A DNA stretch of 64,000 nt from Squalus acanthias (Eukaryota). Position 1 is the first letter of the stretch. Every line of letters begins with the position of its first letter. Made by a program: the position numbers and the translations under genes. The notes below the pieces were generated by a model. It saw only the letters and a list, made by a program, of their open reading frames with translations. It did not search any database and was not told the origin of the DNA. Of the stretch, positions 1 to 64,000 are shown in pieces. The stretch covers positions 130,326,001 through 130,390,000 of the forward strand of contig CM059431.1 of assembly GCA_030390025.1 (NCBI GenBank), written 5' to 3'.

Positions 1-2790
1 CTCTATTAGGTCACCCCCTCAGCCTTCTCTTTTCAAGAGAAAAGAAACCCAGCCTGTTCATCTTTTCCTGATAGCTATAACCTCACAGTTCAGTCATCAT
101 CCTTGTAAATCTTTTTTGCACCCTCTCCAGTGCCTCTATTTTTTTAAATAATATGACGATCAGATCTGTGCACCGTAGTCCAAGTGTGGTTAACCAAGGT
201 TTGATACAAGTTTAGCATAACTTCTCTACTTTTCAATTCTATCCCTCTAGAAATAAACCCTAGTGCTTGGTTTGCTTTTTTTATGGCCTTGTTAACCTGT
301 GTTGTTACTTTTAGTGTTTTGTGTATTTGTACTCCCAGATCCCTTTGCTCCTCTACCCCATTTAGTTTCTTATTTTCTAAGTAATATGTGACCTCCATAT
401 TTTTCTTACCAAAATGTAATACCTCACATTTATCTATATTGAAATTTATTTGCCAAATATATGGCCATTCTTTAAGTTTATTAATGTATTATTGTAATTT
501 GTTGCAGTCCTCCTCAATATTGACTATACTCCCAATTTGGTGTTGTCTGCAAATTTAGAGATTGTGTTTTTGATTCCAAGTCTAAATCATGAATATAAAT
601 TATGAACAACAGTGGTTCCAGGACTGATCCTTGTGGGACCCCACTTCACACCTTCTGCCACTCTGAATAGCTACCCTTTACCCGTACCCTCTGCTTTCTG
701 TCTTGCAGCCAGCTAGCTATCCATTCTGCTATTTATCCCCTGACTCCACATGCTCTGACCTTATGCATTAGTCTATTATGTGGTACCTTATCGAAGATCT
801 TTTGGAAATCTAGATATATTACATCTACTGCATTACCCTTGTCTACTCTCTCTGTTACCTCCTCAAAGGATTCAATGAGGTTGGTCAAGCAAGACTTTCC
901 CTTTTGAAATCCATGCTAACTATTCATTATTATATTTTTGGTTTCTAGATGATTTTCTATTTTCTCCTTTAGTAAGGATTCCATTATCGTTCTTATCACC
1001 AATGTTAAGCTGACTGGTCTATAGATCTCTGGACATATTCTATCTCCCTTTTTAATTATAGGTATGACATTAGCTATCCGCCAGTCCTCTGACACTACAC
1101 TTTTTTTCTAACGAATTATTAAATATGTGTAATAATGCCTCAGCTATCTCTTCCCTAGATTATTTTAAAATGGACGGATGCAATCCGTCTGGACCAGGAG
1201 TTTTATCCTCTTTGAGTTTGATTAGTTTATTTAATATTTCTCCACTTTATTTTAAATTTATATCATTTCTAATCTCATCTTGCAATGTTTTTTTACTCGT
1301 TTCCCTGTTTGCATTTTTTCTTCCTCCAAATCCCTTCCACTATTTGGTAGTCAGTAGACTATCCCTATTAGTGTGATTGATCCTTTTTATCTTTTATCGC
1401 TATCCACCATGGATTCTATTTCTGTCTTACTGATAGATGCATCACTTTTTTCTACTTCCATTATGTTATCTCTAATAAGTACAGCTACTCCACCTCCCCT
1501 TTTCCCTCTCTATCTTTTCTAAGTATGCTATACTCTGCAATGTTTAATTCACAGTCCTGATTTTTCTGTAGCCATGTCTCAGTAATCACTACTATGTCTG
1601 GTTCCTTGCAATGTATTATTGCCTCCAGTTCCCCTCTTTTATTACGGACACTGTGCATTGCTGTACAGCCAGTCTAACTCATTTTTAATAGCAGTTCCTC
1701 TCAGTTTATCTTTAACCATCTTTTTATGTTCCTGTTCTATAACTATTCCCTGGCCATTTATGTCCTCCCTTAGTTTAGTCCGTCCTATGCTCCCCTTTCC
1801 TGTTTCAGTTATATTTAGGCTTGTTTCATTTCTTGTAGACTCCTCTCCCTGTCTTACTCATTTAAAGCCTTTGCCACCTCCCTATTTACCCTTTCCGCTA
1901 AGACACTGGTCTCATTCCAGTTCAGGTGGAGCCCGTCCCATTGGTACAGCTCCTTACTGTCCCATTACTGGTGCCAGCGCCCCATGAAAATGAACTCCTC
2001 TTCCTCACACCAGCTCTTTAGTCACGTGTGAACTCTCCTGATCTGTCTGTCTCTATGCCAATTTACATGTGGTTCTAGCAATAATCCAGAGATTATTACC
2101 CTCGAGGTCTCTCGTTTGTGGCTGCAGAGGACGCTATCTATCCCCCTAATTATAGAATCCCCTATCACTACAACATTTCTATTCTGCTCTCTCCCTGACA
2201 ACCTTCTGAGCTACGGTGCCTTGGTCTGCATTGTTGCTGTCCTGCGCACAGTCTTTCTCCTTGTCCTCACAAGTAGTGCGTACATCGTACCTGTTGGACA
2301 GGACCAGTGTCTGTGGGGCTTCCTTCTCAACCTCTCCTAAATCCCCACTACCCGGCTTCCTGACGGGCACACCCTCCCCTTCCTGAACCTGTGCTTTCCT
2401 CGAGCATGTGGATATAACTATCCAGAAATTCCTCCCCCTCCCTTATGTGTCAGAGTGTCTCTATCTCGCAGTCCAGCTCAATGACTCTGAGCCGGAGTGA
2501 CTGAAGGCAGAGACATTTCCTGCAGATATGGGAATCTGGGATATTCTCGCTGTCCACAAACTCTCACATACTACAGTCCCGACACATAGCCTGCCATCTC
2601 TAGTCTTTTTTATTTATTTGTTTATTGATAATCTGAATTAAAATTAGATAGACTGCTTTTGTTAAAAAACAAATTACTTACTGTTTACTCACCCTATTTA
2701 CTCACCCTCAGAGCTCCTCCTCCGTACTTCCCTTGATGTCACTACTGACATCACTTTATCAGAATTCAAAGAACTGCGAATCCGCTGGTG
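1..2790 (-). mobile_element. CR1 LINE, decayed and internally deleted (ORF1 Zn-finger and esterase remnants, endonuclease and RT remnants); runs off the window edge
   Basis: ORF 144-398 (EQRDLGVQIHKTLK...KANQALGFISRGIE) matches the C-terminus of the intact ORF2 at 45260-48211. Minus-strand ~2400-2600 resembles the CxxC ORF1 start at 19090, and ~1900-2180 resembles the esterase at 48250-48780. Confidence 0.9.
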
Positions 2791-2798
2791 TTTGTGCT

Positions 2799-3221
2799 AG
2801 CCGGCTCCTCCCTCGGTGACTGGTGATTCCCTCTCACTCCCGCTCCTTTTTAAACACAGCCACCTCCTCCCTCGGTGACTGGCGATTCACTCACTCCCGC
2901 TACTTTTTAAACACAGCCGCCTCCTCCCTCGGTGCTCCGCGCTGACTGGCGATTCTCTCTCACTCCCACTCCCTTTTAAACACAGCCGCCTCCTCCCTCG
3001 GTGCTCCGCGCTGACTGGCGATTCTCTCTCACTCCCGCTCCCTTTTAAACACAGCCGCCTCCTCCCTCGGTGCTCCGCGCTGACTGGCGATTCTCTCTCA
3101 CACCCGCTACTTTTTAAACACAGCCGCCTCCTCCCTCGGTGCTCCGCGCTGACTGGCGATTCTCTCTCACTCCCGCTCCTTTTTAAACACAGCCACCCCC
3201 TCCCTCGGTGCTCCGCGCTGA
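2799..3221. repeat. GC-rich minisatellite, 69-bp unit, about 6.5 copies (first two shorter, ~57 bp)
   Basis: cacagccgcctcctccctcggtgctccgcgctgactggcgattctctctcactcccgctcc(c/t)ttttaaa recurs with starts at 2912, 2981, 3050, 3119 and 3188. Confidence 0.95.
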
Positions 3222-3339
3222 TTATAATGGGCGGGGAGTATACCGGACGACCGATGTGATACCGCCCACTTTGTTCTACCGCCCAGGATGAATATCTACC
3301 CCATTGAATTAGAGGGAGGTTAGAAAATTGGGGGAATTT

Positions 3340-3985
3340 GGAGGTTTAGGTTCACAAGACATTTGAAGCAGAACCTTAAGTGGATAACGCCATAAAAAAA
3401 GTTAATAGGGTACCAGGATTTATGGCAAGAGGTATGGAATATAAAAGTCAAGGTTTGGGCTCTACACTATAGGAAGGATATTGAAGTAATATAGAGGGTA
3501 CAGCGCAGATTCATTCGCATGCTGCCTGGTATGAGGAAATACAAATGGGAAGAAAAACGTGAAAAATTGGAGCTGATTTCATTAGAACAAAGGATATTAT
3601 GGGGTAATTTGATAGAGGTGTATAATATTATGGAGGGATAGGACAGAGCAGATTGATACAGATTGTTAACAATAGTTGAGAGTCTAGAATCAGGGAATAT
3701 GGATATAAGATTAAATGGATATAAGACCTAGGACAGAGAGCAGGAGAAACTCTTTTACACGGAGGATTCTGAGGCTATGCAATGCACCACCAGAGTTATT
3801 GATTCAAGCAGCGACCTTGTCAACATTCAAGAATAGATTAGATAGGTGGTTGAAGAAAAGTGGAATAACGCAATATGGAAACAGCGCAGGCACAGGGTAT
3901 TAGGATTACTGCTGATGTATGGGATAAACAGCAACACGGGATGGTCGAGTCGAAGGGCCTGTCCATGTTGTAATTTCTAGGTAAT
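3340..3985 (+). mobile_element. Old CR1 3' fragment
   Basis: ORF 3715-3903 (RRNSFTRRILRLCN...FKNRLDRWL) resembles the CR1 ORF2 C-terminus (RRNYFTQRVV...FKTEIDSFL). Confidence 0.8.
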
Positions 3986-4547
3986 TCCGTGTGCTCAGTT
4001 ATCACAAATTAACTAGGGTTCTGTCACATTTCACTTTACTATTATAATCTCTTCTTTCAAAGTGATTTATAAACTTTGAAGTTCTTTTTTAAAAAATAGT
4101 TTTTTTTAACTTCGTTAAGTAGTTAATATCTGCTTCCATTTCTGGTATATATTTTCTTAATTTTGTGTTCAAATCTTAAGTTGTGCTTCATTTTATTCTT
4201 GGTCAAATTACCCTTTTAGTTTTGTTCAATGCCAGTAGTTGATTTTAAAATCTTCATTACTTGTCATTGAGACTTTCAAGTGATGAACATCCATGAACAG
4301 TGCTTTTACTGTTACTGACAACGATCCTTCTGAATTGTAGCAGAAACAGTCAGGTTCTTAAGCAGAATGCTTCAATTAAAGCTAAGCGATTGGTGAATCA
4401 GCGCTCAAGAGTAATATCGGCAAGGGAACTAAAGCATCAGAATTGGTCTGTTGACAAAGTCATCGATTAACACCCAATCAAGGCTTATTATGGTGATCTG
4501 TACCAGTACCAGCCATTGCCAATGCACTCACTGTTGCAATGACTCAA

Positions 4548-4940
4548 GCAGAGTGCCGGGCTGATCGATCGCTGGCAGGAACTCGCGAAAAAAACTGGAA
4601 CAAGAAAGGTAAGTTTTTTTTTACTTACCTCGGCCACCTCGCCTTTAATCATCACCCCCCGAAGTGGCCGGCCGCCCGATGCACGCCTCCTGCAGCTGTC
4701 GGTGTTTTCAACCGGCGCTGCTGCAGGGGGCGGAAGTCAATTTTGAGTCGGGGCGCTACCAGGGCGATGCGCACGGCGATAACGTCACGGTCTCCGGGTG
4801 AAGGAGATAAGGGCGCAACGCTGTAGCGCCGCCGCAAAACTCCCGCCAAATATGGCGGGAGTCGATGTCAGTGCCGCGCTCGGTCGCAAAGCCATTTGCG
4901 ACCCATTAGGGAGGCGCAAAGGCACCCAATTTTTCCCCCC
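4548..4940. mobile_element. Partial Harbinger-type MITE (one end)
   Basis: Aligns by eye with 50105-50516 (gcagagtgccgggctgat...tacctcggccacctcgcctttaa) and ends in an aatt(t)nccccc terminus. Confidence 0.75.
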
Positions 4941-6753
4941 TTGGCTCTCACTGGAGCCACTTCAATTAGAGAAGATAATCAATCCCATCCACAATCAACT
5001 ACCTTACTCTAGTAAAAGTCTGTGGCTTTTAGAAGGCTTCAAAGGGACTTATATCAGATTTTCACTGTCGTGAGTTCTGCTGAGGCCTTTCAAGGGTAAG
5101 AAAGCAGGAATTTCAGCTCCAATATTCTTTTATCCTACGGCAGTCGATGTGCTATGTTGTTTGAAGGCCCATAAGGAATGCAAGAATGGATGCTGAGGAA
5201 CCAAGGTAATGCACTGTAGTTGTAGCTGAGGTCCTTAAGTTTCACAGTGATGTTAAGTCCTGAGGAAAGACACAATGCAGCACATGCTTCCATCAGGGTC
5301 TTCATTGAGCATACAATTGTCATGCAGAAGCAGTGATTCAGATGCCAGGACCGATCAGGGGTGTGCTACCGTCAAGCCCTGCCAAATTCTCAAAAGATAA
5401 TTATAGTCTGCTGTGTCTGCTCAAGTTTGCCCATTGAAGGATCAGACAGGAGAAGAAAGACAGCAGCAACCAGAGGCAGAAGACAACTTGAATTAGAAAA
5501 CAGAAAATTTGTCTGCACAGGCAACCAGCCATTCAACAAGATATCATCAGCTGGTATCTTAAAGATAGAGAGGATGAAGTTTCACTGGGATTCTCCTGCT
5601 CATCTGTCATAACTTCGGTGGAAGAGCTGCCTAATGCATTTTGCCATTTTTCTGGGGTTTTCACAGCTCTTACATTGACGTTACAGTGGACAATCAGGAG
5701 AACCCCCACAGAAATTCACCCCCAAATCTTTAAGTGTCTTATACTCCAATGCACAATAGGCATAGAGTCATAGAATAGTACAGCACAGAAGGAGGCTGTT
5801 TGGCCCATCGAGTCTGCGCCGGCTCTTTCGAAGAGCAATCCAGTTAGTCCCACTTGCCCGCTCTTTCCCCATATCCCAGCAATTTTTTGTCCTTTGAGTA
5901 TTTATCCAATTCCCTTTTGAAGGCTGCTATTGAATCTGTATCCACCACCCTATTAGGCAGTGCAATCCAAATCCTAACCACTCGTTGCGTAAAAAAGTTT
6001 TTCCTCATGTTGCCTCTGGTTCTTTTGCCAATCACCTGAAATCTGTGCCCTTTGGTTATTGATCCTTCAGCTATTGGAAACAGTTGCTCTTTATTTACTC
6101 TATCTAAACCTTTCATGATTTTAAACTCCTCTATCAAATTTCCTCTTGGTCTTCTCTGCTCGAAGGAGAACAACCCCAGCTTCTCTAGTCTATCCACATA
6201 ACTGTAATCCCTCATCTCTTCTGTACCCTCTCCATAGCCTTCATCTTCTTCCTAAAGTGTGGTGCCCAGAATTGGTGCACAAACACCCCGAGGTCACTCT
6301 ATTCTTGCACCCCCTTTAAAATTGTACCATTTAATTTGTATTGTCTTTCCTCATTCTTCCTACCAAAATGTATTGCCTCATACTTTTCTGCGTTGAATTT
6401 CATCTGCCATGTGTCCGCCCATTCCATCAGCCTGTCTATGTCTTCTTGAAGTCTATTACAATCTTCCTCACTGTTAACTACACTTACAAGTTTCATGTCA
6501 TCTGCAAATTTTGAAAGTGTGCCCTGTACCTCCAAGTCCATGTCATTAATGTATATCAAAAACAACAGTGGTCCTAGTACTGTACCCTGGGAGCTCCACT
6601 GTATACCTTCCTCCAGTTTGAAAAACAGCCATTCACCACAACTCTCTGTTTTCTATGATAGCAAAATACTGCGGATGCTGGAAATCCGAAATAACAACAG
6701 AAAACGCTGGAAAAACTCAGCAGGCCAGGCAGCATCCGTGGAGAGAGAAAGAG

Positions 6754-6790
6754 AGTTAACGTTTCAGGTCGATGACCTTTCATCAGAACT
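6754..6790 (-). ncRNA. Minimal type I hammerhead ribozyme-like motif (mirror copy)
   Basis: Exact reverse complement of 7048-7084. Confidence 0.72.
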
Positions 6791-7047
6791 GGGAAGAGCC
6801 GGAAATCAAATAGATTTAAGGCCAGAGTAAAGCTGGGAAAAGGGGGAGGGGATAAAGGAACAAAGGGGGAGATGAAGAGACAATAAGAGACATTCAGCCT
6901 TAATCTGTCACATTAACACCACCTCCAGCCTTGCATATCTCTTAATGTCTCTTATTGTCTCTTCATCTCCCCCTTTGTTCCTTTATCCCCTCCCCCTTTT
7001 CCCAGCTTTACTCTGGCCTTAAATCTATTTGATTTCCGGCTCTTCCC

Positions 7048-7084
7048 AGTTCTGATGAAAGGTCATCGACCTGAAACGTTAACT
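7048..7084 (+). ncRNA. Minimal type I hammerhead ribozyme-like motif
   Basis: AGTT-CTGATGA-A-AGGTC(ATC)GACCT-GAAAC-GTT-AACT: core boxes, 5-bp stem II, 4-bp stem I and palindromic ACGT stem III. Confidence 0.72.
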
Positions 7085-7272
7085 CTCTTTCTCTCTCCAC
7101 GGATGCTGCCTGGCCTGCTGAGTTTTTCCAGCGTTTTCTGTTGTTATCTCTGTTTTCTATCCCTTAGCCAATTTTGTATCCATGCTGTTACTGCCCCTTT
7201 TATCCCATGGGCTTCAGTTTTGATAACAAGCTTATTATGTGCTACCTTATCAAACGCCTTTTGAAAGTCCAT

Positions 7273-8137
7273 GGGGGAAAAATTCGGTTGCTTTGCGCCA
7301 CCTGTTAGCGCCCGAAGAGGGCGCTAATGGGGCGCAAAGCAACAAGCGCTCGGGCGCGGCGATGTTTGCGCCTCTCGCGAAATTGACCAGACATTTTGCG
7401 GCAGCGCTAAACACTACCACCACGATCTCCTGCGTCCGCAGATCATGACGTCAGTCGAGCATGCAATGCCCCGGTAGCGCCCAGGACCGGATATTGAGTG
7501 GCGCCCCCTGCCTGACCGCCTGCCGCAAGCGTTTTGCAGTCGGGAAGGGACTGGGGGAGCGCTATTTAAAGGCGACCGCTTGCTGCCTTTTTTTGTCGGC
7601 GACATTTTTGCACCACGCATTCTGAGAGAGAAAGACTTCTGGAGAGATTCAACACTGTGTGAAGGAGTTTTGGGTACTGAGCAGCACTTTGCAGGTTCAT
7701 TTTGATTTGACCTTCCTTGCATCGATTTAGAAGAGACTTTGGGGGCTGCACTCTCAGCACTTTCCCTGGGCCTCTCCATTGTTCTTTCCAGCAGATTTGA
7801 TGTACAGGTCTCTCCAGGCCGAGATTCAAGGCTGCAATGAGCAGGGTGTGGATGGAGAGCAAGATCGACTCCTTTAAGAACTGGCCGGCGCCAGTGTGTC
7901 TGTGATCCATTGCTGACTTACATCACATGAGCTTCACCAGTGCTCTGAGGTAGCGCCTCACTCCTTGGCGTTAGCGCCTTAAGAGAGGTGTGTAGCGCCT
8001 GATTTAGCGCTCCAATCACCTCCAAGGGCAATAGAAGCCAAGTTTGCAGTCGGAGGCGATAATTAGCGCCAGGCGCTAAACTTTGCGCCTGGCCGATAAT
8101 TGCGCCCCAAACGGGGCAATACCGAATTTCTCCCCCC
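7273..8137. mobile_element. Non-autonomous Harbinger-type element/MITE
   Basis: Termini gggggaaaaattcggt...accgaatttctcccccc, 3-bp duplication CAT, inserted in CR1; same family as 38066-38959. Confidence 0.88.
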
Positions 8138-8220
8138 CATATATACAACATCAACTTCACTGCCCTCATCCATCCTCTCTGTTACCTCATCAAAAACTCA
8201 ATCAAGTTAGTCAAACACGA

Positions 8221-8362
8221 AATAAAAACAGAAAATGCTGGAAATACTCAGCAGGTCAGGCAGCATCTGTGGAGAGAGAAACAGAGTTAATGTTTCAGCT
8301 TGTTGACCTTTCGTCAGAACAGATTTACAGATTTCCAGCATCCGCAGTATTTTGCTTTTGTA
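8221..8362 (-). mobile_element. Short PLE-type insertion with a degenerate hammerhead
   Basis: Similar to 6691-6790. Flanked by ttagtcaaacacga (8207-8220) and ttagtcacacacga (8363-8376); the last ~35 bp are an inverted copy of the element end. Confidence 0.75.
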
Positions 8363-9645
8363 TTAGTCACACACGATTTGCCCATAACAAATCCATGATG
8401 GCTCTCCTTTATTAGTCCATGCTTATTGTAGTGGCTGTTAATTTTCTCCCAGATTATTGTTTCTAAAAACTTCCCCACCACTGATGTTGCCAGGTTTATC
8501 CTTCTCCCCCTTTTTGAACAAGGGTGTAACATTTGCAATCCTTCAGTCCTCTGGCACCACCCCTGTATCTAAGGAGGATTGGAAGATTGTGGCCAGCACC
8601 TCCGCAATTCCTACCCTTACTTCCTCAGCAACCTAGGATGCATCCCATCTAGACTGGGTGACTTACCCACTTTAAGTACTGCCAGCCTTTCTAGTATCTC
8701 CTCTTTACCTATTTTTATCTCATCCAGTATCCCGACAACCTCCTCGTTTACCGTAGCTTTGGCATAGTCCTCATTCAGTACCTCAGTCATATCTTATGCC
8801 TCCACCAATAGATCTCCATTTTAGTCCCTAATCGGCCCTACCGCTCCTCTGACAACATTTTTATTGTTAATATGCCTATAAAAGACTTGGATTCTCTTTT
8901 ATGTTAGCCGCTAATCTATTTTCATACTGTTTCGTTGCCCCTATTATTTCCTTATTCACTTCTCCTCTGTACTTTTTATATTCAGCCTGATTCTCCCTTG
9001 AAGCTGACATCTGTCATACGCCCCCTTTTTCTGCTTCATCCTAACTCCTTCGTCATCCTGGAAGCTCTGGCTTTGGTTGCCCTCCCTTTCTCCCTTGTAC
9101 AAATGTACCTGGACTTACCCGAACCACCTCCTCTTTAAAAGCCGGCCATTGCTCCATTACGTTTCTGCCTGTCAGTCTATGACTCCAATTTACCCGGGCC
9201 AGAACCCTCCTCAATTGGATGAAATTAGCTCTCCTCCAGTTAAGTATTTTTATTCTAGATTGCTCCTTGTCCTTCTCCGTAACTAATCTAGACCTTATGG
9301 TGCTATGATCACTATTCTCAAGATGCTCCCCCACTATGACAATCTCCACTTGATTCCCCAGGACTAGATACAGCAATGCCTCCTTCCTCGTTAGGCAGGA
9401 AACATACTGATCAAGAAAATTCTCCTGCGCACACTTCAGAAATTCCTCCCCTTCTCTGCCCTTAACACAATCACTGCCCTATTTAATATTGGATTGGTAA
9501 ACTCTCCCATTATCACTACTCTATGGTTCTTGCACCTCTCAGTAATTTCCTTGCAAGTCTGCTCCTCTATCTACTTCCCACTATTTGGTGGCCTATAAAA
9601 TACACCATGCAGCGTAATAGCTCCTTTATTGTTTCTTAACTCCAT

Positions 9646-10785
9646 CCAACAACAACAACTTATATTTATATAGCGCCTTTAACGTAGTAAAACGTCCCAA
9701 GGCGCTTCACAGGAGTATATTAAGACAAAAAATTTGACACCGATCCACATAAGGATAAATTAGGGCAGGTGACCAAAAGCTTGGTCAAAGAGGTAGGTTT
9801 TAAGGAGTGTCTTAAAGGAGGAAAGAGAGGTAGTGAGGCGGAGAGGTTTAGGCAGGGAATTCCAGAGTTTCAGGCCTAGGCAAGAGAAGGCACGGCCACC
9901 AATGGTTGAGCGATTATAATCAGGGATGCTCAAGAGGGCAGAATTAGAGGGGGGGGGTTGTGGGGCTGAAGGAGATTACAGAGATAGGGAGGGGCGAGGC
10001 CATGAAGGGATTTGAAAACAAGGATGAGAATTTTGAAATCGAGGCGCTGCTTAACTGGAAGCCAATGTAGGTCAGCGAGTACAGAGGTGTTGGGTGAACG
10101 GGACTTGGTGCGAGTTAAGACACGAGCAGCCAAGTTTTGGATGAGCTCAAGTTTACGTAGAGTAGAATGTGGGAGGCCAGCCAGGAGTGCATTGGAATAG
10201 TCAAGTCTAGAGGAAGCAAAGGCATGGATGAGGGTTTCAGCAGCGGATGAGCTGAGGCAAGGGCGGAGACGGGTGATGTTACGGAGGTGGAAATATGCGG
10301 TCTTTGTTATGCGGCGGATATGTGGTCGGAAGCTCATTTCAGGGTCAAATATGACACCAAGGTTGCAAAACAATGTGGTTCAGCCTCAGACAGATGTTAG
10401 GGAGAGGAACGGAGTCAGTGGCTAGGGAACGGAGTTTGTGGCGGGGACCGAAAACAATGGCTTCGGTATTCCCAATATTTAATTGGAGAAAATTTTTGCT
10501 CATCCGGAACTGGATGTCGGACAAGCAGTCTGACAATTTAGAGACCTTGGAGGGTTGAGAGAAGTGGTAGTGAGGTAGAGCTGGGTGTCGTCAGCGTACA
10601 TGTGGAAACTGACGCTGTGTTTTCGGATGATGTCACCAAGGGGCAACATGTAGATGAGAAATAGGAGGGGGCCAAGGATAGATCCTTGGGGGACAACAGA
10701 GGTAATGATGCAGGAGCGGGAAGAGAAGCCGTTGCAGGTGATTCTCTGGCTGCGATTAGATAAATAAGAATGGAACCAGGCGAGT
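9646..10785 (-). mobile_element. L2-clade LINE 3' fragment (RT with frameshifts)
   Basis: VPQGSILGPLLFLIYM...HMYADDTQLY and LIHAFASSRLDYSNALLAG...LHWLPVKQRLDFKIL are L2-type motifs; (CAA)n tail at ~9646-9660. Confidence 0.92.
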
Positions 10786-13194
10786 GTCAGTGAGAATTGC
10801 CCATTGGATATCAATGAAGCCCTTAAAATGCTATAGGTTTGGGCCACGGGTGAGACAGCTCCTTCTATCAGCTCCATCCATGCTACTCTGGCACTGCTTT
10901 TTATTGCAGAGTTGTCCTCATCTTCAAAAAGAGTCACATTCTCTGAAGATATGCTGCAGCAGGACCCCCAAAGCAGTATCAGTGAATAGTGCAGCTTCCA
11001 CCCCCTTGTCAGCCTGCAGCCAATTTTCCATATTAGTTGCAGTACAGCTTTCAGGCTGACCAGCTCTTTTAAGAGCTACCAACAATGTTGTACAATACCT
11101 GTATGCTGTACGCGGAGTGGTGAATATTTGTTCTAATGAGTTGACCTTGTATTACAACGCAAGGTCAGCAAGCACAGGCATACACGGCTATACTGTTGTT
11201 GCACCGGGATCGCATTATCTGCCACATCGTGCATGTACTGTCAGATTTGCCTGGATTGGGGCGCGGAGGGTGTGTTCTGTATCAAATGGTGAAGGAGAAT
11301 GTTGATGAAGACTACTTCCTTCATTTCGTGGAAATTACTTTCTTGGGATTGTCAAAGCGTGATCCTAAACGGAAATTTTGACACCTGGCCCAAAATTTCC
11401 TCGGAACCCTCCCTGATCCGCCACCATAACATCACCGGAAGAGCAGTTTACGTGTGCAAACGGGATTTCCGCTGCACTTCGGCAGAACAGCGCCAAGTAA
11501 ATTCAAGGTCAATGTTATCACAAAAAAAACTTCAAACTCTGAATTGGTTTACATAATGGTGCAATGCAGATTTTGATTACACCTTACATACAGAGCATAC
11601 AGTGATGCACTGGATCCGCTGGCATGTTTGCACATATATGTATAGTAGCATTACAAGTTTCAGGATCAGAGTTCTGTTGGCATTAGCCTTAGGCATAAAG
11701 TTGGGAAAAATACAAGAAGAGTTGGGCTACAACCACCACATGCAGTAAAATTCAGGAGCATCAGCTCACACCAATACACCAAATATAGTGCATTATGTGA
11801 ACAAGCTCCAGAGATTTCATCTACCCCGTGCTATACCTGACCTATGAGTGCTTGATAACTTGATGCTGGTTGACAAAAATAGCATTCTATTTCCCAGCAC
11901 ATGTATTCTTTTCCTCATTGAGGCCCTCCCCTTAAAAAAAACAATATGCTAAAAGTAATGATTCGGAAAGTAGATCAAACTTTCTGTCCAATTAAATTGC
12001 TGTTATTTAAAGCGCTGTTACTGGAAGTATAGCAATTTTTTTCTAAACTATTCTTTAGAAACTAGCTTATGATGAGATTTGCTACTGATTTAGCTCATTG
12101 CATGTCACAGAATCATTAGCTATAATTAATGATCATTTTGGAGAAGGAAAGGGCAATTAATGTTCAGTTAATGTAGGCTCATGTGTCATCGGTTTTCCTG
12201 TCATATACATCATGCATGGAGGAAAGTAGTTATCATCTACCTGCTGTTTGCCAAGACTTAGCAGTGCTGACAGCTATTAAATCGCGATAATGGAAGTCTG
12301 TAAAAAAACCATTAACAGCTTAATTTTCTCCTCATGGCCATCCAACCACATGCAAATTCATTTGTCATCTGGGAGAAGTTGATTTATTAATCTATTGGCA
12401 TTTCCAACTGTTACATTAATTAGGAAAAGCTAAAAGCAATTCCTAGCTTCCAAAAAGTTAGCAATTTTGTTTCTTACACTGGCAGTTGAAAATTGATTTA
12501 CTCTAACTTATGATTGGGTCTGAGGCTGCTGTTATGTGTGACTTGACTGGTTGAATTTTTAGTTGTTTCATTACAGGCATGTTGCTAGTTAAAGTCCAAA
12601 ATATGTAAGATCTTTACAGACCCAAATGGCTATCAATTTTTTTTGGGTCAATTTTCTCCAATAATTCAATATTAGTCATTGTTATAGTAGCCACATAGAC
12701 CCATGATATCATTGGGGCTCAATAGGGAAATGTGTTAATCTCATTGTTAACACTAATACTAATAATAAACTCCAAAGTATGTTTTCTTAAAAAGGAAAGA
12801 AACAGAAATTCTTCAACAAATTGCCCATCTTTTAAAGTAACCAGAGTCAGAACAAAAACAGATCATTTGCCTCAGTACCTGGATCATAACTGAACAGAGG
12901 TTTCAACCGAGTGACTTGATATGAGGCTGTTATGGTTAATTAGTTAAACAGTCAAATCCGGAGTAATTTGATTACTTTAAAATTGGAAGTGAATAAAAAT
13001 TGGTTGACGACTTGCAGGTGCAAAATGCAGGTCTTTATCCTGAATTCAACTTTGGAGATCTGAATTTTCACTCTCCTTCCAGCTGAATCAGAGCAAGAGG
13101 TGCAGATTAACCCAAAGGTTCATTTCTACCTTGTTTCAGCCAATAACCTCAATGCATTGGCTGCCGTTATCACTGAGAATGGATAAATAAAAGG

Positions 13195-13320
13195 AAAACA
13201 AAAACTGAAAATGTTGGAAATTGGAAATAGAGACAGAAAATCATTAGCACATTTGTCTGCATCTATAAAGAGAAAGGATAGGTTAATGTTTCTGGTGTAT
13301 ACGCCTCACCAGAACCCAAA
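13195..13320 (-). mobile_element. Highly decayed PLE-type terminal fragment
   Basis: aaaatgttggaaat...acagaaaat...gttaatgtttctgg...caccagaac resembles 6660-6790. Confidence 0.5.
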
Positions 13321-13648
13321 ACATAGATCTGCTCCTACTGCAGAAATCAGAATTGAAGTTTAAGTTGTGACATTTCTGCTAACCATTTCTGCTGTTCCAG
13401 TTATTGATGCCACATTGCTATTCAGATTTATTTCTCCACCAAGCAGTACCACAATGTGAACTTCAATCATGCAGCAACAAAGCCAGAGCTAAAACAACAG
13501 AAAGCAAGACAATTTGATATCTTCAAAAAGTTACTGTGGATGAGCGGAAAAACTCCTGCGAAAATCACATCTAACAAATAGTGGTTAATGGATGTCTTTT
13601 GGTGTGGAGAGATGTAAACAGTGGCACCCACAGGTATCTAGACTCATT

Positions 13649-14424
13649 GGCCTGGAATTTGCAGTGATTAATGATGGCGAACTACCAGCGTTTGCCATTA
13701 TTACCCCTCTGAAACAGATCGCAACTTCAGGATTTAGCGCATGCGCATCTAAACGGGGAAATCTTGAAGTTGCGGTCAGTCATTCACTGCTCCGACACTG
13801 GCTGCACTGTGGACACCGCCACCCACCCACCCCCCCCAACCTTGCACATTCGGCAATCAGTGTAATCACTGAAATCAGTGAAACTGATGAAAACTTGGGC
13901 TTTTCTGCAGTAATATTGCTGTTAAATACCCCATTAAATACTACACCTTGTTGGAATAGGTGTAACTGGGGTTTTAACAGCGAATTGACTGCCAAACAAA
14001 TGTTCTGGCCCTGAAAAACTAATTTTTATATTTGTGGACTGTCAAATTTCTCCAGTATGATAAAAAAATTAAAATTTTTAAAAAACGTTAAAAAAAAATG
14101 CTAAGTTTGTTCACTATATTTCAGCTTCTACCTTATCCCCATGTGAGAGTCCCAATGTTTATTTCGCTCTCTATAACATTTTTAAAAAGTCTGGATACAA
14201 ACAGTTGCTCATTTCCTGTCTGTGAAAATTCTGCAATGTGATTGGCTGCTTGGACAGCTTGTTGACGTCACTGCAGCACCGCCATAGGACTTCCCATCTG
14301 CAATCAATTGAACGTCGAAAAAGGCAAACTTCTCGCCACAGAGATCGCAAGATGTCTGTGGGCAGCTTTTTTCGGGGCCAGTGGCGAGCACCTTTGCTTC
14401 TCCGCTTACCGTAAATTACGGGCC
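13649..14424. mobile_element. Harbinger-type MITE
   Basis: Termini ggcctggaattt...aaattacgggcc with ATT on both sides; related to 34079-34690. Confidence 0.8.
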
Positions 14425-14429
14425 ATTGT

Positions 14430-15900
14430 TTTTCTCAATATAGATATAAATGACCTGGACTTGAGTATAAGAAGCACAATATCAACATTTGAAAATAGCA
14501 TAACATAGGGAACTGTGAAGAGAATTGTAAGTACTTATGGAGGACATAGACAGATTAGTTAGATAAATGTCAGATGAAATTTAATATGAAAAATGTGAGG
14601 TGATTCACCTTGGGAGGAAAAATAGGAGAAAAAATATGCACCAAATTTTAAAACTTTAAAAGAAATAGAAGAACAGAGAGACTTGGGTCGCAATATTTAC
14701 TCGGGGCCATGAGGAGAACGGGAGGGGATCTCTGGACGTGAAACTTGGAAGTAAAGGTTTCCCGGACGTCCTGCAAAATTTAACTGCAGGACGTCTTTTA
14801 AATTTTTTTCAGTAGGTTGCCCGCCCGACAGGCAGCCAGCCTGTCAATCAGTCAGGCAGAAAACCTATCAAGGAGCTGATTCCAGGTAAGTGGGGGGAGT
14901 CGGAGATCGTTGGTGGGGGGGTGGAGATTGTAGGGGGTGGGGGTTGAAGGTCACGGGTGAGTGGGGGTCGGAGGTCGGGAGAAACACACCTGCTCCTCCT
15001 GGCTCACTAGCAGTGTTGTAAATGCATTTACCTTATAGATCCAGCCTTCTCACCTCCTTTTACCTGCTGGGATTCCCGAGGCCCGGGAAACCCAGCTGAC
15101 ATTCGTTAAAAAGAAAAAAACTGTTAAAATGAAGATACGCAGCCTCCTTAAAAGATTTCAGTGACCGACCCGCCTCCTGATAGCGGATTGGTCACCCGAC
15201 CCACCTCCATTAAAAAAAGTGGGCGTGGGCTGGGGTCGGGTTTGAAATTTTAAAATGTCTTACTTCCCACCTGACCCAAACGCTTGTTCTTGTGGGTTAA
15301 AATTACCCCCTTGGGAGGAAATTTGATAAAGCTGTGAATACGTACATAGCATAAACTATGTTTTAGAAAAATCTACACCGGGTACAAAAGCAAACAGCTG
15401 GTGGTAAATCTATGGTAATCATTGGTTAGGCTGTAGTTAGAATATTAGGGCACCTTATTTAAGAAAGGATGTCAAGGCCGTGGAGATGGTGCAAAAGAGA
15501 TTTATTAAGATAATTTCGAGCACAAGAGGCTTTAGTTATGAGGGGAGACTACAGTAACTGGGACTCTATAGAATGGTAAAAAGAGTAGTAGAAATCCAAT
15601 AGAAGTGTTCAAATCAAGGGTGATGAAAGACTATTTCCGCAGGTTGATGAGTCGGTAATTAGAGGGCATCAATATAAGATCATCAGAGGAACAAAGGGAG
15701 AATTGTTTTTACACAGATAGCTGTTTGGCCTTGGAATGCTTTATCGGAAACATTGGTGGAAATAGAGTACATAATAGTTTTTAAAAGTGAACTGGATAAA
15801 TATTTGCGAAAGAAAAAGTTAAAATGGTATGGGAAAGGACAGCGGAATGGAACTTAATAAATGGCTCTTTCAGAGAGCTGGCACCGCCTTCTTCCCTGCT
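14430..15900 (+). mobile_element. Old CR1 3' region interrupted by a MITE (~14685-15310)
   Basis: Degenerate RT C-terminal sequence (atataaatgacctggac..., aaatgtgaggtgattcac). The insert ends gggttaaaattaccccc and resembles 32594-33508. Confidence 0.75.
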
Positions 15901-15929
15901 GCAAAGTTCTATAAATGCCTATCTTCATT

Positions 15930-16250
15930 CCTCAGGTTGATGCTGAGCTGGTTGATCTCAGCTGGAGGGGGATGATAAGTACATTGCAATTGGTCTTAGC
16001 ACCCATCCCTTGGATAAAGCGTAGAAAAAATTGTCACATTGTCACACCTGATTGTTGTCCAGTGACCTAACAGAGAGTCTAGATGAAGATGGATTTGGAA
16101 GAAAAGTTCCTAACAGTTGAATAGTTGTCAAGACACACTGTTTGGCTCATGAGTGAAGAATCTTCACTTGGGCAAGTTATTAGAAGGCTGCAAGGGCTTG
16201 TGAAAGTTTGCCTCAGCATGCTGCGGCCTTCAGGATTGGAGGGGGGAAAT
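15930..16250 (+). mobile_element. Ancient SINE fragment (AmnSINE2-like from memory, unverified)
   Basis: The core gctgagctggttgatctcagctgg...caattggtct is shared with 39588-39800 and 26905-27045. Confidence 0.55.
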
Positions 16251-16344
16251 GTGGGGGTGGGGAGAGGAAATAATGAAATCCAAGTGCCTAATTTCAGTTA
16301 GTTGACAGGTTATGATGATCACTGTGGATTAGAGTACATTAAAT

Positions 16345-16870
16345 GGGGTTTATTTTATCTCCCAGGCAGGAACGCAGCCAAGTGAGTGGCCGACCCATCC
16401 TGGAACGGTAGCAGAGAGGCTCGGTCGATTGTAATGATCGGGCCTCATTAGCATGCCGCTTGTCTATTTCCCAGCCAAAAGGGCCGGAGGCCGCTGACAA
16501 GGTCCTGTGGGAATGGACCCCTGCTCCTCCTGGCCCACAAGGAAATTTTAAAAAGATTTTAAGAATGCACCATGCTGGGCCACTTCTGGCCTTGGCTCCT
16601 GTTCCTTGCAGGTTTGGCCTAGCGGGGAAGCCATCACTGCTCCTCCATTCAGGTCTCAGGTTAAAATAGCAGATATGGGCATAATGGCATCATAAGAGCC
16701 CAATCTGCATATTTAAAGAGGAACCCGCCGGCTTGGGGTGGCTGCCCTTGCCGTCTGCCATTTAAAATGCAGTTGGCCAGATCGTGGCGGGAGTAGAGTG
16801 GGTAAGTCTGCCGCTTTACTGCCCCCTTGCCTGGTTTCGGCTGGGTAGGGGGGTTGTTTCAAACTCCCTC
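16345..16870. mobile_element. Decayed Harbinger-type MITE
   Basis: GC-rich island starting ggggtttattttat; shares cctgctcctcctggcccacaag-like sequence with ~14990 and ~40475. Confidence 0.55.
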
Positions 16871-17169
16871 CGATGTGTCTGTAGCCAGTAAAAGGCACCG
16901 GGCACCAGAAATACTTACCCTATTGAGGATTTGATTTTCCTCTTTCAATTTCAAGAAGGATGACCATGTTGCCTTTTGTTCTCAGTATGAAGTGCACACA
17001 TGCTACACTAATCAGAGAAGAGAACTGCCTGGTCCCATATGTGTATTTTGTTTAAAAGTGTTCTTATTGACATGACTGTGGATGTAGTGCTGTGTGGAAT
17101 TCATAATACTGTGTAAATTTTCTACAGATTTCTGTTGACCTTGGTCCAGATTTCACATCTACACAAAGT

Positions 17170-17960
17170 GATTGGTCAAGAAGGTAGCAGATGGAGTATA
17201 ATGAGGGGAAATGTGAAATTATCCACTTTGGTAGGAAGAATAGAAAAACAATATTTTTTAAAAGGTGAGAGACGAGTAAATGTTGGTATTAAGAGGGATT
17301 TGGGTGTTCTTCTACACAAACCACAGAAAGTTAACATGCATGTACAGCAAGCCATTAGGAAGGCAAATGGTTTGTTGACCTTTATTGATAAGGGGTTGGA
17401 CTATAAGAGTAAGGAGGTCTTGCTGTAATTATATAGGGCTTTGGTGAGACCACACCTGGAGTACTGTGTACAGTTTTGGTCTCCTTACGTAAGTAAGCAT
17501 ATACTTGCCTTAGAAGGGGTACAGCGAAGGTTCACTAGATTGATTCCTGGGATGAGAGGGCTGTCCTATGAGGAGAGATTGAGTAGAATGGGCCAGTATT
17601 CTCTGGAGTTTTGAGAATGAGAAGTGATCTCATTGAAACAGATAAAATTCTTAGAGGGCTTAACAGGGTTGATGTTGAGAGGCTGTTTCCCCTGGCAGGA
17701 GACTGAGATGAGGAGTAATTTCTTCACTCAGAGGGTTGTGAATCTTTGGAATTCTCTACCCCAGAGAGCTGTGGATGCTCAGTCGTTGAGTATATTCAAG
17801 ACTGAGATCGATAGATTTTTGGGCACTCTGGGAATCAAGGGATATGGGGATAGGGTGGGAAAGCGGAGTTGATGTAGAAGATCAGCCATGATCGTATTGA
17901 ATGACTGAGCAGGCTTGAGGGGCCGTACGGACTACTCCTGCTCCTAATTCTTATGTTCTT
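17170..17960 (+). mobile_element. CR1 3' fragment with tail
   Basis: KRDLGVLLHKPQKVNMHVQQAIRKANG and FFTQRVVNLWNSLP; ends ttcttatgttctt. Confidence 0.92.
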
Positions 17961-18909
17961 AACCAAAGAGCTAAGTGCTTCCAAAGCAGAAATAATACTG
18001 ATGTATTTTTTAAAAGTAGCTGTTTCCATCTTATACTCTCTCTACTCTTCGTTCTTTTATGCCTTGCTCTTTCTCCAGCTATCTACATAGAATTACATAG
18101 AATATACAGCACAGAAACAGGCCATTCGGCCCAACCAATCCATGCCAGCGTTTATGTTCCACTTAAGCCTCCTCCCAACCTTCGTCATCTAACTCTGTAG
18201 CATAACTCTCATATGCTTATCTAGCCTCCCCTTAAATGCATCTGTACTATTTGCCTCAATCATTCCCTGTGGTAGCGAGTTCCACCACTCTCTGGGTAAA
18301 GAAGTTTCATCTGAATTTCCTATTTGATTTCTTGGTGACTATCTTATATTGATGGCCTCTAGTTTTGCTCTTCCCCACAAGTAGAAACACTCTCTCTGTA
18401 TCTACTCTATCAAAACCTTTCATAATTTTAAAGACCTCTATTAGGTCACCCCTCACCCTTCTCTTTTCAAGAGAAAAGAGACTGAGCCTGATCGGTATAA
18501 TCTCGCATTTCTGGTATCATCCTTGCAAATCTTTTTTGCACCCTCTCCAGTGCCTCTATATCCTTTTTATAATATGGTGACCAGAATTGTACGCAGTACT
18601 CCAAGTGTGGTCTAACCAAGGTTCTATACAAGTTCAGCATAATTTCTCTGCTTTTCAATTCTATCCCTCTCGAAATAAACCCTCGTGCTTGGTTTGCTTT
18701 TTTATGACCTTATTAACCTGTGTTGCTACTTTTAGTGATTTTTGTATTTGTACTCCCAGATCCCTTTGCTCCTCTACCCCATTTAGATTCATATTTTCCA
18801 AGTAATATGTGACCTTCTTATTTTCTTACCAAAATGTAACACCTCAACTTATCTATAGAGAAATTAATTTGCCAATAATATGCCCATTCTGCAAGTTTAT
18901 TAATGTCTT

Positions 18910-21900
18910 TTTGCTGCTTTCTGCCTACACGACTTGTAGTGCTTTGTGTTACAGGTAGATATTTAATTTCAGTACCCATAACTTAATCTAGATCAATTAA
19001 GTATTCAAGAAACTACACTGTTATCTAAGTTACCTAATTACAAATTTAATTAAATTTAATGAAATAAAACAAGGTCATATAGGGAGGCAGTGCAGGTGGT
19101 GTGCCGCAACTGCAGCATGTGGGAGTTTGTGGAGAGCATTGTGATCCCGGACAACCACGTTTGCAGTAAGTGCCTGCATCTTGAGGAACTTCAGCTCAGA
19201 GTTTTTGAGCTGGAGTCTGAGGTGCAGACATTGTGGGGCATCAGGGATGGGGAGAGTTACCTGCACACTTTGATCCAGGAGGCAGTCACACCCCTTAGGT
19301 AAGGTAGTGGTACAGGTCTGGTTGGTGGTCAGGGACACGAGGGTGTGACTGCAACTCAGGCAGGTAAGGGGATCCCAGGTGCAGTGCTGGAGGAGCCTCA
19401 GCCTTTGCCCTTGTCCAACAGTTATGAGGTTCTTGCTGCCTGTGTGGATGAGGGAAAAGCCTGCAGGATGGATGAGCAAGCTGACCATGGCACCATGGTG
19501 CAGGAAGCCATTCAGGTGGGAGGAGTGAAAGGGAATGTAGTTGTGGTAGGGGACCGTATAGTCAGGGGGATAGATACTGTTCTCTGCAGCCGCGACCGAG
19601 AGTTCCGAAAGTTGTGTTGCCTACCCGGTGCCAGGGTTAAAGACATCTCCTCACAGCTGGAGAGAACTCGAGTGGGAGGGGGAGGATCCCGTTGTCGTGG
19701 TCACGTAGGAACCAACGACATAGGTAGAACTAGGAATGAGGTTCTGCTGAGGGAGTTTGAGAAGCTAGGATCCAAATTAAAAAGGAGAACCTCAAAGGTA
19801 ATAATCTCTGGATTGTTACCTGAGTCATGAGCAAATTGGCATAGGGACAAACAGATTAGAGGTTTAAATGCATGGCTCAAAGAGTGGTGTGGGAGGAAGG
19901 AGTTTCAGTTCATGGGGCACTGGCACCAGTACTGGGGAACGAGAGGGCTGTTCTGTTGGGACGGACTCCACTTAAACTGGGCTGGGGCCAGTGTCCTGGC
20001 GAACCAAATAACTAGGGCAGTAGACAGGGCTTTAAACTAATGAAAGGGGGGTGGGAGGATTCTTGAAAGAGTAAATTTAAAAAACAGTGAGAGAAATGTC
20101 AAGGCTCTAGAGCAGAGTAGAGTTTTGGGTAAAAATAAGCAGAGTAGGTCAGGAAGGTACAGAGAGAGTAACAAAGGTACAGGAACTCTTTCGTATCCGG
20201 CACCGACGGGACCGGGATGGTGCCGGTTGATTAAAAATTCCGGATAACGGAGAGGTATATCTACCGAGGCTATTTTTAACAAACAAAAATAAAAAAATCA
20301 AGAAATGTGCAGTATAATTGGGTACTCCCCTACAGAATGTTGTGTTAAATGGATGGTGGAAGATGCTTGATTAAGTACAGTAATGCCAGTTGAGGGTAAT
20401 CCATAACTCTTTAATTACTTAACAGTAAAACAAAACTTATAAACGACTGTATACTGTAGTTTTCGGAGTATGAATTCTGCCGGTTATTAGAGAATTCTGG
20501 ACATTTAGGTGCCGTTTAAACGAGAGTTTCCTGTAATAAGGCATCAGTGACTAAGGTGACATCAGTGAAAAATAGAAATAAGTCGAAGCTAAAGGCACTA
20601 TATCTGAATGCGCGAAGCATTCGCAAAAAAATAGATGAATTAATAGCGCAGATAAAAATTAATAGGTTTGATCTAATAGCCATTATGGAGACATGGTTGC
20701 AATGTGGCCAAGGTTTGGAACTAAATATTCCAGAATACTTAACTTTTAGAAGAGATAGGCAAAATAGAAAAGGAGGAGGGGCAGCCCTGATAATAAAGGA
20801 TGGGATAAAGACAGTAGAGAGAAAGGATCTTACCTCCGAAAATCAAGAAGTAGAATCAGTTTGGGTGGAGCTAAGAAACAGCAAAGGGCAGAAAACATTG
20901 GTGGGAGTTGTTTATAGGCCCCCAAACAGTAGTTGTAATGTAGGGCAGAGTATAAATCAGGAAATTAGAGGCGCATGTAACAAGGGTAATACAGTAATCA
21001 TGGGGGACTTTAATCTACATATAGAATGGACATAGCAAATTTGCAGTAATAGTGTGGAGGACGAACTCATGGAATGTATGCAAGATAGTTTTCCAGATCA
21101 GTATGTTGAGGAACCAACTAGGGAACAGGCTATTTTAGATCTAGTATTGTGCAATGAGAAAGGGTTAATTAATAACCTTGTAGTAAAGGGGCCTTTAGGG
21201 AAGAGTGACCATGACATGATAGAATTTTATATTGAGTTTGAAAGTGATTTAGTTAAATCCGAAACTAGGGTCTTAAATCTAAACAAAGCAAACTACGTAG
21301 GTATTCAGAGGGTGTCCTTGTACACGAATCACTGAAAGTTAACATGCAGGTACAGCAAGCAATTAGGAAAGCAAATGGTATGTTGGCCTTTTTTACTAGA
21401 GGATTTGAGTATAACAGTAAAGACGTCTTAATGCAATTATATAGGGCCTTAGTGAGACTACATCTGGAGTATTGTGTGCAGTTTTGGTCTCCTTACCTAA
21501 GGAAGGATATACTTGCCATAGAGGGAGTGCAACGAAGGTTCACCAGACTAATTCCTGGGATAGGGGGATTGTCCTATGAAGAGAGATTGAGTAGACTCGG
21601 CCTATATTCTCTGGAGTTCAGAAGAATGAGAGGTGATCTCATTGAAACATACAAAATTTTTACAGGGCTTGACAGGGTAGATGCAGGGTGGATATTTCCC
21701 CTGGCTGGGGAGTCTATAACCAGGGGTTACAGTCTCAGAATAAGGGGTCGGCCATTTAGGACTGAGATGAGGAGAGATTTCTTTACTCAGAGGGTGGTGA
21801 ATCTTTGGAATTCTCTACCCCAGAGGGCTGTGGAGGCTTAGTCGATGAGTATATTCAAGACAGAGAGCAACAGATTTTTGGATATTAAGGGAATCAATGG

Positions 21901-22019
21901 ATATAGGGATAGTGCAGGAAAGTGGAGTTGAGGTAGAAGATCAGCCATGATCTTATTGAATGGCGGAGCAGGCTCAAAGGGCCAAATGGCCTACTGCTGC
22001 TCCTATTTCTTATGTTCTT
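18910..22019 (+). mobile_element. CR1 LINE keeping both ends but lacking the RT core
   Basis: ORF1 CxxC..CxxC plus heptad leucines (19090-19302), esterase (VVVGD, HVGTND), endonuclease (20547-21300), then a jump to the ORF2 C-terminus (21344-21841) and TTCTTATG tail; ATGTCTT at 18903-18909 and 22020-22026. Confidence 0.92.
20180..20533. mobile_element. Tc1/mariner-pogo (Tigger-like) MITE
   Basis: Imperfect TIRs caggaactctttcgtatccggcacc / ggtgccgtttaaacgagagtttcctg with TA on both sides; AT-rich interior. Confidence 0.85.
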
Positions 22020-22429
22020 ATGTCTTCTTGTAATTTGTTGCAGTCCTCCTCAGTATTGACTATTCTGTCCAATTTGGTGTCATCCGCAAATTTAGAAATT
22101 CTGGCCTAGAAATTGGATATGGCCCAAAAATGTGTGGTATCATGGCCCAGCGCTTTTTAGCTGCGCTGGGTCAAAGTGGTCTAGGTAGCATGCAAAATTC
22201 GTACTCAGTCCTCATTTACACGATTATAGTGCTGATCTCAGTGCTAAAACCGCTGCTCATTAGCTTACCACTCAAAAGGTGGGCCAATATCGGGTGCAGT
22301 CTAATTGCAAATCATGTTTGGCCTCGGCTTTCTCCACTACTTAACGGGAAGGTACTTTGATGCAGCAGCACCTCATTGCCATTGCATTTGGAGCTCCACT
22401 TGGAAGCAGAGCTGAATTACCAAGTGATA

Positions 22430-24186
22430 GCTGAGCGGCAGCAGAGGGAGAGCCTACACATTTCTCAGATTGGCTCTGGAGGCACTGGTGGTAGCCGTGG
22501 AGAGGAGGTGGACTGTCCTCTTCCCATAAACCGGTAGGAAGCCATCTGCCCATACGTCTAGAAGGCTCTGGCAGGAGATATTGGCCTACGTGACGACCAA
22601 CAGCGTGGTTCCCAGGTCCTGGATACAATGCCGCTAGAAGTTTAATGACATCACACATCCCACTGTCTGCACCACAAGCTTCACATACTGCTCAATGTAA
22701 CACACCCCCATCACTCACCTACAAACAATCCCTAGCAATCACCACTCAGACCTCACAATCATAGCTTCTTTTCACTCTCACAACCTTACCACTACTACAA
22801 CACTCACACCCACATCTCACACCTTGCACACACTGACACATCACCCAAACACATTGCACCACACTCACTGACACACTTCCCTTTCTCTTGCAGGCTAAAG
22901 TCGTGCACAATCGATGGGAGCAGTGGCAGACAAGCGGGGGGCAAGCAGCGATACAGGCCTTGAGCCAACTGTAGGAGAGTGTGCTCAACATCATTGGATG
23001 GGAAGTCACTGAGGCTGTGGCAACGGGCAAAGTTGAAGCCCTTGGGGACAACAGCGGTATGCTTATTCCTAATCCTTCTTCTCACATCCCACTTCCCCCT
23101 CATCCCACAATCTCTTCTCACTTACAACCTGCTGATGCTGTATGCATGGATTTTTGCTGTGCCTCCCTCCCCTTGCCTTTCTGCTTTCAGATAGCCAAGA
23201 ACAACCAGCCACAGTGCCTGTCCCTGAGGCGATGGAGGAGAGCGAGGGGGAGGAAGAAAACAAACTGTCACTGCAGCTGACACTTGCTGACACTAAATCA
23301 GAAACTGGCACTCTGCGGAATTTAGAGGGTAGTGTAGATGCGGGATCTGCACAGGGTGAGGCACCGGGCACGGGTGGACTGCAGCAAGGCCAGGGGGATA
23401 GAGTAGCTCGGGGGCCAGCTTCCCCAGAGGCCAAGTTCGCGCATGAGTTCTGCTGCACACGACTCAGATGAGGACCTCAATAAGGAGGCCTTCAGAAGAA
23501 GGGTGATGGGCATCGACACCGAATTGCTAGGTGAAATAGCAAGGCTGCCAGAGAGCTTTTTGGCAATGTCAAGGAGCATGGAGGAGTCCGCCTCCAATGT
23601 TGGCCAGAGCTTGGAGCCCATAATTTGAGGCTGGAAATGATGGACAACTCAAGGAGAGACCGTGTCGAACCAAACATGATGCTGCGTGTGATGGGCGATT
23701 TGACAGCTGCCATTCTCCTGTAGTCTCAGCTTGCTGCCACACAAGATCAGACTGCTGCCATCATGGCTGGGTTTATCACTGTCGAACGGGGTTTTCAGGG
23801 TGTCGCAGCTATTTAGCAATCTGTGCTCCAACAGATTGCTAAGAATGCTGAGGCGCCGTCCTGGGGGCGTGACAGTGGGTCTATGGAGCAGGAACTTGCT
23901 GTCCTCTCTCAGGATGACAGCATTCCTGTTCCCACCACGTGACTCTGCCATTGCCCTTATCACTGCCTGTCAGCCAGCCAGCCCAGACTGCTGCCGCCCA
24001 TGCCAAGATGGTTCAGTCTACAGCCAGGCCTTCTAGGTCCAGAGCTGCTCGAGGTCATCCTGCAAGGCCATCTGACGTCTCCTCACTGAAACTCAGCAGC
24101 CTTTCACCAGCCATGCTGCAACTACTGGGGAAGCACTTCGTAGAAGCACCAAAGCAGGAAAGGGCACCGAATGACAGGCACTAAGT
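22430..24186 (+). pseudogene. Harbinger Myb/SANT-like DNA-binding gene remnant, 3 exons
   Basis: Homologous to 41880-43530 and 54426-56300; acceptor ttctcttgcag at 22893, donor gtatgc at 23057, acceptor tttcag at 23190. Confidence 0.78.
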
Positions 24187-24387
24187 GAATGTTGATATTA
24201 GCTGATATTGTATTTGTGAATTAATTGGTGATAAATTTATTAATTTTGTTTAGAATCATTGTTTTGTGGTGGCTCTCATTTCAGCTTTGCGCCAAGGAGG
24301 TCACTGTGCTATTCCGTGACAGAGGGATGGTATGGTGTGGATGTGGTTGATGAGGATGTGGTGAGCAACGGGGATCTGGAATTACAT

Positions 24388-25281
24388 TCACTCGAATCGG
24401 AGTCTGATGAGGCGTTCACAGACAGCCGTGCCAAAGGGAGATTTGCTGCCTGCATCCTCCCTTCCTCCTCGTCCTCCTGGTCCTCCTCTCCCTCGTCCTC
24501 TTTCTGGGGTGGTCCCGCAATCCCTGCAGACCACCACGAAATGAGACACCCGCTCCGCCGGGTACTGGAGGGCTCCTCCCGAGCAGTCAAAGCAGTGGAA
24601 CCATTGCTTCAGCAGCCTGATGGTCTGCTCGATGATGTTCCTGGTGGCACCATGGCTCTCATTATATGAGTGCTGGGCACAAGTGTTGGGGTTGCAGAGG
24701 CGTACCTCAGACAGGTGCAGAGCCGTTAGCCCTTGTCTCCGAGCAGCCACCCTCAGATTTGACGTGATGGCTGGAAAATTGCTGGCACACCGGACTGACA
24801 CAGTATGAAGGCATCATGGCTGCTACCAGGATAGTGGGTATTGACCATCAGGATGCACACCAACTGCACACAACGACCTCCTAGATGCAGTGATGGATGG
24901 CGAACTGTGAGATGTTAGCTATGTCTCCTGCTGCAGACTGGAAGGATCCGTTGGCGAAGAAATTGAGGGCCACGGTGACCTTGAGGGCCACTGGGGAGCA
25001 GTGGTCGCCCTGCTCTGTGGCTGCAGATCTGGTTGCAGGAGGTGGCAGAGTTCTGTGACCACCTCCTTGGTGAAGCGGAGACTCCTAATACACTGCTCCT
25101 CGCTTAAGTGGATATAAGAGAAGTGCTCTCGGAAGACCCTAGGTGGGTAAGACCTCCTATTGAGAGCCCTCCTGGCCCCCCTCCTCCTCCCTCTGCACGC
25201 ACCTCCTCCTCTTTCTCGCTGCCTCTGCTCCCTCTTCCGAAGATGCTCGAGCGCGAGGGGGACTCCCAGTAGAGCCCCCAT
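24388..25281 (-). pseudogene. Harbinger (HARBI1-like DDE) transposase remnant
   Basis: LSEEQCIRSLRFTKEVVTELCHLL and YNESHGATRNIIEQTIRLLKQWFHCFDCSGGALQY are Harbinger transposase motifs; frameshifts and deletions present. Confidence 0.88.
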
Positions 25282-25778
25282 GACTGTGAGCAAGTGTTGT
25301 GAGCAGAAGCCTTTAAATAAGAATGAAGGCGTTCTCCACTTGCCCCAACACTCCCTGTCATCTTAGGACCTTGAAAGAAGTTTAGAAAGCTGCTAGAGTT
25401 GCAGAAAGTTCCACAGAGCCAGTCATACTGAAGAAACATGTTAACTGCAAGTTGTTGCTGATGATCCCTTTAAATACCGCTGCTGGAGCCTCCTTCCTGC
25501 TTGTCAACGCTTGCTCAGCTGGTCGCAATTAACACAGGCCAGTAAGTTGAGCGTCACACTCCAAAATGGCAGATTGGGCGTCAAGTGAGCATTGCACACT
25601 CACTGATGTCATGATCTGCATAACCTCCATAATGATAGCTGAAAATGGTGGCCGCCGCGGGACCCGCTGGCAGCGAACGGAAGTGCAGCAGCCGCCATTT
25701 TTTTTCCTGAATCAGGCCTTAACAGCCAGCGGTAAGACTGTGAATTTCTAGGCCCATGTTTTTGATTCCAAAGTCTAA

Positions 25779-26465
25779 GGGGGAAAAATTCGGTTTGCTT
25801 TCCGCCTAAGAGGGCGCTAACGGGGCGCAAAGCAACTAGCGCCCGGGCGCGACGCTGCAAATGCCTCCCGCGAAATTCAGCGGGAAGTTAGCGGTGGCGG
25901 TAACCGTTAGCACCCCGCGGCGCAGCGCCGCCAGCAATGACATCATCGCCGTGTGCTGCACCCCGCTCGTGCCCCTGCCGCGATCTTCGGTAGCACCTCC
26001 TGGCTTACCGCCGGACGTCATGTCCGACGGGGTCAGGGGGGCCTACCTGCGGCCGGGGCGGTGCTAATTAAAGGCGAGGTGCCGGGCGGCCATTTTTGCT
26101 GCTGGCCATCAGCCAGCACCTGCCCCCGTTGCCATCCCTGGCCTCCTGAGCACCCCCTCTGCCCCTGCGGAGTGCCGGCTGTGCTCTGTGAGCCCGGCAC
26201 TTCTCTTGAGTGCCGGGCTCTTTTGCCGGCACTCCAATCCCTGGTGGCCTAGCTGGGCCCCAGGTCGCGCTGCGCTAGGCCCCTCCCCTTTAAGAAGGGG
26301 AGGAAGGCCTGCAGTACCGCGGCGCGACATTCCCTCGCAGCGCCCCAAGAGGGAGGCGGGGCGCTTCTTGTAGGGCCTCGCTTCCCTCTTGGGGCGCTAC
26401 CAATGAATTTCTACGCGGAGGTGCTAAGTTAGCGCCCCAAAGGGGGTGCGACTCAATTTCCCCCC
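25779..26465. mobile_element. Harbinger-type MITE, CpG-rich
   Basis: gggggaaaaatt...aatttcccccc with TAA duplication (25776-25778 and 26466-26468). Confidence 0.9.
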
Positions 26466-26904
26466 TAAATCATTAATATTAATTGTGAACAACAGTGGTC
26501 CCAGCACTGAGCTTTGTGGGACCCCACTTTCCACCTTATGCCACTCTGAATTGTTACCCTTTACCCGTACTTTTTGCTTTTTGTTTTTGCAGCCTGATTG
26601 CTATCCATTTTGCTACTTGTCCCCTGACTCCCCATGCTTTGACCTTATTCCTTGCCTCTCTAGTAATCTGTTATCTCTGCCCTCTAGGACTTTATCAGCA
26701 GTGCACATTTCCCCATCAACTACAACTGTCGCTACTACACGAGCCTCTCCTTCCCTATCTCCAAACTTCACATCAGGATTGGTAGTTCCTGCCATCTTAG
26801 GAAGTGTACAAAACTTGGACACATTGAGAAGTTAAGTGGTTACAAAATTAAGGTCTACTGTGACCTTAAAAAGCCTTTATTTGAGCATAATATTTAGTCA
26901 CTCA

Positions 26905-27045
26905 ATTGAACTGATTTCAGCTGGAGTGGAAGTAGGAGCTTCACTTCAACTACCCTAAACTAGGGAGGAGAAGATTGGTCAGCCTTCCTGCTCCTGATTA
27001 CCATCCACTGAACCCTGTTAGAAAATACCTATGTGTGGACATTGA
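26905..27045 (+). mobile_element. Ancient SINE fragment
   Basis: ctgatttcagctgg...ctcctgattaccatcca resembles 15930-16250 and 39588-39800. Confidence 0.45.
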
Positions 27046-27430
27046 ATAATGATGTGAATGATTATAATGACCCCATTTTTAATATTGGAACCATTCCTCT
27101 GCTTCGTGACAAAGACTTTCATAAATAAACAAATTTAAACAAACAATCCAGGCAAAGAAAGTATATGATTATGTAGCATCAACTCTTTATTTGTTTTTAT
27201 AAGCTGTTTGTTCACTATCCTAGTTTCAATTACTGGAATGCTCTTAAGGACAGCATAACTGAAAGATTATTTACAGTGTGTGAAGTTATATACTGCTTTC
27301 ATTTCATGCACCATTTCAGCAGCTTACTGAAATTGCTGGTAGGAGGAGTTTGGTAGCATTTTAGTCCTTCATCAATAAGTATGCCAATGTCAGCATTTCC
27401 CTGGTTTCTTACTGCTAAGAATAAGATACT

Positions 27431-27656
27431 CACTATGGTGTTTAATTTCCTCTGGTAATGTACTGGTTAATGCTGCTATAGAAAATTCCTTTGTGCATTA
27501 TTTTAACCGCCATTCACCTGTTTATTTTAAAATGCTTAAAATAATAACCTGTCAGGTTATATTAAACAGGTTAATGGCTGAATTGAAATAGTGCACAGGG
27601 AATGTTTCTGAACCCATTAACCAGTGTAATACCAGGAGAAATTAAACCCCCTAGTG
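27431..27656. repeat. Degenerate ~225-bp palindrome (ancient MITE-like hairpin)
   Basis: Left arm gtttaatttcctctggtaatgtactggttaatg pairs with right arm cattaaccagtgtaataccaggagaaattaaac; pairing continues inward (tgtgca/tgcaca, gccattcacctgttta/taaacaggttaatggc). Confidence 0.88.
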
Positions 27657-29100
27657 TTCTGTTCTATATAATTGTTCTCAGCTGTTGCAAAAATTGAAGC
27701 TAATTTTCCAGGTAAAATTTCATAGTTACAGTTGAAAAAAGTATTACCTGTTAAGAAATGTTATGCTTGCATAAAGGGGCTAGATTTTTTGATTATTCAG
27801 TCTATGGTCAGAAAATTTAGCACAAGATTTCTACACACTGCATGCACAAAATTCATCAAATTGCAGCCTTTATGAACGGAACCTAAACTGAAATCACACA
27901 GACCACCATTGCAGCAGAAGGGAAACATCTTACAGTAACCAAGGTCATCTTTAGCAGTTGGTACCAATATTCTGCTGTCTTTAGGCATTCATTAGCTGTG
28001 GGTTGGGAATCGCTCTTGAACAGTCCATTCTTTATCGTTTCTCGTCTTAGTGCTAGTTGACCAGAGTACTTCCACCAAGAGTATTGTTATCCTTGAAGCA
28101 AATATGTGTGAGTGTTTAAAGGGAAGTAACATATCTTTTGAAAATGTTCGAGCTGTATTCTCAGAACTTTTGATGTATTCTGAGCCACTTGAGGAGTGAC
28201 TGACTCATGCTCCTGAATGTCTATTTTCTAATATATGACCAGTCTTTAAAAACTATTTTTGGTTCTATAAATCTACTCTTTCCTTCTGCCATATTTTCTC
28301 CTTTAGTTGGAATGGCAGGACAGACGGCACTGCTGTCATTAGTGATGCTCCCTAATTAGTTTACAAAACAAACCTCATTGGTCTTCCCAGGATTTCTCTC
28401 TGCCCAAGACATTGAGATACTTTGCAACAGAAAGCAAACTTTAATCACATTGAGCTAGATTCCATCAGTCTCGGAGCTATGCTACCAGGTTGTCTGGAGT
28501 CCATTTCTCCATTCTAATGCTTTTTGACTGCTTTTCGACAAAGCCTTTTTGAAACCACTAAAATTGCCAATGAAACAGACGCTTGGTTGTCTGTGTGAGG
28601 AATGCTTACAGGAAACATAAGACCTCTTCTTATGGTGCTCCTGGTGCTAACAACTTTTCTAAGAAATTAACATTTTGAATTATGGATCATATTAAGAGTT
28701 CAATAAAGCAGCACTGTGGAAGCAGTTTCACCACATGGACTGCAGCAGTTCAAGTAGCAGGCCCACCACCACCTTCTCTGGAAAGGATCATAGTTTAGCA
28801 GTGTTGTTTAAAGTTGTGTTTATATTGATGTTCAATTTAGTTCAGATTTCAGGAGATTTCTGCATTTCCAACTAAATCTGTCTCCCTTACCATTGTGCCA
28901 TGGATCTACAATTCAATCTTTTTGAATCCAAACTAAAGAAGTGGCAGTATAAAAGCTGCGTAAGAGACAAGGACCCATTTTCTTAAATAACTACAGGCTT
29001 GATTCACTCACATACACAGTAAGATCTGGGTCAAAATACTAATCTGAGTTGATAACATTATACCAGTCTGACCAAGTAGAATTCAAAAATAGCTCCATAT

Positions 29101-29140
29101 ACAACAACAACTTGCATTTATATAGCGCCTTTAACGTAGT
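29101..29140 (-). mobile_element. L2 (or L2-partner SINE) 3' tip
   Basis: acaacaacaacttgcatttatatagcgcctttaacgtagta is nearly identical to 9650-9690. Confidence 0.75.
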
Positions 29141-29449
29141 ACACAACTTTGCCCTTGTAGCTTAATTGGGCGAGGGGTTGGAAAGTTGCAAGTCAAGGTA
29201 AATTTAATAGGAGGTGAACACAGGTAATGGCAACATGTGGGTGGGATTCTTAAAGCCTTTGGATGGTTCTAAAGCCATTTCAACCTGTTGGCTGCCTTTG
29301 CCAAGTCTAAAGACAAAGAAGGAAAAATCAAAGTGACACAGAACGGAGTCATGGAATTTTACAGCACTGAAAGAGGCTATTCATCACATCATCTCTGCTC
29401 TCTGAAAGAGTTGTCAACTTAGTCTCATCCCCCTGTTTATTCCCCACGG

Positions 29450-29948
29450 TTCTGACCTCCATTTTACAAAAAGGATATAGAAGAACTGGTGAAAGTGCAA
29501 AAGAGATTTACAAGGATGATACCTTGAGAGGGTATAAATATCAGGAAAGATTGAACAGGCTGGGGTTCTTTTCTCTAGAACCTGATAGTGGTCTTCAAAA
29601 TTTTGAAGGGGTTCGATAGGGTAAACGTAGAGAAGATGTTTCCACTTGTGCGAGAGTCCAAAACTAAGGACCATAAATATAAGATAATCACTAATACATC
29701 CAATAAGGAATTCAGGAGAAACTCCTTTACTCAAGAGAGTGGTGATAATGTGGAACCTGCTACCATATGGAGTGTTTGAGGCAGACAGCATAGATGCATT
29801 TAAGGGGAAACTAGATAAGTACATCAGGGAGAAAGAATAGAAGAATATGCTGATAGGATGAGATGAAGTGCGGTGGGAGAAGGCTAGTGTGGAGCGTAAA
29901 CACCAGCATGAAATCTGGGGCTGAATGGCCTGCTTCTGAGCTGTAAAA
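29450..29948 (+). mobile_element. CR1 3' fragment
   Basis: VFKILKGFDRVNVEKMFPLV...EFRRNSFTQ. Confidence 0.85.
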
Positions 29949-29949
29949 T

Positions 29950-32060
29950 GGGATAGATTCAGAACAGATCTAGCAGCTCAAAACTGGGCATCCATGAGGC
30001 GCTGTGGGCCATCAGCAGTAGCAGAATTGTATTCCACCACATCATGGCCCGGCATATCCCTCACTCTACCATTACCATCAAGCCAGGGGACCAACCCTGG
30101 TTCAATGAGGAGTGCAGAAGAGCATGCCAGGAGCAGCACCAGGCATTCCTAAAAATGAGGTGCCAAACTGGGGAAGCTGCAACACAGAACTACATGCATG
30201 CTAAACAATGGAAGCAGCATGCTATAGACAGAGCTAAGCGCTTCCACAATCAACGGATCAGATCAAAGCTCTGCAGTCCTGCCATATCTAGTCGTGATTG
30301 GTGGTGGACAATTAAACAACTAATGGGAGGAGGAGGCTCCATGAATATCCCCGTCCTCAATGATGGCAGAGCCCAGCACGCGAGTGCAAAAGACAAGGCT
30401 GAAGCATTTGCAACCACCTTCAGCCAGAAGTGCCGAGTGGATGTTCCCTCTCAGCCTCCTCCTGAGGTACCCATCATCACAGAAGCCAGTCTTCAGCCAA
30501 TTCGATTCACTCCACGTGATATCAAGAAACAGCTGAGCGCATTGGATACAGCAAAGGCTATGGGCCCCGACAACATCTCGGCTGTCGTGCTGAAGACTTG
30601 TGCTCCAGCACTAGCCGTGCCTCTAGCCAAGCTGTTCCAGTACAGCTACAACACTGGCATCTACCCGACAATGTGGAAAACTACCCAGGTATGTCCTGCC
30701 CACAAAAAGCAGGACAAATCCAACCCGACCAATTATTGCCCCCATCAGTCTACTCTCAAATTGATGGAAGGTGTAGTCGACAGTGCTATCGAGTGGCACT
30801 TACTCACCAATAACCTGCTCACTGATGCTCAGTTTGGGTTCCGCCAGCACCACTCGGCTCCAGTCCTCATTACAGCCTTGGTCCAAACATGAACAAAAGA
30901 GCTGAATTCCAGAGGTGAGGTGAGAATGACTGCCCTGGACATCAAGGCAGCATTTGATTGAGTGTGACATCAAGGAGCCCAAGTAAAATTGAAGTCAATG
31001 GGAATCAGGGGGAAACTCTCCACTGGCTGGAGTCATAGCTAGCACAAAGGAACATGGTTATGGTTACTGGAGGTCAATCATCTCAGCCCCAGGACATCGC
31101 TGCAGGAGTTCCTCAGGGCAGTGTCCTAGGCCCAACCATCTTCAGCTGCTTCATCAATGACCTTCCCTCCATCATAAGGTTAGAAGTGAGGATGTTCGCT
31201 GATGACTGCACAGTGCTCAGTTCCATTCCCAACTCCTCAGATAATGAAGCAGTCCATGCCCGCATGCAGCAAGACCTGGACAACATTTAGGCTTGGGCTG
31301 ATAAGTGGTAAGTAACATTCGCGCCACACAAGTGCCAGGCAATGATTATCTCTAACAAGCGAGAGTCTAACCTCCGCCCCTTGACATTCAATGGCATAAC
31401 CATTGCTGAATCCCCCACCATCAACATCGTGGGGGTCACCATTGACCAGAAACTTAACTGGACCAGCCACATAAATACTGTGGCTACAAAAGCAGGTCAG
31501 AGGTGGAGTATTCTGTGGCGAGTGTCTCACCTCCTGACTCCCCAAAGCCTTTCCACCATCTACACGGCACAAGTCAGGAGTGTGATGGAATACTCTCCAC
31601 TTGCCTGGATGAGTGCAGCTCCAACAACACTCAAGAAGCTCGACACCAGTCAAGACAAAGCAGCCCACTTGATTTGCACCCCATCCACCACTTTTAAACT
31701 TTCAGTGTCTCCACCACTGGCGCACAGTGGCTGCAGTGTGTACCATCGACAAGATGCCCTGCAGCAACTCAGCAAGCCTTCTTCGACAGCACCTCCCAAA
31801 CCCGCGACCTCTACCACCTAGAAGGACAAGGGCAGCAGGCACATGGGAACACCACCACCTCCAAGTTCCCCTCCAAGTCACGCACCATCCTGACTTGGAA
31901 ATATGTTGCCATTCCATCATCGTCGCTGTGTCAAAATTCTCACGGTCTGCAGCGGTTCAAGAAGGTGGCTCATCACCACCTTCTCGAGGACAATTAAGGA
32001 TGGGCAATAAATGTTGGCCTTGCCAGGAGTACGCACATCCCATAAACGAATTAAAAGAAA
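29950..32060 (+). mobile_element. Non-LTR retrotransposon of a second CR1/L2-group family, 5'-truncated, RT with stops
   Basis: KAMGPDNI, QFGFR, GVPQGSVLGPTIFSCFIND...MFADD, QVRSVMEYSPLAW; distinct 3' tail gatgggcaataaatg. Confidence 0.9.
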
Positions 32061-32593
32061 AATTCTGTGTAATTAGCTTAACAGATGTTGTACAAAAAAG
32101 AAGGGTGAACGTTTTGAAAGTTGTACAACAGAACCTTATGCAAAAAATAGGACTTACTAATTTAAGTAGAAGGGCGACAGTGCTGCTTATTCTATCCTTC
32201 GCTTCTTATCTTTGTTTTTAAATCTCTAATGGGGACAATATTGTCATTTTAGGACTTTGCAGGGCTCCGTGGTCAAGCTTAGGAAGCAGCACAAATTATC
32301 CTTACGTATAAATCAACATAAATGCATCCTCCGCCCACTGCACAATCAATATAGAAGTCTGGGAAATTGATCAGGTCCCACGTAATAGTCTGTGTAAATT
32401 GGGAAATGCTTATGGTGACATTTGATAAGCTTTCTTGCCAAACGTGTGCTTTGACCACCTGCATTAAACCTGTTTGGATAAGTGCTGCACTATCTACGCA
32501 ATACTGTTATCTCCAGGCCTTTAAAGAAAGAATCTGCTCCTACATTATATTGGGGGTGGGGGAGAGAGTAAATGCCATTAAAAGGATCATAAT

Positions 32594-33508
32594 GGGGGGA
32601 ATTGTAACCGGAAAAAAAGGTGGGTTTGGAGCTTGGGGGTAGTTAAATTGTTAAAAAACAGATTCTCATCTTGAACCTGCCTCCAACCCCCACCCCCACT
32701 TCTGATGGAGGCGGGACAGGAAGTAGGACGGGGCGGGCAACAAACCCACTCCCAGGAGGTGGGACGTCAATTTAAATATTATAATCAGGCTGGAAGCCTC
32801 TTTTTTAACCTCTTTTTTTTAACTGCATGTGGACTGGTTTTACACAATTCGTAAAACCCAGCAGTTAGCCCATGGTGGTGACTGCTAGATCCAGGAGTTA
32901 ACTGCCTTTATTCCTACCTCCTGGATCCAGGGTCTATATTTAACACATCCCTGCGATCGGAGACCGCCCCCCCACGAGGCCTCTGAACACCCCCCACCAG
33001 CCCCCCCCACCGATGATGCTGAGGCTGGCCACAATCTTCTCTCCCCCCACCGATCCTCCGGTAGCCGGCCACGATCTTCCCTTCCCCCCCACCCTGATCA
33101 TCCAGCCCCAATCCTTTCCCCCCCCCCCGCCCCAATCCTTTTAACGGCCCAGCCTGACCCCCGATTGACTGCCCTCCCTCTCCCCCTCCACCTGATCTTT
33201 TAGCTTCCTGGCCCGACCTCCGATTCTCACCCCGACTCCCCCCCTCCCACCCCATGATCCTTAATGGCCCAGCCCCCACCCGAACCCTCTCTCCCTTCTC
33301 TGTGCAGCCTAGTGCCACAGGCCTACCCGCCTGCAGCCAACCAGCCTCTCAATCTGGCTGGCTGCGGGCGGGAAACCGAGGCCTCACATGCAAATCAGGG
33401 CCTGCCGTTAGAGTCGGCAGGGCCTGCGGGAAACCCGTCCTCCCGGGTTTCCCAACCGCCTCGGAGTCCCCCTGCCCCCAACCCGCCTTCCTCCTTAAAA
33501 TCCAGCCC
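32594..33508. mobile_element. Harbinger-type MITE with C-rich interior
   Basis: ggggggaatt...aaaatccagccc with AAT on both sides; partial relative at ~36958-37490. Confidence 0.75.
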
Positions 33509-34078
33509 AATGTGTTCAAGTAATTCTGATGTTGCTGTATATTCATTGTGATACTTCCTTTTTTCTTTTAAAGATCAGTGCTGTATTCTCCACCTTTTAG
33601 CAGGGGATATCTTTATGCCTGGGGAAGAAAAACAGCAGAACAGCCATGTGTTTTTGATATAACAACAGATCCAAAGTACTGACATGTTCCACTGCGATTT
33701 GTGTCATTTTGTTAAATTTTTTAGGAATCCTAGGAAAAGGTTCACCAAACACTTTTTTAATGGAGTGCCTATTGCTACCTCTCAATTATATGCGAGGGAT
33801 TCATCCTGGATGAAAGAGCACATGGTACATTTTAAAAAGTATGCAAAATTACTGAGCAGTAGCATAAATTCATTGTACAAAATCTTGTGAATTAATCTCA
33901 GCATTAAGATTGGAAATGAATTACCTGTAGGAAGGCAGAATAAATAAAAGCTGTGATGTAACTATTCAGAACCTAAACGTTAAATTAGATGCTACAAAAT
34001 TGTCCAATGATTGGAAATCAGTGTTGGAGGTACCTTCACCATGGGGTTGTGCTGAGCAGAGTGAGGAAGAAGCTATAA

Positions 34079-34690
34079 TGGCCCAGAATTTGCTGTGAAA
34101 ATAACGGCAAGTTAAATGCCCACGCCGTTGTTAGTGTGTAAATAACCCAGCAATTTATGGCGAGGAAGAGATACGGTGTGAGTTGCGAATCACCAAAAAT
34201 TGCTGGACGATTTGCGCTGCTCTGCCGTTCGCCTCGTGAAAAGGTGAGCTAGCCATTGTCAAGAAATTGTTGCATTTGCGCTGTTAAAACAAATTAAACT
34301 TGCCGTAGAAAGTTAGGGCTGGTACTTAACAATGCTAGGACCCTTTTAATGCCACTCAACCTCTCCGGCCCAGAAAGAGAACAATTGAAACTGTGGAGTC
34401 TCATTCCTGACAGGTAGTACATTTTCGGAGAGGTTTTTAAAATTTTAATGTAAAAATGTTTTTCTTACTTTTCCTTTCTGTCTTTTTTCTCTCTCTCTCA
34501 ATGCAATCTTCCTTTTCCTCTCTATTTCTCCTTCTGTATTAAATTTGACTCTAATTCACCCTATTTCCTTCTCCATTGTTCCTTGTTTCTTTGGTTATCC
34601 TTAAACCTCATTGGTTAAGGTCACAGATGCACTGTTGCCCTCACCACCGTTATCAGCTTGCACTTCCAGCAATTTGTGGCACAAAATATT
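34079..34690. mobile_element. Decayed MITE related to 13649-14424
   Basis: Starts ggcccagaatttgc and shares gccgttgtta/aaactgtggag-type blocks. Confidence 0.55.
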
Positions 34691-34758
34691 TTCAAGCTGA
34701 AGGGTGAGAAAAGCAATCTAACAAATGGCCCTTGGCAGCTATGATATATTTCATGATT

Positions 34759-35512
34759 GGGCCAGAAATTTGGCTCTCCGGCTTCCTGCGGGTGCACGGA
34801 TCGCGCTCGTACTTACCTAGCGCGCCTGCCGTTGTGCTTTGGGCCCGTGTGAAATTCGGCTCCTGTGCCTCCTGCAGCTGTTGGCGCGCAGTGCTTGCGT
34901 ATCCCAGGGGCGCAGTTAGTTTGAAGCGTCCCCTGGGATCACGTGGGCCATGGAGAGCAGGGAATCTCCATTCATAGATTTTGACAGGAAGACCTGTCAA
35001 ATCTATGAATAGAGATCGGCCACAAAACCTCACTAAAACTTCAAATAAATTAAAAAGAAAAATCAAATTTTTAAAATAACTATAAATTACATAAATTAAC
35101 TACTTTAAACAAAAATTTTAATTTTTGAAAAAATTAATTACACTTTTTAACGGTGCTAAAAATAAACTTACCTTTCTTTAAAGTATGTAAAAAAGATAAA
35201 CCTGTTGAAAAAATGTTTAAATAGTACTTAATTCACCACTTACCTTGTTAAAAGCAGGCCTTGCGCCTCCTTTTTTCCTGCGCAGCTTCTCCGTACTTAC
35301 CCTCACGGAGAAACTTGAAAAAAAAAACAAGTTCGCTGCGTGCGCGCTGCCTCTCCGGCGCACGCATTCGACCTCTGAACCCCTTCCTTCAGGGGAACGG
35401 AAGTTCCGGTTTCCAGCGCATGCGCAGTGCATGCGCGAAACCGGCACTTTCGTTGGGGCTACGGGTGAGTACCCAGCGCGTACTCACCCGTGGAGACCCG
35501 AATTTCTGGCCC
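34759..35512. mobile_element. Harbinger-type MITE
   Basis: gggccagaaatt...aatttctggccc (12-bp perfect TIR) with ATT duplication. Confidence 0.9.
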
Positions 35513-36957
35513 ATTATGTTGCAGGGTTTTTAAAATCACTTATTTGAGGCGAGCATTGGCACTTTCTGCTTGGAGCATGATACTGGTTTTTAGGGTGTTA
35601 TATTACCGGTTGTGACTGGTCTGTGACATAAAGCTGGCAGAAAAATACTGGCTATGCATTGTTCTTCTGCACAAGGAAAATAGAATTCTTCTCACTGGCA
35701 TCCAAATGCCAGTTTCATCTTTACTACCCAACAATAGTAAAAAGATTCAAAATGAAGTTTTAATAGTACCCAGTTTGGTCAAATACAGTCTATACCCTTA
35801 CAGCACTTGCCTAATTGTGCTTTGGGTAACTTGATTCCCAAATTGAACTACAGACTGTACATAAGTACTGCTCTTCAACACAAAAACTGTGATATAACTT
35901 TTAGAATGATTTTAGAGTGGAATCTTCACGGCGAGATGTGCTATACTTTATTAGTAGTGTCAGATTTTGTGTGCGTGTGTTTTCACCTTCTGCAATTCCA
36001 CACCTAATTTTTCTGCAGCAGTTTTAGAACTGTTACAAATTAGCATAAGTAGTTGTACTTTATGGTTTTGAAAATCATACTTTGAAAATTACATGCGAGT
36101 GTCTTGTAAAATTGGAGGAAATAGTTTACATTTGTTAACCATTTGTGTGAGTTTGAAGATGAAAAATACAGCACAAGCCAAAAATGCTCAGTATATTCAA
36201 ATTTCTCATCGGCAAAACTGTGTAAGTGGCATGGCTTGACCACATATATTTTGTAAACTGAGCATTGGTGCTCCAGAAATGAAAGTCTGACTGTTATCTC
36301 CTAATAGTCTTATGTGTAAAATGATAGAGGTCAACGCGTAGGAAGAGCCTGATAACATCTGGAAATTTTTATTGTTTTAAGTGCAGTGAATTTTCTGTTT
36401 TCATGACATTGCCTCCCTTTCTAGCCTTATCAAGATGTACTCAGCTTGACGGTTTTAAGTCGTAATCTGTAGCAGAACTAAATAATTATATTTTTAATTT
36501 ATCTTCATTCTTTGATGGTTGTATTCGTAAGTGCATCTATAGAATAGAAATTACTGTCACCATTATCGTAGAGATGCCTAATGTTTTTGTTTCCTTGCTC
36601 CAATCTTTTAATAGAGATTTCCATTGAAATAGCAGAGAGAAAAATTTGATGTTAATCAGTTGTGTGATAACATTGCCAACAGTAATTTCTACCTTTATAT
36701 TTCATACTGGTGCTTAGTTCATACCTTCACTGCACTTGATGCTTCAACCATTTCACATTTGTTCCATTACATCAATATTTATAGCAATAAGTTTCTGATA
36801 TAAAAGTAGAAAATGTTGGAAATGCGCATCATCTCAATCAGTATCTTAATGAAGGTAAATTACCACTGGTGAAGAACGTTCAATGGAACTGGAAAAAGGA
36901 AGATGAGTTCCTTTTGCAGGAATGACCAAATCAAGAGGGAGACAACAGAGAAACACA

Positions 36958-37490
36958 GAGGAGGAATTTTAACCCCAAAAAATGGATGGGCTGGGATGGG
37001 TTGGGGTTGGGTGGGAGTTTAAAGGGTTAAAAATTTGAATCCCGCCCTCCAACCCGCCCACTTTCAGTTTTAACGGACAGGGTGCGGGCAACCAACCCAC
37101 TCCCAGAAGGCGAGTTGGCACTTTAAATATTATAATGGGGCTGCGTACCTCATGGTGATCCATCAGTTTAAATTTAACTGTGGGCGGCCGGATTTCCCAG
37201 GCCTCGGGGAACCGCCAGCTAAAAGGAGATGAGGACTGCTGGATCCAGAAGGTAAGTTCCTTTCCACTTACCTGCTGCCTCACCAACACCCCATGATCAG
37301 ACACCCCCCGACCCTTCTGATCTCCCCCCCCGACTTACCCCCAAGGCCTCCGACTCACCACCCCCCCCCCCAACCCACGAGGCCTCCGATCCTCACGTAG
37401 CCTTCAATCCCACCTCCGATCCAGCCTTCAATCTTCGGTCCCCGGCCTCCGATACCACCTCTGGCCCCCCCGACCACCCCTCCAGCCACC
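36958..37490. mobile_element. Partial MITE of the 32594 family
   Basis: Shares gggcggg/caaccaacccactccca and tttaaatattataat blocks with 32730-32785. Confidence 0.65.
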
Positions 37491-38065
37491 GATATTATTT
37501 GGACTTTTTTGTAGCTTAAAGTAGTGTTATAAATGATCAGTTTTTATGAGACAAACTATGGGGGTCAATAAACTGCACAACCCTGGAAACTGCACATTGT
37601 ATTATCATAAAAACTTACATATCATATTCCTCTCTGCTATTTTAATAGGGGCATTAAAGCATTTGTTTTAAATGAGTTAGTGCCCCTTTTAAAATAGCAA
37701 AGCAATTTGATGTGAAGACATTAAGCATCCATGTGGTAATATTGTACGCACTAATTTCCAAATAACCCTTTCTGCATTCTTGCATGTTTGTACCAGCTGT
37801 GTCCACTGTGTGGAGCTGTTAGTCTTTAGTCCAAATAACTTGTTGACAGAGTAATCATTAAAGCCAAGGTACAAATAATTATTTCATGAAGGTATTTAAA
37901 GTAAACATTTACTTAGTCCACAATGTTTTGCAAATTCAACTAGGTCTAAATATATAAATAAATAATTAAGTGTATGCATATATATTTAGACAACATATAT
38001 ATATTATAGTTATGAATGTGAATTCATTAAGCCAAACATTTTTTGGCATCAAACTTGAACTTTTT

Positions 38066-38959
38066 GGGGTAAAAATTCAGTTGGTTGCGCCTCCCGTTAG
38101 CGCCTTATGAGGGCGCTAATGGGGTGCAAAGCCGCTAACGCCCGGGCGCAGCGATGTTTGCGCCGCTCGGGAACTTAACTTGAAATTGTGCGGCGGCGCT
38201 AAAACTTACCGCTGCGACCACCTGCGCGCGCAGATTGTGACGTCATTCCATGGTGCAACGCCCTTGTGGCGCCCCGGAGCGGAAATTGAGTGGCGCCCCC
38301 TGCCTTACCGCCTGACGCTAGCAACGACCAGAAGACTGGAACGCTATCAATCGCTGTGGGGCTGGGGGGGGGCGCTATTTAAAGGGGGCCTTTTCGTGTC
38401 TTTTATTGTTGGTGGCATTTTTGAACTACGCATTCTGAGAGAGAGAGGGAGAGACTTCTGGAGAGATTCAACGTTGTGTGAAGGAGTTTTGGGTACTGAG
38501 CAGCACTTTGCAGGTTCATTTTGATTTGCCATTCCTTGTATCGATTTAGCAGAGACTGTGGGAGCTGCACTCTGAGCTCTTTGCCTGGTACTCTCCATTG
38601 TTCTTTCCAGCACATTTGATGTGCAAGTCTCTCCAGGCTGAGATTCAAGGCTGCAATGAACAGGATGTGGATGGAAAGCAAGATTAACCATCCCCTTTAA
38701 GAACTGGCCCGTGCCATTGTGTGTGTGTTCCATTGCTGACTGACATTACATGAGCTTCGCCAGCGCTCTGAGTTAGCGCCTCACTGCTCGGCCTTTGCGC
38801 CTTAAGACAGGTGTGCAGCGCCTGCTTTAGCGCTCCACTCACCTCCCGGGGCGGTAAAAGTGAAGTTTCCAGTCAGTGCCGATAATTAGCGCCAGGCGCT
38901 AATATTTGCGTCCAGACGATATTTGCGCCCCAAATGGGGCGCGACCTAATTTCTACCCC
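38066..38959. mobile_element. Non-autonomous Harbinger-type element, same family as 7273-8137
   Basis: ggggtaaaaatt...aatttctacccc with TTT flanks; colinear with 7273-8137 throughout. Confidence 0.88.
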
Positions 38960-39587
38960 TTTATCTTTCAGCCATAACAAGCAATTTTGTAAGTGGGATA
39001 TGCTTTGGATGCATTGAAAATTATCTGTATGAAAGTACAAGGTAAAATAGTTGAAAAACATAGTTTAATGTCTGTTGGATTGATATGTTGGACAATTAAA
39101 AAACATTGTTTGAAGAAACTGTTTGCTTAGAAATCTTTCCAAACTAAATTTAATTGTAATGTTGGGACAGTTTAGAATGAATGAATTCAGAAGGGAAGAA
39201 GGGAGGCTCGTGTGCAATTTCCTCAGGAATACGCTGATCAATGAGTGAGATAAAGAGAGAGCACAAATTACAACACAGCTTAGATAGGCATAAAAAACGC
39301 ACAGGAGAATACAAAAAAATAGGAGAAAAAAGATGAAATACAAACAAAGATTTCTTTATTGACCAGTCATCTCTTGCATTGACAGCAACAGGGTTTTGCT
39401 CTCGTATGAAAAATCCTGAAAAAAACTTTTGTTCTTCAAATCAGCTAAATACAGCTTGTGAAGGTTTGCTAGTGTCTTGTCTTAACTCAGTCTTTCCCCA
39501 GCTGTTCCTGTAAAATGATGTGTGCACAAAAAAAGTGCCAGTATTTATGGTGCTATTTCACCAGCTGCTTTAAAATCCTCCAGAGCG

Positions 39588-39800
39588 GCTCCTTGATGGC
39601 TAGTCTATCCAGTGGGTAACTGAGCTGTAGACACCAGGAAGATTCCAGGTCTGATCTCTGTTTTGTCCTGAGCTAGCTGATCTCAGCTGGAGAGGTGGTA
39701 GGAGCACTACAATTGGCCAAAGTGTTCCTGGGTTAACTTACTGTGGAAAAATCAACCAGGATTCCCACACCAGTCTGCTACTGGGAACCCCGAATGGAAG
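39588..39800 (+). mobile_element. Ancient tRNA-headed SINE fragment
   Basis: actgagc...accaggaagattccaggtctgatc...ctgagctagctgatctcagctgg...ctacaattggcc; shared with 15930. Confidence 0.55.
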
Positions 39801-40031
39801 AGTGTCCTGGAAATCCACAAAGATAAGTGCCGAGGAGGCAAGTCCATTCTGCTAATTCTCATCATAGCATCTAACTGCCTCTTGAATGACAATAGAGTTG
39901 TTGCCACCATGAATGTACATGGAAGACTATTCCAGGTACTAGCGCTCTGAGTGAAAAAGTGTTTCTTGGCATCAGTTCTAAATCTACTTTTTACCAATTT
40001 GTACCCATGCCCCACAGTCATGGTGTAACTT

Positions 40032-40071
40032 TACCTGAAGAAGGGGCGATCGATAGCTCCGAAAGCTTGTA
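40032..40071 (+). ncRNA. Minimal hammerhead ribozyme-like motif
   Basis: TAC-CTGAAGA-A-GGGGC(GATCGATA)GCTCC-GAAAG-CTT-GTA: core boxes, stem II with one G-U pair, palindromic AGCT stem III, 3-bp stem I. Confidence 0.65.
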
Positions 40072-40117
40072 ATTTTAAATAAATCTGTTGGACTATAACC
40101 TGGTGTTGTGCGACTTC
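40032..40117 (+). mobile_element. 86-bp PLE-type insertion (second family) in an old CR1
   Basis: Perfect 14-bp duplication tcatggtgtaactt at 40018-40031 and 40118-40131; contains a hammerhead motif followed by AATAAA. Confidence 0.8.
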
Positions 40118-40889
40118 TCATGGTGTAACTTGAAATAGGATTTTGAATTAATCTATTCTATTTCACGTAGTATCTATAGGCTCAATTTAAACTGGGGCCA
40201 TGTGCAGGGTGGGCAGTGTTGCAGGCCAGGAGGAAAACTCCCACGAGGAGGTCAGCGTGAGGCCTGGGCTCCCAGGCCTCATTTAAATAATCCAGGAAAG
40301 TCTTCTGCCCTAAACTGCAGGAGTGATGTCAGCACTGGCGTTCGGAACCCAAAGGAACAGTCCCCGGCATAAAATTTGCATTGGGCAGAGATTTTAAAAG
40401 CCGATATCAGCGCTGGGAGGGAGAGGCAAGGTTGGGGCTGGGAGGCCCAGTGAATCCTTGCGGGGCCCAGGGGAATGCTCCTGGCCCACAAGACTTCCAC
40501 AAAAAGTGATTTTTAAAAACTTGCCTTGGCCTCTGCTGGTCACTCCGTGACTCCCGCCATGTTGTTGCTGCTGTTGCAACATCATTGGTGTCATCGGGAC
40601 GCAGCTTTTTGATGTAAAGTAAGCCCCAGTATACCAAGGGTGGGTGGTCCTCCCATGTTTAATGAAGGTCAGTATAGTTGGTGGACGTTGAGATGTGGCA
40701 GAACAACACCCCACACCCAACAGTAAATAGTGTCGACGCAAGCAGAAAGTTGCAAAGGGACATTGATCGATTGAGTGAGTGGGTAAAACTATGGCAGATG
40801 GAGTTCAATGTGGGAAAGTGCAGAGGAGTGTTTCTCTCTCCACAGTTGCTGCCTGACCTGCTGAGTATTTCCAGCATTTTCTGTTTTAC

Positions 40890-41488
40890 GTCTGGCACTA
40901 GGCCTGATATCCCTTCCCTGTATCATTTCCAGGGCTTGGATGTTACCCTTGTGCCTTGGTGACCAGAACTGAATTCAGTATTCAAGGCGTTGCTTGACCA
41001 GAGCACCATACAGTTTCAGTATAAGGCCTCAGAATTAAATGATACAGATTTAGCAGTACAGCTGAACATTCTGTCTGCCATGTTAATTTGCTACATTTCA
41101 ATTACTGCATATGGTCACTATTAAGTCTACCATCATAACCAAATTTTTTTCAGCTTCTTCCCCAGTAGTTCAACCTCATTCATTAAGTATGTCCTCCATT
41201 TTTTTCTTCCAGTGTGTGACAGCTGTATTGAGTTTCTGCCCACTGACAAATATTTTTTGTGCTCTCCTGTAATTCTTTCCCTGCATCATCAGATTCTACT
41301 GATTCTCTCTCCATCCACCTAGTTTAGTATCATCTGCAAATTTGACCAAATTGCTCTATATTTCTAAATCCCGGACATTTAGGTAGAAAAGAAACAGTGG
41401 GGCCCAAACACCGATCCATCGGGCACTCCAGTTAGCATATCTCCCCAACCCGATATCACTCCCCCAACGGTACCCACTGCTTCTTCTC
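40890..41488 (-). mobile_element. Old CR1 RT fragment
   Basis: tagtttagtatcatctgcaaattt (antisense KFADDTKL) and ggtgaccagaactg (QFWSP). Confidence 0.7.
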
Positions 41489-41545
41489 TTTCATTAATCA
41501 AGAACGAAAGTCGGAGGTTCGAAGACGATCAGATACCGTCGTAGT
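41489..41545 (+). rRNA. 18S rRNA fragment (57 bp, dispersed pseudocopy)
   Basis: tttcattaatcaagaacgaaagtcggaggttcgaagacgatcagataccgtcgtagt matches, from memory, the conserved central region of vertebrate 18S rRNA. Confidence 0.93.
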
Positions 41546-43832
41546 AAGCCAGAGATTTCGTGGTGGTCTGTTGCATCCTCCACAACTTGGCCATCATGAG
41601 GGCGCAGCCCTTGCCACCACAGGTTCCGCGACCATCTCCGGCAGCCTGAAAATCCCTGTTCAAGACGGGCTGTCCGTGAGCGCATCATTAGACTCCGGTT
41701 CCCCTGAATGAAACCTTAGACACCCATTGCTCAACACTTCCTCCCTCACCTTACAATCCCTCTGTCATGGAACATCACAGCTCCTCTTGGCCACAATGCT
41801 GAAATGAAAACCACCACAAAACAAACATTCCAAACATAATTTATAAATGATTAATTCCAAAACTACATAACAAAGTCAACTAATCACCCTTGTGCATTCC
41901 GTTAGTGCCTGTCTTTCATGTGCCTTTGCCTGTCCTAGTGCTCCTATGAAGTGCTACCCCAGTGGCTGCAGCATGGCTGGTGGAAGGCTGCTGACTTTAG
42001 TGGGTGAGACTGCAGATGTCCTTGCAGGACGACCTCGAGCAGCTCTGGGCCTAAAAGGCCCGGCTGTAGACTGCACCACCTCGGCATGGGAAGCAGCAGT
42101 CTGGGCTGGCTGGCTGACAGGCAACTGCAATGGCACTGGTGGAGTGGCAGTGCTGGAAGTACGAATACTGTCATCCTGAGAGAGGACAGCAGGTTCGTGC
42201 TCCACGGAGCCACTGCCACTCCCCCGGGGCAGCACCTCAGCAATCCTAGTAAGCTATTGGCGGACAGATTGCTGGACTGCTATGAGACCCTGCAAGCCCC
42301 TTTCCACACTTTTAAACACAGCCATGATGGCAGAAGTCTGAGCTTCCACTACAGCACTCAGACGTTGGGTCGCTTTCTCTTATGCTGCCTGCTAATGTAC
42401 CAAGCATTTCTGTGTGCATACCCATCGCCCTTCTTCTGAAGGCCGCCTCATCAAAGTCCTCATCTGACTGCTCTGCAGCAGAACTCGTGTGCGACCTCGC
42501 CCTCCGGGGAGCTAGCACCTGCACTACCCTTTCCCCCTGCCCTGGCTGTAGGCCACTCATGCCTGGTGACTCACCACGTGCAGATCCCACCACTATACTA
42601 CCCTCTAAACTTTGTGCAGTGCCATTTTCTGAGCTGGTACCTGCGAGTGTCAGATTAAGTGACGGTGTCTCTTCTTCTCTATCACTCTCCTCCTCTTGTT
42701 TTTCCTGTGCAGGCTGGGCTGGTTGGTGTTCTTGGGTAGCTGAAAGGAGAAAAACACAAGGGTAGGGTTGTGGTGAGGGGAAGGGGGGAAAAGCAAGAGG
42801 TGCTGCTTACACCATCAGCAGCTCGTAAGTGAGAAGAGATTGTGGGATGAGGGGGAAGTGGGATGTGATAAAAAAGGATTAAATATGAGCATACCATCAT
42901 CATCAATACTTTCAGCCTTGCCGATCACCACAGTCTCAGTGACGGCCCCTCCAATGATATCCAGCACTGTCTCCTCAAGCTGGCTCAGGTTCTGCTCCCC
43001 GTGCCTGCCCACTGCCTGTTAGCTGCTGCTGGTGCTGGTTATGAGCCACCTTGGCCTGCAAGAGAAAGGAAAGTGTGTCAGTGAGTGTGGTGCATGTGTT
43101 TGGCTGATGTGCTGGTCATGGTTGAATAGCTGGAATTGTGTGCAAGGTGTGAGATGTGGGTGTGAGGCTTGCAACAGTGGTAAGTGTGTGAGGGTGAGGT
43201 GAAGCTATGACTGTGAGGTATGAGTCGTGATTGATAGAAATTGTTGGTACGTTAGTGATGGGAATGTGGTGCATTGAGCAGTGTGTGAGGCTAGTGGTGC
43301 AGTTGGTGGGATATGGCATTGGAAGATGCATTCGGTGACCTTGACCACTTGTGTGTGGTCATTAAACTTCTTTCGGCACTGGACCCAGGTCTTGGAGGAA
43401 AGACTGGTGGAACTGACTGCTTCAGCAATCTGCTCCCACTTCCTTCTTACAGTCTGTTTGAAGGGCCTCCTGGCCCCCTGTGGGTAGAGCACCTCTCTCC
43501 TCCTTTCTACCCCCTGTACTTAGGCTACCAGTGCTGCATCCGAGAGCCGAAGTGCCCTTTTGAGCCATAGGTACCTTCCCCTTTCCTTAGCTGCACTAAC
43601 AACGAGGTGCTTGTTTCAGAACGTACCTTCCCTTTAAGAAGTGCAGACTGTGCTTCACACCTTTAAATAGAGATCACACTTCCCATGAAATTGGGCCCCC
43701 TGTTGAGTGCTGAGCCTACGAGCAGTGCATTCAGCGCTGGGCTCAGCGCTTCGATCATGTTAATTAGCAGGCAGCATGATTTTCATGTGCTGCCTGCATT
43801 ACTTTCAACAGGCCTTATCGAATTTAGCCCCA
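41546..43832. mobile_element. Harbinger transposon, left-truncated (transposase 3' end on +, Myb/SANT gene on -)
   Basis: VRRKWEQIAEAVSSTSLSSKTWVQCRKKFND (43205-43492) is a Myb/SANT-like signature; right terminus gaatttagcccc at ~43821-43832. Confidence 0.88.
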
Positions 43833-43834
43833 CA

Positions 43835-44900
43835 GTGTTCTATGTTGTAGAGGCTTTCGAAGGTCCAATTGGGATTTCACCACCTCAAAAAAAATCAATG
43901 GATGTTGGCCAGGCAGGATCTGTTCCTTTTGAAACCATGTTGGCTTCCACTTTTCATTCAGGTTTATTCCCAATGATCATTTCCGTTATTTTACCAGTTA
44001 TTGATGGGTTAGTACTTAAGCATCATTCTTGAAAATAGATACCATGTTGGATTTTTCTAATCTAGGAGAAATTGCATCCTTGTGATTTTTTAAAAATTAA
44101 TCTTTCTCTTATAATAAGTGAAAAATAACACTTATAATCTCTCTATGAATACTGAAATAGTTACTGTTGCATTTTCCTTCTGCAGCAGTGTGTTTGTAGT
44201 TCCCCTTTGCCTCTCTCATCCTCTCTTTTACATTTTCTGGAGGTTCTATATTTTTCCTAGTGATGTGCCACACCTTTCTCCCTGCAGACTTTTTGTAGAA
44301 ATTATTTTTTTCTTGACTATGTGTCTCTATTTTGGCTTTTAGGGCCATATTTCTTTAATCTATGTTTACTAGTCGTTGGTATGTACATAACCTGCACCCT
44401 CAGTGGGACGTGCTTCAAAGTTCCCATTTATCGTCAACTGAAGTTTACTTCAGTACTGCCCATCAGTCAAATTGCTTAAATTCTTCACTCATTCCCCTAA
44501 AGTTGGCCTTTTTAAAGTTGTGTGATGAGTATTGTTTATCCTAGATTGTGTCAAACTTAATCATGTTATAGAGACTATTGCTCAAGTGTGCCACTTTCCT
44601 AGCATGCTGTCAATTGTGATTACCAGGTTTGAGATGTGATACCTCTCTTGGCATTACTAATGCATTGGATCATAAATCAGTCATGCATTATATTCACCAG
44701 CTCAGATTCCAGATTGCTTGGCATTTCCAGTTAATGTCAGGTTGGTTAAAGTCCCTGATTAGTGTGACCTTTCTGTTTGCGCATACCTTCCTCATCTCTT
44801 CAGTAGAATAACCTGTCCTCTTGTTTTGACCAGATGAGCTATAGGACTTTTCAATATCTACCTGGTCTGTAATTTCCTCAAAAAGTCTCTTTGCACTAAA
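43835..44900 (-). mobile_element. Very old CR1 ORF2 remnant
   Basis: KVTLIRDFNQPDINW (GDFN-like) in ORF 44694-45179; aaaccatgttggc (antisense QHGF) near 43930. Confidence 0.6.
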
Positions 44901-45259
44901 TATTTCCAGCTGAACTATTTTGTTGGAAAGTTTTTCTGTACCGGGTTTAACTCCTTTTCTTCTCAGAAGCCCTTGACATTTCATGAACGTGTGTTGTTCC
45001 TGGATACTTTGCAGTTCTAGTATAAGAACATAAGAACATAAGAAATAGGAGCAGGAGTAGGCCAATCGGCCCCTCGAGCCTGCTCCGCCATTCAATAAGA
45101 TCATGGCTGATCTGATCCTAACCGCCAATCTACTATCTATCACAGAACCATCTCCTGCATCTAACAGAATTGCACACACGAAATAGGAGCAGAATCAGGC
45201 TACACAGTCCCTGGGCCCGCTCCACTACCCACAGGGCCATGACCGATCCGAACCTAGAC

Positions 45260-48211
45260 TCATGTCCAAATTCCTGCCCGCTCCCCGTAACCCTTAATGC
45301 CCTTTACTTCTAGGAAACTGTCTATTTCTGTTTTAAATTTAATTAATGTTGTAGCTTCTACAGCTTTTTGTGGCAGCATATTCCATGGACCTACCACCCT
45401 CTGAGTGAAGTAGTTCCTCCTCATCTCAGTTTTGAAAGAGCAGCCCCTTATTCTAAGACTATGTCCCCTAGTTCTCGTCTCACCCGTCATCGGGAACATC
45501 CTCCCCGCATCCACCCGATCCAACCCCTTCACAATCTTATATGTTTCAATAAGATCGCCTCTCATTCTTCTGAACTCCAATGAGTAGAGTCCCAATCTAC
45601 CCAACCTCTCCTCATATGACCACCCCCTCATCCCCGGGATTAACCGAGTGAACCTTTTTTGCACTGCCTCGAGAGCAAGGATGTCTTTCCTTAAGTAAGG
45701 ACACCAAAACTGTATGCAGTATTCCAGGTGCGGTCTCACCAATACCTTGTACAACTGAAGCAATACCTCCCTATTTTTATATTCTATCCCCCTAGCAATG
45801 AAAGCCAACATTCCATTTGCCTTCTTAATCACTTGCTGCACCTGCATACTAACCTTTTGAGTTTCGTGCACCAGGACCCCCAGATCCCTTTGCACTTCAG
45901 TACTCTCCAGTTTCTTGCCATTAAGATAATAAATTGCTCTAGGATTTTTCCTGCCAAAGTGCATCACCTCACACTTTCCAGTGTTGTATTCCATCTGCCA
46001 AATCTCTGCCCACTTACTTAGCCTGTCTATGTCCCCTTGCAGGTTTTTTATGTCCTCCTCATTCACTACTTTCCCTCCCATCTTTGTATCATCTGCAAAT
46101 TTTGATATGTTACACTTGGTCCCTTCCTCCAAATCGTTAATATAGATTGTGAAGAGTTGGGGACCCAGCACTGACCCCTGTGGAACACCACTAGTTACTG
46201 ATTGCCAGTCTGAGAATGAACCATTTATCCCAACTCTTTGCTTTCTGTTAGATAGCCAATCCTCTATCCATGCCAGAATATTACCCCCAATTCCGTGATT
46301 TTTTACCTTAAGCAATAATCTTTTGTGTGGCACCTTGTCAAATGCCTTTTGGAAGTCTAAATACACTACGTCCACTGGTTCCCCTTTATCCACTCTATAT
46401 GTTACTTCCTCAAAGAACTCCAGCAAATTTGTCAAACATGACTTCCCCTTCGTAAAACCATGCTGACTTTGTCCTATTAAATTATGATTATCCAAATGTC
46501 CTGTTACTGTTTCCTTAATAATGGACTCCAAAATTTTACCTACCACAGATGTTAGGCTAACCGGTCTATAGTTACCAGCCTTCTGTCTACTGCCCTTTTT
46601 AAATAAGGGTGTTACATTAGCAGTTTTCCAGTCTGCCGGGACCTTAGCGGAATCCAGGGAGTTTTGAAAAATTATTACCAATGCATCTACAATCCCTACC
46701 GCCACTTCCTTCAAGACTCTAGGATGTAAGCCGTCAGGTCCAGGTGATTTATCCGCCTTGAGTCCCATTATTTTACCGAGTACCACTTCCTTAGTGATTT
46801 TGATCGTGTTTAGCTCCTCTCCCCCTATAGCCCCCTGTTTGTCCAGTGTTGGGATATTCTTAGTGTCCTCTACTGTAAAGACTGATACAAAATATTCATT
46901 CAGTGTTTTTGCCATCTCCATATTTCCCACCATTAATTTCCCGGTCTCATCCTCTAAGGGACCAACATTTACTTTAGCCACCCTTTTTCTTTTTATATAA
47001 CTATAAAAACTCTTACTATCTGTTTTTATATTTTTTGCTAATTTACTTTCATAATCTATCTTCCCTTTCTTAATCAATCTTTTTGTTATTTTTTGCTGCC
47101 TTTTAAAGTTTTCCCAATCCTCTGTCCTCCCACTAGATTTCGCTACCTTATATGCCCTTGTTTTTAGTCGAATACTATCCTTAATTTCTTTACTTAGCCA
47201 CGGATGACTGTCCTTTCTTTTACACCCTTTTCTTTTCAGTGGAATATATTTTTTTTGGAAGTTGTAAAATAACTCCTTGAATGTACACCACTGATCATGT
47301 GTCGTCTTACCCTTTAATCTATTTTCCCAATCCACTCTACTCAATTCCGCTCGCATACCTTCATAGTCTCCTTTATTCAAGCTTAGCACGCTTGTTTGAG
47401 ATCCAACCTTCTCACCCTCTAATTGAATATGGAATTCAACCATGTTATGGTCACTCATTCCAAGGGGATCCTTTACTAGGACATTTTTAATTAATCCTGT
47501 CTCGTTACACAGGACCAGATCTAAGGTTGCTTGCCCCCTGGTCGGTTCAGTTACATACTGCTCAAGAAACCCATCCCTAATACACTCAATGAACTCATCC
47601 TCAAGGCAGCCCTGCCCCATTTGATTTGTCCAATTAATATGATAGTTAAAATCCCCCATAATTATAGATGTTCCCTTATTACATGCCTCAACTATTTCCT
47701 GATTGATACTCCGTCCAATAGAGTTGCAACTGTTCGGAGGCCTATAGACTACGCCCACTAATGTTTTTTTCCCCTTATTATTCCTTATCTCCACCCAAAC
47801 TGTTTCATTATCATGATTTTTTGACCCAATATCATTACTCTGTATTACAGTGATTCCTTCCTTTATTAACATAGCCACCCCACCTCCCCTTCCTTCCTGC
47901 CTGTCCTTCCTGATCGTTAAATAACCTGGTATGTTTAATTCCCAGGCATTGTCACCCTGCAGCCATGTTTCTGTAATGGCCACAATATCATAACCATATG
48001 TAGTTATTTGTGCCATTAACTCATCTATTTTGTTACGAATGCTACGTGCATTCAGATAGAGAACTTTCAAATATGCTTTGTGGCACTTAGTTCCTGCTTT
48101 TTCACTTTTTACCAGTTTACCTTTTACTCCACACACTCTGTCCCTTCCTGCCACGCTCTGATTTGTGATTCCCCTACTGCTACCTATGTCTATGACCCTC
48201 TCTGTTGTCAT
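45260..48211 (-). CDS. CR1 ORF2: APE-type endonuclease plus reverse transcriptase, 983 aa, uninterrupted
   Basis: Endonuclease motifs YLNARS, ITETW, VYRPP, GDFN, SDHN; RT motifs QHGF, YLDFQKAFD, SGVPQGSVLGP, KFADD. Confidence 0.96.
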   Translation of the reverse strand: MTTERVIDIGSSRGITNQSVAGRDRVCGVKGKLVKSEKAGTKCHKAYLKVLYLNARSIRNKIDELMAQITTYGYDIVAITETWLQGDNAWELNIPGYLTIRKDRQEGRGGGVAMLIKEGITVIQSNDIGSKNHDNETVWVEIRNNKGKKTLVGVVYRPPNSCNSIGRSINQEIVEACNKGTSIIMGDFNYHINWTNQMGQGCLEDEFIECIRDGFLEQYVTEPTRGQATLDLVLCNETGLIKNVLVKDPLGMSDHNMVEFHIQLEGEKVGSQTSVLSLNKGDYEGMRAELSRVDWENRLKGKTTHDQWCTFKELFYNFQKKYIPLKRKGCKRKDSHPWLSKEIKDSIRLKTRAYKVAKSSGRTEDWENFKRQQKITKRLIKKGKIDYESKLAKNIKTDSKSFYSYIKRKRVAKVNVGPLEDETGKLMVGNMEMAKTLNEYFVSVFTVEDTKNIPTLDKQGAIGGEELNTIKITKEVVLGKIMGLKADKSPGPDGLHPRVLKEVAVGIVDALVIIFQNSLDSAKVPADWKTANVTPLFKKGSRQKAGNYRPVSLTSVVGKILESIIKETVTGHLDNHNLIGQSQHGFTKGKSCLTNLLEFFEEVTYRVDKGEPVDVVYLDFQKAFDKVPHKRLLLKVKNHGIGGNILAWIEDWLSNRKQRVGINGSFSDWQSVTSGVPQGSVLGPQLFTIYINDLEEGTKCNISKFADDTKMGGKVVNEEDIKNLQGDIDRLSKWAEIWQMEYNTGKCEVMHFGRKNPRAIYYLNGKKLESTEVQRDLGVLVHETQKVSMQVQQVIKKANGMLAFIARGIEYKNREVLLQLYKVLVRPHLEYCIQFWCPYLRKDILALEAVQKRFTRLIPGMRGWSYEERLGRLGLYSLEFRRMRGDLIETYKIVKGLDRVDAGRMFPMTGETRTRGHSLRIRGCSFKTEMRRNYFTQRVVGPWNMLPQKAVEATTLIKFKTEIDSFLEVKGIKGYGERAGIWT

Positions 48212-48249
48212 TTTTATTTTTTGCTCTCTTGAAACCTCCCCCCCACTAA

Positions 48250-48855
48250 TTAGTTTAAAGCCCTCTCCACAGCCCTAGTTATTCGATTCGCCAGGACACT
48301 AGTCCCAGCACTGGCCAAGTGAAGTCCGTCCCAACGGAACAGCTCTCTCCTGCCCCAGTACTGGTGCCAGTGTCCCAAGAAGCAAAACCCATTTTTCCCA
48401 CACCAGTCTTTGAGCCACGCATTCAACTCCCTGATTTTATTTACCCTAGCCAAATTTGCTCGTGGCTCAGGTAGTAATCCAGAGATTATTACCCTCGAGG
48501 TTCTGCTTTTTAATTTGGCCCCTAGCTGCTCAAACTCCCTCAGCAGAACCTCTTTCCTTGTCCTATCTATGTCATTGGTACCAACATGGACCACGACAAC
48601 TGGATCCTCCCCCTCCCACTCCAAGTTTCTCTCCAGCCCACAGGAGATGTCCTTAACCCTGGCACCGGGCAGGCAACACAGCCTTCGGGACTCTCGCTCT
48701 TGGCTGCAAAGAACCCTATCTATCCCCCTAATGATACTATCCCCTACCACTACAACATTTCTTTTTACTCCCCCCACTTGAATGGCCCCCCTTACCACGG
48801 TGCTGTGGCCAGGTTGCTCATCCTCCCTGCAGTCCCCGCTCCTATCCACACAGGG
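48250..48855 (-). CDS. CR1 ORF1 C-terminal SGNH esterase domain (N-terminus lost)
   Basis: VVVGDSII, PGA, VHVGTND and DGLH blocks. The Zn-finger seen at 19090 is missing, so the track's start at 48885 lies in flanking DNA. Confidence 0.88.
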   Translation of the reverse strand, partial: PCVDRSGDCREDEQPGHSTVVRGAIQVGGVKRNVVVVGDSIIRGIDRVLCSQERESRRLCCLPGARVKDISCGLERNLEWEGEDPVVVVHVGTNDIDRTRKEVLLREFEQLGAKLKSRTSRVIISGLLPEPRANLARVNKIRELNAWLKDWCGKNGFCFLGHWHQYWGRRELFRWDGLHLASAGTSVLANRITRAVERALN

Positions 48856-49194
48856 AGTAAGAGCCACATCATACATACCACACATATCAAATGTCAGCTC
48901 CTGATCCCACTATTTCAATACTCCCAGCTGCTGTGCTACTCTGGGTTTTTTTCTTGTTTACCTGCACTGATATTGCAGATTTAGGCACATTCCTTCTTAG
49001 CACTCAATTCCCTCTCTCCTGTTGGGAGATGAAGCTCAACTGGGATTCCTCCCCACAGTCAAAATTACCTTGATGGCTTGAAATTTTGGAATCTTTAAAT
49101 AAAGACAAACTTACTTAATATCTAGATGAACAGAAAATAATTAGAAAGCAGCAAGATATAGACTATTAAAGTCGAGATGTAATGGTGAAACTAT

Positions 49195-50610
49195 GCAAGA
49201 ACATAGGAGCAGGAGTAGGCCATACGGCCCCTCGAGCCTGCTCCACCATTCAAAAAGATCATGACTGAACTTTTACATCAACTCCACTTTCCCGCTCTAT
49301 CCCCACATCCCTTGATTCCCTTAGTGCCCAAACACCTAATGCTCTAAGTCTTAGATATACACAACGACTGAGCCTCCACAGCCTCTGGGGTAGAGAATTC
49401 CAAAGATCCACCACCCTCTGAGTGAAGAAATTTCACCTCATCTCAGTCCTAAATGGCCGACCCCTTACCCTGAGATTATGACCCCTAGTTCTAGACTCTC
49501 CAATCAGGGGAAACAGCCTCTCCCTGTCAAGACCTCTGAGAATTTTATACATATCAATGAGATCACCTCTCATTCTTCTAAACTGCAGAGAATATAGGCC
49601 CATTCTACTCAATCTCTCCTCATAGGACAGCCCTCTCATCCCAGGGATCAATCTAGTGAATCTTCGTTGCACCCCCTCTAAGGCAGGTACATCCTTCCTT
49701 AGGTAAGGAGACCAAAACTGTACACAGTACTCCAGATGTGGTCTCACCAAAGCCCAATATAATTGCAGCAAGACTTCCTGGGGGAGAAATTCATTATAGC
49801 CCCATTTGGTGCGCTAACTATTAACATTTGAGAAAATTAGCGCCAGGCGCTAATGTTTCTCAACTTGTAAAAAATTCGGGTTTTGCGCTAAATCAAGCGC
49901 TCCACTTCATTCCTGGAGTGCAACAGGCAGCAGGCGGGGCGGTAGGGGTGCAGCGCTGCACACTGGGCTGTGCAGCGCTGCCGCGTTGGAAGGCTCCTTC
50001 CCTCCCTTAAAGGGAAGGGCCATCGCTGCAGGCTCTGCAAGAGGAAAACTTAACTGGTCCCCGACGGCAGCCACGATCTGGCCCGATCGGCCCGATGCAC
50101 TGCAGCAGAGTGCCGGGCTGATTGATGGGTGGCGACGAAACAAAAAAAAACGCAAAGAGCATTTCAGATTTTTTTTTAACCTACCTCGGCCACCTCGCCT
50201 TTAAGTATCGCCCCCGAAGCACCCGGCCTCCCGATCAACGCCTCCTGCAGCTGTCGGTGTCATCGCCCGGTGATGCTGCAGGGGATGGAAATGAATTTCG
50301 GGTCCGGGGTGCTACCGGAGTGATGCGCAGCCGGATGACGTCATGATCCCCGGGTGTAGGAGATTGTGGCGCTAAGGGTTACCGCCGCTGCAAACCGCCA
50401 GGTGAATTTCACGGGCGGCAGTAACATCGCCGCGCCCGGGTGATATGTCCTTAGCGCCCCGTTTTCACCCCCCAGAGGCGCAAATGGGAGGTGCTAAGGC
50501 ACCGAATTTCTAGCCCCCTTACTCTTATACTACATCCCCCTTGCAATAAAGGCTAACGTAGCATTTGACTTCCTAATTGCTTGCTGTTCCTGCAGGTTAA
50601 CTTTCTGTAA
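49195..50610 (-). mobile_element. CR1 3' fragment interrupted by a MITE
   Basis: ORF 49433-49771 [20 protein letters not shown]; sequence resumes at 50517. Confidence 0.9.
49780..50516. mobile_element. Harbinger-type MITE
   Basis: gggggagaaattc...gaatttctagccc with CCT duplication (49777-49779 and 50517-50519). Confidence 0.88.
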
Positions 50611-50724
50611 AATCTTAGTAAGAACACAGTTGGGCTACTGTGTGCTGTTTTGAATTCCATACTAGTGGAAGGATGTTGAGGCAATAGAGAGGGTACAGTG
50701 CAGATTCACCAGGAAGTTGCCTGG

Positions 50725-52144
50725 TGTAGGGGGTGGTGTGTGGGTCAGCCTCGCCACTGACTTATGAGCGGTTCGAATCGCTCCCACTCCCTTGATTCTA
50801 GACCTTGGGCTTATTTGGGGGTTGTGACTAAAGTGCAGCAGACAACTGGTTTTGGTGCAAGAAACTTTGATCTTTATTCAAGAAAGAAAATACAACACAA
50901 CAATCTTATACTCGAATAAAAAATGGGGAACATTTTTATACATACGAGGGAAATACAGTAGAAAATACCTCACCGCTCCCGATCCCACTTCCTAGCTAAG
51001 TTGGACTCTAGAGGACCAGGGATAATGCTCACCAAACGAATCCTTGACAGTTGAGCTGGTTCGCGGTTTCGGGGTTCGCTGGATGTGTTGGTCGGTGTCT
51101 GCCGTACCCCGGACGCGGTAGAGGACTTCGACTGCTGGTCAGTCTTCGCGAGTCTGCTGATGCGGTAGGGTGCGTTTTGGATTTATGGGGTGAGTACGCA
51201 CTTTCCTTCTGTAGAGATAGGGTTTAGAGTTCCTTTTAAGTAAAAATTTTACCCGGGGGTAAGTCAGGAATAGATTGTAGAGTGGAAAACTTTCGAATCT
51301 TCGGTTTTCTCCTGAGTTGTTTTTCTTTGGTCGCGGTGGCTCGATATTACCAGGTTGGTTGGTGGTAATATTTTGTTGGTAGTTTCGTAAGGCTCTTGTT
51401 GCCGCGATGTGTCCGATGATGTCCTGGGTCACTGAAGCTGTTGAACTTGGGTGTACGGTAGAATGCTGCCCCGTCTCGATGCTCCGGTTTCTTCTTGTGT
51501 GTTGCTTCTCGAGAGAACTGACTTCTTGAGAAAACAGGCCTTCAATTATACTTTGAGGGGTCTTCTAATCTGCGCGCCAAATCAGTCCCGGTTTAGTGTT
51601 TGATTTGGGCGGGCTCGTTAATGGTAACTTGATTAGAAATGTGTAAAATGGTTTCGGGATGCTGTACTGATTATTCAGTGAGCTGTTGAGCTCCTAGTTA
51701 ATTGTCATAGCTATACTCAGGTTTCGAGTCTCCTGTCTGAGCCCGAGATTTCTCTGTAGGTTGGCGAGGTGATTTGCATTATGCATGTTTTGGATGGGTC
51801 CTGTGTTTTGGGTGGGGACTGCTCCTCTGTGGGTCGATGGTTAGGATGTTAATGTCTGATAGGGGCTGAGTGAGGTCACACAGTTCCCCAGACAATTTGA
51901 TTTACTCCAATACCCAAACTGTCTTTACAGAGGTTGTACCCATTCCCTGTTGCAGCCTTTTCTCCCTTTACAGGCCCAACATGCCTTTTAAAAATGCCAA
52001 ATCTTGGTTTACGACCTTGAATCTCCCTCTGTTAGGCCCAAAACGTATTTTATCATCCTGAAGCTTGTTAGAAAGAGTGCAAAGTCATTTTCCTTAGGGT
52101 TTTCTTCTAGCTTTGGGGTATCTGTGAATTTTGGGAATCTTACA
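50725..52144 (-). mobile_element. Solo LTR (1420 bp) of an LTR retrotransposon or ERV; strand tentative
   Basis: TGTA...TACA termini and a 4-bp duplication CTGG (50721-50724 and 52145-52148) splitting a CR1 fragment; minus-strand ATGCAAAT (51772-51779), TATAA (51546-51550) and AATAAA (50873-50878) in U3-R order. Confidence 0.8.
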
Positions 52145-52339
52145 CTGGTAAGAAGAAATATAAATACAACAAATGACTTAAACATTGGAGCTGTTTTCTA
52201 TGAACAGAGAAGATTATTGGTTGATTTAATAGAGTTGTTTAAAATTATGAAACAATGGGACAGAGTAGTTGGGGACAGGGCAAGACAGTAGGATTAGGAT
52301 TACTGCTCGTGTGGCACAGACTGGTCAAGTTGAATGGAG

Positions 52340-52980
52340 AGTTTCCGTATTGTATTTTCATAGAAATACAGTGAAGTTACAACATGGAAACAGGCCATTC
52401 GACCCAACTAGTCTTGTCAGCATTTAACCTCACACAAGTGAATACTTATAATCACATTTACCCACCATATGCCTTTAATCTCTTTATCCATATATCCATA
52501 TAATCTTGAATGTTGACATCATTTCTGCTCAAGGACGTGAATTCTACAGCCTCACAACTCTCCTGCTCTCTGTTCTCAATCTTTCACATTTCTTCTTGTA
52601 GCTATCTCCCCTTGTTCTTGGCCCTTCAACTATTGGAAACTGAATGCTTCCATCTCTCCTGTCCCATACTTTTGTAATTTTAAACATTTCGATCATTACG
52701 CCCCATAATCTGTAATCTAACAAAAAAGACTAAAACTTTACGGTTTTCATATTTGCATTTGCCTAATACCAGGCAGCATCCTAGTGAATGTACCCTTTCT
52801 AACACCTTAGTAACCTTCTTATAGTGTGGAGCCCATTACTACATACAGTACTTTAACTGCGGTATTATCAAGGTTTTAAATAGGGTAATCATTACCTCTT
52901 AGCTTTCATAATTCTATACCTCTTGTGATAAATCCTCAAAATTTAATTGGCTTTTTTACAGCTTTATCAACCTAAGGTGC
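52340..52980 (-). mobile_element. Old CR1 3' fragment
   Basis: gaaacaggccattcgacccaac tail-proximal motif as at 18115; degenerate ORF2 C-terminus. Confidence 0.7.
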
Positions 52981-53403
52981 TGCTATGTAGTCCTGTATGG
53001 GCCTAAAAAAAGTGCAGGTTGTCAGCAAATATTCCATCTATGTTTGGAAACTCGTTCAGACATTGCAAAGCTAGAGATAGCTGTGAGAAGACCTCAGATA
53101 AAGACAAATTCATTATCAAATCCATTATCATAGGAATATTTGCCTCTTGGCAGTGATTAAAGATCTGACATCCCACATAGCTGCCCTAACTCAGTAAGAG
53201 GAACCTTGCTTTAAGGATTATGTTAAAGTGCACCAGGCCTATGGAGCCAATGCTGAAAGTGCCACATGCCTTCCAAATATCCTTTAGCAGTAAAAGAATC
53301 TTACGCATCTGGACTAGGTGACACAGGATAGGAAACTAGCAGTATGGTATGAAGACAACTAACCCTCAATAACTCTCTGTCTTAACATCCCAATAGTGAC
53401 CAT

Positions 53404-56400
53404 GGATTAAAAATTCGGTTGTTTAACGCCACCCGTTACCAGCATATGGCGAAAAACGGCAGCCGCAGCTCTTCCACCAGCTGGTGGCGGGTCTCCCGGC
53501 GGCCGCCATTTTGCGAGGGGCAGCAGCGCTGCTGATAAACGTGATCACTGGAGGAATTGAAATTAACCAGATCATGCCATCAGTGAGTGTGCAAAGCTCA
53601 CTTGACGCCCGATCTATAGCATTTGATTTTGCTGTTTAACTTACCGGCATGCCTGAACAATGACAGGCAGAGCAAGGGTTCAACAGCAGGAAGGAGACTC
53701 CAGCAACGATATTTAAATGGATGATCAGCAATCAGTTGCACCTGACATGGTTATGCAGTTTGACTGGCTCTGTGCTACGTTCTGCAACTCCACCAGCTTT
53801 GCTGTGCCAGCAATCTTCCAGCCACCGCAGCAAACTCGAGGGTGACTGCTCGGAGACAAGGGCTATCCGCTCTCCACCTGGCTCATGACTCCCCTCCGCA
53901 ACCCCAACACTCATGCCCAGCACTCATATAATGAGAGCCAAACTTCCACCAGGAACATCATCCAGCAGACCATCGGGCTACTGAAACAATGTTTCGCTGC
54001 CTTGACCGCTCGGGAGGAGCCCTCCAGTACATGCCGGAGCGGGTGTCCCATTTCGTGGTGTCTGCTGCATGCTTTACAACTTGGACATCATGAGGGCGCA
54101 GCCTTTGCCACCAGGGATTGCGGCACCACCTCAGGAGGACGAGGAGGAAGAGGAGGAAAAGGACGAGGAGGGAGGGAGGAGGCAGGCACCCAATCGTCCT
54201 TCCAGATAGGCTCTCCGTGAACGGCTCATCAGACTCCGATTCCAATGAATGAAACACCAGATCCCTGTTGCTCACCACATCCCCATCATACCATCCTTGT
54301 CACACGTCATATCACAGCATCCTCCTGGGCACAAAGCTGAAATGAGAGACACCACAAATCATTCTAAACAAAATGAATAAATAGATCACAAATCAATTCA
54401 CACATATTTACATGAAAAATATTAACTAATCACCCTTGTGCAATCCCTTAGTGTCTGTCTTCCATGTGCCTTTTCCTAACCTAGTGCTCCTACGAAGTGC
54501 TCCCCCAGTGGCTGCAGCATAGCTGGTGGAAGGCTGCTGACTTTCCATGCAGGAGACTTCAGATGGCCTTGCAGGACGACCTCGAGCAGCTCTGACCCTT
54601 GAATGCCCGGCAGTAGACTGCACCACCTCGGCATGGGCGACAGCAGTCTGGGGTAGCTGGCTGATGGACAGCTTCAAGAGCAATGGTGGAGTGACAGAGG
54701 TGAGAACAGGAATACTGTCATCTGGACAGTGGACAGCAGGGTCCTGCTGCACTGACCCACTGCCACATGTCTGGGGCGGTGCCTTAGCATTCCTAGCAAC
54801 CTGTTGGAGCACAGACTGCTGGTCTGCTGCGACACCCTGAAAGCCCTGGTCGACAGTGGTAAACCCAGCCATGATGGCAGCAGTCCAAGCTTGGGTGGCT
54901 TCAAGCTGAGATTGCATGACAGCAATCTCAGCTTGGGTGGCATCATGCTGAGACTGCATGAGAGCATTCTGAGCTTCCGCTGAAGCACTAAGACATTGGG
55001 TCGCTTCCACTTGTGCTGCCATGGAAGCTGCAACATCGCCCATCATGCACCCCATCATGTCTGGGTCACCATGGTCTCTTTGGGAGTGTACCATCATTTC
55101 CAGGCTGGAAATCGTGGGCACAGAGTCCCGTGCAATGTTGGAAGCGGACTCCTCCATGCTCCTTGACACTGCCGAGAGGCTCTCTGGCAGGCTTGCCATT
55201 GCGCCCATCAATTTGGTGTGCTTGCCCATCACCCTTCTTCTGAAGGCCTCCCCATAACCCTGCAAATTTCTGGGTCCTGTGCAGCAGAGCTCGCCCTCTG
55301 GGGAGCTAGCCCCCAAGCTACCCTTTCCCCCGGCCTTGCTGCAGCCCACTCGTGCCCGGTACCTCACCCTGTGGAGATCCCGCTTCTACACTAGCCTCTA
55401 AGTGAGAGATGCAGTGAGGTGGTGTCTTCTGCCTCCTCCTCTTCTCCCCCCTCGCTCTCTGCGATGACATCGGAGACAGGCTGCTTGGGTGTTTGTTGAT
55501 TATCTGAAAGCACAAATTCTCAAGAGTCGGGTTATGGTGAGGGGAGGTGGGGGTGACGGGGAAGTCAGAAATGCATGCATACAGCATGAGTAGCTTGAAA
55601 GTGAGAAAAGATTGCAGGCTGAGGGGGAAGTGAAATGTGAAAAGAAGGATTAGGAACGAGCATACCAAGGGGTTGAACCTCGCCGGTTGCCACGGCCTCT
55701 ACCACTTGCCACCCAATTAGCTGGAGTACTCGCTCCTCCAGCTGGCTGAAGTGCTGAGTGTCCACCTGGAGTCCGCCTGTCTGCTGCTGCTCCGGGCAAT
55801 TATGTGCCAGCTTGGCCTGCAAGAGAAAGAGAAGTTTGTGAGTGAGTGTGATGCAATGTGTTTGGTGATGTGGTTGCCATAGTTGAATAGCTGTCAGTGT
55901 GTACATGGCGTGAGACGTGGGTGTGAGTGTTGCAGCAGTGGTAAGGTTGTGAGGGTGAAGTGAAGTTATGATTCTGAGGTGTGAGTGGTGAAAGGTAGAG
56001 ATTGTTAGTTGGTGAGTGCTGGGGGTGTGGTGCATTGAGTAGTGTGTGAGGCTTGTGGTGCAGATGGTGGTATGTGGCATTTGCTAAAACCTTCACTCAC
56101 CTTGGCCACCCGTGTGAGCTCCACAGTACTCGGCGTTACATGGTCCGCTATCTCCTGCCACATGGTACAGGATGTTAGGGCGAGGGCTTCCTTGCCACTT
56201 TGCGGATAGAGGACAGCCTCCTCTCCATGGCCACTACGAGTGCCTCCAGATCTTCATCGGAGAACCTCCTGGCTCTCTCCCTGCTACGACAATCTGCCAT
56301 GTGTGCACAACTCTTGCTTGTCCTTGAGCTTCTCCTTCTGGTGGTTGGGGCAGCTGCAAAACCAACTGCCCTGACAATGAGGTGCTGTAGCATCAATGCA

Positions 56401-56560
56401 CCTCCCCTTTCAGTAGTGGCACACATGACTGCGAATTAGACTGGCCCTGATAGTGGTACACCTGTTGAGCATTAAGCCAATGAGCATCAGTTTCAGCGCT
56501 GAAATCAAGGGCTACAATATCATTACAGCCAAGGAATGGGCAGTGTTTAGACTAAAAATG
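53404..56560. mobile_element. Harbinger transposon (partial transposase on +, 3-exon Myb/SANT gene on -)
   Basis: Left end ggattaaaaattcggtt; [23 protein letters not shown] (53885-54220); RERARRFSDEDLEALV (56175-56426); long last-exon ORF 54426-55367. Confidence 0.9.
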
Positions 56561-56685
56561 GTGAATTAGCGGCAGGTGAAAATTGTTTAGACTGTACGCA
56601 AAGTTTGTCCTCATTCTCATTAAAATGATTGCAGCCATAAATCTAGTCTAAAAACCCAAGCTCATTGGCGTTACACCGAAAAGAT

Positions 56686-57334
56686 CACGCCTTGGCATGC
56701 CATCCTGCCGTCCGGCGGAGGCGAAAGTCCCCAATGGAGGGCTCTCTACGCGGGAGTCTTCCCTTGTTCTATTGGGGACTTGGCCTGGAGGGTGTTGCAC
56801 GGAGCAGTCCCGTGCAATAGGGTTTTAAATAGGTTTACGGACTCCCAGGCTGCTTGCCATTTTTGCAGCCTGGAGGAGTCCATCTTTCATATATATACGG
56901 AGTGTGAGAGGTTGCAGCCCCTCTTTCATTATTTGAAGGGGCTGCTCCTCGATTTTTGGTTGCACTTCAGCCCCACGCTCCTGATCTACGGTCACCCGGT
57001 GCGGAGGGGAGCGGGCAGGTCGGAGGACCTCCTTGTAGGACTGCTCCTGGGCCTGGCTAAAAAAGCCATTAATTGGTCCAGGCAGCGGGCGGTCGAGGGG
57101 GTCGTTCGGCCCGATTGCCTGCCTCTCTTCCGCGGCCATGTTCGCGCCCGGGTGGCCCTGGAGATGGAGCACACGGTGTCCGCCGGCACGCTTGAGCTTT
57201 TCCGGGACCGGTGGGCGCCGCGGGGACTGGAGTGCATCGTCATCCCGGGCTACCAAATTTTAATTTAATTTGTTAAGTTTCATTTAAAGTTTTATTGATT
57301 TACAGGTATTTGTTTTCGTGCCCAATCAAAAGAG
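56686..57334 (+). mobile_element. Tx1/L1-clade LINE 3' end with a zf-RVT-type CCHC domain
   Basis: WRVLHGA...ACHFCSLEESIFHIYTECERL; 14-bp duplication tacaccgaaaagat (56672-56685 and 57335-57348). Confidence 0.85.
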
Positions 57335-57426
57335 TACACCGAAAAGATGGACCAATATCGGGTGTAGTCTAAACGGAAGTAATGATTGCCACAGGCTTTT
57401 TTCACTGCTTAAAGGGGAGGTCCATT

Positions 57427-58641
57427 TAAAAAAAAAGTTTATGGGATGTGGGCGTCGCTGGCAAGGCCAGCATTTATTGCCCATCCCTAATTGCCCTTGA
57501 GAAGGTGGTGGTGAACTGCCTTTTTGAACTGCTGCAGTCCGTGTGGTGAAGGTACTCCCACAGTGCTGTTAGGTAAGCAATTCCAGGATTTTGACCCAGC
57601 GACGATGAAGGATCGGCGATATACTTCTAAGTCAAGATGGTGTGTGACTTGGAGGGGAACTTGGAGGTGGTGGTGTTCCCATGCACTTGCTACCCTTGTC
57701 CTTCTAGGTGGAAGAGGTCATGGGTGTGGGAGGTGCTGCCGAAGAAGCCATGGCAAGTTTCTGCAGTGCATCTTGTAGATGGTACACACTGCAGCCACGG
57801 TACGCTGGTGGTGGAGGGAGTGAATGTTTAAGGTGGTGGATGGGGTGCCAATCAAGCGAGCTGCTTTGTCCTGGATGGTGTCGAGCTTCTTGAGTGTTGT
57901 TGGAGCTGCACTCATCCAGGCAAGTGGAGAGTATTCCATCACACTCCTTACTTGTGCCTTGTAGATAGTGGAACGGCTTTGGGGAGTCAGGAGGTGAGAC
58001 ACTCGCTGCAGAATACCTAGCCTCTGACCTGCTCTTGTTGCCACAGTATTTATGTGGCTGGTCCATTTAAGTTTCTGGTCAATGGTGACCCCCCAGGATG
58101 TTGATGGTGGGGGATTCAGCGATGGTAATGCCGTTGAATGTCAAGGGGAGGTGGTTAGACTCTCGCTTGTTGGAGATAGTCATTGCCTGGCACATCTGTG
58201 GCGCGAATGTTCCGTGCCACTTTTCAGCCCAATCCTGAATGTCGTCCAGGTCTTGTTGCATGCGGGCATGAACTGCTTCATTATCTGAGGAGTTGTGAAT
58301 GGCACTGAACACTGTGCAGTCATCAGCGAACATCCCCATTTCTGACCTTATGTTGGAGGGAAGGTCATTGATGAAGCAGCTGAAGATGGTTGAGCCTAGG
58401 ACACTGCCCTGAGGAACTCCTGCAGCGATGTCCTGGGGCTGTGAGGATTGACCTTCAACCACCACAACCATCTTCCTTTGTGCGAGGTATGACTCCAGCC
58501 CGTGGAGGGTTTTCCCCCCAATTCCCATTCAGTTCAGTTTTACTAGGGCTCCTTGATGCCAGACTCGGTCAAATGCTGCCTTGATGTCAAGGGCAGTCAC
58601 TCTCACCTCACCTCTGGAATTCAGCTCCTTTGTCCATGTTT
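57427..58641 (-). mobile_element. Second copy of the 29950 LINE family (RT 3' part, tail)
   Basis: GVPQGSVLG...MFADD (58079-58528) and QVRSVMEYSPLAW (57718-58044). Confidence 0.92.
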
Positions 58642-58693
58642 GTCCAGGCCTCTGGAATACTAGCCCAGTGACATTACCACTACGCTACCTTAC
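58642..58693 (-). mobile_element. tRNA-like SINE head fragment with Pol III A-box
   Basis: The minus strand reads gtaaggTAGCGTAGTGGtaatgtcactgggctagtattccagaggcctggac; TAGCGTAGTGG fits the A-box consensus TRGCNNARYGG. Confidence 0.65.
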
Positions 58694-59774
58694 CCATTGA
58701 TGCTGCAGCATCTCATTCTCAGCATTGTTGCGTGTGCAGCTGCCTCAACAACCATAAGAAGAAGGACAAAGAGAAAGACCACTTATTTACAAATGCTGAT
58801 GGCAGATCGCCGCCCCAGGCAGAGAGCCCGTGGGTTTTCCGAGGAAGCTTTGGTTTAAACAGTGGAGAGAAGGCGGGCGGTCCTGTACCAACTGGCAGGA
58901 GGTCCTCGCCACAAGTCTGCCGGACTATGTGGAGGGAGGTGGCACACCACGTCACGGGCAGCACTGTGGTCTCCAGGTCCCACCCCCAGTGCAGGAGGAA
59001 GTTTAACAAGCTCACACGGTGGTCAGGGTGAGTAAAGGCTTCAACAAATGCTAAATACCACCATCTGTACCACAAGCTTCACACACTGCTCAATCTACCA
59101 CTCCCCCAGCACTCACCCACCAACAATTTCTACCCAGCAACACTCTCACCCACATCTCACACCTTGCACACAATGACAGCTATTCAACTATGGCCGGTAC
59201 AAGGGTCATTAGTTATTAGAATTCATGTGATAAGTGTGATATATTTATAGATACATTTATTAATGGTGTTTGGAATATTTTGTGGTCTCTCTCATTTAAC
59301 CTTTGCGCCGAGGAGGATGCTGTGATACGCCATGAGAGAGGGATTGTATGATGGGGATGTGGTGAGCTATGGGGATCTGCCATTTCATTCATGTGAATCG
59401 GAGTCTGATGAGCCGGTCAATGACAGCTCGTCCAGAAGGCCGATTGTCTCGCTGCCTCCGCCCTCCCTCCTGTTCCTCCTCCTCGTCCTCTAACTCCATG
59501 TCCTCCTCTGTCTCATCCTCCTACTCCTCCTCCTCCTCCTTCTCATCCTCTTCCTCCTCATCCTCCTCTGCCTCGTCATCCTCCTGAGGTAATGCCGCAA
59601 TCCTACACCCCCATGACTGTGAGGAAGTGTTGTGAGCAGAAGCCTTTAACAAATAATGAGTGACTTCTGCACTTGAATGAACAGTCCCTGTCACCAAAAA
59701 ATCTTGAAATAACTAAAGAGAGCTGTTTCAGTTACAGGAAGTAGCAAACAGGCACTGAAACTGCAAAACCCTGT

Positions 59775-62660
59775 CAGGTACCGCTAGTACTGACCCCTGG
59801 GGAACACCACTGTATACCTTCCTCCAGTGCGAAAAACAACCGTTCACCACTACTCTCTGTTTCCTGTCACTTAGCCAATTTTGTATCCATGCTGCCACTG
59901 TCCCTTTAAGTCCATGGACTTCAACTTTGCTGGCAAGCCTATTATGTGGCACTTTATCAAACGCCTTTTGGAAATCCATGTACTCCATGTCAACTGCATT
60001 GCCCTTTCTGTTACCTCATCAAAAAACTCGATCAAGTTAGTTAAACACAATTTGCCTTAAACAAATCCATGCTGGCTTTCTTTAATTAATCCACACTTGT
60101 CCCTGATTATTGTTTCTAAAAGCTTCCCCACTACCGAGATTAAACTGACTGGCCTGTAGTTGCTGGGTTTATCCTTACACCCTTTTTTGAACAAGGTTGT
60201 AACATTTGCAATTCTCCAGTCCTCTGGCTCCACCCCCGTAACTAAGGAGGATTGGAAGATTATGGCCATTACCTCCAAGATTTCCTCCTTAACCTCCTTA
60301 ACCTCTCTCAGCATCCACAGTACCATCTCATAGGTCAGCACTGCAGCATGCCTTCAAAAACATACATCCAAGTTTCAGGCCACAGTTGATGGTCCCTGCA
60401 AACTCTATGCTGCGAGGTAGCTGCTGATGTCCTTGCAGCAGATAGCCCATCATATCACAGTATATGCTCCTCTGCTGGCCCTGAGAAGGCAGGTTACCAC
60501 ACTCACTCCCAGGTAGGTTTTCTAGAGTCCGCAGAAATAGTTGATGACATCTTGGCCGATGCGTCCAAACAGGCAATTCCGGCTCTCTCCTCTGATTTCA
60601 CTGTCTTCCCTGCTTGCCATTCGAACTCTCTAATTTCTCAGGTTGAACAGGCTGTTTGCAATCTTGAGTTAGTACAGACAGCCATTCTAGTACTTCCTCT
60701 TTAACAATTTTTATCCCATTCAGGATCTCCACTACCTCCTCTTTCACTATGACTTTGGCAGCATCTTCTTCCTTGGTGAAGACAGATGCAAAGTACTCAT
60801 TTAGTACCTCAGCCGTGCCCTCTGCCTCCATGCGTAGTTCTCCTTTTTGGTCCCTAATCAGCCCCACCCCATTTTATTTATGACCCATTTATTATTTATA
60901 TGCCTATAGAAGACTTTTGAATTCCGTTTTATGTTAGCTGGCAATCTATTCTCATACTCTCTTTTTGCCCCTCTTATTTTCTTTTTCACTTCCCCTCTGA
61001 ACTTTCTATATTCAGCCTGATTCTCACTTGTATTCTCAACCTGACATCTGCCATATGTGCTTTTTTCTGCTTCATCTTACTCTCTATCTCTTTCGTCATC
61101 CAGGGAGCTCTAGCTTTAGTTGCCCTATTTTTTTGCCCCTCGTGGGAATGTAGCTCGACTGTACCTGAACCATTTCCTCTTTAAAGGCAACCCATTGTTC
61201 GATTACTGTTTTGCCTGCCAATCTTTGATTCCAATTTACCCGGGCCAGATCTGTTCTCCTCCAATTAAGTATTTTTACTCTAGATTACTCCCTGTCCTTT
61301 TCCATAGTTAATCTAAACCTTATAATACTATGATCAAATGTTCACCTACTGACACTTGCTCCACTTGACCCACCTCATCCCCCAAAACCAGATCCAGCAA
61401 TGCCTCCTACCTCATTATCTGGAAACGTACTGATCAAGAAAGTTCTCCTGACCACACTTCAGAAATTCTTCCCCCTCTCTGCCCTTTACATTATTAGTAT
61501 TCCAGTCTATATTAGGATAATTGAAGTCCCCCATTATTACTACTCTATAATTCTTGCACCTCTCTGTAATATCCCTGCAAATTTGCTCCTCTATATCTTT
61601 CCCACTAGTTGGTGGCCTATAGAATACACCTAGTAGTGTAATGGCCCTTCTATTATTTCTTAACTCTGTCCATAGATTCTGTCCATGACCCATCCAGGAC
61701 ATCCTCTCTCTCCAGCACTGTAACATTTTCCTTAATCAACACTGCCACCCCATCTCCTTTCTTTCCTTCCCTCCCTATCTTTCCTGAACACCTTATATCC
61801 AGGAATATTTAAAACCCAATCCTGCCCTTTTTTGAGCCAGGTGTCCATTATCGCCATGACATCATATTCCCATGTGGCTATTTGCGCCTGCAGCACACCA
61901 ACCTTGTTTACCACATTGCGTGTGTTTACATACATACACTGTAAACCTGTCTTAAACCTTCTTGTATTCTCTCTTAGTCTGACCCCACCTAATACCTCAC
62001 TATTTCTTTCTTTAGTGCTATCTGTCTCTCCCCATCCTTTGTGCCCTTTGTTTTTCCTTTCTAATGCTACATCCTGATGCCCATCCCCCAGCCAAATTAG
62101 TTTAATCTCTCCCCAACAGCACTAGCGAACCTCTCCGCAAGGACATTGGTTCCGGCTCTGTTGAGGTGCAACCTGTCCAGCCGTCCCACCTCCTCCAGAA
62201 CCGGTCCCAATGTCCCAGGAATCTGAAACCCTCCCTCCTGCACCATCTCTCCAGCCACGCATTCACCTGCTCTATCTTCCTATTTCTATACTCACTAGCT
62301 CGTGGCACAGGGAGTAATCCAGAGATGACTACTTTTCAGGTCCTACTTTTTATCTCTTTCCTGGCTCCCCAAAATCTGCCTGCAGGACCTCATCCCTTTT
62401 ACTACCTATGTCGTTGGTACCGATATGGACCACGACCTCTGGCTGTTCACCCTCCCCCCTCAGAATGTTCTATAGCTGCTCAGTGACATCCTTGACCCTG
62501 GCACCATCCTGGAATCACGTCTGCGGCTGGAGAAACGCCTGTCTGTTCTCCTAACTATCAAATCCCTTACCACTATTGCCTTCCCAATCTTCCTCCTCCT
62601 CCCACCCCCCTGTACAGCTGAACCACCCGTGGTGCCATGGACTTGGCTCTGGCTGTAATC
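59775..62660 (-). mobile_element. CR1 LINE (esterase, endonuclease, RT 5' half), disrupted
   Basis: MDFQKAFDKVPH, NYRPVSL, YRPP...MGDFN and ORF1 VNAWLERWCRREGFRFLGHW. Confidence 0.92.
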
Positions 62661-62904
62661 CCCAGGGGAACTATCACCCTCACCAGTATTAAGTATTGAA
62701 TCTAGTATTGAATCAGAATCTAACCATCAGTAAGATGGAAATTCCCAGAACTTGTATAGAAATGAAACTTAATAGATTTAACATTTAAGAAAATTCGAGA
62801 ATGATCTCACCATAGCATCTGTAGTTCAAACTAATTACTGGTTTGGAGTATTCAAAATATCTTATCAGGTAGTTGCTCTTAAGGAAGTTAATTATATAAA
62901 AGTG

Positions 62905-64000
62905 GAAAGTTTAAAACTTGGAAGTATAGTGAACAGTGAGGAGGACAGTGATAGACTTCAAGAGGACATAGACAGGCTGGTAGAATGGCAGATGAAATTT
63001 ACCGCAGAAAAATGCGAAGTGATACATTTTGGTAGGAAGAATGAGGAGAGGCAATATAAACTAAAGGGTACAATTCTAAAGGGGATGCAGAGAGACCTGG
63101 GGGTATATGTGCACAAATCGTTGAAGGTGGCAGGGCAGGTTGAGAAAGTGGTTAAAAAAGCATACGGGATCCTGGGCTTCATAAGTAGAGGCATAGGGCT
63201 GGATTTTGATACTGGGGCAGGCTAAGGTCGTGTTATCCACTTTTCGTGTTATCCACCCGACTGCAATTGGATGTGGGAGATTGATGCGATTTTCACCTAA
63301 TTGAGCAATTGATTTCCAGCATGTGGGAACCCATGACCCAATTAGTGTTTTCAGTCTAAAAGTCGCCTCTGATGATGTCATCATTGCTGCTGCCTTGAAG
63401 GTCTGCAAAGACTGCCTGGCCTTTGCTGTGAGAGGACCTGGATGCAAAATGAGCAGCAGCAGCCCTAAGTCTGCTCCCAGATATTTCTTCACCACCACCA
63501 CCACCACGTTGTAATAGTGAACCTGCAGCTGATAGTCAGCTATCGAAATGTGCTCCCGCCAGGTTTCACATTCGTGGTTCAGAACAGGCGTGCTTCACGT
63601 AGAAAAAGGGTTAAAATCACAAAGGCCTTTCAAAATGGCATTATAGAGGCAATTTAGTGCTTGTTAAGGGCCTTAACAGCCTATCCCGCCTCTTAGAGGC
63701 GGGACGGAGTCGGGACCAGCAGACACGATTTAATGAAAATTGCATGGAGGCGAGCTTGTGCCTGCCCGCCAGTTTTCGCAATTTTAACCCCCCACACGCC
63801 TCCAAACCCACCTCCACGGGTCAATGAAAATTCTGCCCATAGAGTACAAAAGCAAGGAAGTTATGATGAACCTTTATAAAACACTGGTCTGGCCTTAACT
63901 GGAGTATTGTGTCCAATTCTGGGCACTGCACTTTAGGAAGGATGTGAATGCCTTAGAGAGGGTACAGAAAAGATTTACAAGAATGGTTCCAGGGATGAGG
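62905..64000 (+). mobile_element. CR1 RT 3' fragment interrupted by a MITE; runs off the window
   Basis: LQEDIDRLVEWQMKF...AYGILGFISRGI resumes as gagtacaaaagc after 63841. Confidence 0.9.
63196..63838. mobile_element. Harbinger-type MITE
   Basis: gggctggatttt...aaaattctgccc with ATA duplication. Confidence 0.85.

Follow-up and report, generated by a model that had tools for sequence, protein, structure and literature searches.

A very young Penelope-like insertion with two head-to-head, ribozyme-bearing ends in Squalus acanthias, likely primed from both nicked target strands

The window analysed here is the whole 64,000-nucleotide stretch of Squalus acanthias DNA (assembly GCA_030390025.1, contig CM059431.1, positions 130,326,001 to 130,390,000), in which an old LINE is interrupted by a compact insertion, bounded by direct repeats, whose two halves lie head to head. 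The features of this locus, in window coordinates, are the following:

6302..6652, minus strand: old LINE-type reverse-transcriptase frame of the host (RVT_1, E=1.6e-10), which resumes after 7147
6643..6656, plus strand: left copy of the target site duplication (TSD), 14 bp, or 13 bp with 7147 counted as element
6657..6690, minus strand: 34-nt Penelope-like 'tail' (+94 to +127 of the family), which the right arm lacks
6691..6894, minus strand: left arm, -110 to +93 of the family, with its sense direction on this strand
6754..6790, minus strand: the tailed arm's minimal type I hammerhead motif, from a descriptor scan
6891..6894, without strand: arm junction, a 4-nt microhomology (CATT)
6895..6943, plus strand: 49-nt 'spacer', family sequence that extends the right arm upstream and not a separate loop
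6944..7147, plus strand: right arm, which has no tail and stops at +93 (or +92)
7048..7084, plus strand: minimal type I hammerhead motif with a cut predicted between 7080 and 7081
7147..7160, plus strand: right copy of the TSD, direct repeat of 6643-6656

The arms at 6691-6894 and 6944-7147 are exact reverse complements at 204 of 204 positions, 49 nt lie between them (6895-6943), and TCTCTGTTTTCTAT stands as a direct repeat at both 6643-6656 and 7147-7160. Comparison thus confirms what a preliminary description had read by eye, namely two mismatch-free arms, a 49-bp spacer, a target duplication of 13-14 bp and a motif on each strand; the size of the duplication is given as 13 or 14 bp because base 7147 fits element and duplication alike. 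Four uninterrupted paralogues of the host LINE (L053, L048, L057 and L107) have the duplicated stretch once only, their flank matches overlapping over it by about 12 bases, and the repeat is therefore a true target duplication. When the A of the ATG inside CUGAUGA (7055) is numbered +1 and the preceding base 0, the minus-strand arm spans family positions -110 to +127, and the plus-strand arm with the spacer spans -163 to +93. Since spacer and tail both map to the family, the spacer belongs to the tail-less arm and 6657-6690 is a tail. The body of the insertion measures 491 bp and holds no ORF, in keeping with its earlier description as non-coding.

Paralogues of the host LINE are 64-86% identical. 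None of 291 stop-to-stop frames in the 64-kb window (at least 65 aa, low-complexity-filtered; shorter exons would escape) matched a clear host-gene family; their matches were confined to transposon domains and, below threshold, a single deaminase. There is also no sign of a target preference among the sampled loci, where no other family 3' end lies less than 186 bases from a paralogue of the host stretch. Reads joining 6642 to 7147, found when four of the 21 sequencing runs listed (best share 0.47) were compared at 90% likeness, were rejected as an empty allele; they represent empty sites of related LINE copies and not this locus. RNA-type runs had shares of 0.07-0.24, which are no sign of expression.

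Several other repeats occupy the window. At 7273-8136 is a GC-rich repeat with internal palindromes and 16-bp inverted ends (7273-7288 and 8121-8136), present at high copy in the reads, that resembles a non-autonomous DNA transposon. A related subfamily has left an older insertion (8207-8380; 88% to the left arm), seemingly in the same host LINE, which comprises a tail-less arm (8219-8320, minus strand) and a tail-only arm (8325-8356, plus strand) and so has a one-tail asymmetry too; it is bounded by the near-identical repeats TTAGTCAAACACGA and TTAGTCACACACGA, and its hammerhead has decayed. On the minus strand, an apparently young LINE (44697-48909) has an open endonuclease-RT frame of 1004 codons (45263-48274) and an upstream GDSL-esterase frame (48253-48909), and the DDE_Tnp_4 and Myb/SANT-like fragments at 24391-24813, 43208-43519 and 53846-54217 are of the kind found in Harbinger-type DNA transposons.

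The insertion belongs to an abundant family: a 43-mer of the ribozyme has 2,260 exact matches in the 3.7-Gb genome (control, 0). One full-length copy, L031, consists of 833-bp direct pLTRs flanking a stop-free frame of 1017 codons that opens inside the upstream pLTR, which thereby overlaps the ORF start. Its protein carries the motifs DKG and YIDD, a CX4CxxC linker (CTRRRCNTC, just after residue 880), VYCxxCxxC..YIG and downstream histidines; its first Atlas matches are RT/GIY-YIG clusters (0.96-0.97), Pfam detects RVT_1 and GIY-YIG weakly, at scores below cut-off, and a PDB sequence search returned 0 matches. The left arm with its tail (238 nt) and the right arm with spacer and microhomology (257 nt) each show 0 differences from the downstream pLTR of L031, for which reason the insertion is very young, as had been supposed. 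The suggested Penelope-like origin and linkage to an RT and GIY-YIG ORF also hold, the arms being the pLTR of an element whose ORF encodes both. By its sequence features, the family is an EN+ Penelope-like element (PLE), with a single ORF for RT and C-terminal GIY-YIG, partial-tandem pLTRs, a tail and a TSD, and its linker would mark it as Neptune or Nematis, to which a CX2-5CxxC linker between RT and EN is common according to the available text of PMC8557442. In the accessible part of a 2026 preprint, the vertebrates sampled had Neptune and Poseidon only, and a search of literature outside subscription journals found none combining Neptune, Penelope, shark and retrotransposon. Some copies (L068, L069 and L070 at C1 6.99-7.13 Mb, and L064) lie inside larger tandem repeats with identical flanks and inflate copy counts, and two others (L133 and L136) are inserted at the same spot of the family's own RT-coding sequence (flank GGGTCCTAGCTATGCC...).

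The motif on each strand had been described as a minimal type I hammerhead with a palindromic helix III, and its parts agree: stem I AGUU/AACU, CUGAUGA, an extra A, stem II AGGUC/GACCU, GAAA, the palindromic ACGU and a GUU ending at 7080, so that the core CUGANGA, GAAA and UH are present together with helices I and II, and the motif predicts a cut at the position already proposed, after the GUU at 7080. The ATG at 7055-7057 lies inside CUGAUGA, in frame with the family ORF and 26 nt before the predicted cut. A descriptor scan gave 167 matches in 717 kb of loci chosen for family content, against 0, 0 and 0 in three shuffles. Rfam, the check that had been suggested, failed to recognize the motif: at gathering score the window gave 0 hammerhead matches, and relaxing the cut-off to E<=10 over 6500-8800 gave 37 matches that included none, most of them being generic hairpin models lying on the palindrome. 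The miRNA and snoRNA matches, which fall below gathering score, were set aside as reflections of the long hairpin. A second repeat family, which carries a hammerhead of the same 37-nt plan (TCAC/GTGA, GGAGC/GCTCC, AGCT palindrome), occurs at about 40029-40076 (plus strand) in the window and at L066:2221-2257 and L095:2328-2364.

Among 163 copies of the motif, four positions have at least eight changes, namely N7, the first stem II pair (A-U to G-U), loop II and H17, and hammerheads tolerate variation at N7, loop II and H17 as well as a wobble in the first stem II pair. The change at N7 removes the ATG in 25 of the 163 copies, so the ATG inside CUGAUGA may not be a real start. Seven of nine stem pairs change on both sides (0 of 500 shuffles), all of them in two related rows of the second family and hence as one event; within the main family, stem changes are confined to A-U to G-U. 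At pair 10.1-11.1, young copies have A-U, older copies G-U and the second family G-C; the main family thus departs from the conserved G10.1-C11.1. The ribozyme fold is not the lowest in energy, either as monomer (-5.9 vs. -7.3; P=0.03) or as dimer (-9.7 vs. -19.3). Because of this energy deficit, the A-U at 10.1-11.1 and the GUU triplet, the ribozyme is predicted to cut poorly and only as a dimer or with protein help. The hammerheads are probably passengers of the pLTR.

We took a chromosome-order sample, the first 100 matches listed (chromosome C1), which collapse to 83 loci, 82 of them examined. The anchored copy has an inverted partner at 20 of these 82 loci, and one further locus (L131) has an inverted bystander; roughly scaled up, this would mean several hundred inverted insertions in the genome. 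The 3' ends are bimodal, at about +86 to +98 and +125 to +139, with one at +148, and all 18 inverted pairs of the chromosome-order sample in which both 3' ends are intact combine one tailed with one tail-less arm. From the lone arms, of which 25 have the tail and 34 do not, independent choice would give 49% mixed pairs (P=2.5e-6). The 18 pairs include L131 and L117 (110-bp filler; added by hand). Outside the count are L101, L043 and L138, whose second arm stops short and whose tail is on one arm only, the satellite duplicates of one insertion at L068-L070, and three extra lone arms in pair loci. In a score-selected set together with the window, 8 of 9 pairs are mixed; the exception, L032, is tailed on both arms, lacks a TSD and has its flank mirrored over about 120 bp, and by these features looks like a later duplication. 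A TSD of 12-17 bp, scored by script, is present in 17 of 17 inverted pairs, and one of 8-17 bp in 44 of 59 lone arms. At L061, two inverted insertions lie about 110 bp from each other, and both have a 12-bp TSD and a single tailed arm.

The 5' ends are less regular. In 14 of the 18 pairs it is the tail-less arm that extends further 5' (p=0.03; 21 of 26 with the selected set added), and where the tailed arm is the longer (4/18), it is so by <=12 nt in two cases. Four of the 18 pairs have arms ending <=15 nt apart (permutation p=0.006, with the threshold picked after looking); within 100 nt, p=0.17. Twelve of 104 arms, at L043, L044, L067, L068, L081, L085, L090, L113, L131, L134, L137 and L145, have 5' ends at -527 to -562, a range picked after looking that falls around the endonuclease YIG codons and possibly corresponds to an RNA 5' end, and hence a transcription start, or to an RT stall. 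At the junctions themselves, 11 of 20 show exact microhomology of 1-4 nt and 9 of 20 gave gaps, which the junction walker could not distinguish from nearby substitutions.

To an assembly artefact from a chimeric palindromic read we give almost no credence. It would predict perfect arms, and no spanning read was seen, the read matches having been swamped by paralogues; however, the flanks are unmirrored, a TSD copy stands on either side, only one arm has a tail, and the host LINE resumes in register. Some 20 further loci are also built in this way, around junctions that differ.

Read-through transcription was computed to yield, from either strand, a single long duplex (-417 kcal/mol) in which stem II has a pairing probability of ~5e-18, as anticipated by the preliminary description, which had foreseen a duplex of about 200 bp masking the ribozyme. 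In such an RNA the antisense arm is made first, whichever strand is transcribed, and the ribozyme is predicted to be fully masked; because the two ribozymes lie on opposite strands, no dimer can form within one transcript. Transcription of the insertion's own is doubtful, since all family sequence upstream of -163 is missing and the Drosophila Penelope promoter lies inside the pLTR, by the portion of PMC2377424 available, and we infer that the insertion is promoter-poor. The predicted perfect duplex of ~200 bp in read-through RNA would suit a self-propagating palindromic mini-element, or a dsRNA or ribozyme switch selected on a host transcript. Both are very improbable, given that no second copy of the 6891-6894 junction exists among at least 84 matches, the closest of those listed (C25) joining -110 to -188 against -110 to -163 here, that every inverted locus has a junction of its own, that zero divergence would have left no time for co-option, and that the 291 frames contain no clear host-gene family. 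A retrozyme or MITE-like mobile unit would be dispersed or arrayed in same-strand tandem, whereas the ribozymes here are on opposite strands and the junction is unique among the matches listed. The locus most likely does nothing. Where the several hundred perfect inverted repeats of 100-700 bp expected in the genome lie within transcripts, they could feed dsRNA pathways.

In our view the locus is a 5'-truncated and very recent insertion of an abundant PLE that bears an endonuclease; its two head-to-head, ribozyme-bearing ends were likely primed from both nicked target strands. A staggered double cut of the old LINE target is implied by the observed 13-14-bp duplication. Nick 1 would have primed copying at family position +127, giving the tailed arm, and nick 2 at +93, giving the tail-less arm; both copies would have aborted early, at -110 and -163, before joining at the 4-nt microhomology observed at the junction. 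The weakest step, possible rather than probable, is that the same repeat of one RNA was read for both arms by a two-subunit enzyme, with the tail-less copy leading.

An alternative close to published views is self-priming, in which a cDNA hairpin forms first and the endonuclease later trims the tail of one arm at integration. In the available text, published authors favour either self-priming, which Arkhipova 2013 (PMC3846280) deduced from palindromes at inverted junctions, or endonuclease resolution, to which Craig 2021 (PMC8557442) ascribes the tail. Self-priming with trimming would account for allele sharing and for the one-sided tail. Without trimming it is excluded here, and a simple DNA fold-back, the route implied when the insertion was first called 'fold-back', is impossible, because the longer arm, which would be the first strand, lacks the tail of the shorter arm, whose tail cannot derive from it. 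With trimming it would need the loss of ~230 nt at L043, where a TSD is present and each arm has sequence absent from the other; moreover, lone copies share the two 3' ends, these ends are RT start sites in vitro (PMC11167929, as accessible), and the junction here is a 4-nt microhomology with no palindrome. We regard this alternative as improbable: the one-tail pairing (18/18), the longer tail-less arms (14/18) and the 2% allele discordance described below favour two-ended priming over self-priming.

Support for two-ended priming also comes from the Anolis Poseidon protein PAc, which is predicted to be dimeric and in vitro nicks and extends both target strands, starting reverse transcription at two internal sites that bound the tail; the accessible text reports no start-site difference between strands and no discussion of inverted repeats (PMC11167929). 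This in vitro support would have to carry over from a Poseidon to a shark family that has a Neptune/Nematis linker. Across 21 pairs from both sets, the arms disagree at 6 of 268 family-polymorphic cells (~2%), compared with 15.7% in permuted pairs (lowest of 2000: 7.9%), although this sharing, which is uncorrected for age, would also arise if source loci were active singly, one after another. The disagreements fall in 4 of the 21 pairs (L033, L067, L118 and L141), which could instead point to priming at both ends on two templates, either the upstream and downstream pLTRs of one tandem RNA or two RNAs in one complex. That version, which we think somewhat unlikely, also draws on the 12 of 104 arms ending at -527 to -562, a possible RNA 5' end, and on the long pairs L085, L131, L134 and L034, whose tailed arm ends in that range as expected from an upstream pLTR; however, it does not by itself explain the strict pairing of tail with no tail or the near-equal 5' ends, both arms of L035 and L136 extend far beyond -560, and 6 of the 12 arms in the cluster are tail-less, which a stall site fits equally.

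Tentatively, we hypothesize that the inverted repeats and one-sided tails of PLEs arise in one event, in which a dimeric RT-endonuclease cuts the strands 13-15 bp apart, always assigns one nick to the upstream and the other to the downstream start site, and copies the same stretch of a single RNA twice. If this is true, the ~2,000 near-identical young copies would obey a one-tail rule strictly, with the tail-less arm in the lead and alleles shared between arms. The available parts of PMC11167929, PMC8557442 and PMC3846280 describe the origin of PLE inverted repeats and tails as an open question, and neither a strict one-tail rule nor two-ended priming for PLEs appears in any title or abstract opening found outside subscription journals. 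Among retrotransposons, PLEs are the nearest kin of telomerase. This one locus is of little consequence, with a modest value as mechanism data.

The inverted-pLTR layout with a one-sided tail is already published, and what we describe is an ordinary locus of a new, active-looking family. Inverted-pLTR EN+ PLEs such as Pen2a_Av of Adineta vaga (PMC3846280; Fig. 2 of PMC8557442; both as available) likewise carry a 5'-truncated inverted copy at the 5' end, a 30-40-bp tail at one end, a TSD and a pLTR over the ORF start. The shark insertion differs from these in having its body cut to 491 bp with no ORF and in its TSD of 13-14 bp, compared with 8-10 bp in Adineta, and where the accessible passages of the same sources call the tail 'optional' or 'often' one-sided, it is one-sided in 18 of 18 shark pairs.

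The hammerheads, too, have counterparts. Those of metazoan PLEs described in the accessible text of PMC4209133 are also minimal type I motifs with a short helix I, an unpaired base between 9 and 10.1 and a palindromic 15.2-16.2 without a loop, and dual motifs on opposite strands about 100-700 bp apart, with low activity even as dimers, have been reported there; the shark motif departs from them in a helix II of 5 bp, an A-U in place of the conserved G-C at 10.1-11.1 and the triplet GUU. The hammerhead of PAc, the Poseidon of Anolis carolinensis, cuts only with protein, 26 nt after the ATG, and is dispensable for insertion in vitro (PMC11167929, available part). PAc thus resembles the shark family in an ATG inside the ribozyme with a cut 26 nt downstream (predicted in the shark) and in two 3' ends bounding the tail, the shark ends lying at about +93 and +127-130 and the PAc starts mainly at +111 to +118 (PMC11167929, same part). 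The CX4CxxC linker of the Neptune/Nematis kind also sets the shark family apart from PAc.

The closest parallel outside PLEs is the twin priming of LINE-1, in which both target nicks prime, the head-to-head halves are joined at microhomology and the TSD is kept. The shark insertion shares the head-to-head copies, the microhomology join and the TSD, and would share the priming from two nicks; however, LINE-1 halves copy non-overlapping parts of the RNA, whereas the shark arms overlap almost wholly and so form an inverted repeat.

Follow-up and report, generated by a model that had tools for sequence, protein, structure and literature searches.

An 86-bp hammerhead-bearing insertion in the Squalus acanthias genome as a likely 5'-truncated tail of a Penelope-like retrotransposon

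The DNA analysed here, referred to as the window, is a stretch of 64,000 nucleotides from Squalus acanthias (contig CM059431.1 of assembly GCA_030390025.1, positions 130,326,001 to 130,390,000 of the forward strand), and the locus of interest lies between its positions 40018 and 40131. Two identical 14-mers (40018-40031 and 40118-40131), whose match can be extended in neither direction, enclose 86 bp that carry a minimal hammerhead motif, an AATAAA hexamer, and a GT-rich end; the original prediction had described a perfect 14-bp duplication around 86 bp, and this description was accurate. The features of the locus, including those assigned to a Penelope-like element (PLE), are as follows.

40018..40031, + strand: left copy of the target-site duplication, identical to 40118-40131 and found as a single copy in the X8 empty site
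40024..40031, + strand: eight target bases common to other family copies upstream of the hammerhead; likely 5' microhomology
40032..40117, + strand, 86 bp: insertion, likely the 5'-truncated pseudo-LTR end of a PLE plus part of its tail; skipped in the empty site, high depth
40032..40071, + strand: minimal type I hammerhead, cleavage predicted; matches a strict descriptor and fits the consensus of Fig. S3 of PMC4209133
40032-34 / 40069-71, + strand: stem I, TAC/GTA, with four pairs if target base 40031 is counted
40035-41, + strand: core CTGAAGA, followed by an extra A (40042)
40043-47 / 40056-60, + strand: stem II, GGGGC/GCTCC, with one G-U pair and an 8-base loop
40061-64, 40064-67, and 40068, + strand: GAAA, palindromic helix III AGCT, and T as H17, respectively
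between 40068 and 40069, + strand: cut site, as predicted from the sequence
40078..40083, + strand: AATAAA hexamer in an AU-rich stretch 3' of the motif, ten bases past the predicted cut
40084..40117, + strand, 34 bases: GT-rich end, common to subfamilies; peak depth in bins 40065-40126 in all four runs
40118..40131, + strand: right copy of the target-site duplication, recognized by its identity to the left copy and by the empty-site joint in X8

Base by base, the insert follows the order that had been claimed for it (TAC-CTGAAGA-A-stem II-GAAAG-CTT-GTA, then AATAAA and a GT-rich end), and inspection of a second hammerhead motif, at 7048, confirmed the stems quoted for that motif (AGTT/AACT, AGGTC/GACCT, and ACGT). 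The motif at 40032-40071 has the CUGANGA and GAAA cores, an NUH cut site, and helices I and II, as well as an extra base between positions 9 and 10.1 (A40042), the pair G10.1-C11.1 (G40043-C40060), and a palindrome at 15.2-16.2. A strict hammerhead descriptor, drawn up after the motifs had been seen, matched the window three times (7052+, 6786-, and 40035+, the former two being the two arms of an inverted pair of the 7048 family), as compared to a mean of 0.01 and a maximum of 1 match in 100 dinucleotide shuffles. Folding energy was unremarkable (z of -1.2 for the motif and 0.0 for the whole 86 nt), and Rfam gave no match at gathering score in the whole window and no hammerhead family at E values up to 10 in 39900-40250; an ordinary folding energy and the lack of an Rfam family are expected, because the motif has almost no helix III. 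Two weak Rfam microRNA matches (E values of 0.85 and 3.7) were taken as chance, and a MAFFT alignment of the four motifs in the window left the helices out of register. Since helix III could form only between two copies, via the AGCU palindrome, almost no activity is predicted for the motif on its own; the AGCU duplex was calculated at -2.5 kcal/mol, and a competing six-base AAGCUU pairing (-4.3) would sequester the cut site. As to the "poly(A) signal" that had been claimed, the AATAAA hexamer is present, and the term is otherwise only a label, as the insert has no poly(A) tail; no such hexamer was found after the motif of the 7048 family, and no variant at 40078-83 appeared among the contig rows listed. 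The insert contains no ATG, and stops occur in all three frames over 40024-40121.

Elsewhere in the window, LINE fragments are abundant, and a tandem array of about six 69-bp units occupies 2811-3231. An uninterrupted 1004-aa frame on the minus strand (45260-48274), by eye a LINE endonuclease plus reverse transcriptase, and a 219-aa frame upstream of it (48250-48909) are probably a young LINE. The 7048-family insertion (6643-7160) is an inverted pair inside a LINE fragment; its arms (6681-6897 and 6941-7157) are 98% complementary, it is flanked by its own exact 14-bp repeat (6643-56 and 7147-60), and a further extension of about 25 nt on the left arm only corresponds to the optional PLE tail, and near 59850 a paralogous copy of the LINE contains the target of this insertion once. 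Heavy 5' truncation, inverted pairs, and an optional tail of 30-40 bp are standard PLE features (PMC8557442), and the 7048 insertion also shows standard features of this kind. Fragments of the same family lie at 8218-8356 (-), with a decayed hammerhead and a 27-nt tail piece set ahead of the hammerhead, and at 40831-40885 (+).

Contigs of four of the 18 listed runs (X1, X5, X6, and X8) were aligned on 39600-40500 at 80% likeness. The 86 bp are a true insertion with a target-site duplication, because a contig of a relative (organism D, run X8) joins 40017 directly to 40118, so that 40018-40131 shows both a duplication and an empty site. This contig, the one contig from one run that provides the empty site, is 1828 nt long and aligns to 39600-40017 and 40118-40261; it differs at 29 of the 562 bases (94.8% alike) and skips exactly 100 bases, with 14 letters that fit both sides and hence a single target copy. 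The filled site is present in organism A (X1), where a flank contig reaches 40052, and the empty-site joint was not found in the contigs of X1 or of X5, the latter having holes in the flanks. In X6, a contig of depth 2 crosses the left junction with only 10 letters inside the insert, a weak hint that organism B carries the insertion. Exact 14-mer repeats spaced 40-300 nt occur 12 times in the window, 11 of them within one tandem array and the twelfth being the 40018/40118 pair; 100 dinucleotide shuffles gave a mean of 0.07 and a maximum of 2.

The inserted sequence belongs to a very abundant family. Summed contig depth, which is no copy number, was 1.8-4.2 million over the insert versus 13.6 in the flank in run X1 (about 1e5-fold), which suggests thousands of copies even if a 31-fold overcount from overlapping short contigs is granted. 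The stem II variant of the 40035 copy had a summed depth of 1.4-1.9 million at 40048-54 in X1 versus 283 in X8, while the tail was abundant in both runs (3.4 million in X1 and 0.76 million in X8, at 40084); it is therefore likely that the subfamily of this copy expanded after the split from organism D. Within the 64-kb window the family has one copy only, and it showed no BLAST similarity to the 7048 family. Scans with a tail pattern found nothing in viral contigs, metagenomes, or prokaryote genomes; eight metagenome loci retrieved with a shorter pattern were dropped, as they showed no likeness beyond the pattern and no BLAST match to the window.

Where other copies of the family end was read from the loose ends of contigs, of which 24 of 824 rows were listed, with contigs breaking at every branch point; among these rows, 3' ends pile up near one place and 5' ends spread. 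At the 3' side, X1 had 104 and 63 contigs with loose ends behind 40120/40121 (median 255 letters, agreement 0.40-0.43), while X5 had 90 and 48, and X8 41 and 25, behind 40118-40121. These loose ends share an extension of about 8-10 bases and then diverge over hundreds of letters (agreement 0.40-0.50), which suggests that the commonest 3' end of the family lies about 10 bases beyond 40117 and that a longer tail is optional; the shared extension is longer in X6, by guess an RNA run, and resembles an optional PLE tail. The 40035 copy thus stops about 10 bases short of the commonest 3' end, and the locus combines a hammerhead near the 3' end with the lack of poly(A) and an optional tail extension. 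The first bases of the right target copy (40118-40121) resemble the continuation of the family. A short match at the 3' junction may, speculatively, have helped priming, which would explain why the 40035 copy ends about ten bases early. Other copies (X1 and X5 contigs) repeat the last 20-45 tail bases head to tail (window positions 40087-40121); the six go-back joints among those listed lead from 40108/40121 back to 40087-92, as from repeated priming.

The 5' loose ends listed were few, i.e., 6, 16, 12, and 13 contigs at 40024, 40051, 40055, and 40056 in X1, and 8, 10, and 12 contigs at 40028, 40051, and 40055 in X5, and they were short (median 14-25 letters); few, spread, and short 5' loose ends are expected for a high-copy sequence that continues upstream, and stem II differences between subfamilies dilute the 5' counts. 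No row at 40031-33 was among those listed. A multi-copy contig (depth 49) has 18 more letters ahead of 40033; two listed contigs of other copies cease to match at 40032 (X5 record 13) and 40033 (X1 record 5), as would be seen if these copies belonged to a subfamily with a different upstream sequence or shared a 5' end. Agreement among the loose letters is poor ahead of 40024 (0.62) and of 40028 (0.50), as it would be for unique flanks. Other copies share 40024-31 with the target. X1 record 4, an 81-nt multi-copy contig (depth 73) whose loop II differs, covers 40024-40104 with 4 letters over, X6 record 18 aligns over 40025-40084, and the unique X1 flank contig extends to 40052, 30 bases past 40022, the point from which 31-mers would be shared; the orientation of minus-strand contig coordinates is the analyst's own reading. 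At equal base frequencies, the chance of an 8-base match is 1.5e-5 at a fixed register and about 0.005 over 300 stopping points. The 5' boundary is consequently ambiguous between 40024 and 40032. The left target copy ends in 8 bases that other copies also carry, and in the simplest reading the 5' end was likely set by this 8-base match with the target, which coincidentally lies at the edge of the ribozyme; a target preference for pseudo-LTR-like sequence would also explain the match. Ribozyme cleavage set neither end, since the predicted cut (40068/40069) lies inside the insert, and for the same reason uncleaved RNA was likely copied.

We conclude that the insertion is very probably a dead-on-arrival, 5'-truncated copy of the 3' end (the hammerhead of the pseudo-LTR and the tail) of a Penelope-like retrotransposon of very high copy number, whose membership in the PLEs is judged from the motif, the tail, and the duplication. 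By analogy with published work on PLEs, the GIY-YIG endonuclease of the element would cut the two strands 14 bases apart, reverse transcriptase would start inside the tail of the uncleaved element RNA, without poly(A), and about 90 bases would be copied before early termination. The upstream target end, with its 8 last bases matching the element just 5' of the hammerhead, would then anneal to the cDNA and prime the second strand, which would fix the 5' junction at the edge of the ribozyme by sequence coincidence. For an anole element, reverse transcription has been shown in vitro to begin at two internal sites in the tail of unprocessed RNA, and insertion persists in hammerhead mutants (PMC11167929). 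Target-site duplications of 8-10 bp and a microhomology 5' junction have been described for PLEs in a rotifer study (PMC3846280); the 14-bp duplication seen here is longer, and the 7048 family of the window also has 14 bp.

Of the two interpretations offered by the original prediction, a second PLE family agrees with our data (the motif fits the published PLE hammerhead consensus, copy number is very high, and the two families lack BLAST similarity), while a minimal non-autonomous ribozyme element is disfavoured, as other copies extend beyond the 86 bp both 5' and 3'. The latter idea, put in full, is that a discrete element of about 90-110 nt (hammerhead, AATAAA, and tail) forms its own transcription unit and depends on PLE protein, supplied in trans, for its mobility. 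PLE pseudo-LTRs are capable of mobilising unrelated sequence in trans (PMC3846280), non-autonomous PLE relatives are known (PMC8557442), and the insert does begin exactly at stem I; the match ends of two other-copy contigs at 40032-33 and the heterogeneous letters before 40024/40028 would also suit such a unit. We nevertheless consider it quite improbable, given that the best-supported rows include none at 40031-33, as opposed to 41-104 contigs at the top 3' place per DNA run, that loose parts are short at the 5' side and long at the 3' side, that the 8-base target match accounts for the 5' point, and that the 40035 copy is short at its 3' end too; the cut site marks neither end, and no whole-unit head-to-tail joint is among the rows listed. 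Loop II contains a 9-mer that resembles a B box except for one mismatch, but this loop varies between subfamilies and no A box lies upstream of it within the insert. A pol III promoter was rejected: a search with box consensuses gave only this B-like 9-mer, which sits in a variable loop, and an A-like 12-mer farther downstream, within the target copy. It is unlikely, if slightly less so, that the subfamily spawns ultra-short copies starting at the 5' edge of the hammerhead, either as a self-propagating mini-element of about 100 nt or through a hard stop of reverse transcriptase at the folded ribozyme; a preferred start at this edge would mean that PLE hammerheads help set insertion length.

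A monomer of a non-LTR retrozyme, i.e., one unit released from a tandem hammerhead repeat, closed into a circle, and reinserted, would agree with the short go-back joints in the family and with the available text of a preprint (bioRxiv 10.64898/2026.07.22.740005), which gives consensus lengths down to 51 bp, dispersed monomers, and retrozymes in one sampled cartilaginous fish. We regard this origin as very unlikely, as the six listed go-back joints repeat only the last 20-35 tail bases and none links the 3' end to the hammerhead start, and as the insert is colinear with longer copies rather than a permuted circle, with the cut site at neither end; moreover, the animal retrozymes described in the accessible text of PMC7229834 consist of tandem units, each about 300 bp long, with canonical type I hammerheads, while neither tandem hammerhead units nor a second copy was found in the window and no unit-length joint was among those listed. 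It is hardly credible that the direct repeat arose by chance around an old repeat fragment, or that the other organism lost exactly this stretch by deletion: even though the empty site comes from a single contig of a single run, shuffled sequence rarely yields such repeats (mean 0.07), the high-depth stretch is bounded precisely by the repeat, and the stem II variant is nearly absent from the organism without the insert.

Differences between the 7048 and 40035 motifs had been put forward as covariation inside one window; the comparison involves two unrelated families (n = 2), and the difference reflects the known variety among PLE families and is no test of covariation. Large sequence variety among hammerhead families inside one genome is described in the portion of PMC4209133 available. 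Within the family itself, loose-end consensuses of other subfamilies have stem II as GGAGC/GCTCC (G-U to A-U) with position 7 free, and CAC before the core occurs in other subfamilies alongside an A>G variant that is common at 40071 (29% of the depth in X1 and 98% in X8), the two sides of stem I being unphased.

No description of the 40035 family was found in the literature searched; Repbase and Dfam lay outside this search, and the family may already be catalogued. By itself the insertion has little significance, as many animal genomes contain thousands of single minimal hammerheads from truncated PLEs, according to the available text of PMC4209133, and it would be surprising only if 5' ends truly piled up at the ribozyme. 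It is, nonetheless, a clean worked example: a relative shows the empty site, the duplication measures 14 bp, the ribozyme is uncleaved, and the 5' junction likely involves an 8-base microhomology. It is also a possible lineage marker, and the thousands of young copies could help to map where PLEs prime and how their 5' ends are joined, about which little is known so far.

The closest known counterpart is the minimal hammerhead (min-HHR) of metazoan PLEs (Cervera and De la Pena 2014, PMC4209133), compared here on the basis of the accessible text and Fig. S3. The 40035 motif fits the consensus line of that figure at each position and shares the CUGANGA core, the extra base 9/10.1, the pair G10.1-C11.1, a short helix I, a loopless palindromic 15.2-16.2, and an AU-rich 3' flank; the authors name the extra base, the G-C closing pair, and the palindrome as hallmarks. 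By eye, AAUAAA stands just after the motif in at least 8 of 56 rows of Fig. S3, and the painted turtle row has the same G-C-U-U cleavage end; by contrast, none of the 56 rows is from a cartilaginous fish, and helix II has 5 bp here. In the same text, most min-HHRs are single motifs ascribed to truncated PLEs, with undetectable cleavage for single min-HHRs and low cleavage for dimers. PAc, a Poseidon-type PLE of Anolis carolinensis (Frangieh et al. 2024, PMC11167929, compared from the text at hand), likewise has no 3' poly(A), has alternative 3' ends in the tail downstream of the hammerhead, and inserts from uncleaved RNA; however, the PAc reading frame starts at stem II, whereas the 40035 insert has stops in place of a frame. 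Animal non-LTR retrozymes, as far as the available parts of PMC7229834 and bioRxiv 10.64898/2026.07.22.740005 describe them, resemble the insert in being short and non-coding, with type I hammerheads, kinship to PLE pseudo-LTRs, and dispersed monomers, but they are defined by tandem hammerhead units and circular RNAs, while the present locus has one copy of a minimal motif. The insertion is thus likely of a known kind, a recent 5'-truncated PLE tail.
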